Below, in pieces: positions 1 through 57,194 of a DNA stretch of 57,194 nt. Each line of letters starts with the position of its first letter. Position 1 is the first letter of the stretch. Under the pieces are notes generated by a model that saw nothing but the letters and a program-made list of their open reading frames with translations, made no database searches and was not told where the DNA came from. Origin of the DNA: Girardia tigrina (Eukaryota); NCBI GenBank assembly GCA_001938485.1, contig MQRK01244678.1:1-57194 (forward strand), read 5' to 3'. Both the position numbers and the translations under genes were made by a program.

Positions 1-3
1 ATC

Positions 4-371
4 ATGACCGACTGTGAAACCGAGACATTCGCCTTTCAGGCCGAAATCGCCCAGTTGATGAGTCTAATCATCAACACATTCTACTCGAACAAAGAGATTT
101 TCCTTCGAGAATTGATCTCTAATTCCAGCGATGTGCTTGACAAAATCCGCTACAAAAGCTTGACGGATCCATCCGTGCTCAACACCGCTAAAGAATTAAT
201 GATCAAAATCATCCCGGACAAAGACGCTGGTACTCTCATTCTCATCGACACTGGAATCGGCATGACGAAAGCCGAGCTCATCAACAATCTTGGAACGATC
301 GCTAGATCGGGAACCAAAGCATTTATGGAGGCGCTGCAAGCCGGTGCTGATATCTCGATGATCAGTCAATT
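4..371 (+). pseudogene. hsp90: HSP90 (cytosolic) N-terminal ATPase fragment, truncated by an assembly gap; probable pseudogene copy
   Basis: [41 protein letters not shown] and [18 protein letters not shown] are HSP90 signatures. DALD reads DVLD and MIGQF reads MISQF. The sequence after the N-run is not HSP90. Confidence 0.8.
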
Positions 372-2976
372 NNNNNNNNNNNNNNNNNNNNNNNNNNNNN
401 NNNNNNNNNNNNNNNNNNNNNNNNNNNNNNNNNNNNNNNNNNNNNNNNNNNNNNNNNNNNNNNNNNNNNNNNNNNNNNNNNNNNNNNNNNNNNNNNNNNN
501 NNNNNNNNNNNNNNNNNNNNNNNNNNNNNNNNNNNNNNNNNNNNNNNNNNNNNNNNNNAATGAATACAACGAAACACCGATGAGACTGGCCAATGAAAGG
601 AAGCTCAATATCGGGGAATATTTCTCTTCCAGCCGATCTGATCCAGGACCACGTTCTCAAAGTCATATAATGAATGATAAACAATTATATCAACTCAGAA
701 AAAATAATTACTCAGAACCGACTTATACCATGAATGTTGTTTATTGGTCCATGATTAGCAGTTATTGTGAATTGATGACCAATATTAAAGTGAAAACGAA
801 TAAAGATATAAAACGCCTGTTTGATAAAAATTTGAAATCTTTTGATCACATTTGTCAAAATATACAATTTAAAAAATTAAGAACCTCTGCGGAGATACAA
901 CAACAATGTTGGCAACTTTCAATATCTTTCAATGGGATTGAGAACATATATGTCGGTACAATATACATGTTTACCATAGTTAGTTATATTTCATCAATAA
1001 CAGAGTATTTAAGCTTATAGCCGAGACGGTAATATCCATAACATGTTTTATATTAACATAACATTATTTAATATTTTCAGTAGGATTATTTATTTCAGTA
1101 GGATTAATTATTTCAAAGAAGTTTGTAACTTTGTATAAATGATGTGAATGCATTTATTAATAGTAGCATTTACTTTTCCATCTGATATTTCTATATGTTA
1201 TACTTGTATTACCCCTGAAAAATCTTTTTACTGCTTCGGAAATTTAAATTAATTTGAATGATTTGACTTTTTGGAAGAAAAACAAACTCCTATTTTATGA
1301 AATTTGTAGAAAGATTTTGAAGAATAGTTACGATTGATAACTGCTTCACTAAATAATTAGAAAATCCCTATTTTTACTTTTTAGGTGAAGTAAATGTTTT
1401 TATTAATTAATATTTACAAATATATTTTTCTAATTTTATGTCAAATAAAATTGTTGCATAAAAACGTTTTTTATCCGAATTCGAATGAGGATTAAATTAT
1501 CAAAAGTATTCTTTAAACAAGAAAGTCTAAGTCTAAGATTCAAATCATAAGAATGTTACACGGATCACGTTACAATATCTGAAAGCGTATTTATGTTTAC
1601 CATTAGATCAGTCTTCACTAAGTCACGTACACGATTGATATTTTCTTCTGTTGCAACTCTCGGTCTTTTTGATCCTTGAACCCTTGTGAATTCTCATTTT
1701 TCTTTTTAGGTGGTTGAGACTCTTCTCGACGAAACGACATTCTATTCACCCCATGTAGCAACTATCAGAGAATGTATTTCTGTAACTTTGCAATCACTCA
1801 TATCTCCACTCAAAATAAAAACTATTAAAAAACGTCAATACAAATAAATAAATTATAAAATCAATAAATCGAAAATCTAATCAAATTCAATTTTTTAGCA
1901 CAAATCAGGTACGAAAATTAACGCATTACCTATTATATGTCAATGTTCTAAAAATGCCATTTTTGGGTCCCTATATGTATATTAATAGTTAACTAAACTT
2001 CAGTTAAACAACTTATATTAATTTAATATTTATATTAACTTTTAAAATAATATCCCAAATTTATACGTTATTCAGTTTGAGTCGTTTTTGAATACCATTT
2101 TTATGTATATTCGTCCAGACACAGACTTATCAAAATCATTTCTAGATTCAATAATTTGATTGTGATCGATTCATTAATTAGTTCCATATATCCCATTATT
2201 AATAACGGATTCTCAAAAAGCACCAGAATTACTTTGACTTTTTTTAATATTAAGCTATTAGATAAATAATAGAATTATGCTAATTAATTAATTTCCCACA
2301 ACATTATGTTTCCTTTATTACGGTTTTCCTTGTCAAATATATTACTAAAATACTAGTCTTTTTTTAGCCAAAAATTAAAGTGAAAAAAGGTCAAAAACAT
2401 TAACAGAAAAAGAGCAAACTAAAGATACGTAATTTATGAGGCTGACAGCTCTTGTTTGAAATTTATGAATTAATTGATTAGCAAATTTCTTTGGGCAATT
2501 TATAATTTATTTTGATAAGAATTGATATCGATATAATATATTGGCATTTCGACTTGATACGTTCAGATTTACTATCAAATTATTGAGAAAATCTCAATTA
2601 ACTGAGCGATATTCTCGGTTGAGATTTATTCGGAGGAGCGGCCATGGTTCTATTTCGATAAACCACTCTAAATGCCTATACTTACTCCCTCATATCTCGA
2701 CAGATTTTCACCATTTTTTTAATTTTCAATACAGCATCAACAAAATTCCATTAAAAAACCTCTATTTATTAATTTTGTATAAACATGATTTCGTTAATTA
2801 ATATCTGTGCAATATCCTGAATACTTGAAAGTTAATTATGCGGTAAATAATAATAATGATAACATTGAAATGATAATAATAATTATTATAATGTCAAATG
2901 TGATTTTTGATATCGGTTTAAGATTTTCAATTAAAATTTAATATCATTATATTGTTCTAGTAACAGTTTTAATAAG

Positions 2977-3001
2977 TATATATATATATATATATATATA
3001 T
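2977..3001. repeat. (TA)n microsatellite
   Basis: Direct TA run; similar runs near 21070-21105, 36146-36165 and 42205-42228. Confidence 0.9.
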
Positions 3002-3170
3002 TAGAGATATACCGGCAAAATCCTAAACGGTTTTGATGCCGGGTTTTTGCTCAATGTTTACAAGAATTATAAACTCATAAATAATGCGCTTATAAAAACA
3101 AGTGATGTTAAAATAAGATCGCAAAAATGATGCGTTTACAGATGCAGTTTCACAGATTTTCTTATGGAAG
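3002..3170 (+). mobile_element. 5' end fragment of a hAT-like element, same family as the one starting at 15768
   Basis: TAGAGATATACCGG here vs TAGGTATGTACCGG at 15768. The block tttacaagaatta.aaactcataaataat...aagtgatgttaaaataaga...atgcgtttaca is shared with 15895-15980. Confidence 0.65.
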
Positions 3171-3484
3171 TGACAAATGCTGGGATGTTTGACTCCGAAT
3201 TCTGCATGAAGTCACGGGTGGGGTACTTTGATTAAATTATTAGTTTGGACCGTTTATATATCGAGCGAAAAAATCGCTCGATCGAACATACCTAAATAAG
3301 TAGCCTCATAAGATAAGTTGGTTGGTAAGTGATTACGAAGTAGTTCGACAGTAGAATCCAGATCATTGATTGACACGAGTGTCAGAGCGACGATGGCGAC
3401 TAGGCGGCGACTCCGGTTGGATTTGACAAAAATTATGACTCCTGCTCCGGCAAGTGGGATTATTCAATCAATTATTCTTGACAC

Positions 3485-5038
3485 CAGTGATGTCGACTCG
3501 ACTCGAGTCGCGACTTAAGTCCTCAAACCGACTCGACTCAACTCGCGACTCGTTAAAAAATATTGACTCGACTCAAGAAAAATAAAACTGACTCGAATTC
3601 TAAATGTTTCTGATTCAACTGGAGTCGAATATCTTAATTGCCTTTAAATTTATTAACTATTAAAATCAGATTTATAATATTATTAACAATAATTATTATT
3701 TGCAATTGAGTGAATAAATTTTTTAATTTAACTTTATAAAACTTTGTTTTTTTCATCTAATTATATATTTTAGAATTTTAAATTAAAAAAAAAGTTTTAA
3801 AAAAGTTTATAATTTAATTTTTAAGATCCCAAATCGATTACTAGTAAACAAAATCATTAATATTTACTTAGTAAAAAGGCGTCTTTACTATCGGAAACAA
3901 ATTAATTAATAAATATTTATAAATTAGTTAATTACTCTAAAACTTCTAATAATCAATACATCTATTTTTCCTGATCAATTTTTTTCTCTAGAATAATCCC
4001 CCACTTCTAATAATTCCCCACGCTGAAAATTTTTAAAAATTTTTTTGTCTAATATGATGATTTTTGTTGTTATTTGGGAAGAGTTTTAGTTTATCAACTA
4101 ATGAAGTAATATTGTTAAAATATCAAATCCCGTTTTAATTATTAATAGACTTATTAAACCAATAAACAAATTGTAGTTAACCATAAATTGATTTATTTAC
4201 ACTTTAATTGGTAAAAGTAAATATTGCTTGGGATACTCTTTCAAAAGAACTGATTATAAAAAGTTTTTATTCATGTTTCTTATATGAAGGAAACAAAGAT
4301 GCCAAAGTTGCACAAACGGTATCAAATTTAGAACAAAATGTTGTGTTAGTATAAATCATCAAGTTTTTGATGGTGAGGACTATTCGGAATCTAGCTATTC
4401 AGAAATGGATGAATAAATTTGATTTTCTAATAATTTTTTTTCCTTTTTTAAATTTTCTAATAATCTCTCATGTCATTGTTTTTCCAACTTTTTTAAAAAA
4501 ATAAAATAATCAAACGGGGGTAATATTCATAAATTAATTAATAAATATTTATTATCTAATTAAACATTATTAATAGTATTTAAATAATAACAACTTTTTT
4601 TCTATAATTTACTTCATCTTTATTTTCAATTATAAAATATTCCAAATTGAATGTTATGGAACAATTGTTGGAGTTATTATATCACCATTTTATTATTGAT
4701 TCATGCGGAATTATTTAAAAATGTTTGCCTGACAAATTTATTGCATCAAATAATAAAAAATTTATATTCATAAATTAATTAAGAAATGTTAGGGTTTATG
4801 TTAGGGTTAATATATTTAGTGTCTATACTTGTGAAATGTAAAATATGAAGATTTTCTTGAATTGACCTTTTACTCGTTAAGTGTTTTAGAGAATCGACTC
4901 GTAAAATATATAAGATGACTCGACTCGACTCTTTACTCGTAAAAAATTTCAGAAAAATTTCGAGACTTGACTCGCAAAATATTTAGGGCATCTCGATTCG
5001 ACTCGAGTCGACAAAATAGTGACTCGATGACAACACTG
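3485..5038. mobile_element. Non-autonomous hAT-like DNA transposon with GACTC subterminal repeats
   Basis: TIRs CAGTGATGTC / GACAACACTG and many GACTCGACTC repeats at both ends. Flanks cttgacac / cctgataa match at only 5 of 8 positions. Confidence 0.75.
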
Positions 5039-5270
5039 CCTGATAAGATAGTGATTCAACAGGTTACCTAACCATTTCGAGCTAATAATAAAACTCGCTG
5101 GTACTGCGATTGTAGCTCTCGTGCGGCCCCGTACATCTAAGGGTATCACAGACCGGATATTGCTTCATTTCATTTAACTAAACACTATTTATTCCTCTAA
5201 GAAGTCAGTATTTGCAATTTAACACAAATGTACTATTTAGCAGTGAGATTCTTGTTCGTTCATGGAATTC
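5039..5270 (-). pseudogene. Degenerate 18S rRNA fragment (3' major domain)
   Basis: The reverse complement contains gcaatatccggtctgtgatacccttagatgtacggggccgcacgagagctacaat, matching the universal GCAATAACAGGTCTGTGATGCCCTTAGATGTCCGGGGCCGCACGCGCGCTACA. It also has acttcttagagga, ctgctaaatag and ggtaacctgttgaatcact. Confidence 0.88.
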
Positions 5271-6754
5271 CTTTAATAAAAAAAATTCAGTGACATTATT
5301 TGTATTATTATATGAATATTAATTTTGGTAATACATTATAACTTCCGAAGAATTTTCACAAAATATTAATAAATACGACTTTATATTATCAAGTTGTAGA
5401 ATTTGTCACTCTTTTCGGTTTATTCAATTAGGATTTTCATGGTTAAAGTAACACTTCGTTCTTCTGGTAAATGTTGTCAAAAACAAACTTACCATTTTCA
5501 AGCTTTTCTTTTTGCTAATCGAACTTGAGATGGGTATTTTGCTCCTTTCTGCTAAAGTCATTTCTTATCTTTAAAATATTTGTACCTCAATCACTGATTT
5601 ATTCAAATTTATTTCATTCCCTACAAAATAAATGAATAAACAATACGAGCGTTAATTTTAGATTTATACCTATAATTAATTATTTAGGTGATCAATGAAG
5701 TATTATTTTTTTCAGAAAAAAAATCTACAATTTATGTGTTTAATCCTCACAACTCATATTACAGTAATTATATTTTACACAATATTTATTAGTATCATTT
5801 ATATTTTCCGGTTATATTTTAACTGATACAACTAGTATTTGAAGCTGACTGTATAATGTCATCCTAACTTATTCAATAATCAAATAAACCTAATCAAACA
5901 TAAGAAACAGAAATATATGGCGAAAACTATTGCAAATCACTGCGTAACATAAAAGTAAAATAATTCAATATTGATGTGGTCTTCCAAAATAACTATTTCA
6001 GTCACTGGAAAAAACGTTGGAAAAAATGGAAATCGGATTAAATATTGAAATTATAGTGAGAAAGATATATGAAATTAATTTCTTCCTTTCATATGTTTTT
6101 GTAAATTATTTTCTAGGAAATCATTCGATATGTTCAATACGATGTATTTTGAACATATTTTCCTTGGATATTATTTTCTTCCTAAAATTTCCCGTGTTGA
6201 CAGTCTGCACATATTCTGTTGCCTGTGTTTTTTACATGTAAATCTTCTCAATATGTAAACACTAATATTAATTTGATTTTGTAACTCGAATTTACGTTGA
6301 TTCTTCCTGGATTCATTTCTGTGTCTCGTTTCTGTTAGTGAATTTTCAACATGTTTATCTTCGTGTTACATTTTTTATTAAAATAGAAATGAAATTTGAG
6401 ATTCACTAATATCAGACATTTTTGTAATTTGTCTTTTTTGAACCATTTTAAAATTTCATTTTAATTACATCAACATAAATACATTTTCGGTACTGATATA
6501 CTTTCTGGTTAAGTACCACTGACTATTGCATGAAACAAATAGATATTAAGCTTGTTACATGTTAAAAATGTTACCCATATTGACCATCTACAAAATTAAG
6601 GACGCATTTAACACTTTTGATAATATGAACACAATAACTATCCGTTTTTGTATTTCAAAATAAATTTTGGCTTTTGCAGTTGTATAACTTTTGTTAAATA
6701 GTCTATTTTGGTTACCAAAAGAAGCAGTAAGTAGGTAACACATTTAGTCATCAT

Positions 6755-7366
6755 CAGGGCACCAGAAAGTCAATAAAGTCAACTTTTTTTATGGAAACCA
6801 AAATTGTACTGGATACACGTTACTTTCATCCATTTTTGTAAAATCTATCCAGAAAAAAATTTTTAAGGTCAATAGAAGTCAATTTTTTTGTTTTGTGTCA
6901 ATAAAGTCAACTATTTAATTTTAAGTCAATAAAGTCAACTTTTGTTATATAAATGAAATATAAATTGAAATTTCAAAAACGGAAATATAAAGCAATTTGT
7001 AATTCTTTAATATAATAAATCTGATGAGCAATGATAATTAATAAATTTGTTTTCAGTTGATTTTTTGAATTAGTTTTAAGATTGGTTTCATAATTCAACA
7101 ATACCGGACTTAATATGATTGTTTAAAAATTAATGGAAAAGAATAAAAAGTTAATTTTTATGGTAAATATATTACTTTTAATAAGTCAATTTCTAAATGT
7201 TATAGGTCAATTTTTATATTTTATAGGTTAATTTTTTAAGTCAATAAAACCTGATGTAATTGCTTTATTTAATATCTGAAATGTCAATAAAATCAATAAA
7301 AGTCATTTTTTTATTGTTTTTAGGTCAATTTTTTTAAGATTTTAGGTCAATAATCTGGGGGCTCTG
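6755..7366. mobile_element. hAT-type MITE with GTCAA subterminal repeats
   Basis: TIRs CAGGGCACCAGA / TCTGGGGGCTCTG, 8-bp TSD gtcatcat / gttatcat, and repeated aagtcaa/ggtcaa motifs. Confidence 0.85.
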
Positions 7367-7708
7367 GTTATCATACATATGTTATTATTAATTAACAATA
7401 AAAATTTAAAAGTATCAAACAGCACTTTTTTGATGATAATTAAATTTTTTTTAATATGGGCTTGGTCTTAAATATTTTGTAATAATTTAATTAAATAATT
7501 CAAAAAAAAGAATAACAAATCATCGAAAGACCCTATTTGAAAATGTTTAACAGAGAAGTTGAGTGTAAGACTTAATTAATAATTTTTGGATACATTATCA
7601 CTCTCCCAATAATTTAAACATCTATCTCATTCAATTTTAAAATCAATTTTCGTCTACCTTCGTTTTAAAATTTAAATTAAGAGATGGTGGGAAGTGTCTC
7701 CCAAAATA

Positions 7709-9188
7709 TTAGGTTGGTCGAAAAATAATGGCGGTTTTGGGACAAACTTCAAAGACGTGCAAATTCACAGAAACAAAAGTTTATTAATCAAAGTATGAAC
7801 CATTGGCATCAATACATTTTTGCCAACGAGAAACAAGTTGTTTTATTCCATCAGCATAAAATGCATCGGTTCTCGAAGCGACGAATTCTTGGAAGGCATT
7901 TTGAGCATCATTTTGGTTTTTGAAATTTTTTTCACGTAGGAAGTTGTACAAATGCCTGAAAAACTAGAAGTCCGTTGGCGAGAGGTCTGGTGAATATGGT
8001 GGATGAAGCAGGGTTTCATAGTCCAACTCATTAAGCTTTTGAAGAGTCACTTTTGAAATATGAGGTCTAGCGTTATCATGAAGNNNNNNNNNNNNNNNNN
8101 NNNNNNNNNNNNNNNNNNNNNNNNNNNNNNNNNTTGAAGAGTCACTTTTGAAATATGAGGTCTAGCGTTATCATGAAGAAGGATGGGACTTTTTCGATTG
8201 ACCAATCCAGGACAAAGGGTTTTCAATTTTTTATGCATTTCATCAATTTCATAACAGTACCTCTCCGCTCTGATTGTTTCACCTGGATTCAAGAAACTAT
8301 AGTGGATGATTCCAGCATCACACCACCAAACTGTCACCATAATCTTACGGGGTGTTCGTTTCGGTTTTGGAAAGTGTTTCGGTATTTCATCTTTGTCCAA
8401 CCACTGTGCAGATCGACGTCGGTTATCATACATGATCCATTTCTCATCACAGGTAACAATATGATCAAGAAATGGATCGTTTTTATTGCGAAGATGATTG
8501 GCAGAAGAAATTTCATAGCGTCGGTTCTTTTGATTTTCATTCAAATCATGTAGAACCCATTTATCAAGTTTCTTGATTTTTCCAAGTTGTTTTAATTGAT
8601 CCAGGACTGTTGAATGACTAATGCCCAACCCATCTGCAAGTTCTCTGATTGTTGTACGGGGATCTGTTTCCACCATTGTCCTCAAATTGTCGTTGTTCAC
8701 AGCAACTGGACGACNNNNNNNNNNNNNNNNNNNNNNNNNNNNNNNNNNNNNNNNNNNNNNNNNNGATCTGTTTCCACCATTGTCCTCAAATTGTCGTTGT
8801 TCACAGCAACTGGACGACCACGACCTTCTTCATCTTCAAGGTTTTCATCTCCAGCAGAAAATTTTCGGAACCATCGTTGCACTACGCTCAGAAGCTGTTC
8901 CCTTGCCAAACGCTTTATTGATATTGCAAGCCGTTTCTGCTGCTTTACGACCCAGTTTAAATTCGTACAAGAAAATTGCTCGAATTTTAATTTTTTCCAT
9001 TATTAATTTGGCACCGTAAATATTCTAAAAAATAACAGCAATATGTTAATAATGGCTATAGGAATATACAGCGAGGCATAAGATTTCAAATAATATCTAA
9101 CATTAATGCATTTAAACTTATATACATATCAAAGTAGACAAACAAAGTATAAAGCTCAAAAACCGCCATTATTTTTCGACCAACCTAA
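7709..9188 (-). mobile_element. Mariner element (DD34D, cecropia/Hsmar1-like), full length
   Basis: ~30-bp TIRs TTAGGTTGGTCGAAAAATAATGGCGGTTTT at both ends, each flanked by TA. Confidence 0.95.
7784..9000 (-). pseudogene. Mariner transposase, disrupted
   Basis: MEKIKIRAIFLYEFKLG..., WVLHDL, IVTCDEKW, LLHDNARPH and YSPDLSPTDF are present. There is a frameshift near 8885, an in-frame TAG right after SPTDF, and two N gaps. Confidence 0.9.
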
Positions 9189-12100
9189 TAAGTTTATTTT
9201 ATAAACTAGCTTACAAAATAAACCGAAATATGTTTGTTATTCATGGCTAAGTATGTCATGAATTATTATTTTTTGTATATTTTTTAAAACATTAGTAAAT
9301 GTTTTTTTTAGAAATATTAACATTTTTCAATCTTTTAATAAAATCATTTCTGAATAAAATCTGTGTTAATTTGATAGAATAACAAATTTCTTAAAGTGTT
9401 TTCCTTTAATTTCCTTTAATTCCCGAAAGATTTGATATATTTTTCTTTTTTGGAGACTCGACAAATGTTTATCGAATATGTGAATGAATGTTCCACAGGA
9501 TCAATTGTACAGATGCGATTTGTGATACTGTAAACATTAGAAACTAAAGATTTTTTGGTAAATTTAATCTATGATTCACAATTTGAATATTCTATTTTAA
9601 GTTTAGGTTTAGTTTACTTTAAATATTTGGCGATTTATTGTGTCTGGCAGTTTAATGAACAAAGAAAATAATTTTCAGTGTTTAAATTCAAATTTATGTC
9701 CATTTCAAATATTTTTATTCGTTTAAAGAAAATATAAATTTAAAATATAAAACTCAACAACTGACTGGTTTATAAGGTAATTCTAATCTTAGACTACCCC
9801 TTGTAACTGCAGTTCTCCAAATACGAATACGCTGAATTTTTTACGTTTTAGATTCGAATTGAAGGATCAATCGTAATCGTTTTAACTTCTCCTTTCTAGC
9901 TGTTTCGGTTAATGGATTTCTCCTTTTTGGGGGTAACCTACCCCCGTGAAAATTTCAATTTAGAGAGTAATAATCCCAAGTGTCCAGTAAAGGTAAGCTA
10001 CATGTACTGAGGAAACCTCTTACGTTAAGATGTGATGCTCAAACTAACACTAAAACATTTTAACTGTGTAAATCTTGGAAAGATTAAGTAACCCCACTAA
10101 TGATTCCTATAACATCGTTTCTGACACAAAAATACATCAAATAAGAATTTATAATATGTAAATATTGAGACAAAAAAGAAAAATTATAATTATAATCAAA
10201 GATTTACAGATACAATGAAGTTGAAATGAAATAGACCAACTCGATTATTAGAATTAGGTTTAAATAAAACGAAAAAGTTATTCGTGAAAGACCACAGAAT
10301 TTTAATTTTTTTTAAAGTATATTATTTAATATATAAATATTGTAATTAAAAATTCAACTGAATTTATTTAATATCTCAAACTAAAAAGTGTATTACTTCT
10401 TTAACTAGTTGAATAGGAATATTAAAATAATAAAATAAAATAAATCAATCCTTAAGAATTGTTAACGTGACAGGAAGTAAATAATCATAAAAAGATACAC
10501 TTCCACATAAGTGATCAAATAAACCGATCGACGATATCAATCTGTATCATAAATTGTTTATATAAATACCATTCTCAGTATCATTTATTAATAATAATTA
10601 ATAAATATTAATCATTCAAAGAACAATATTGTGATTGTCAATTATTTTTATTTCTATTATCGTTTAATCAAAATCATCTCTTTTACATTACGCAATTTAA
10701 TTAAAAAAACTTTAATATTTTGAAATAAAAAAAATACAAATGTGAATTAAAGAAAATTTAATTGAAGTTGAAAAGTATTATGGTTTGTCTATTATGTAGA
10801 ATCTTTGAAATTTTAGAGTATAAGGAGGTAATTAATTTTTGGTGCGCTGATCAAAATTTAAATAGTTTTAAAAAAAGATTATTTTGATTTAAATCAAATT
10901 AAAAAATTTTAAAAATTAATTTGAATTTAAAAAAACATTCATTAAAAACATTAATAAAAAAAACATTATTAAAAAATTTTATTAATATTTGCAAAACTAT
11001 ATTTTCTAAGTTTGAATTAATTTAATGATATGATTAAAAGATTAAATATTTAAAAAATACAAGATTGAATATTAAATATTTTCAAAATTTCTAAAATAAT
11101 AAAATATTAAAAATGTTTTTTTTTAAAAAAACAACGCAAAATTAAAAAAAAACAGCATATAAGATTTCAGTTGTAAAACAAAATTATAAAAAACAGTATA
11201 AAAAGATTTAAATAAAAAAACATTTAAACATTAAATATTTTTTTAAAAAAAAAATTTAACATATGTAAAATCATTTGATAAATATTTTTGTTTAAAAATT
11301 TACAAAAGTTGAATGTTGTTGTGACTTAATTAAAATTATAAATATATGAAAAATTATTTGAAAATAGAGATCGGAGGATTAATTATTAATTAGGAAAATA
11401 GTTGGTAAATTTGTTTGGTTGTATTTGGTGGAAGAAAAACTATCGCGACATTGGGATGTTCAATATGTGGATGATCTGGCGCGTTATCGATAAGCAAAAT
11501 CACTTTGAACTCGAGCAAATATTTCTTAACTTCTAGAATAAAATATCGATTAAACCATTCTGTGAAAATTGCAAGTTACCCATGCTTTCTTGTTAGCCAT
11601 CCAATGAAGTGTAAGCTTTTATTGCATAATATTTTTTTAAAAACCGCACTATTTCAAAACCGCATAAAAACAGAATCTACTGCAATTAGTTTAAAGGACT
11701 TATAAAATAATACTTTATCTTCCAAATATGTATCTTCATAAAGAGTTGTCTAAAAATTTATATAGTAATTTTTGAAGGGACTTCACCATTTTCCAAATGA
11801 ACTTAACTATTTTCGAAATGACTTTGATCATTTAAATTTTTATTGATTTACTTAACAATTTTTTAAGACAAAACGGTAAAGGAATTATCAAATAAAATTC
11901 GTGGTTTAATTATGTAAAAGATGGAAAACGATAGAAATTTAAGTGGCCACCAGCTTACGTCTTCAGGGATCAACTGTGCGGGTCAGGCAGACATACTTCT
12001 ACGTAGTGTCCCTGAGAAACTAGATTGGGTTTTACTCCGTCTCTAGGCTAAAGTGTCTCAAAGAAAGCCGATTTACTGCGGATCAGCCGGAAATATATTG

Positions 12101-12807
12101 TATTTTAGTGATGGGCTAGTAATCCATCAACTAGGCTTCGCTATGCAATCTGGGTGTGAAGGCTGTGAGGAGTAGTGACCTCGCGGTCGATGGTAGGATT
12201 GCAGCGTCATGATCTAGGATAAATCAATCCCGGTGAACGCTGTTGCAATGATATCGGTTAACCGGTTGAGCTAAAGCATGGATCTCTACATAGGGGGAGT
12301 GCTCGTTGAGAACCGTCAGCGTCCCAGGCCTCCTAAAAAGCCTCAGGCTTAATACTGTAAAGGAGTAGAGGTGCACGTCTGAACAGATCAACAATCAAAA
12401 TGATCAAAAAAACTTACAAGGACAGTAACAAAATTGAAAATCTTCCAAGTAGAAGGAATTCTTTTAATAAAATGGTACAAGAAATTGAAACATTCATTGA
12501 GCAGTTGATATAAAATGAGAACTTCGGGATCACAGACATGTGGTACAATGTACTGTTTGCAAGACTATATACGTCCGGTGTGGCCAGTGTATCTTATTGA
12601 AAACTTAAAAGCAGTACGAATATCCTTTCAAACTCGTATATGCTGAACCTGATTGAATTCTCTTACAGCATGATTAGTTTTATTCTCAGATATCTCCTAG
12701 GTCATGATGCAAAACATACAAGATTAAATTTTAACGATTATTTCACGAATTAGTTCATGCGACTGTGATGTTTGGTGTAGTCATATTACGAGAAAATATT
12801 TCCTTGC

Positions 12808-12960
12808 AAGGTCGAAAATAAAAATAGATACATACTCTACAATGTAATATAATAAAAATATACATTATTCAACTCATTTATTCAAATATAAATGAGTTGA
12901 ATAATGTATATTTTTATTATATTACATTGTAGATTATGTATCTATTTTTATTTCGACCTT
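12808..12960. repeat. Near-perfect ~153-bp inverted repeat (hairpin)
   Basis: Arms aaggtcgaaa...ttcaactcattta and taaatgagttgaa...tttcgacctt (~73 bp each) with a short ttcaaata loop. Confidence 0.92.
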
Positions 12961-13884
12961 TAAATATAAAATTAACTGAAATTATATTTCAGTTAAAAAT
13001 GCAACTTAAGTAAAAATAAAGCTTAAATCAAAGCAATTCAATGAGATTTTAGCTTAACTTTTTAATTAATTTAAATAATAAATTTTAATACTTTTCTATT
13101 CTGTCAATTTTAAGTAGAATCTTTTGATCTTTGTATTAAAGATTTACAAAATCTAAGATGATAATCATTTTTTTTGTATTTTAACATTCAATGTGTTTGT
13201 TAAAGTGTAATTTAAGACGTAATGAAATTTACAATTTGATAGTATCAAATAAAAGTCATAAATCATTGAGATCGTAACGGTTTCATTTTGTTAAAAATCA
13301 GATATAATGTTTTTGAAAATAAGTTCAGTTTGTATATGTCATTATTTATTTATTTATTTGGAAATGACAAATTTCATTTATTAATTTCATATTTTTGATT
13401 TTTGGCGATTTTTAGTGTCTCAAGCGACCAGAGCTGCCCGCACAGATCGTTCCATTTATCGAAAAATTGAATAAAATAATTTTCTAAGAAAAATATACGG
13501 TTTTATCGCCTATATGTGCCAGGGTCGACTTCATAACGACATATGAAATTGTTTTTAATGTGACTTTTATGGAAATAAAATTATTAAAAAAATTAGTTAA
13601 AATGTTCAAAAATGAGGTTCATTTTCACATTTTAAGGATGGTAATGAACCTTATGCTCTCAATTAGTGTATTCCAAACTTGAGTCTTCTGTTCTCCTAGA
13701 TTATATGTGATACTTGTGGGTTTTTTCAAACTATACTTTTTTATTTTAGTTATCTAAATACTGATGTAAGCAGAAAAAGAGATAAAATTTTATAAAATTT
13801 CTATTAAATTAGAGTTATATCTCTGAAACTATAACTATCATATTTAATTTTTCTAATACATTAATATTATATTATAAAATTTAG

Positions 13885-14151
13885 ATCTGGCTGTTGAAAC
13901 GGCCTTAAGTATGAATAATGGAGGGTTACATTCGGGTCTTAGTCCACCTAATACCATAAATGGATTTCCAGTGTACGATTATCCTCCAAATAATAATAAC
14001 CACTATATGACTCATCAAAACTTTGTACAAATGCAACAGCAAGGAATGACCGGTAGAATTAATTCTCAAAATATTACTTCCCAACCAGAAACGTTTTGTC
14101 TGAGGAGGCCTCAATCAGAGCAAGCTATAAGTGCTGATATGAACAAACAAA
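13885..14151 (+). CDS. ARHGAP39-like gene, first identifiable exon (N/P/Q-rich); donor and start uncertain
   Basis: tttag acceptor at 13884, open frame with ATG at 13911. A phase-1 GT donor at 14152 (or 14131) joins the next exon in frame. Confidence 0.55.
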
Positions 14152-14195
14152 GTTCTGATTTCAAGTCGTTTTTAATGAAATTAATATTTTTCAAG

Positions 14196-14407
14196 GAATG
14201 ACTATGGTCAGTCCTCGCAGTGATATTCTCCCTGGAATTATCCAAACAGGACGTTATTATCCTACGACATCGGGTTGGGTTGAGCGATCGTTATCTCCAA
14301 CTCCTATGGCGCCTTTGATGGCTCAATATTCAGGTCCTCTTCCTGGTTGGAATTCTGAACTCTTTCGAAAAGATCAACCTCCAGCTAAACTATTAAATTG
14401 GTGCAAG
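14196..14407 (+). CDS. arhgap39: ARHGAP39-like exon ending at the MyTH4 start (LLNWCK)
   Basis: tttttcaag acceptor and aag|gtttgt donor (phase 0). LLNWCK+DSIQKP mirrors the ARHGAP39 pattern MLxWSxESIxKP. Confidence 0.78.
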
Positions 14408-15149
14408 GTTTGTTTATTTTTTAGAAAACTTTTATAAACTTCTTCTTCGCCTAAATTTAATGTATTTTTCATTATTAAATTGGAATTTAGATTTCAGATA
14501 AATTAGCTTATTTTTATAATCACAAATTATTTTATCATTTCAATGTATATATTTTTAAAGAATCAATCGTCATCATCTGATCATTCACTAATTATTTTCA
14601 TGTATATAAATTACAAAAAAATGATTTTAAGAGCAATTGTTTCTTTAAAAAATTGACTTTATTTTTTGGACTTTATAGATTTTTGACCGTAATTTGACCT
14701 GAAAATTTCGATTCAAAAATAGCTAAAGAACAATACTGTTATAAAATTTATTTACAGACCTTGCTATTTTCATTTATAAATTTTTTATATTTGATTTATT
14801 TATTTACACATTGCTATTTCAAAAAAAGATTTAGAGCTGTGATTGTGAGGTCAATGTTACGATCTTAGTCAAAACAGAAAACTACAAGAAGATCTACTTT
14901 GCCGATTTCGTGTACAACTTTGCATATTATACAGACTAAAAAGTAATTAAGTGACACAAAATATAAAACAACAATGTCACAATCGTGATGAAAAAATTAT
15001 CAAAGTTATGTTACAAAGTCATAAATAAAAATGTCTAATCATTAAGCGACCTTTCGTAGTTTTCTAACAATATGATGCGAAAGAATGTACGTTGAAATTT
15101 ATTATCACTCGTTAACGTTTACTAAGCATAATAAAATGCAGTTGCGTTA

Positions 15150-15760
15150 TAAAAGTTTAAATAAACTGGGGCTATCGCTGCAGAACAGGTTTAAGTAATT
15201 CACCGGTAACACAATGATAACACTTAATCGTTTCTTATTTGTACTTTTTTTGAACTTTGAAGTAAGGATATATGTGAAACTCTCATCTCTTTCAAATGGT
15301 ATTGAGCCTTTAGGCTCTTTAGAGGGACCACCCATAAAGAGTCATTAGCAACACCCTGATAGGCCACCTACATGGTCGGATAGTTTCGGTTTCACTGTAA
15401 GATAAGACTACAAATAGGTTAGATATCCATGGTCTACATACCTTTGGTTGTATTCAGGGTCTTTTTACAGCGACAAAAAGGACACCTGAACTCTCCACTT
15501 GCAGTGAGATCTGCAATCCTAAAAGTCAGATTGTTTCTTCAGTACCTATCGCTTCCTCCACCGTCGTTGAGTTAGTCGGGGGCTCCTTCACCGATTGAAT
15601 CTGTTTACCTTGAATGTTGCGGTTTTCTTTGCCTCTTTCTTCTGTGTTACTTGTTGTACTGATTTTCGCAGGTGTCAGTGTCGGTTCTTCGATTTCTTCT
15701 ATCTCCAATTTATGATCCTGGTTGAGTTGCCTGGTCAGACACTCCTTCGTTTTATGTGAC
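15150..15760 (-). mobile_element. Possible degenerate LTR-retroelement 3' region, perhaps continuing 17960-18360
   Basis: GC-richer decayed coding-like tract cut off by the hAT at 15768. No diagnostic motif seen. Confidence 0.25.
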
Positions 15761-15767
15761 TTTTTAC

Positions 15768-17950
15768 TAGGTATGTACCGGTTTTTGGCCCCGGCTCCGG
15801 AAAACCGGTTATGCGGTCATTTTTTAAACTCCGGTACCGGCTTCGGCTCCGGCGAAATTCCGTCAGTTTTGATACCGGTTTTCTGATCAATTTTTACAAG
15901 AATTAGAAACTCATAAATAATTCATTTATAAAAAGCAAGTGATGTTAAAATAAGAGCTCAAAAATCATGCGTTTACAAATGTGGTTATACAGTACTTTCT
16001 ATGAAGACAAAGACTAATACAATGTGTAATTTCTTGATATCCACCTAGAGATGTCAATTTCTCGACATTTTTAACTTCTCGAGAAGTCGAGAATAAATTA
16101 AATATTTTCACAAGAATCGAAAATTCTCGAGAAAATTTAAAAAAGCGATTGAATCCTCATAAATTTATCCAGCGTTATTTCCGTAATACCCCAGTGGTAG
16201 AACAATTTAAAATTAAATAAAGCTCTTTCTTTTACTTGCTTTACATAATTCTGCAAGATTAAATTTTTAATTGAAGATCTTTTGAAGAGTCTAATAATTT
16301 TTCTTACATTTGTAATAATATTTTGGTTACCTAAAGTCATCACTATTGGAGTGTTGCTGCAAATTGAATCATCTTGTGTAGATTCAGTAATGCTTTTTAT
16401 ATCTTACAAATTAAAGAGCCCATCGGACCCAGAAAAATTGTTATTTTCGGAATCATCATCACTTACATTGGTATTATCATTAACATTATCTGCCGATTCC
16501 TTTATTGTTGATTTAAAGAGCACTTTAACAACAGCTAAATGAAGTGCGTGGTTGTAGAAAAATTGAGAGTTTATATCAGTTAGCCGAGCATATTTTTCCA
16601 TAACACCTGCTCCGTTAGTCGTTGCACATGCAATGTCCTAGGTTATATTTAAATAAAATTCGAAAAAACGCTTTTCAATTATTTCAACTATTCTTTCAAC
16701 TGAATATTTCCATTATATTTTATCTAATCCTAAGTTGTCATATTCATTTTCATAATAATAATAACATTCATATATTTTTATTTTTAAAGCTTGTCGAATG
16801 ATATACTAAATCTAACATTTCTTAGTTTCATTTTCTTAAATTTTTCAATCAGACAAATTTTCTTGGTTTCGTAGTAAGCATAAATTAACTTAAGTATGCT
16901 GGCTCGACTGTTTGGTAATGAATATCCATTTGCTGAAAAACCTTCTTGAATAATTCTTCTTTTCGCAATAGTCTAAATATTAATACTCTCTTTAGCTGCT
17001 AATTCGGATGCCTTTTCTTCCAACGACGTTTTCTTGAGATATTTTGGCTGGTTACTTATTTTTTTAAAATTTGGTTCATCTATTATCTCATTACCGGATC
17101 TTTTCTTAATATTTTTTTCATGTAGAAGATTTAGATGTCTTTTTAAACCAGTGGTTGAAGATCCGCGACATGAAAATTGTTTATTGTACAATTTGAAAAT
17201 AAATAAATCATTGTTGGTCGCAGATTTCGTAAAAAAATCCCAAAATTCATCCCCTTTTTTATTCATCTATGGGTATTTAAATTTTTTAATATATCTAAAT
17301 TTAAAAAAAATATTAGATATTAGATAGATTTGGATGATAAATTTGTTTTGATGTTGTCGTATTGAAGTTAAATTGATTGTTCTTCAAAACGGCGATTAGA
17401 AATTCGATGTTTTATTTATCGATAAGCATTAAAATAATTATCATTTTAATACATTATTTCAGAAAGTCTTATATATAATTATTAGTGTTTAGTTAAATAA
17501 AAAAAAGCATTGTCTTTTATAAATTTAATTAATATTTTAAATGTAAAATTTCCCGAGAAAAATTATTTGGTAATTTTCTTAAATTCTTGAGAAATATTTC
17601 TCGAGAATTCTCGACGTGACATCTCTATATCTACCCTACCGAGATACATTTAACAATCTGTAAAGTGTGTAAGGCCTACATTGCTTGTGGATAATCAGAA
17701 TACACGAAAAAGAAATTTGGCATCTCTTCAATGATAACACATCTTAGCTTTCAACATTCAAAAGAGCTTGCTACCTTCCAGGAAAATAAATAAGAGTGCC
17801 ACTTACATTCATCTACTATTACTAATGACAAAAAACATTAATATTGTATTATGACAAAAAACCACAGTTCAACAAACTCTGGAACAGTGTTTACCCCATA
17901 CACAGCAATACTTTAGAGTCTATGTGAATGATGCGGTTAATGAAATCTAC
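15768..17950 (+). mobile_element. Outer hAT relic with BED zinc finger, interrupted by a nested hAT; right end not found
   Basis: Starts TAGGTATGTACCGG with CCGG-rich subterminal repeats. Removing the insert restores DIHPTEIHLTICKVCKAYIACG...GISSMITHLSFQH (BED-like). Confidence 0.65.
16046..17627 (-). mobile_element. Internally deleted hAT transposon (BED finger plus partial transposase)
   Basis: TIR TAGAGATGTCA at both ends, TSD tatccacc / tatctacc, TCTCGAGA subterminal motifs. Minus-strand FWDFF...GSSTTGLKRHL and TTNGAGVM...NHALHLAV. Confidence 0.9.
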
Positions 17951-17959
17951 ATAGATCGC

Positions 17960-18360
17960 ATCATCCCAAAATAGCCTCTGTATGTCTACTTGAAGTCATT
18001 TCGAGATTGATTGCTTCTGGTTCCCACTGATCTTCTTTCCCATCGGTATTTCGCCCTCCAGATTTTTTGATTGTCTCGTACTCTTCTGAAGTTTCCATCT
18101 TACTGTGGAAAGTCTGCCTTCTACTTGCAATAATATCCATGGGATAAGGGAGTCTAATGTCCAGGGTGGATCTTTTCAATCTTCGTTTCTTCCTAATTAT
18201 GCGGGTGGATAGGTTATGAATAGCATGTAATTTCATAAGGTTCTTGTCCTGAGTCCTCCAGCTTTAACACATCAGGGCCGTCAGAACCAGCCAGGACCAT
18301 CCAAACATGAAGCAAGGGTAAGATTTTTACACCCCTCCAATTCCCGTGGACTGTTATAAA
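17960..18360 (-). mobile_element. Degenerate Gypsy integrase C-terminal (GPY/F-like) fragment
   Basis: LKLEDSGQEPYEI resembles the KL..W.GPY.I motif, followed by IHP and RLK. Confidence 0.35.
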
Positions 18361-19164
18361 AAGAAAATATACTAAGAATATCCAATTGATAATAATAAAT
18401 ATAGCTATAATAATACAATGGAATTCCATTTCTGTTATTTTAAAATAATAATTAATGTTAAGTTATAATATCCACATTCTGGCCTCTTAATTTAAATTCT
18501 CCTAATTCTTGTTCCTAATTACAAATCACAATTCTCAGGGTCACACAATCTCACATTCCTTTCTAATAGGTGTTACTTCATTTAATTCAATCTAGTATGC
18601 AAAAATTAAAATATAAATAGTCCGTCACTTAACTCGATTAATATCCCATATTTAAATATTTATTAATTTATACAAAAAGCCTTTGATAAAAGATCAGATA
18701 TTTCTAATGACACCCAACTGTTTAAAACCGATTTACAGAGTCTTCGTGGTAAAAATTCATTAAGCAATGCTAATGTACCTAATTGTTTTTATACCTACAC
18801 AAACTGTTTTTGTATAAAGAATTGAGTGAAAAAAGCGAGTGTTAATTACACGGTTATTAATTAGATCAATAAATTGTTATAGTTGGTCGTTGCCGTGCCA
18901 CAGTTCTTTACATTTGTCATTCTGTTCAGTTGACATTCTTAAGTGTCATTCATTTTTATTTCAATTACATTTTTTGATAAAATTTCATTCCATCATTTCC
19001 AACAGTTATGATGTGTAAATATGATCAATTTATCGGAGACAACCAAGAAAAAATTCCAATTATATTAAATAAAAAGAAATTATTTATTTATGAAAATTAT
19101 ATCAAGAAATATTTTAGTTACTATATATATAATGTATATTGGTTAAAGCATTTTTTAAAAAATC

Positions 19165-19210
19165 AACGTTTGACATGTTTCGATCACAATCTTTGATTAT
19201 TTTCAGCAAT
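19165..19210 (-). ncRNA. Degenerate minimal hammerhead motif, type B
   Basis: ttgCTGAAAA-t-aatca-aagattg-tgatc-GAAA-catgtc: GAAA and GUC intact, CUGANGA mutated. Confidence 0.6.
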
Positions 19211-19884
19211 TTTATTTGTGCTGTAATTTATTTTGTTTTATTATTATTTTGTATGTAATGGACTTGACATTCTTATGTAACGTTTACATAATAATATGTA
19301 CCCAAATAAACAAATAAAAAAAATATTAAATTTATGCCTAATGTTAAGATAGTGTCCGTAACATCTAAAGTAAGAAATTACCTTATAGTGAAATGCAACA
19401 CTGACAATTTAGTGAAATCTAATCTTGTGTACAATTTTAATGCCATGGGTGAAAAACTCATACATTGGAGAAAAAATGGTAATCTCAAAGCAAAATAGTG
19501 AACACTCACAGTTGAGTAGATCCAGCAAGGCTATTAATCACTGCAAAATCTGTAAAACTTCATCAATTTCAAAAGATGAATTTTCTATTTTTTAGAAGAA
19601 TTTTGATTCACATTTTGAGAAGTTGTATTATGAATCATTCTAATAAGACACTATAACACATTGATTAATATACCAAATGGGAAAAGTAAAACAGTCTCAA
19701 CATTAAATATTTTTTAAAAAATAAATAAAATATTAATCAAAAAATAGAACTTTGACATTATTTTGTTACCATTTATATTAAAACCATTAAATAACTTAAT
19801 AAATAAAAAACAAATAATAATAAATGTGAATAAATTGAAAAAATGGCAGATTATTAAAATCAAAATTCGAAAGCCAATTGAAAA

Positions 19885-19926
19885 TATTTATTAATTTTGA
19901 CGGTTTAACCGTCATCGTCAGAACAA
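19885..19926 (-). ncRNA. Minimal hammerhead motif, type A (G12>A)
   Basis: tgtt-CTGACGA-t-GACGG-ttaaa-CCGTC-AAAA-ttaata-aata. Confidence 0.72.
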
Positions 19927-20586
19927 ATGATTTTTCAAACGAAATTTACTTATATAGTGCAGTTAATGATTATGTAATCAATACGTAATCAGTACATCAT
20001 TTAAAAACTCTCAATAAAGTTGTAGTGCAGTTTGAACGTATTGTTAATTTTAGGATCCAAATCTTATATATAACGCTTCACATGTCACTCTCTCCCAATA
20101 ATTTTTAAATTGAGTACACAGAATTTTAAAGTGTTGTGAAGTTAAATTTAAAAACACCAAACAATTTCCGCAAATTAGACAACTTTTTATTCTGTGCACT
20201 AATTTTATCATTAATTATCATTTATTAGAAGAATTTTCAGACATACTTATACATAATTGATAACAAAAATCACCACTTACATTATTAAGGAGGTTTCCGT
20301 TGATTGTCAGATGCCTGATAATTTCGTTTCGTTTTTGCTTTTCTTTTTCCAACATTCTTCTCAGGATCTTGTGCTGAATTTTCCGAACTTCATCATTCTG
20401 TAGGCATTCATGAAATTTCTTCTTAAATATAAAAGAAGGAATAATCCTCTCTTCGATACATATCTCCAAAAAACTAATATATCTCCAAAAAACTAATATC
20501 CAATTCCTTTCTTCTTAAAGAAGAAAATAATGATTACGTATTGATTGTATAATCATTATATAAGTAAATTTCGTTTGAAAAATCAT

Positions 20587-20628
20587 TTGTTCTAACGATG
20601 ACGGTTAAACCGTCGAAATTAATAAATA
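20587..20628 (+). ncRNA. Minimal hammerhead motif, type A (G5>A)
   Basis: tgtt-CTAACGA-t-GACGG-ttaaa-CCGTC-GAAA-ttaata-aata; palindromic ATTAAT stem III, stem I tgtt/aata. Confidence 0.72.
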
Positions 20629-20696
20629 TTTTTAATTGGCTTTCGAATTTTGATTTAAATAATAATAAAACGATATAAATTACAACACAAATAAAG

Positions 20697-20738
20697 TTGC
20701 TGTAGATAATCAAAGATTATGATCAAAACATGTCAAAC
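20697..20738 (+). ncRNA. Highly degenerate hammerhead motif, type B
   Basis: ttgCTGTAGA-t-aatca-aagatta-tgatc-AAAA-catgtc; inverted twin of 19165-19210. Confidence 0.5.
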
Positions 20739-20910
20739 ATTGATTTTTTTAAAAAAAATGCTTAAAAAATATATAAAAATTTCAAAATTATTGTTCACAA
20801 GACCAAATATAATATATTTATATATAAATAAATTAATTTAAATCCAATGATTTATTTGTAACATGTTTTTTTAATTATTTTATGATCTCTTTTAAGGTGT
20901 TAATTCAATT

Positions 20911-21066
20911 ACATACGATTGCTCCTTAAAAATTGCTCTCCATATAAATTGCTCCGGTTAAAATAGCTCTGCGAAATAATTGCTCCCTGGTGCATTTTAA
21001 TAGCAAAAAATTACTGCAAGTATAATATTGATGTATAAAACAGTATAGTTTTTATGATATGATCTC

Positions 21067-21110
<44 letters not shown>

Positions 21111-21715
21111 GTATGTAAGTATATACAATATAAGTTTTATATACAATATACGTTTTTGATTAGGATGAAGCCTTTTAATTTCGTTTACGAAAATCGTTAA
21201 ACACAAACACTCACATGGTATAAAAATGGACGGGATATACTCAAATATTTTATACGATAGAAACTAACATTTCACGATTACGTGTTTCAGTGAACTTCTT
21301 TAACGTAACAAAAAAAATAAAGATAAATATATATAGAACTTTTATTTATATACAATATAAATAAACATATATAACAAAAAAAATCACATACGAGAGAAAG
21401 AGAATGGCATGGATAAATCTCGATTTCGATTAGTGTTTATTGTTCTAAGGTTTCGAGGAACGATCTTCTGTTGTAACAATACCAATGGAAACGTCAGAGA
21501 ATCGTTTGGTTGCGCAACCACATTTTGTGGAAACAGATTATATGGAGAGATGCACTTTCAGGGGAATAATAATCCACCAGTAATAAAACGATTCTTCGGT
21601 AAGGTGAATATCGACACTGGACGCTCGTTCTATCGCAATCGCTGATTTCGTGAATTTCCGATCGGTTTATGAGAAATCCGTACAGAAAATTCACAATTCT
21701 CACAAGGATACCGAT
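20911..21715 (-). mobile_element. 3' end relic of a DNA transposon with a Cys-rich C-terminus (integrase-type, Ginger/SCAND3-like?)
   Basis: Five ATTGCTC-like subterminal repeats at 20918-20986. Minus-strand STKCGCATKR...NNK resembles CxC..RCxC...CxNK tails. Confidence 0.35.
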
Positions 21716-22431
21716 AAATAATATTAATATTGATTTATTTATTTTATAAATATATAAAATTATTATATAATAGTAATATATGTGGCTGGGTCACTACAAT
21801 ATCCATTGAATAATGTGTTATTATACCTACCCAAAATGTCCATAGAGAGGAAAAAAATTGTACGGGTTATATGTGTGAAAAAACGGTAGTCGTCATTAAA
21901 TTTAACTTTCGTTTTTACTGTGACTTCTTTTCTAGTTACTTTACTGTATGTTTTTAAATTAAATTTTCTCATCCGTCAGATAACCTATTTGTATTTGGTA
22001 TTATGAAAAAAATATTCATTGATGCCAAAAGATTGTTAGAAATTTTAGATATATTTGTACATAGAATGCTCAAATAACCAAACTACTTAATATTCTTATG
22101 CAAACAAAAATGTATTTTTGCAGTTACTTTATAATTTCTATTTAAAATGTTTTTGTATTGTGAAAATGTTTTGTCATCATAGATTATTCTGAAATAATCA
22201 GACAATTTAACACACTATAAATGTTCACTCTGTAAATTTGTCTTATTTTGTAGACTTGATCGTCTCTCGATTTTGCGAGGATTAATAAAATCTGAAAAAA
22301 CCTTATATTCAGTAAATTATGTCGTAAATATCTGAAAACGATTTTTCGAATGTCTCATTTATTGAAAAATTTTATTTAAAACACATTATTGTCTCATTAA
22401 AAAACATCATTTATATTCTTCTAAAATTCAG

Positions 22432-22504
22432 GACAGCATCCAGAAGCCGCTGCTCGTTTCTACTGATAAAATTCTTAAATCTGATGCTTGCCAGTCATTT
22501 AAAC
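22432..22504 (+). CDS. arhgap39: ARHGAP39-like MyTH4 exon (DSIQKPLLVSTDKILKSDACQSFK)
   Basis: ttcag acceptor and c|gtaatt donor (phase 0 to 1). Matches the SIxKP.....D...K.EAC..FK pattern. Too short for the ORF track. Confidence 0.88.
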
Positions 22505-25500
22505 GTAATTTTCTTTTCTTATATTTTTTTATAATTAAGTAATTTTATAATAAATATTTTGTTTTATTTTTCTGTTATAAATTTACATGAAACAAAAAAA
22601 TTTTTGTCTTAAAATTTCAATTTTGGATTAATTTTCGCATAGTTCGATTTCATACTTATACTGAAAGAATCTTTATATACTTTGAAGGAAATTTTATATG
22701 ACCAATTTTTATAAAGTAGAAGGAGGATGGTGTTAGCACATTGATTAAGATTATTTTGATCTAAGCAAATATTTTTTTTGAATATTTTATGTATTAATTA
22801 GATAATATTAGGAAGTGTTTCATTTACAAAATGTGTACGAATGTAAAATTGAAATCAAACAATTATCTTTTGAAGCAAGATAAAGAAGTACATTAAAATA
22901 TTAAGTTAATTTTTGATATTTTTATAATTTTAACAGCAATGCTTTTACGTAATTAGGACCTAAAGTTTTTTTTAAAAAAATAAATTTAATTAATAATAAA
23001 ATATTATGTGAAATTTAAATAATAAATCATTTTATATATTTCATTGATTTTAATTATGTTCTAGAGTTTATTATCGATTTGGTAGAAGGGTGGTTGTAAT
23101 GTTTATAATGATTATGATAATGAAAAATACAAAACATTATAAAAATATATTCCTTCATAGTTAAAGTGATAAAAGCTCTTAAATGAAAATTAAAAATCAA
23201 TCTTATGGACAAACTTTATATGTATTTCAAGATATCTATATCAATATTGGAAAGACAAAAATATCTTTAAGAGACTCTAAAGACTCGAGTAGAAAAAGAG
23301 ATGCTTGATTTCTTCAGATGTTGTATGGGCCAGTAAAATTAATGTAAAAACGATTCCTGTATTCGATCAGTTCTTCGCATTATAACTTCTTATTGCCAAT
23401 ACTTGCGTTAAGAAAAGTTCTTGGATAAGTCTTTTATTCTTTCCTATCTTTCAAGTACTGATATAAATTTTTTTTAGGTGATCCCAATAAAAATAATTAT
23501 ATTTTATTGTATTCTCATTTGTTCATTTAATCATTATTGGAAGGATTCATAAAATAATTTTCTAACTAACAATAATATAATATTATTTGTATTATTAATG
23601 ATTTGTTGCACTTGTGATGAAAATTTATCATTACCAGATATATTTCAAAGTCTCTTCTGCTGCTTGACTGATGCATAAATTATGTAAAGGCGTCGTTTTA
23701 TCTATTGATTTCCATACGATAATATAATGGGTTATTTATTGTGATAATATTCTACTGATAATTCCCCATCATTATCCTGTTCAATTGATTACTGATTTAC
23801 TCTTTCTAAATAATAAACTTTAGTCTTAATTGACTTTGAGATTGAATGAAATAGAGTTAATTTGCTATATCAAATGTTCAATGAAAAATTAGAAGAATAA
23901 AATGATTATTATGGTGCCTTCTTAAATAATCAACAAAATGTTTTATAAATATGTCTCTTAATATTAATCGGCATTAAATTAGAAATCATTGGCAATCTTT
24001 TACGGAATAGCAGCATACATCTGGCATATTCCGTTAGAGAGACAGCAAATACATTGAGTGCATGTGTGTGCAGGAACTGTGGTGGTGTGTGGCGCGTGTT
24101 TGTGCTGCCCGCCTGTGTATATATGTAGATATGGTGGGGGTTGTGTGCGCGCGTCTGTGATTAGTGATTTGTACGATGCCAATTTAGAATATTACGTGTC
24201 TATGAAATCTGATCCGAATTGTTATTGATACAGTTATGATTGAAAAATCCAGAAATATTGTAAAATCCAGTAAACTATCAAAAATGATTCTAATCAAATC
24301 TGATTTAACCAGCTATATTTTTTGTAATGAAACACATCCTATGAAAACAAATTGATTAAACATAGAAAATAAATGAAGTACTTTCTAATAATTTTTATTA
24401 GCTTACTATAGAAAATGTTAGCATGCAAACTGCTATTTGTTAAATCTGTATTTGGATTAAAAAAAGTGTTTCATTTTTTTGGATTATTTTGTCACTTGCT
24501 TTGCAATAATATATCAATTTTGTAAATAAATTACATACTGTGCAGCCACTTCCTGATGTTCATTGGGCCAGCAAATTGGATTCCTATACTAATTAATCAA
24601 TTTTCTACTGCTGTTGAACCAATAAAATATTTTCCAAATAAATATAGACAGAGATTTGTTAATAATTGAAAAAAAATTTGTGAACTTGAGAAAATTCGTA
24701 AAAAAAATACACAAGTCAGGTTGTTAATTAAAAAGCAAAATGACCATATGTATTTTTACACAGTAATTCATCAAAATTGGATTTTTTACCATCACATATA
24801 GGAATGATCTGGTAAATGATATTGTAAAAAGAAATATTAATTAAAATGAAAGAAAAGTTTTGTTATTAAATAAAGTATAAATCTTTTCACAATGCAAAAG
24901 AAACAATAACTGTTTAAGGTGTAAAATTTTACATATGTGATGTAAATCGCAATGTTAAATACGAAATCAGTCATAAATTTAATGTCAAAAAGACACTAAA
25001 TATTAGCTTTATACTTTTAATATTAACATAAAGGCCGGTAACACTTTATAAATCGTTGATCGAATTAAATAGACCGGACTCTGATGGTTATACTTTCTTT
25101 TTTTAATGTCTATGAATTATTACCATTTTATGATTAATTATGAATGTCAGTTATAAGTCATTACAAGTCATTAAATGACTGTAGTTTTATCTTACAAATC
25201 ACATAAAAATATTTTGTAAATTACTTAAAAATTAGGGAAAATAAGATATATTTTCTAACATAAAAAAATAATTTTCAAAGGTTCAGAAGTAAAATTTATT
25301 GATGAAACAAAAAATAAAAAGTTGTTACTTTTTATTGAAATTATCTTTTCGTAAGAAATTCACATTTCTGTGCACTTTCTGTTATTCTTGTTATTCTTTA
25401 TTTTCAATACCAGATCCCATTTGAACGGTCTTAGAATATCCTCTAGAATATTTAAAATTTTAGAGAAATCTGAACTCTGATGGTCAAGAAAAGACTTTCA

Positions 25501-28500
25501 CGATTTTCTTTAGCATAATGTGTTATGTTTTGTTTGGTTTCGTTTTATAAATTTCGTTTTTAAAATTGAAAGATAAATTATAAATATTTGTTTTAGCAAT
25601 AACCTTTAAGGATTATAATCTATTATAAATTCAAATAACAGAAGAAAACATTTTCCAAATGCTCGTAAACATCTAAAATTTGAATTTTCATAAAATGGTG
25701 AAGTTTTTCTAAAGACAATCTACCTTCATCCTTTTCCATTCAACTTTTGGATGAATGATTTTCGCGAGAAAATAAATGCCATTTGGCGAGACTCCTTCTC
25801 TCCTCTTTTATTGTCAACGGGTAAATTGAATTGAAAATTTTACTTGAATGAAATCATGCCCACTTTATTTTGGACTTTCTCAACATTAGTCTGGTAGAAT
25901 AATTGAAATCAATTGCTTATTTCATGTGTTTAATTTGACAAAATTGATCATTTTGAAAATCAAATTAATCTTTTTTTTTATTATCGATAAAATGCATAAA
26001 TTCCGAACTCGAAATAAAAGTCAGATTCTTTGTTATCCCAATCATATCGTTGATTTTGTTTTGGTTGTCATCATCAGAATCGATCAATGAACCAGATTCA
26101 CTTCTCCAAGTCAAATCGAGTTCTAATTGTTGCTAAAAAATTTTTATATGGTTTAGAATATTGCAATATTTAGTTGAAAACTCGCAATATTTCAGAACTG
26201 CTATATTTTCACACCCAATTGAAATTATCCATTTTTTTTATTAACAACACCACAATCAATGTTGCTCAACAAAGATTTAGATAAACAAAAAACTTCAGAA
26301 TTTTCTAGATCTCAAAATAAAAGAGAAACCTTTTACCACAAATTCTCCCTATAAATATTTATATAAAATTTTTTTTTGTAAAAAAAATTTCTTATTATTC
26401 AATTTGGAAAACATCCAAAAGTGTTTTTTTTTACAAGCTGCATTATTTTTAATCCATGATTTAATTTCGAACAGATGTCTAAAATCATTTAATATATTTT
26501 TTTGGTTATTATTAAATGATTTAATATAATGTCAGATAATTTAAGAAATTCAATGACATTTCTTTAGGATATATTTAAGAATGCCCTTAGCAGTTACCAA
26601 TATTTTCATATTTTGAGATATTGTAATAGGTTTTATAACCTGATTTTTTAAAATAATTTTCCATCATCTCTTTTATTTCATTTACAGTGTAACTCTAAAC
26701 ATTTTTAATTCGGAAAACTTTACTTCAGGAAATTAATTTTTTAAATTATCTGTTTAGTACTTAAATTTTCACTGATAGGCTTTTCCATATTTAACGGTTT
26801 TTCGGTGGAAATGTATCTAAAAACCTTTCATTATTTTTTATCCTATACAAATTTCATCAAAAATTTCAATTCCAAGACAGACAAATCTCGTTTTAAGTCG
26901 ACGATGCGTTTCTGGAAACACGATGAAATACGAAACGAGGATATATTTTCTAACTGCCCTAATTGTTTTTTTAATGTTTGTCCTTTATCAAATCTTTTTA
27001 AATGTGTGATTTCGTTTTCAGAGTAACATTTAGTTTTTGTCCAGTTTGTGTCCTTATGCTTTTATACAATTTTAACTTTTTAAATCACTTTTGGCGTCTA
27101 ATTATTAAAAAAATATTTTACAACTGATGTATATTGTTAAATAAATTAACACAAAAGATAGCTTACTACATACTAAAAACTGAAAAAAATCGATTTTTCA
27201 AACGACATCTTACGAGGTTCGTTTGTAAAAATGCGTTTTAAAAAAATAAAATTGTAATATTTATAACTTTTCATGATAATTTTTTAAAGTATAATTTGGA
27301 CACAATGATCTTTTTAATTCTGTGATACAAAAGAAAATCTTTCTTACTATGTTTTTTTATTAATTTCAAAAGTCATAAAATGATTGTTACTGAAGCATTA
27401 TTATTAATGTCACATAAATCATACTTTAAAACACGTAGTGAAATATTCAGTCATTATTTTTTTTCAAACATTTTCTTTATGTACCATTATTAAGCATGTC
27501 AGATTTTGTAAAAATAATCTAAAAAAGAATTCCAAAACTTTTACGTTATATTAGGATTTTTGATAGAAAAAATTAAAATTGATCTAGAATATATTGAATT
27601 TTAGTTATGGAAAACTTCATTCTTTTAAGACCATTTTGGGTGTTCAACGTACACACAACTTTTGTAGATGTACACCCAAAAATTTAGCTATTTATAGGTA
27701 AAGCATGGATTCATTACAAAATACACACACTGCTGTTCCACCCACTCTCTCTTCCTCTCGCACATACATGTTCCTACACAAGATCATTTATAATTGTATA
27801 CTTATTTAATAAGTATAAGAAATTCTTTTATTCTTAACCCTTTGAATCCAGTGTGCATGTGTGATGTAAAAATTTTTTAGTAAAAATAAATGCTATACTG
27901 TACACCCATATTTTCTTAGATTACAATCAGTTGGAAATCTTAAAAAAATCCTTCTCTTATATAATCCCGTCATTTTTTTCTTTTTGTTAATTTTTTAAGC
28001 AAAAATATTTTTTCTATCTTTTTTTTGCTATAATACTCAAATTTATTTTGATTTTATTTAATTTCATATTTAACAGTTAAGTTAAGAATCTTGTTTTTTA
28101 AAAACAATTTTTAAAGGTAATTTAAAATAAAGTAATTGTTAATGTATAAAATGGTCTTCTTTAATAGTGACTGAAGAGATTCAAATGATTCATCATTTAC
28201 TTATTCTATAAAAAGATGCGTTGTTAACTGTACTGAGTTCATAAAATTTGATGTTTCTACTACTTTGTATGATAAAAATATTTGTTTAAAAATTCTGACC
28301 ATTGATAAGTCATTGCATTTTTATTAGTTTTTGAATAAGGCCAAGCAGTGACACTCGCAAATAAAAAGATTAAATAATCATTCCGACCATTTTTTTATGT
28401 GTATTTTCAATTTCATTCTTTAGCTTCTCTTCATTCATCCTACTTGTAAGTTGATTAAATAATGTTCGTCCATTAAATGTTACGAATGGACAAGTTTCAT

Positions 28501-28535
28501 TTCTTACGATATTCAGAAATAATTTATTGTAACTA

Positions 28536-30192
28536 CATTTACCATCCAAAAGTTTGGACTCACTTGGAAAAATTGTCTTTTTTGTATTGGTCACTTATTA
28601 TCGTTCTCAAACAGTTTCATGTAAACATAGTTTTCTAAAAATCCATTTTATTAATGACTTTTGGGCATTATTTTTTATTGATCATATAAAAATATGATGA
28701 CTTCAAGTATTTTTTTGAACTTGAATAAGTTTTTACTCGATCAATCTATACTTTGAAATTCACTCCAATGACCTCGATTGTATTTATCCTTCGATTGTCT
28801 CTTAAGTAATTATAAATATTAACACTTTGATAGTAGATATACAATTGTATATTGCGGAAGATTTTAATCAAAATTGCTGCTTTAAAATTGTAGCAAAAGA
28901 CTTAAAAATGGCAAGAGCAAAGTGAATTTCTAAAGAAAAACGTGTTTAGATATTAATTTTGAACAAGAACGGCCATTCACAGCAAAAAATACACAAATAT
29001 TGGGAGTTTCACAAAAAGGAGTTCGTACAACAGAAATTCCTTGAATCCAAATCGTTTTCCGTAAGGAAACACTCGAGATGACACAGAAAGACATCAGAAA
29101 GTGATGATAGGTATATACAAGTGTTATGTAAGCGATCTAGGCTCAATACAGTTCAATATATTACAGCGGAGATCAATCAAATGCTACCGAAGCCAATTTC
29201 CGATACAACCCTCACACATCGATTGCATGCTGTCGGTTTGTATGAACGGTCGTTACCAAAAAACCATTTTTGCTTTCTGGATATGTTCGTGAATTACTCA
29301 AATGAGCAAAAAAACATAAAAAAATGGTATAAGAAATATTACAATAGAAACAAGTATTATGGACCTATGAGTCCAAATTCGAAATTTTTGGTACCAAGCG
29401 GCGAACGTACATCCACAGAAAATTTAATGAACGGCAGGTACCTCAATGTTTGAGGTTGGAAGTGTTTTGGTATAGGGTACTTTTTGCTACGCTGCTGAGG
29501 GCGCCTTGGTGAAAATCGACGGGAAAATACAAAAATAAGACTATCATCGGATATTTCAGCGAATCGTGATTTCATCTGCTACTGATTTGTTTGGGAAAGG
29601 GTTTGTGTTTCAGTAAACTTAAGACCCAAAACATACCTCAAAATTTTGTATGAACTATTTAGGATCACAAGAAACTACAGGTACTCTTAAATCCATGAAA
29701 TGACCATCACAATCGCCGGCTGCAAATACGATGGAACTGTTGTGGGCTGAGCTTGACAGAGAGGTACAGAAACTGCGTTCTTATGGGAATGTCTGCGACA
29801 CATTTGGCAACGATTGGGACAGAATGACCCCATAAATTATTTGCAACAAAAAATTTTTCGGGGCTATCATCGGTCAACAGACATTTGTTATAAAAAAGTT
29901 TAGTATAAAAATGTTGCTATTATAAATTTTTGGCATGAAAACAATTTGGTATAAAGTATTTTTATCTTTAACTAATTTTTTTAAAAACATGGCGAATAAT
30001 GAAACGAACAGATATTTCAAATTAATCATTTTTTTATATAAATGTCTGGGTCACATTATATGTTTCTTAATATTTAATTTTTATAATGTAATTCCAAATA
30101 AATAAGTTATATAAAGCTGTTTGAGTACGATTAAAGTGATAAATACAAAAAGACGATTTTTCAGATGAGTCCAAACTTTTGCAGGGTAGCAT
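28536..30192 (+). mobile_element. Degenerate Tc1-like (DD34E) element
   Basis: Imperfect long TIRs (TACCATCCAAAAGTTTGGACTCA... / ...TGAGTCCAAACTTTTGCAGGGTAG). The transposase relic from 28908 has FVFQ*T*DPKHTS and *PSQSPAANTMELLWAELDR. Confidence 0.88.
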
Positions 30193-30328
30193 ATATATGT
30201 AAATTAAAATGACGTTGTAATTAGAGTTTTAAGAAGGACTGTTTGTTACCTTGTGTTTAGTTATGCACATTTTTCAAATTAAAAATATGAATTTTATATC
30301 TGAAGTTTCTGAAATATTGTTTTTATAG

Positions 30329-30476
30329 AAATCCAAGGATTTATGGGTGATAGAAAGAGCAAGCATTCTCCCACAGAACTTGTTAACTCAATAATTCAAA
30401 AAGGCCTAAATTATTATCCGCTCCGAGATGAAATATTCATGCAAATCTGCAAACAAACCACAAATAATCCTGACGA
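30329..30476 (+). CDS. arhgap39: ARHGAP39-like MyTH4 exon (IQGFMGDR...LRDEIFMQICKQTTNNPD)
   Basis: MyTH4 hallmarks MGD and LRDEIxxQIxKQTTxN; tttatag acceptor and ga|gttagt donor (phase 1 to 2). Confidence 0.93.
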
Positions 30477-30540
30477 GTTAGTTTTATTTTTTTAAAAATT
30501 ATTATTATCAATATTATTAGTAATTGTGTTGGTAAATTAT

Positions 30541-30936
30541 TTTTATTACAAGCTTTTATTACGTTTCATTTGTTTGTCTGTCTGTCTGGATGCATCAAAT
30601 CTTGCGATCGAAAATTCATCCACTTCCCCTTCACCTAGCGACATGAAACTTTCAGGACTGATGTATTCTAGGTGACAATACATTTTTTCACTGTCACTGC
30701 TCATCTACCGGCTTTAGTTTGGCCGCAAAAAGTAATTAAAGTGTCGTTCTCATGTTTTCCTCAGTAGTAGGCTTTGAAATTTGCTACATCTAAATGCAAA
30801 TAGAAAGTGGGTTTTCGTCTAGTAGGCTTTGATAATTCAGTCAAAAAATGTGGGAAGTGGGCGAAATAGATACAGAACGGCAAACATATGACACATTATA
30901 AAAGCTTGTACACCACAATTTTTTTGGTATGATTAT
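30541..30936 (+). mobile_element. Helentron-associated (HINE/DINE-1-like) non-autonomous element, family A
   Basis: Subterminal IRs TACAAGCTTTTAT / ATAAAAGCTTGTA, a (GTCT)n tract near the 5' end, a 3' stem-loop and a T-rich insertion site. A second copy lies at 45753-46146. Confidence 0.75.
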
Positions 30937-30976
30937 ACTTTTTATTTAAAACAAACACTTAAAACAAGGTGTTATA

Positions 30977-31547
30977 CAGTCTCACCTCGTTAAGACACCA
31001 CTCGTTAAACCGTCTAGAAATTCCTGGCACCGTTTTAAATACTATTGGAAACCCCTTTGAACCGCCACTCCCTCGAAGTCCACCAACCGCCAATACAAAA
31101 TAAGAATACAAATATATAGATCCCTCTTTAAACCGCCAAAGTAAGTGTAAGATGAGTTTTTGTAAGATACCCTTTGAGAAAAAAATGTGGATATAAAGGA
31201 ATTTAGATTTAGATAATAATGTTGTAAAAGGAATTACTGATTCCTTGAAAAATGTGAATCAAGTTTTAGTCATATGAATTAAAAATATTGAGAAAATTAG
31301 GTACAGTTCATGTTTATCAAGAGAATTAATTCGTAACGAAATTAAGAAATTATGATTTCTAAAATTAATTGTAAAAAATTGGATATTAATGTTGTAAAAG
31401 GAGCTACTGATGCCTTGAAAAATATGAATAAAATTTTAATCATATGAATTTATAATATAAATTTAAAATATTGAGAAAATAGATACAGTTCGTTAAACCG
31501 CCATTTTTTTCTGGAACCAAGTGTGGCGGCTTAACGAGTTGAGACTG
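30977..31547. mobile_element. pogo/Tigger-type MITE
   Basis: TA-CAGTCTCACCTCGTTAAGACACCAC ... GTGGCGGCTTAACGAGTTGAGACTG-TA, with an internal ~100-bp direct repeat. Confidence 0.88.
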
Positions 31548-32181
31548 TAATTACTGTCGATATATGTTACGAAATGTTTTAAAATCTAGAATGTTAATAT
31601 ATTTTTTTTATTATTTTATAAAGATATTTGTGTTTAAATATATATAATGCCTAATTTTCTTATCCATTAATGACTTAAATCCACCAAAGATAATCGCAGT
31701 CGTGATAATAGTATTAATTTTCAATTCATCAATGGTCGTATGAAGCCGCTTTCGTAAAACTATCATTGGAACAATTATCAGCATCGTTAGCATTTACTAT
31801 CTGCATGAAGATATTATGATAAATTATAATTTAATTTGATAGAACTGCAATATTATCGTGACAACATCAATTTGGTCCTTCAAATTTGCATATTTATTAT
31901 TTCTAGTTTTTATTTATTCTTATTGATTCTTACAGTTTGAATTTATAACAGTTTAAAAAACGTTGATAAAACTAAAGGACAATGATTTGTTTTTTTTGAA
32001 TATTTTCCTTAGAAATTTTTGACAAATATTCTTTGTAATTTGTTTCAATGGTATTTTTTTTAATTGATTCACAATTTTAAAATTTGTATTAATATGAAAA
32101 AAAACTTTTTCATGGTCAAACGATCAGTATTTTCAATTTAGAACAAGTAACACTGAGGCTCTATGGGAAATAAATGTACTA

Positions 32182-32467
32182 CCGTTTTACCTCGAAAAAA
32201 GCGCCTAGATGTTGTGTTCGAATAGTACACATACTGGGCGCATAATTCGAATAAAGCACACTGCGTAATATTCGAGAGAAGCTTAAATATTTATCAAAAA
32301 CAATTTTGTAGAGTAAATCATTAAAAAACATTTTTTTAAAATTAATTTTAATAAAAAATATTTAATCAATTTAAAATTTGGTTCAATCTTTTTTTCATTT
32401 TTTACAAATAATGATTTTTTGTTTATCTCGAATACAACGACTAGGTGATTTTTTCGAGGTAAGACGG
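32182..32467. mobile_element. Tc1/mariner-superfamily (pogo/Tc2-like, CCGT ends) MITE
   Basis: TA-CCGTTTTACCTCGAAAAAA ... TTTTTTCGAGGTAAGACGG-TA. A decayed partial copy lies at ~37278-37385. Confidence 0.85.
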
Positions 32468-33206
32468 TAGTAATAATCTTGCTCATCTTAACTGCGACAT
32501 GTTTTGTTTTTTTAACCTAATAAATCGTTCACTTAAAATAATCTTTTTGCAATTTATTTCTTTTAAATCACTTTTAGTAAATAATTTATTTCAAATTGAA
32601 TACCTATTTTTTATTTGGAACATTATTAAAGTCTTACATTTTCAAATAGTTTGTAATCAAACTATTTTATTTCAAATTTTATTACAAATATTTCATTCCA
32701 AACTTATAAAGTTTATTTTGATTTACAAAAATGTTTTTATCAAATTTAATTACCATTTTTAATTTAAATTATTTTATAATAAATTTCCATTTTTTTATAA
32801 TAAAAATCTCTATTAACTTATTTTATTTTAATCGTAAAATTATTATATTTTAATGTGTGATATATTTTTTAATGTTTTTGAAATTTCTTTTTTAGATTTA
32901 ATTCAAAAATTTATGAGTTTACCAAAATCTTAACAATAATGAATAATTATAATTTTGAAATTCATAAATCTTTCTTAAATTCTTATATTCCGGATCCAAC
33001 ATTATGTATATTCATGCTGTCTTAATAACTAGTCGTTAATATCATATATTCCTTATCAAAATGACTTCTGTTTTATAATACACAAAAGAATTAATAGCTG
33101 AAATTGATGATTAACTGTTAAACTTTGTATCTTCTCTTATATTCAATAGTTCATTCTTGTTTTGTTTCAACTCAATATAAATTAACTTCATAAATTTCTA
33201 TTTTAG

Positions 33207-33564
33207 TCTTAGTACTCTTCGTGGATGGGAGCTCTTGCGTAATTGTCTAAATTATTTCGCTCCATCTCCAATGTTCCGACCATACCTAGAAGGTTACGTA
33301 TTACGACATCTTGATAATTCACACACAAACGAATGCCCTACTCCACCTGCTATTCAGCAAGCTGCTGAACAGACTCTTCATATTCTTAACCGACAGACAA
33401 ACGCCGCGGCTCGTATGGATCAGTACCAGTTTCAGCAACAACAGCAGCAGCAACAACAACAGATGATGATGATGGCTAATATGCAAACGATGTCTGGTCA
33501 AAAGAACCATTTACCAGTGCATTTATATGAATCTGGAGACAATTCAGACGATTCAGCTTCTCAA
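33207..33564 (+). CDS. arhgap39: ARHGAP39-like exon: MyTH4 end plus polyQ/polyM linker
   Basis: STLRGWELLRNCLNYFAPSPMFRPYLEGYVLRHLD; ttttag acceptor (phase 2) and caa|gtgagt donor (phase 0). Confidence 0.93.
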
Positions 33565-34809
33565 GTGAGTTCTTTTTGATATTAGGATTTACTATTTACG
33601 TCTTTTTTATTATTACAACAGTATTTTTTGTTGCATTAATTATTATTTTTAATTATTTCTGTAATTAATTTGACAAAATTATCTTGTTTATATTCATTAC
33701 TGACATTTATGTATGATATAATTGTCTTTTTAATGGAAATTTAAAAGCAATATTGACGCATTAGTTGAACAAAACATGTGGTTGGATCAGTCATTTTTAT
33801 ATACTTTTGCTATTACAGTGTAATCGAAGATATTTTGATAATTCTAGTAAATAATATAATGTTACATTATCTTTGATTTGATTACTTCTACCGATTGAAC
33901 ATAAATTCTCTACGCTATTAGTGCAGTCAAAATTAGCACATAGAAATTCTGTTTCGCTAGTGCTTTCTTTAGTGAAATGAATAATCTTTCAAATTTTCCA
34001 TTCGAGATTTTACAATATTTATGTTTCAGACTTACTTAGTCCTCGAATTTCTGTTTACAAAGTTGTCATTTGTCTTACAAAATGTTTTAACTATGTTAAT
34101 ACGCTTTCTTCCAAAGTAAAATTAATAAAATTGGTCATTTTTAGTCAAAAGATCATTGCGATAGGGAATAGCATTTTTATAGTCGAATGGTTAAAGGAAT
34201 TTCTAAATTAACTACATTCTTAAGACAATTGATTTTTTTCTTTGGTTTCTATATATATAAATAGTTGTTTGTTGTATTTGTCCCATTTGTGCATTCTTTG
34301 GGCGAGTTTCGTTAAATTAAATTAAATTAACTAAAAATTTAATGTAAGTTGCTCTGTTAAAATTAGTCACATTTAAAAGAATAGAAATAAATTATTCCAA
34401 TTTTGTTTAAGCTAAGTGAATATGTTTTTGCTATTAGTGGACTTCTTTTACTCGTTTTAAAATACCTTGGCCCTCAACTATTTCTTTTTTGGAAAAAGAA
34501 TTTACTGATACAATATTATTAACAACATTTACAAAATAGTAGAAATACATACAATAATATCAATTTCACACTCTTAAAACCTCAAGTAGAGACCCTTTTA
34601 TTTATGTTTGAAAGCATTATCAAATTCTCTTTGAATTTCGATCATTCTCATTTACACAGCGCGAATTGTCCAAAATCAAAGATCTCTCATAACAATCAAA
34701 TGAAACACTCAACATATTCGCACTGTTTTGAAAATCTTTGGAATGTCGTTATAAATAACAAAATGGCGATTGTTTAAATATTTTTGTCAAATATCGATAT
34801 TTCACTATT

Positions 34810-35095
34810 TTTCTATTCTTTTTATTAGCTTACTTTCTAAAAATTTAATAAATGATTATGTGAAAATTTGATCGAAAAATACTTTTTAAGGTCCCAAAAT
34901 GGGAAAAAAACGGAAAATTCGGATTTCCTGAACAATATTAATTGAAAAAGATCTACTTATAAATTATAAGTAGTTTATATTAATTTTTTATTGTTTTTTT
35001 ATTATTTTTTTAATTAAAACTTTGTTGGCAAAGTAGAATTCTGTCTGCATAAAGAATGGGCATAAAAAATTTAATTTTTTGATTTACTAGTTGTT
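34810..35095 (+). repeat. Interspersed repeat family B (HINE-like), internally deleted copy
   Basis: Shares ttttattagcttactttcta, aaatgattatgt.aaaatttgatcgaaaaa and gaacaatattaattg with the copies at 35.8-36.2 kb and 42.2-42.56 kb. Confidence 0.8.
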
Positions 35096-35807
35096 TTTGA
35101 ATTGAATCTATAGCTTTTGAAATTAAAAACTGGTTTTTTATTTGACAAATTCGGTTGGAGAGGTACTGTTGCTCGGAGGCAATTTTCGATTTTTGTTCTT
35201 GGATAAAACTATCGATATCAATACTCACATTCATAATATTTCAAAACAAACAAGAAATCCCTTAAATTCGTAATATTTATTAATTTACAACATTTTTGCA
35301 ACACAGTAAAACAACTAAAATTTAGAACTTTCCAATTCACAAAATAATTTTTTATCAATTGAGAATAATAATTGTTTTAGTTTTAAAAAAACTTTATGTT
35401 AATAAAAAATATCTTTTTTAATTTTAATTTGAAAATGTTTTATTTTAAACTCAAACAACACACTAATATTATTTTAAGTTTATTATATTTTTTAAAAAAT
35501 AACTTGAAATTTATTATGCTTTGGGGAGTCACCCATTACTCGGGAAAATACTTACACCATCTGAGAGAAAGCGAGAGGCTAGGATTTTGACTAAAGCCTC
35601 ATATGTAAGCTTCGTTTAATCATGTAATTTAGCTCATCGCTTGCTGTATCAAATAGATGATTTTATAACACAAAATAATTTCTTGCACTTTATATTTAAA
35701 GATTAATATTTAAAATTTTATAATTTTAAACTAATATAAATAAAATTTTATTTTATCAGTCATCAAATTAAAAGTGAGTATCGAAAATTAAGATAAACAA
35801 TAGGAAT

Positions 35808-36202
35808 TAAACTAGTAAATCAAAAAATTAATTTTTTTATGTTCATTATTTATGCAGTCAGTCTATTTTACCAACAAAGTCTTTAAAATTTAAAAAATTT
35901 TAATTAAAAAATACACATTCAAAATTAATATAAACTACTTATAATTTATAAGTAGATATTTTGCAATTAATATTGTTCGGGAACTCCGAATATTCCGTTT
36001 TTTTCAATTTTGGGATCTTAAACAGTTTTTTTCGATCAAATTTTTACATAATCATTTACTGTCATCGAGAATGAGTAAGTGTGCAAAGTTTGAAGAAAAT
36101 CGATTGAGGAAAAAGCCTTCAAAACAGGTTTCTAAATTCCATGGATATATATATATATATATATACCTATATAGAAAGTAAGCTAATAAAAAGAATGGAA
36201 AA
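35808..36202 (-). repeat. Interspersed repeat family B, inverted copy with (TA)n
   Basis: Reverse complement of 42205-42557 over ~350 bp. Confidence 0.85.
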
Positions 36203-37444
36203 ATAGTAAAAGTAGTCGAACAATTTCATACCCATACATTTTTTGGCTAACTAAATGTGACTTGAATCGGAAACAACGAATGTAGCTTTTTGTAGAAATT
36301 TGTCATATCTATATCATTTTCACATTATGCTATTATAAATATAATTTTGCTGTATCGATGAAATATTAATCTCACAAAGTTAAAAAAGAAAAACAATACG
36401 AAGAAGCTGAACAGTTAAATATTTCTGGATTAAAAGTCAAAAATAAAATGACACATGGGTTGTATTTTCTATTAATAATTATTGACGAAAACTTTAGTAG
36501 AAAAGTTATCACAAGTGATATCACCGCAAAGTAATAGTTGGCGGAAGCATGTCGTATATGTGATACCATCGGTTTGTAGTTATAATTAAGGTACAAATTT
36601 TGTGTCATCTATCATTGTAGTGTCAATAAATATTATATATTAATGTTAAATCTTTATTCATGATTTATTTTACGTTTAATGATTATGTTCAAAACCAAGA
36701 TTTTACAAGTTCTTTTCCAATTTTCTAATTATATTCAAACACCTAAGTAATGGAATTATTTTGATTGTTTTAGAGTACCTTCATTTGCACAAAAAAACCC
36801 TTGAAGATAAGAAAAAGTCTTCTCTTTGTATAAGAATCGCCTATTTGAACAAATTGAAATAAATGTCATTCAAATAAACTTTGATATTGTTATTTCTTCA
36901 TTTTTGACTACCTTTTTTACTACATTAACTATAGGAATTGATCATGCTTAGCGTAGAAACCGTAAAAAAGGCGTTATTTTATATAATATACCGTTTGATT
37001 TCGTATAATTCTGTGAGGGATAGCTTTTCACAAATCAGCTCCTTGAAAGTCAAAATATTTGTTATTGAAAACTAAAAATGTATTCAAATGATAATTATGA
37101 TTTAAATGCACAAAATTGTTAAATAGGAATGTTTTATAAAAAATGTACAAATTTTAATTTGTATGTTCAAACTCCAAGCTGTGTAACTTATTTTGCTCTA
37201 CTGGATTTATGTTTTTAAGTCCTAGCAAAGGAATGAAAAAAAGTTCTTTTTACGGGTAAAAATAATTTATTAAAGATGTGTCTTACATAAAAACGCCTGA
37301 GTTGTGTTTAAATAGTATACATAATGGTCGCACAATTCGAATAAAGCGTTCAGAGCCTAATGCTCGAGAGAAATTCAAATATTTCTCACAAAGGTTATTA
37401 AAGGATTTAGTACATGTATTTATGGTTTTCAAATAACATATTTA

Positions 37445-39154
37445 TAACATGCATTAAAAAAATTTTTTTAGATGTCTCAAATATTTTAATTGTTTTAACA
37501 TAATTCGAAAACGCTGATTTCAAATATGTACATGGAATATTTCTATCACATCAGAATTTTTCACAAATTCAATTTTAACATTTTTATTTTTTACTGATTT
37601 TAAACATTCTAGCTTCAAGATTATTTAAAAAATAATAATTAGTTAATTTTTTTACAAAAAATTTATAAAATGTTAAGTACAAAAGCATAAAACTTTAAAT
37701 TAAGGACAAAAACTTCTTCTTGATTTTCTCCAATATTTTTTCCCATTGATCTGCCCTGCTATCCCACTAACATAGAAAACATGGAAGCTTAGTATAGCCT
37801 CCTTGCTAGTAGAATTTGGCCTAATAGAATTCCAATTATTTTGAAATCACCACATATGCTCATCGTACATGATGTTTTGAAGAAGCACCACCATGTTGTC
37901 ATAAGTTTCTTTCAAATGAATAGAATATGCAATTGGCACAGATACATAAATATTTCCATTATACAAAAGAACTGCTTTGAGACTTCGTTTGGAAGAGTCA
38001 ATAAAAATCTCCATTCATTGGTATCATACATAACTCCCAACTCAGTAATCAATCCAGGTATATTTGAACAATAATCAAGGGAATCAACTTAAATTTCCTA
38101 AGTAGGGATAAAAATTTTATAAATTCTGCTTCACGATTTCTATACCATGAAAAAGATGTTTCAGGTTCTAGTACATTCTTAGTCTTTAAACGTGATCCCA
38201 GTAACTCTGATGAAATTTTTGATAAATTCAAATCTCGAACAAGGTTGTTTAATTCAGCCTGAGAAAATGCTCCTCTAGAATCTGAATTGCTAAGTGAAAA
38301 ATTGTCTTTATCAGTTTCAACAACATCGTCAGAATTTGATTAATCATTTGACAAAACTTCTGCAATGTCAATTGGTATCAGAACAGGAATGTCATCTCCA
38401 TGAGGTACTGGTCTCAATGCTGAAGGCAAATTAGGATATGATAAATCTTTTTTATTCTTGTTATTAAAGCCTTTGATATTTACCACGCAGAAGTAACAGT
38501 CGTCTGTGTAATTTGTGGGTTTACGCCAAATCATTGGAATTCCAAAACTTAAAGAAGTTTTCAAACCTCTGCTCCAACGTCTTAGTCCTTCTACAGATGT
38601 TCTGCTTAAAACATGAGGTGCCCATAGTTTAACTTGATCACCTAATTTTATTTTAAAATATGTATGATAAATTTTTTTCACAAATCCATTGATGGACTGC
38701 CTTTGCTTCTGATAAATATAACAAAATGAATTTGGAGAATTCAAACAAAATCTTCTGGAACTCGACCTAGTAGCCGTGTTAAATCAAATGAATTAAAATG
38801 AATACAAATTTCAATTAAATAATTAATTTATTTTAATTAAATGGGCAGGCCTAGATTTTGATGATATAAGCGATTTCATGTACATATGTGTGTGTCTGTA
38901 TGTATACAACATTTTCCATGTGAGTAATGAATATATACACAGATACATGCACATATATATTGGATTATATCATTGAAATATCGACTTTACCTGGATTATG
39001 GAATGTATTTCAGTTATATGATGTTTTAAAACATTTTTTTTGGAAAAAACTGCACGTGACAGAAAAAAATGGATTACATATTTGAAATCAGCACATTGAA
39101 ATCTATTAGAAACAAGTTGCATTTTTGAAAAATCTGATATCATGCATACCAGAG
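37445..39154 (-). mobile_element. Chapaev3-like DNA transposon, internally deleted
   Basis: NSPNSFCYI...KLGDQ.K.WAPHV...FGIPMIWRKPTNYTDDCYFC...YPNLPSALRPVPH, then LFIDSSKRSLKAVLL and GQQGGYTK. Subterminal IRs at 37511-37548 and 39055-39092. The family name is from recall. Confidence 0.72.
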
Positions 39155-39664
39155 TAATTTAATACATTGGTTCACTTTTTCGATAACAATCATATTTCAT
39201 AAGTAAGGTGTTTGAAAATTTCAAAATTTTACCCTTTAGGTAATTTCTTATGAATTAAATAATGTAAATTTAAATGTTCAGATATATTTATTTGTTTAAA
39301 TAATTTAATCTTTAGGGTAGCTATATTGTTGTTATTTTCTTATAATTATACTTTCGTATGTAAATAGTCGAAAATGTTGTCTTTCAAATCTGTAACAAAA
39401 TATTTTGTCTTCTTTCGTATTTTAGCAACAGATTTTTTTAATATTGAAAAACCTCAGTCCATTGAAAGCTTTTTTCAATAACTATTTCGATATTGACACT
39501 TGGATGGTGACTTTTGCAGACAAAATCTATTCGAATGATGACTGATTTTTTTGAATTGATCAAAGATAATTTCTTATGGTTCATAAACATTTAAACCGCA
39601 AAATAGTGTTTTAAAATTTTGTGTGTTTGATTAGAGTATATATTTTATAAGTTATTAATGTACT

Positions 39665-40995
39665 AAGAAAAGATGCCTCTAATGAAGAAGAGGATGCCTT
39701 CACACAAATACCGGAGTCAATTAGTTATGACGGTAGAAGATTTAGTATTGGGCTACCGTGGAAAATTAAAATTGAGGTTTCCTAAAACTTTCAAAATGGC
39801 AGAGAGGAAATTGAAATCATTCCAAAAATCGTTCAAGAAAAGACCAAAAGATGGCACAAAGATAATATCTGGGAAAGGTATATATCAAAGAAATTTGTGA
39901 CGTGGATGAAAATACTTCACAGTTGCTTCTACCGCACATTCTTGTGATCGAAATGACATAAACATCAATATAATATTTACGGTATTTAAGTGATTTTCAT
40001 CATACATGTCCAAAATTACAAAATGAGTTGATCGACTTTCATTTTAGGATGCGAAAGAACAAATTTGTGTTTCTTGGAGACCTCAAAAAAATTTCTCTAA
40101 GTGAAAGTCTTTAAGGAGGATCTACATTTTTTATGGACGAAAGAGTGAGACTGAAAAATGAAAATCAGGTGGTTGAATTAGGTATTGCTAGGCTTGAACT
40201 TGTCTCCTTCTTTTTGCGCATTATATCTTCAACGTAAACGCAGACAGTTTTGCAGACAGTTTTTGGACACTAAAAATTGTCGAGGAATGATTGTATTAAC
40301 TACTCCTGTTAAATCCATTTCTATTCCACTGTAGGAACTTGTCACTCCATGTTTAGCGGTGAAGGTTGGACAAAGAGTAACAAATAATTTCTAAGTCAGT
40401 GCTGAACAATCAATATACTCTGTAGATAGTATGCATGTGTTATACTGGATACGAAAATGTAGCAAGGTATTCAAAACGTTATTTGCAACTAGTTGAAAAG
40501 TAACGGAATGTGATGGAGAGGACCAGAATTTATGAGAGAAATTGAATATTGTCTGAAGCAACCAGTGATGTCTAGTAAGCCAAAGAATGATGAACGAAGA
40601 AATGGGTTCTTATTGGTGACAGTAACGTTATCAGCAGTGCTAGAGGAGTTTGAACAGTCAAGGTGCTATATCTTACAAGGAGAGGCGGAATTGGAGATTC
40701 CGTGCAATGAAGCTGAGAGTCTAAAGGGTGAAGTGCTGAAGACCTCGATTTGGGAAAAACAAATGTAGATTGTTTAGCAGCAAACGAAATTCAATGGAAG
40801 AACAATGGGAAAAAATTTATTTCAGAAGATCAGCTGAAACACATTCAGAAAGAGAATAATTTCTTGGAAAAAAGAGTTCTGTGTAGTGAGCATCCTAATT
40901 CAAAAGGCCAATTCAATGTGTGCCTCGAATGGTTTATTAAGATCGAACTGCAGGATTGTAATTACAGACTTGATGCCATGGTAGACAAAAATTAA
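39665..40995 (+). mobile_element. Highly degenerate BEL/Pao LTR retrotransposon pol relic
   Basis: RFSIGLPWK, P.TF.MAERKL.S, GDLKK and ARLELV (PRLEL-like) occur in BEL/Pao order across frames. Confidence 0.7.
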
Positions 40996-41014
40996 CAATT
41001 GTATTTGAAAATCT

Positions 41015-41112
41015 TTTTGTGTCCCCCTAAAGAAGTTTCCATGGCCCCACAATTTTACTTTTTTTCCACGGCCCCCTTAAAATACGTTGTGGCCCACTTG
41101 GGGCCATTTGGC
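41015..41112 (+). mobile_element. Probable hAT terminal fragment with GGCCCC repeats
   Basis: Repeated ggcccc motifs ending cccgttgataaaccttg, resembling hAT ends. Confidence 0.4.
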
Positions 41113-41804
41113 TCCCGTTGATAAACCTTGATCTAACCACTTAAGTATGTGTAGTAAAAATTTGTGGGTTTGTTGTTTCTCCATTTGTAACTGCTTTTAA
41201 CAAAGCTACTGTTTTTTTAACAGCAATAAATGCTAGAAGCAGTAGATTTTTTGTATAAGTGAGTTTGAGTTGAACCTTGGAACTTTAGGATGATGTTCGA
41301 TTCAGCACTTATAAATGAAGTTGTCGTTTGACTGTTTTGTTCAAGCAATTTGCTTTATTTTTTTAAACATTTTTGGCTCAAGAAATTGTAATTAAACGGA
41401 CTGATATTTGTGTGTTTTCTTTTTCAACTTTAAAAGTTTTATCTATCTAATTTCCTACGAAAAATGGATGAAATATATGGATCCCTAGCTCTCCACAGTT
41501 TCCAGATTTCAGTTCATGTTGATGTATACATATAGAATCAAAAATTAAATTGGCTGGTTTCTATTTCCTAACACTGCAATAGTTATAGACTCTAATTAGT
41601 AATAACAATAGTAAATTTTAAGCTGCTTCAATGAAACTGTTATCATGTTATTAATAAATTAAAAATTATTTTAATCACTAATTATTTATTGTCTACATTC
41701 TAATACTCAAGTTCTCTTTATACACCAACGCTTAGCTAGATAGAGTATTCCAGATTTTCATTCTTAAGACCAGCCAAAATTTATCTTAAGACTTTAGGTA
41801 ATGA

Positions 41805-42195
41805 TAGAACCTCATCCATTTCAAAAGATGAGTTTTCTGTTTTACAAAAGGGTTTTGATTCACATTACGAACGACAGTTTTGTGAATCTCTACTAATAAG
41901 ACACTACAACCCATCAATTAACATTCAGAATGAGCAAAGTAAGGTTATTTCAATACTTAAAATTTGTAATTAAAATATTTTTTGCCATTATTACCCAAAA
42001 ATATTTTCATAAATAATAATGTTTAATTTTTTCGTCACCTTTTAAAGTAAATTATATTTATTAAAATTGTGTTAAAATTGTATTATTCAAACAATTCAAT
42101 ATTCATTTACTAAACATCCGAAAATTGCTGATGATGATGTATGTAAACATCGAAACATGACCACTAGTTGTATAAAAAAAGCTTTAATCAAATTA
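41805..42195 (+). mobile_element. 3' end of a Penelope-like element (family B relative)
   Basis: 41810-41970 is homologous to 19557-19715 (TSSISKDEFS...ESLLIRHYNPSINIQ) and is followed by a hammerhead-bearing pLTR. Confidence 0.78.
42125..42165 (+). ncRNA. Minimal hammerhead motif, core intact, cleavage triplet GUC>GAC
   Basis: CTGATGA-t-GATGT-atgtaa-ACATC-GAAA-catgac. Confidence 0.75.
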
Positions 42196-42204
42196 TATTT
42201 TCGA

Positions 42205-42557
42205 AATATATATATATATATATATATATCCATGGAATTTAGAAACCTCTTTGTGAAGGCCTTTTACTCAATCGATTTTCTCCAAACTTTGTACACTTAC
42301 TCATTCTCGATGACAATAAATGATTATGTAAAAATTTGATCGAAAAAAGTCCAAAAATGGGAAAAAAACGGAATATTCGGAGTTCCCGAACAATATTAAT
42401 TGCAAGATATCTACTTATAATGTTATAAGTAGTTTATATTAATTTTTAATGTGTTTTTTAATTATTTTTTTTAAATTTTAAAAACTTTGTTAGTAAAATA
42501 GAGTTCTTCTGCATAAAGAATGGATATAAAAAAATTAATTTTTTGATTTACTAGTTT
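42205..42557 (+). repeat. Interspersed repeat family B, third copy
   Basis: (TA)n-ccatggaatttagaaacc...ttttgatttactagtt. Confidence 0.85.
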
Positions 42558-42982
42558 ATTTTTGTGATCTCTTATAAAAAATTAAATTATGAGATCGCAC
42601 AAATAAAAAGTCGTATAAAAAACAGGTTTGGATGTAAAGAAAAAATAAATAATAAAATTTACGATATAGGAAAAGTCAAGGAAAAGTTTTAAAGTGTGTA
42701 AAACTTTGAATCAAATTTACATTTAATTTAATAAAGGGATATTATAATATTACCGGTGTCATGAAAAATTGGACAAGAATTATTTTCAATAATGATTATA
42801 ATAAATTTCTGTGAAAGTAATTTTGCAATTTCAATTTTAGTTTATGTTTTCTGCTCAAAATTTGTTCGTTTTTGCCAAAAATAAATAATTATATTTATTT
42901 AAATTGGTGAAAAAAATGCTATTTTTAAATGGATAATCAGTAAAAATGATACTATTTGTTAAATGAAGTATTTGAATTCTAG

Positions 42983-43723
42983 AGATGTTTGCCACTCAGT
43001 TCCCATTTCGGGTTTACATTGGACGAAATAATGCGATCTCAGTACCTCAAATTTCCTGAGCGTGAATTGCCTTGGATTTTAGTGACATTATGTGAAGAAA
43101 TTTTAAATCGCAACGGTGATCAAGCGGAGGGTATTTTTCGTGTTGCTGCTGATAGTTCAGCAGTCCAAGCCATGTGCACAGTACTTGATCTGTGTGAAAA
43201 TCTTTCCGATCATCCTCTAACTAGTGGAGATCGTAGTCCACATACCCCGGCTTGTTGTTTGAAACGCTGGCTCGATTCTCTTTTAGAACCCCTTGTACCT
43301 CCGTCTTTATGTAGTATTGGACAAGCAGGACGTGCTCGTAGTCCTTTAGAAGTTTACCAGTGTTTAACAAGACTCCATCAAGCCACTTTAATGTATCTCG
43401 TGCGATTCTTGCAATTGCTTTCAGTGGATGATAACGTACGATTAAATCGAATGGGGCCCTGGAACTTAGCGGTCGCTCTCGCCCCGAATGTGTTCCAATT
43501 AGATCCAGGCAGCAGCGAATACGGTGGATCACGGTCCTCGAAACGCGCTGGTGGCAGTAGCGGTCTTGACACTTGTCGATCTGATAACAGTGCAAATGAC
43601 AGTTCCGGTAGCAGTTCCAGGGGTGGTACAACATCCGCCGATGATTCTTTCAGGCCTCATGTTAACTTTCTCTACCAGTTAATCGTCGGACTCGATACGA
43701 GCCCCCTAAGCGGAGCCATTTAG
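42983..43723 (+). CDS. arhgap39: ARHGAP39-like terminal exon: RhoGAP domain
   Basis: FGFTLDEIM..Q...FPERELPWI...L.EEIL..NGDQAEGIFRV (Arg finger) and NRM...NLAVALAPN. The ttctag acceptor at 42982 is phase 0; TAG stop at 43723. Confidence 0.93.
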   Translation, partial: RCLPLSSHFGFTLDEIMRSQYLKFPERELPWILVTLCEEILNRNGDQAEGIFRVAADSSAVQAMCTVLDLCENLSDHPLTSGDRSPHTPACCLKRWLDSLLEPLVPPSLCSIGQAGRARSPLEVYQCLTRLHQATLMYLVRFLQLLSVDDNVRLNRMGPWNLAVALAPNVFQLDPGSSEYGGSRSSKRAGGSSGLDTCRSDNSANDSSGSSSRGGTTSADDSFRPHVNFLYQLIVGLDTSPLSGAI

Positions 43724-45255
43724 TCGATATCCTCTATCCCCCCATTGATTCTGTTGTTATGTCTGAAAAATATATAATATCTAGATTTCGAACCGGTTTT
43801 CTTATGGCAACTGTGTTAATTTTCCTGCATTATATATTTGATTTTATTTACACATTGATTTTTTGTTGGTCTTAAAATAATAAACATTATTGATTATTAT
43901 TTCTCCTCAATTGTTTCATGGATCAAAGAAAACGTCAATTCTTTTCGTCAGTTGGAAATCCGAGTCATTGTACATTATTGTAAATCGTGTAGATATCAAG
44001 ATATCTCTGGTCTCATCATCTCTTTTCTGTTTTCTCTGCAATTGGAAATCGCTCTTATCATTTATTATTATTATTATTATTGCTATTATTATTCGGAAAT
44101 AGAAATTTCAAGCCATTTCAACGAAAAAAAAAACGGGCATATATTTCGGGCCGAGTTGTGTGAATGTGACTGTAGTTAGATAGCTTTGTTTCATTATTAC
44201 TATTATTATAATATAGAAATTTATATTCTGATCGATATTAATAGACATTTATTGGTTTACAGTGTGATTGTTATCTGGCTTTTGTTTCATTAAATTATTC
44301 AGTATACATTGATTTATTGATAAAATTTTAATATCAGACTTGGCTTTATTATTATTATTCGTATTCTCTGATTTTTCAATAATAATTATCGGCTATTTTA
44401 TTTCTGTTTTTCTTTTGTTATAATTTTGATATAGTAAATAGCATTATAAATCAATAACGATATACATAGTATTATTACATGTGTGTATTAGTATTTGCGT
44501 GTGTGTGTTTGTATGTGAGTGTGTGTGTCTTTGTGGCATCAGAATGAAGTGTCTTAATTTTCAATTGAAAACCATTTGTTGGAGAGATTGCTATGTGATT
44601 TACAGAAGTTTTTTGTTAAGGCTGTAATAGAACATGTATGGTGGTTACTATGATCAATTAAAAATAATTCAGTAATTTTTAGTGAAAAAAAAGTTGTTGA
44701 AAAATTTCAGTTTTTTTCGTGATGGAAAAAAGATTTGAAGTTTTATTTTAATCATTGTTTTGTTATCTTTAGTAAATTATATAAATTTTTTAATGAAGCA
44801 TTGTTATGAAACATTAAAATCCATATTATATATAAAATCATGGTATCAGCTTCATACGAAACATGGAAAAGATTTTGATTTGCGTTAACATGACCCTGTA
44901 TTGTCCGTGCTAGTTGCGATTATGTTATCTTTGACATTAGAATTTGGAGTAATAATCGTCAAAATTTTTATGTTTTAAAATCTATTAAATACTTAATGTT
45001 TTATAATTTTAAATTGGCCTTTTTATAAATTTTATATGTGGTTTTGGGATTTTTTGAATTATAATATTAAATTTAAATAAATTATTTAAAAAATATTTAT
45101 TATCTCATAAAATTATTTTGTGAGATGAATTTTTAACTAACTTTATAAATCGAATTATGCTGTGTAAACATTAGGTAATGGTATTTGAAAAACACGATAC
45201 TTAGGCAACTCGTTCAATGCGTTCCATTTATATTCAATGCCAATAATGATAAGTA

Positions 45256-45702
45256 CAGGTAGTCGTCGACTTACGACCACGATTGGTTCCGACAGACCGG
45301 TCGTAAGTTGAGTAGGCTGTAAGTACAGTACTGTGCAACTGGTACAACTGGTTTAATATTTGCAAAACATACAAAATTACAAAATACAGGTTTAAAAAAT
45401 ACAATAGGAAACATTTTTCCAATTGCAAAGCATAACATATACAAATATATAGACATGCAGGAAACATTTTATTGGCCGCTGGTGTAGATAAAGGCAGGCG
45501 TAGACAAAGACAACTTCCTCTTGGTAGACATCTTGGGAGGGATTTGATGAAAAATATCTAAGACAGATGGGATTACAGTTGAAATGGTACACGCATATAT
45601 GGTAGTGTTACCGGAACCTGGTATGCACTGCCTTACGCCGCGGCTAGCGATTGTGGTCGTAATGTCGAATGGTCGTAAGTTGCATAGGTCAACGACTACC
45701 TG
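45256..45702 (-). mobile_element. Tigger-like MITE (deletion derivative)
   Basis: TA-CAGGTAGTCGTCGACTTA ... TAGGTCAACGACTACCTG-TA. Internal minus-strand MSTKRKLSLS looks like a truncated transposase start. Confidence 0.88.
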
Positions 45703-45752
45703 TACTCAATTAGTTAAACCCAAAATTTCGATAAAACCCCAATTTATTTAAA

Positions 45753-46146
45753 ATAATCATACCAAAAATTGTTTTGGTGTACAAGCTTTTATAATTTGTC
45801 ATATGTTTGCGGTTCTTTATCTATTTCGCCCACTTCCCACATTTTTTTGACTGAATTATCAAAGTCTACTAGACGAAAACCCGCTTTCTATTTGCATTTA
45901 GAGAGCAAATTTCAAAGCCTACTACAGAGGAAAACATGAGAACGACACTTTAATTACTTTTTTGGGCCAAACTAAAGGCGGTAGATGAGCAGTGACTGTG
46001 AAAAAGCGTATTGTCACCTAGAATACATCAGTCCTGAAAGTTTCATGTCGCTAGGTGAACGGGAAGTGGGTGAATTTTCGATCGCAAGATTTGATGCATC
46101 CAGACAGACAGACAAACAAATAAAACATAATAAAAGCTTGTAAAAA
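45753..46146 (-). mobile_element. HINE/DINE-1-like family A, second copy (inverted)
   Basis: Near-identical reverse complement of 30541-30936. Confidence 0.8.
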
Positions 46147-46439
46147 ATAAGATCTAACTTTTTACCAAATAATTACGTAATTGGCTATGTTGACTCTGGC
46201 GCTTTTACACTGGGATGTGATAATGGACAAAACTACATAGACTATATTTAATTCGCGGTTCCCATCTGATTCCAAGTGTGTAGGGAACCGCACTGCCTTC
46301 TAAACCAAGAAACGATACTTTAAAAGTTTTTAAATTACTTCACTAAGCAAAAGTTACTATTTGATGAAGATTTTTACAAACAATGTAAAGATGTATTAAA
46401 CGTTGTGTTACAAATTGATAATAAGATTTTTAAGTCATT

Positions 46440-47597
46440 ATGTTTATTTACAATATTTGTTCTGCGTAACAAATGTTTCTGGGTTTTCAGCAAAGATTAA
46501 GAAATTGATTGATTTAAAAATTTGATTATCCCAATGTACCATCGGAAATGAAACCTATATCCCATGACAATTCTTTTTCTGTGTCAAAAGCTCCAGACAC
46601 CTTAAACTTTGTGGATGATGAATAATTAAACAAAGCTGCAGCGGGAAACATGGAAAGGTTTATGATGTTAATTATAGAAATTATGAACCTTCTACCTTAA
46701 GAATTCCTCATTTAAATAATCAATCTGATTTAAATGATTTAGTCAACGACTTGAGATTATCAGAGAGGTGCTTAATTATTAGATTTAAGGTTGCAATAAT
46801 GGAATCTTCTCTCAACTGGAACAAAAATTTCAGTTTTCCGTAATCGTCAAGAGAATTTAATCCGAGAACTTTGCATACTCGGACAGTTGCAATATATGTT
46901 TCTGCACAGATATTGATCGTTTCATTTTTGTACTTGATTGTTAGTCCAATCCGAACGAATGGAGATTATTAATGAACACATCAAAATTCAGTCTGAAAGC
47001 TGTTTTGCTTCACAATGGAAATTTTTTATACATCAGTTCAAGTAGCACATGATGTTCAAATGAAAGAAACCTATGACAATACAAAAATGATATTAAATTG
47101 CATAAAATACAGTAATTATAACTGTAGCATTTGTACGGATTTGAAAATGGTTGCAATTTTTCTGGGACTACAGCTAGGATATACCAAATACTGCTTCCTA
47201 ATTTACGAATGCGACAGTCGAGTAAGGACTTCACTTTTTTTTATGAAAAGACCAACCTCAGTGTTAAAGTTTTGTGTCAGGACAGAAGAACATCTCACAA
47301 GAACCACTCAGTTATCACAAAAAAATTATTTATCATCACTTCATATCAAACTCGGGCTTAGGATAAACTTTGTTAAAGCAATGAATAACGATGGAGAAGG
47401 ATTAAAAAATCTGAGAAGGCTTTTTCACGTATCATTAATGTCAAAATTAAAGAAAGAATTTTTGTTAGACAAGATATTATGAAAGTTATTAGTGACCAGC
47501 AGTTTGAATGACTGTTACAATGAGTCAAATTAATGTATGAAATGCGTTCAAAGACTCAAATTCAGACCTTCCTCGGTAAAAAAGGCTCCAGACTATG
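46440..47597 (+). pseudogene. Second, diverged Chapaev3-like transposase relic
   Basis: YPNVPS.MKP..H, QSDLNDLV.DL.LS, EWRL...SK.SLKAVLLHNGN, DLKMVAIFLGLQLGYTKYC and LHIKLGL..NFVKAM. It ends at FLG..KAPDYV where the LTR-like unit begins. Confidence 0.75.
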
Positions 47598-50515
47598 TGT
47601 CACGACCCTCTTGTTTATAACGATTTTAAATGCTCAGAGCCCCCAGTGGCTATTATGGGTCAGCCACAACCCTAACTTAGATTATGTCTTGCTCACAGTT
47701 CATTTTAGTATTTACCTATATAGGGGTCGGACGCCTCTTCTCGCTCGACATCTGTCTAACAGTGTCAAGTCTGAAGGGCCTGAGAGTTCTAATAAAGACG
47801 GGATGGGCTATGGGCCCCCCACCTAGCAGAGCGTCGTTCAGGGATGATAAAGTTATTATTGTTTCTGTATTTTCGTTTCTGTTATTAAAGGTTGAATTAT
47901 TACTAAAAGGAAATAGATTTGTCAGCAGTCATTATCTCGGTAGAAGAGAAGCGTATTTGAAAAACTTAAACAAAAGATCATCGACGGATTGTTAAACTTA
48001 TTACCTCCTGAAAAACTATCGATAATTCGTCCGGTATTGTAACAGCCTTAGATAGTCGACAACAGCTCTGTTACTCACACTTCATGCTGTTAACGCAAAA
48101 TGACTTAAAACATTAACTCAAAATCCATCGAGCGAAATTTATCATCGCCACGTTATTAGCATAGTCAAAATATTTATTGTTGAGTTATTATCAATATTCA
48201 GATTACTAAATTCAGATTATTAAAATTACGAACTATTAAAATCTGGAATTCCAAAAATTACTAAATTCATTCACACCTTATTATCATGATATTTCGGTTT
48301 ATCATTTGACATATCAATATCATTTATAATATTACTATAATACCTATAATGGTATCTTCAAATCACTATTCTCGATATCATCATTTAACGCAAGTCTACA
48401 GTTGCGAATTTACTTATTTCGATTTTATCCCAAATGTTTACCAAATAATATTCAATAATATTTAAAATATTCACTAAATGATATTCACTAAAATTTCATT
48501 AGATAAATTTCAGGGTAAAAGAATTCAATGATAAAACCAATTATCTATTATTCGGTTTCTACTTTATTTGTCTTAAAAGTCCCAATTCCATTTCTACCGT
48601 TGGGCACATTTTCGATTTTAATAAAAAGTTAAGATTATTGGGACAAAAACTTTTAAATGAAATAGCTGTGCGGATCTGTCCACAGAACAGGTAATTCATC
48701 CTAATCAACTTGCCTTGCTTCACCCATTTTTAATTTTACATTCAATATTAAATACAAATATTCATATTCAGTTGGCGGTATTTGCTTGATATGTTCTTAA
48801 ACTCGCAATAAATAACCTTTCGCTATATCAGTTCACGAATTATAGCTTCAACTTCCTATTTATGTTAATCAATTATAATAGAAACATAGCTCGTCATTCT
48901 ATAGCGCTCTAGATATCTAATTTGAAATAGTTATTTAGTAAATTTACTCTTAAATATGTAACTTAATCACCGTGATCAACTCATAACACTAATAAAGTGA
49001 CAACTAAAATTATAACTTAAATTATATTTACAAAGAAAATTGTAGCGTTTTTATAGACTCTTCTTTAAACGCTTAGTCGTTCGACACGGGCGAACTCGCG
49101 ATGTCGCGTCATCGGGAAACAACTCGTTGCGACTCTCTTGAAGAAACGACTCGAGTGACACTGAAGTCACCTCTACGATGATCAGGTCCGTGTAGTTCCC
49201 GACATTTTTCCATTGTGCGTTTGAACGCAGATTCTCTCGGGGCATAAGTTATGAAGACAGCGGCGGCGGCGGGGACGCGAAAGGTGGCTAAAGGGTTAAA
49301 TAAGGCGGTAAAAGTACAAGCGTTCACGCCTGTAGCGACCTCAACCTAGGTTGTATAAATCGGCCTCTTAAATAAAACGCCTAGATTGTAAAAAAAAGAA
49401 AAAATTAAACACATTAAAAATTAATCAAAAATTAAAACGCATGGATCTCGCTAAAATACATTTATTGCGCATAATAAAATAGTTACCAAAGTACGCTAAG
49501 AATTACATTGAAACTGTAGTCACCGGAAGTCCATGCGGTGAGTCACTCCGAAGTAACACTGAGTTGGATTTTTTCGCTCGTCGGCGCGTCGATCGGGTCG
49601 AAACGCCTGTGGGTTGTTCGTCGGAGGTGGAATACTTCGTTCGGTATCGCTTGTTCTCTTTCGTCAATTACGGCATCGAGTCCCTGTCTAGTTGTACGTC
49701 TCCTAGTCGGGGTTCCTTTTCTTCGTAGTCGTCTGGGTTTTAGCGTCGAATTCTGGTCAAACGTTCCGAATATTTTTCTTTTTTGAAAAATTTTGCGCTT
49801 TTAATTTATGTTGAAAACTTGTGCGGTTTTTTCTGAATGAATGTTATATTTATAACATTCATCATCTCGCTTATCGGGGTGTGTTTTCATCGTGGCCATT
49901 TCTGGTTGGCCAACAACGATGATTTCTTGTTTTGATTTGCCGGTTCAGGTTGTTGTTAGGCCGTGTGTCTGACTCCAGACAGTGACTGCTTTGTCACAAG
50001 GTTCTTTATCACCGATGACTATTCATCGCGTGATGTTGTTTTTCTTTGTGGGCCTGACTCATGGTAAGTTTGTTTACTGTTCTTTGTCTTACTTAATTGG
50101 CCTTTGTCCTTTAATTAATTTATATACCTTTACAGAGGTATAACTTTTCAGGGGAACGCGTCAGTATTTTGCAGGTGACCTTCAGGGATTCCTCGTCTTC
50201 GGGGCTACAAGTGAAGGGTCTGTTGACCTTGTAATGTTAACGGCTCGCCTTGGAGATAACTTTGTCATTTTCTGTCTGGTTTTTTAATTCATTATTTTCT
50301 TTTAGGGTTGGTAACTTTTCAGGAGAATACCTCACGACCTGGTGAGTTTTCTTCAAGGGTTGGCCCTACAACGAGTTATACGTGGAGGGTCGATTGTTTG
50401 ATTCCTTTCGACGAGTAAGTTTTTATTTGATGTTGTCTGATTTTCCTCCATATTATATTTACAGCTCTACCGCGGTGTCTGCGACTTCTGCTCAAACCGT
50501 GAGGGGTTCGGGACA
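47598..50515 (-). mobile_element. Candidate very long (~2.9 kb) LTR of a Gypsy-type element
   Basis: Ends TGTCACGACCCTC ... GAGGGGTTCGGGACA (TGT..ACA with short imperfect IR). It cuts the Chapaev relic, has a CpG-rich core and a minus-strand TATAAAA at ~49049-49055. No TSD found. Confidence 0.55.
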
Positions 50516-50797
50516 ATAATATGACTTTTATTGAATATATGTATTACATAATAATATTTTCTTCTTTTTCCCTTTGGTTATTTTTGTTTTATGGTATTTA
50601 TAAGGTGTTTTTCCTTTTTGGCGGTGACTTAATCAACAGCGGACCGCAAGATATGGGTAGCTGTTTGAACATATGATCCTAGCATCATTTACACTAGATT
50701 CCATTCTCTCAATATTCTTCTCCTAGGTCTATAATATTTGATATTTTAATTCTACATTATTTACTAATACTTTGGTAATCATGGCTATTGTTTAATA

Positions 50798-52595
50798 CCG
50801 TGCGATTCATAAGTCGTCGTCTCAAGATATGGAACTATACTGCGATGTAATGTAAAACTTTTTGAATATGAAATAAATGTATTACAACATGGTTTTTTAC
50901 GCAGTACAACTTGAAGACATGAAAAGAAAAAGGTTTTACAATAATTGTTCAAAATGTTCACCATTTTTCTGCAAACACAGATTGCATCGCTCCACAAAAT
51001 TCGTGTACCATTTTCGAATGATGCGGTGATCAATGTCTGACATCACTCTAGAAATGGCGTCTTGTAGTTCGTCGAGGTTCAGATAGTTATTTTCGATGGC
51101 GTAAACTCGATCTTTCACGTAACTCCATAGCCAGAAGTCAGGTATCGTCAAATTGGGAGACTGAGGTGGCCATTCCTGGGGTCCTCTACGACCAATCCAT
51201 CTTTGTGGGAAATGTTCATCCAGCCACGTTCGCGCTGCAATGCTGAAATGCGGGGATGCGCCATCATGTTGATACCAGTGTTGCATGTTATCCCCAACAA
51301 AAGGCAGCAACTTTTGATTCAGAACGTCGACATATCGTACCTGGTTCATTGTTTCATGGATAATACTGAAAGTAATTCCAAAGTCGTAGGAAACAGCTAG
51401 CCAAACAGTTAATCCCGGCGATTTCATAGGCACACGAATCAAACAATGTTCATTCTCTTCAGAATAATAAAAAAGATTATGCTTTCGCACATGACCATTA
51501 AGGTAAAACGATGCTTCATCAGAAAAAATAATTCTTCTGCAAAATTGGTGCCATTTTCGTTGATTATTCAAGAACAAAATTCAATTCTTCGATATGGAAC
51601 ATCTTCTTGTTGAAAAGAAAACTTGAAAGGCTTTACCTTTTCTTGCTTGAGGTAATGATGAACAGAACTCTGCGAAGTACCAAGGACACGTGCAACCCGT
51701 CGTTGATTTGCAGTATCGTTTTCTTTCACATACTGAACCATACTTTCCTTCATGTGTTCATCAGATGGTCTTCCTGATCGCGGTTTTGATGACAAATTCC
51801 CCGTTTCTTCGAATTTCTTCTTCCAATGCTGAACCGTTGTTCTCAGTGGCGGTTCACGTTTGAAACGCTCTTTAAATATTTGACACGCTTTTGTGCAGCT
51901 TTCATAAACGATTGCATGACTAGTGATAAAAACTTTATCTTTGATAGAAAATTCGACATTTCCACTTGTTTCAGCACTTGTACTGGCAGTTGGCGCATTT
52001 GAATAAAAGTGAAAGTACACAAACTAATATCAGACATTTAAAATTTCAATTTCATAGATATTGAATAACCGGATAATCAATCAATAGGCCAGTTTAAATC
52101 GCTAAGTTTAAATAAAATTGGAATAATTAAAGTGATCATAAGATTATAGAGACGAATAAAGAACCTTAATACTAATTTTATATATTTTATGAAAATAAAA
52201 AATATATTAAATACAAAAATATATAAACCATTTATCATCAGAATGTAGAAAGTTTAAAAAAGAAAACATAAAACAATCAAAGGAATATAATTGAATATGA
52301 AAGTCTGCAGAAAACCATAGCTTTTCTTTGTTTTGTAAGAGAAAAGGTTGAGTCAGACATCGATTACCGCATCATTCGAAAATGCTACACAAATTTTGTG
52401 GAGCGATGCAATCTGTGTTTGCAGAAAAATGGTGAACATTTTGAACAATTATTGTAAAACCTTTTTCTTTTCATGTCTTCAAGTTGTACTGCGTAAAAAA
52501 CCATGTTGTAATACATTTATTTCATATTCAAAAAGTTTTACATTACATCGCAGTATAGTTCCATATCTTGAGACGACGACTTATGAATCGCACGG
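50798..52595 (-). mobile_element. DD41D (rosa/long-TIR type) Tc1/mariner element
   Basis: TA-CCGTGCGATTCATAAGTCGTCG... TIRs of ~243 bp (50798-51040 vs 52352-52595), each flanked by TA. Confidence 0.93.
50936..52020 (-). pseudogene. DD41D transposase with a frameshift at ~51575; start uncertain
   Basis: KKFEETG....PRSGRP, IIFSDEASF, QHDGASPH and WPPQSPNLTIPDFWLWSYVK. There are 41 residues between the second and third Asp. Confidence 0.9.
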
Positions 52596-53028
52596 TATAT
52601 TTCCTCTACTGGATCTTCTTCCAATGCATTGTCATTTGGATGTTCATTTCCTGGGAAGCGATTCTTCATATTCATTATTAAGAACATTTAAACAAGTCAT
52701 GTTTGAATCTTTATTGCAATTACATTTAGAGTCATTAAAACTCTCAGAAGGACTTTCATCGTTTGTCATCGTTCTAATTGCTTTTCTTATTTCTGTTTTT
52801 AATCATGATTATTCGAACAATTTTTCTAAATTATTTTTTTAAATATTTGAACCCTAAAAAATATTAATTAAAAATATTAATTTTTATCATTTTCAATAAA
52901 TCCCAAAATAATAAAAATGTCATCAAATTATTAAAAATGCATTTAATTTAAATTTTACTAAAAATTATTAAACTTGATTTTAATTGTTTAATTAAAATTA
53001 TGAACTTATAAAATTATTATTTTAATTA

Positions 53029-53175
53029 TGTTCGAATAGTCAATCACTTTAAATTTAATAAAAAATACCCATTTCTATCTGGGTAGGAGAATCAACATTC
53101 TAAATTCAATATACTTAAATCAACATTCCGCATCCATACATTTACACATTCAAACAATTTAAAATATTCCTCACA
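53029..53175 (-). repeat. Putative short 3' LTR of the Gypsy element
   Basis: PPT AAACAGAGGGGGA directly precedes TGTGAGG on the minus strand; candidate end TTCGAACA. Confidence 0.55.
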
Positions 53176-56100
53176 TCCCCCTCTGTTTAAATGGCTTTAG
53201 CCATTCTACATTTCTGATCAAGATCCTGCCGTCATCTAGTTGTATCTCATAACTTCTTCCATGTCTTTGCTTTATAATTTTAGCTGGTCCCATATAACGG
53301 TCATCATCTTTTGATGGGTTAACTTTCTTTATCAAGACTTTATCTCTGACCTGAAATATTCGTTTTGTTTCAATTATATTTTTATTTGCTTTTTCTCGAA
53401 TTTTTCCTTCTGCTGTAGTTTTCCACCAATGTCTTAGTTTTCTTCCGAAGATTATCTCGGCTGGAGATATTCCAGTTGTTGCTTGGATTGTACCGTTTAA
53501 CATGAATTCTATTTCTGCCAACATTTCTACCCAATCTCTATGCATTTCATCCTTTAATCGTAAATTTATGGCGTCTCTTATTGTTCTGAATTGTCTTTCT
53601 ATCTTAGAAAGACTATTTCAATAGACTATCTCCGAATTAAATCTTTTCGTCGTTTCTTTAAAGAGTGCTGATTCAAAATTTTTCCCGCTATCAACGTGTA
53701 TCTCCTTTGGTGGTCCGAATTTCCAAATCCATTTATCCAATAGTACCTTCCGTGTAGTCTTCTCGTCTTGGTGTGCCACTGGTGTCAAGCTGATGTACCT
53801 ACTAAATTGATCGATTATTGCTAAAATGTATTGGTATCCATTCATAGTCCTTCTGAATGGTCCGCAAAAGTCCATGTAAATTTTTTGAAATGGTTCGTCG
53901 GCAGATTGTTTAATGTGTTTCTCTTTCGTTTTTGCCGTCATCGTTTTCCTTTTCTGACAGTTTGCGCAAATTTGTACGATGTTCTTTATTTGTTGTCTCA
54001 TTTCATACATATCGAAGTCATCTTTTATGTAATTATAAACTTTCTTACTTTCTGCGTGGCATAATATTTTATGTATATCTTCTATAAAGTCTGTTCTCTT
54101 CTTCCGAGGGATCCAATATTTGTTATCTCTTGTCGTCAAGATATTGTTTTTTAGAAGCCATTCTTTTGTCTTTCCCATTCTAATATTTTCTTTAATCTGT
54201 TCTATTTCTTTATCATTCGTCTGCCAAATGAACTCTTCTGAATCTTCAGTTAAGGCAGGGATTCTAGTTTTAACTTTTTCTTTTTTAGCGTCATCGTGCA
54301 TTGTCTGACATTGTACACATATTTCATATGTATTTCTTGACATTGCGTCTACATTAGTGTGTTTTTCGCCCTTGCGGTATTCCATCCTCATGTCTAGTCC
54401 ACTAAGGAAGTTTATCCAAGTTTGGAAATGTGCAGTTATTGGGTTCTTCGTTGTCATCTTGAATGTGATGGCCTTATGGTCCATTCTAAGTAGAAACTTC
54501 TTTCCGTATAAGAAATGTTTGAAGTGTTGGGTAAAGTAATAGATAAAGTAATAATTCTTTTCTTGTAATACAGTATCCCAGATCGTGTTTGTTCATCTTG
54601 TGGGATCCATATGCAATTACTCTTTCCCTTCCGTATACATCCTTCTGTGTCAGTACTGCCCCGATTGTATCAAAACTGGCATCTGTATCCAGTATAAACT
54701 CCTTTTCGAAATCTGGATATGCTAGTATCGGTGTTTTTGTCATTTTATCTTTTAATGTCTGAAATGCTTCGTCACATTCCTTTGTCCATGTCAATTTCCT
54801 ATCTTTATTTTTTCCACATAGCCCTCCAGTATTTTTGAATATTTTGCATAATCCTTCAAAAATTTTCTATAATAGTTCGTTAGCCCCAAGAAACTTTTTA
54901 AATGTTTAATGCATGAAGGATTTTGAAATTTGTCGATTGCTTCAATTTTCTTTTAATCCGTTTCTATACCATCTTTGCTCACGACATATCCTAAAAATTT
55001 TGTCTTTTCTACCATGAATTGACACTTTTCAGGGTTTATCCGAAAGCCCGATTCTTTAATCTTTTGAAATATGTGTTCGACTCATGTAAAATGTTCTTCT
55101 TTGTCTTTTGCAAAGATTGGAATATCGTCCAGGTATAAAACTGCTTCTTTCCAGTTTAATTCTCCTAACACTCTTGTCATTAGTTCTTGAAATGTAACTG
55201 GGGCAGCTGCAATTCCGAATGGCATTCTTTTAAAACAATATTGGCCGTTCTTTGTCGAAAATGCAGATTTTAATTTTGAATCGTTCTCCAATTCAACTTG
55301 ATGATATGCACTCCCCAAGTCGATCGTGCTGAAGTATTTCGCTCAATTTAATGTATTTAGCATTTCATCTACATTTGGCATTGGAAACGCTGGTCTAATT
55401 GTGACTTTATTTAATTGTCGAAAATCAACACATACTCGGATATCCTGTTTGTGTTTTTTCCATACGCATACTAGCGGAAAATTCCACGGCGAATTGCATA
55501 TTTCAATGATATCATTTTCCTCATAGTTCTTGATAATATCATCTAGTTTTTTCCTCAAAGTTTTTTGGTTTTCGGTATGGTTTTACCAATATTGGTTCTC
55601 CTTGTGTTTCAATTTTATGCTTAGTTAGTGTGGTCTTCCCTATATCCCATTTATCCGCCATAAATATCGTTTTAATATTCTATTAGTAATTTCATTAATG
55701 GTTCATCTATCTTATCTGCGTATATTTCCCTTAATCTTTTAAGTCTGTCCCCATCAGTTAAAGTATCGCGTATTACCAGCACTATTTCGTTGTATCGTGT
55801 TTCTTTCTTTAATTTTATGCTAAATTTATTTAAAAAATCTGTCCACTGTTTTCTGTATTCTTTCAATCTTAATGTTTAGTTGTACTATTCTGTAATTTAC
55901 TAGTTCCGAATCGTTAGCACAGTGTATATGTCTTTTTATCTCCTTTATTTTGATATATTCCATATTTTTGAGTATGTCTATTTTAATTACATTGAATCGT
56001 GCTCCCGTAACCAATAGACATCGTACTTTTTCATTCTTTATTTGAAATTCTATACTAGGTCTCCCTTTCAGTTCTTCGTATTCTATTTTAAACTTTGATA

Positions 56101-56677
56101 TTTTCATTATCTCTGTTCTTCTTTCTTCATCTTTTTCTGTGATCAAACTTTCCCATTTCTCATTGTGTATTTCGTTTTCACCATCTAATATACACAATTC
56201 CTGAGGAATATGTTCAACAGCATCCCATACACAACAAATGTCGTCATACAAACAATCATTCATACAGTCAAACATACACATACATTCGTTTCTTAGTGAA
56301 GTGCATTGATCACTTCTCCCTGTGACCGTGCCTCCTCGTTTCCCTGTTCGTCTCTGAAATTTTTCTTGTTTGTAATATTTTCTCTTCTTGTTAGCCTTCC
56401 TCTTTTATTCGATCTTTCCGACATTATTTCCCACTCGTCATCGAAATCTTCTAATTCTGCTACTTTGTCTCTTCTATTCGTATATCCCATCCGACCTCTG
56501 TACTGTGTGTTTGTGTATTCTTTTCGTTCATTTCTTCTTTTCATTGTATCTCCTCTTCCAGATTGTTCGCCTTCTCTAAATCTGTTTGGATTTTCATAAC
56601 ATTGTCTTTTTACATGCCCTTTCTTATTACAATGGTTACATTTAACATTTTGACATTCCCGTCTCACATGTCCTTCT
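53171..56677 (-). mobile_element. Ty3/Gypsy gag-pol, frameshifted
   Basis: CCHC knuckle CNHCNKKGHVKRQC, protease LLVTGA (D>V), RT (SPWNFPL, RVCVDFRQLN, MPFG, YLDD), RNase H (LDTDAS), integrase (H..LCH, C..CQ, MDFCGP, IIDQFSRY) and YMGPAKI, in Gypsy order. Confidence 0.95.
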
Positions 56678-57194
56678 TGTTACGACCACGATTTGAAGGA
56701 AACCCTCCTTCACAACCCCCATCCTGTACGCCCGAGATCATTGGAGAAAGTTTTGAGGACAGTCTAACTCGACTGTCCTCGGTTAAGTTTAAATTNNNNN
56801 NNNNNNNNNNNNNNNNNNNNNNNNNNNNNNNNNNNNNNNNNNNNNNNNNNNNNNNNNNNNNNNNNNNNNNNNNNNNNNNNNNNNNNNNNNNNNNNNNNNN
56901 NNNNNNNNNNNNNNNNNNNNNNNNNNNNNNNNNNNNNNNNNNTTACTTAAAAGAATTTCCCCGAGATAGTGGGTGGCCGACCTACGATGGGAATAGAAAG
57001 ATAAGAAAAGATAAAACAAGATAAAGAGCAGTCTTACCCATAAACCTGCCAGGAAGGTGCATCCTGGCGTCCTTGTTTTTGATTTGAAATTTCCGTGCGA
57101 AAGTGCACTCTGGCGCCTTTTTGGTCAGCTGAAAATCAAAGGTATAAATACCAATGATTTCCAGCACGCAATTTTACTCCTTCTTTTCTTATTC
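56678..57194. mobile_element. Probable LTR end of another element inserted into the Gypsy gag
   Basis: gag homology stops at TGTTACGACCACG, similar to the TGTCACGACCC terminus at 47598. A GC-richer hairpin-containing sequence follows. Confidence 0.5.

Follow-up and report, generated by a model that had tools for sequence, protein, structure and literature searches.

A putative spliced antisense non-coding unit inside the LTR of a Burro-like Gypsy element of Girardia tigrina

Analysis of a 57,194-nucleotide stretch of the Girardia tigrina genome (assembly GCA_001938485.1, contig MQRK01244678.1, positions 1 to 57,194 of the forward strand; hereafter the window) showed a solo LTR whose predicted U3 carries a chain of short introns running antisense to the element. 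Splicing at two of these antisense-oriented GT-AG introns was found in RNA from some copies of the LTR. The chain is likely a selected, self-contained spliced antisense non-coding unit acting in cis on the LTR promoter, a function that we infer. The same LTR also holds a small ORF on the element sense strand, in its predicted U5.

The LTR spans 3054 bp (47598..50651, minus strand). Homology between copies ended abruptly at ~50651 and at 47598, and a 4-bp target duplication was present on both flanks (47594-47597 and 50652-50655), which is the reason for calling the window copy a solo LTR; the last two bases of its end carry one change. A script found a 4- or 6-bp duplication in 14 of the 19 LTR spans extracted with TG...CA ends, one of the 14 (L064) spanning a nested arrangement. 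Copies L040 and L064 share a primer-site-like motif beyond the 47598 end, which we take to be a tRNA-Pro site, and past the 50651 end lies an internal region common to many copies, where the terminus has a short purine run; the element sense is therefore the minus strand of the window. The identity and orientation of 47598-50651 as the LTR of a Burro-like Gypsy element follow, and the first-pass annotation, which had proposed an LTR from the letters only, is borne out in that target duplication, primer-site-like motif and purine-tract side were all located. It had proposed a search for paired copies around gag-pol: an internal region was found beside the LTR, and no paired-LTR copy was present in the six contigs examined of this fragmented assembly. 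A search with 49480-50600 gave 1296 first-look candidates in the genome, of which 40 were scored, mostly at 78-89% identity, and LTR copies number at least in the hundreds genome-wide.

Other features of the window were also identified. A host MyTH4 and RhoGAP gene, presumably ARHGAP39-like, lies at 33181-33564 and 42983-44704 on the plus strand and is spliced across a 9418-nt intron in RNA, its RNA contig ending at 44704, 2.9 kb before the LTR. A Tc1/mariner element at about 50797-52598 is a separate insertion; its inverted repeats of 247 nt match at 98%, and its transposase frame, on the minus strand, is broken. A broken Gypsy gag-pol of another family at 53171-56679 (minus strand) is likewise a separate insertion (7554 first-look candidates, 40 scored, all at least 90% identical); it was rejected as the internal region of the window LTR, since 0 of 10 of its loci matched the LTR.

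The internal region of the LTR's own family showed the domain order capsid with zinc knuckle, ubiquitin-like domain, mononegavirus-type fusion protein, protease (PR), dUTPase, reverse transcriptase (RT), RNase H (RH), integrase (IN) and a long 3' ORF. Pfam matches in L128, L130, L133 and L241 gave the order PR-RT-RH-IN with an env-like fusion protein between gag and pol, and the ubiquitin/SUMO-like domain and the dUTPase between PR and RT were weak but repeated matches (E about 1e-3 to 1e-4). In contig C218898 the distance from capsid to 3' LTR was at least 17 kb, possibly with insertions (a Burro-like internal region is about 20-25 kb). Burro and GYPSM1 are giant Gypsy-like elements of planarians and, in the available part of their description, share with these elements a Gag with CCHC knuckle, the ubiquitin-like domain, a multi-kb LTR, the mononegavirus-type fusion protein between gag and pol and the dUTPase between protease and RT (PMC6431247). 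The earlier suggestion of a Burro-like giant LTR agrees with this internal layout. A scan of 38 locus ORFs, a part of those in these broken copies, gave no match at E≤0.01 to the BIR, BCL2, MATH and ankyrin motifs of Burro1-4/GYPSM1. Long coding sequence follows the integrase at L133:468-5715 and L087:2030-2680, with a hydrophobic segment just before the 3' LTR and no significant Pfam match, and an ORF with an asparaginase N-terminal Pfam match, which may be a host gene or cargo, was found ~6.5 kb from an LTR copy (L084:6476-7345, minus strand). Genome-wide, 2210 first-look candidates for ubiquitin/SUMO-like domains were found, many in long frames, which suggests that mobile elements are wide spreaders of these domains.

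Within the LTR, a TATA box at 49844..49856 (minus strand) recurs across subfamilies and is the predicted sense promoter of the element, with a start predicted near 49826. A CCAAT-like box at 49902..49911 also recurs, as a pair in the majority of diverged subfamilies; of 75 distinct segments, 59 have a donor-like motif after it, which the window copy lacks. An AATAAA at 49461..49466 (minus strand), about 360-410 nt downstream of the TATA box in many copies, is the predicted sense poly(A) signal, which would place the R/U5 border near 49440. From the recurrence of these three motifs the U3 was predicted at ~50651-49827, the R at ~49826-49440 and the U5 at 1.8 kb. The intron chain is thereby predicted to lie in the U3, directly upstream of the predicted promoter and pointing away from the TATA box. 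The promoter had previously been placed at a minus-strand TATA at ~49050; this motif is private to the window copy, being absent from the closest copies L062 and L066, and the conserved TATA is the one at 49844-49856. The CpG-rich block that had been read as divergent promoters is a protein-coding ORF of the sense strand (49245-49051). A plus-strand TATA at ~49353 was considered as a promoter and rejected, as it is also private to the window copy. Across all subfamilies no part of the LTR is as well conserved as the U5 end (47598-47850), which is rich in GC, apparently does not code for protein and is possibly a packaging or priming structure.

Read on the plus strand, the unit opens with one or more predicted first exons (49870..50063). 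A 72-nt GT-AG intron follows (50064..50135), with the donor kept in 33 of 34 and the acceptor in 32 of 36 copies, and then a 120-nt exon, module 1 (50136..50255), whose length is almost invariant across subfamilies. The next intron of 50 nt (50256..50305) has a mutated donor in the window copy, with GT kept in 31/35 and AG in 25/27 copies and no listed junction. It is followed by module 2 (50306..50414), a paralog of module 1 that ends at an earlier donor and holds a possible alternative donor at 50342, kept in 21 of 24 copies. A second 50-nt GT-AG intron (50415..50464; donor 22/24, acceptor 24/24) leads into the predicted terminal exon (50465..50560), which carries a poly(A)-signal-like motif at 50534-50543. 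These conservation counts are from an alignment of 45 non-redundant copy segments. In the exon before module 1 (49949-50063, plus strand), two small inverted repeats that look like hairpins were also seen by eye and recur in several subfamilies.

The eight splice motifs of the first-pass annotation are all present in the sequence. Their conservation held at 50064, 50135, 50305, 50342, 50415 and 50464 but not at 49948, kept in only 8 of 31 copies, nor at 49538, where the donor is kept in 12 of 12 copies, yet only the closest copies align; the latter site lies in R and is absent from diverged copies. The first intron that these two sites would form (49538-49948) was not supported, with no junction listed for either. 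The 72-nt and 50-nt introns that had been called clean are real, with junctions in RNA contigs from other copies, and the intron at 50256-50305 had been overlooked. In close copies the listed splice sites were not set apart from GT/AG pairs taken as controls, which were kept almost as well (median 0.87 over 126 controls, 30% of them at ≥0.95); the splice-site signal is from the comparison of diverged subfamilies, not from close copies. Substitution in close copies was 7.8-11.5% in the introns versus 15.5% in module 1, so the intron DNA may matter as DNA.

The proposed tandem duplication of the exons starting at 50136 and 50306 is real, and successive modules are spaced about 170-173 bp apart. 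Across subfamilies they are 120 or 121 nt long and align gap-free at 29-88% identity. The general plan comprises a CCAAT-box exon, an intron, an exon of ~110 nt, one to three modules of ~120 nt with introns of ~50 nt between them, and a terminal exon with the poly(A)-like motif. Six exons occur in one subfamily, and a unit has up to five mini-introns. Donor placement varies by subfamily (module positions 108, 116 and 120), and whole intron sequences differ among subfamilies, L092 having an upstream intron of unrelated sequence. Boundaries located through exon-internal anchors showed an acceptor in 102 of 120 and a donor in 104 of 120 modules, and a branch-like motif peaked 19-25 nt before the acceptor. 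Unanchored modules were left out, 62 of 182 in this boundary analysis and 49 of 182 in the consensus-fold and identity analysis. Copies L033, L090 and L093 are solo LTRs with internal deletions of 0.5-2.4 kb that retain both ends, some with the last module only.

Intron calls were nearly all on the antisense strand, in accordance with the earlier description of a multi-intron unit antisense to the element. A detector that was written after viewing the sequences called 151 antisense and 1 sense introns in 75 U3 ends against 4.2 in shuffled sequence, and 31 antisense and 0 sense in 16 dissimilar representatives against 0.7 shuffled. An antisense-only chain with at least two calls each was present in 12 of the 16 diverged representatives, and 51 flanks gave 13 calls on both strands together. 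In 29 LTR sequences, 82 strong donor motifs were antisense where 29 were expected, and 44 were sense where 34 were expected. Part of this strand asymmetry is expected, because the life cycle would purge sense-strand introns anyway. The calls were 48-80 nt long and fall within the short-intron peak of planarians, given as 45-85 bp in PMC13594981. Finally, the poly(A)-like motif was found in 64 of 75 LTR ends versus 17 of 75 on the other strand and 1 of 75 further upstream; AATATA is a proposed flatworm poly(A) signal (PMC4558846).

Splicing was examined in X1 and X2, two sets of assembled RNA contigs of this organism from one sample. They were accepted as RNA because the host MyTH4-RhoGAP gene is spliced in them from 33564 to 42983 (GT..AG, free of mismatches) and because depth is 0-2 in some unique intervals. 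Three X1 contigs skip predicted introns, two at the 50-nt intron (50415-50464) and one at the first, 72-nt intron. The first follows copy L079 as far as the 50-nt intron, another continues as the L078/L094 type, and the third is a near match to L108 across the first intron; the shorter side is 71 letters in the first, the only one of at least 31, and 25 and 29 letters in the other two junctions. All come from other copies and none from the window copy, whose middle donor is mutated, and no junction at 49538, 49948, 50305 or 50342 was listed among the RNA contigs. Genomic copies lacking the introns were absent among those examined (0/34, 0/25 and 0/24). Summed depth at the first intron, a poor measure, was 266-333 for unspliced contigs and 23.5 for the junction, and an excess of unspliced contigs is expected if sense RNA covers the U3. 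The contigs show neither strand nor start, so the junctions could stem from host read-through.

Tests of the spliced unit for coding capacity were negative, and the earlier remark that it has no convincing ORF holds. The modules had a pN/pS of 0.82-0.96 against a null of 0.82-0.85 and no codon periodicity (0.95/1.02/0.98), and in simulated spliced products the ORF beat shuffles in only 34 and 33 of 62, the 13 of 75 ends with fewer than two introns being left out. Four stop-free module translations gave no Pfam match at E≤10. A coding role of the modules was rejected on these results, although one of the module frames has marginally few stop codons (5, the other two frames having 19 each; P=0.065). 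For structure, Rfam searches of the window LTR and 17 loci gave weak matches only, none at the gathering score, which left a 5S-like resemblance of the unit without support. Fold energy had a mean z of about -0.5 over 27 modules, and the consensus fold was not significant, being equalled by 13 of 150 shuffles. Judged by its sequence, the spliced unit looks non-coding and unstructured. The description of it as a spliced lncRNA or micropeptide gene stands for the splicing and the lack of coding signal, but a micropeptide from the spliced unit is unsupported, and the peptide ORF of the LTR is separate and on the opposite strand.

This small ORF (49051..49245, minus strand) has an ATG start and encodes 64 aa in the window copy; across copies the predicted peptide is 50-85 aa long with a mode of 57 aa. 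Its pN/pS was 0.45 against 0.80 ± 0.09 (0 of 300 permutations; 16 medoids down to 42% nucleotide identity), and variation by codon position was 0.82/0.74/1.21, the third position being the most variable. For this test 11 of 44 hits that were truncated, shifted or had stops were dropped, which makes the zero-stop count circular. All 150 of the 150 scored candidates of a genome search matched. The peptide core has a stretch of branched hydrophobic residues and, after it, an acidic residue and serine, which may resemble a SUMO-interacting motif; a host SUMO search gave 150 ubiquitin-like matches, most alike in score, with no host SUMO identified among them. No homolog of the peptide was found in Pfam, Atlas or PDB, nor among 168 word-index candidates. 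Profile search gave one unnamed 60-aa metagenome protein as the only outside homolog, a second match being repetitive and judged spurious. The AlphaFold model was of low confidence (mean pLDDT 63.6) with one helix. The substitution pattern clearly shows purifying selection on the predicted protein, for which none of the databases searched gave a named homolog, and given the predicted LTR anatomy the ORF would be an upstream ORF of the genomic RNA. Standard annotation is likely to miss such a selected small protein.

The reading that we tentatively favour is that the U3 chain is a self-contained non-coding transcript whose transcription and splicing help to keep the adjacent sense promoter active. 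The antisense transcript would start at or near the TATA/CCAAT core promoter and end at the poly(A)-like motif, which lies some 60-130 nt in from the LTR end. Its introns would outlast reverse transcription, because the genomic RNA carries them backwards and cannot splice them. Exon sequence would be under weaker selection than the possession of introns and the spacing of modules, and the persistence, duplication and turnover of the introns suggest that splicing has stayed under selection. As neither coding nor folding left a signal, a cis effect on the neighbouring promoter would be the simplest benefit, possibly through splice-factor recruitment and open chromatin. Silencing pathways may, in addition, take the LTR for a host gene; in mammals, introns are reportedly known to allow escape from silencing. 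Splicing-stimulated enhancers are a precedent in the available text of PMC6884709. A wider version seems to us distinctly improbable: the LTR would be a two-gene regulatory cassette, in which a backwards multi-exon decoy gene in the U3, expanded by duplication of exon plus intron, mimics a host gene and shields the promoter from silencing, the 57-residue U5 peptide is the element's own anti-silencing or transactivating factor, and the whole is spread genome-wide by LTR copies.

The introns could instead be incidental to DNA function, the ~170-bp repeats serving as enhancer or nucleosome-spacing modules, perhaps from a piece of host gene captured backwards, with splicing arising from host read-through; this is rather unlikely. 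Tandem U3 repeats are typical of LTR enhancers, and the 170-173 bp spacing, the conserved intron sequence among close copies and the minority of spliced contigs all fit. It does not account for donor, branch-like motif, pyrimidine tract and AG being kept together across modules only 29-88% identical, for donor turnover and intron replacement among subfamilies, or for the conserved poly(A)-like motif at the end of the chain, and the four stop-free module translations had no Pfam match. Unlikely, too, is a trans role in which the spliced RNA acts as a brake on the element by pairing with the U3 or feeding small-RNA pathways. In LTR elements the genomic RNA has the U3 within its 3' end, so every exon of the unit is complementary to it there; fast module substitution would also fit subfamily-specific pairing. 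Regulatory antisense RNAs of retroelements are reviewed in the available parts of PMC7264820 and PMC10186651, and planarian transposon piRNAs are mostly antisense (PMC8532177). Pairing requires neither introns nor a fixed exon length, however, and neither Rfam at gathering level nor the consensus fold gave a structured RNA. A fast-evolving micropeptide encoded by the spliced unit is very improbable: the gap-free 120-nt exon, the stop-poor frame and ATG-started frames of up to 132 aa in single copies speak for it, but pN/pS equals the null without periodicity in a test that clearly detects the U5 ORF, module length is either 120 or 121 nt, a conserved start codon is lacking and spliced products have no ORF excess. 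The nearly fixed module length of 120 nt is not explained by the non-coding reading.

A lineage that keeps, duplicates and renews antisense mini-introns beside its promoter offers a test by nature of whether a promoter benefits in cis when a divergent non-coding RNA is spliced. Natural LTR variants with one to five introns are available for comparison, and the unit offers a testable route by which giant elements may stay active under PIWI control.

In comparison with known systems, the hbz transcript encodes a protein, and the antisense RNAs of BLV and HTLV-1 extend into the internal region. BLV AS1/AS2 and HTLV-1 hbz are spliced antisense RNAs tied to an LTR, as proposed here, those of BLV being non-coding in the available text of PMC10186651; in the present case the strand is taken from the GT-AG orientation, as the contigs are unstranded. 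Unlike these, the present unit has up to five mini-introns, is modular and has its predicted end inside the U3, so every solo LTR would carry the whole unit. ERV9/LTR12 likewise has antisense RNA of a U3 with CCAAT boxes, and there LTR RNA is reported to strengthen the LTR enhancer, but those RNAs are attributed to host read-through and are unspliced; LTRs usually lack splice sites according to the same review, as far as its accessible sections go (PMC11853044). Spliced enhancer-associated lncRNAs share conserved splice signals, GC-richer exons, no coding role and a proposed cis effect, but are mammalian host loci in the excerpted text (PMC6884709), whereas here the module is carried and duplicated by a mobile element. 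Antisense transcription units retained throughout a retrotransposon family are also known from Gypsy elements of plants (the antisense ORFs of Grande, RIRE2 and Retand) and from micropia (an antisense RNA); the ORFs of the plant elements are protein-coding and sit between pol and the 3' LTR (PMC7264820), and the present unit is inside the LTR and non-coding. Neither an LTR-internal antisense unit nor an LTR peptide, both predicted here, is described for Burro in the available portion of PMC6431247. A survey of literature in partial text, which covered sources other than the original Burro description and supplements, gave no multi-intron antisense unit inside a Gypsy U3 and no Burro LTR peptide. 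Overall, spliced antisense LTR RNAs are already known, and the multi-intron, modular layout predicted to be complete within the U3 is the new feature here.
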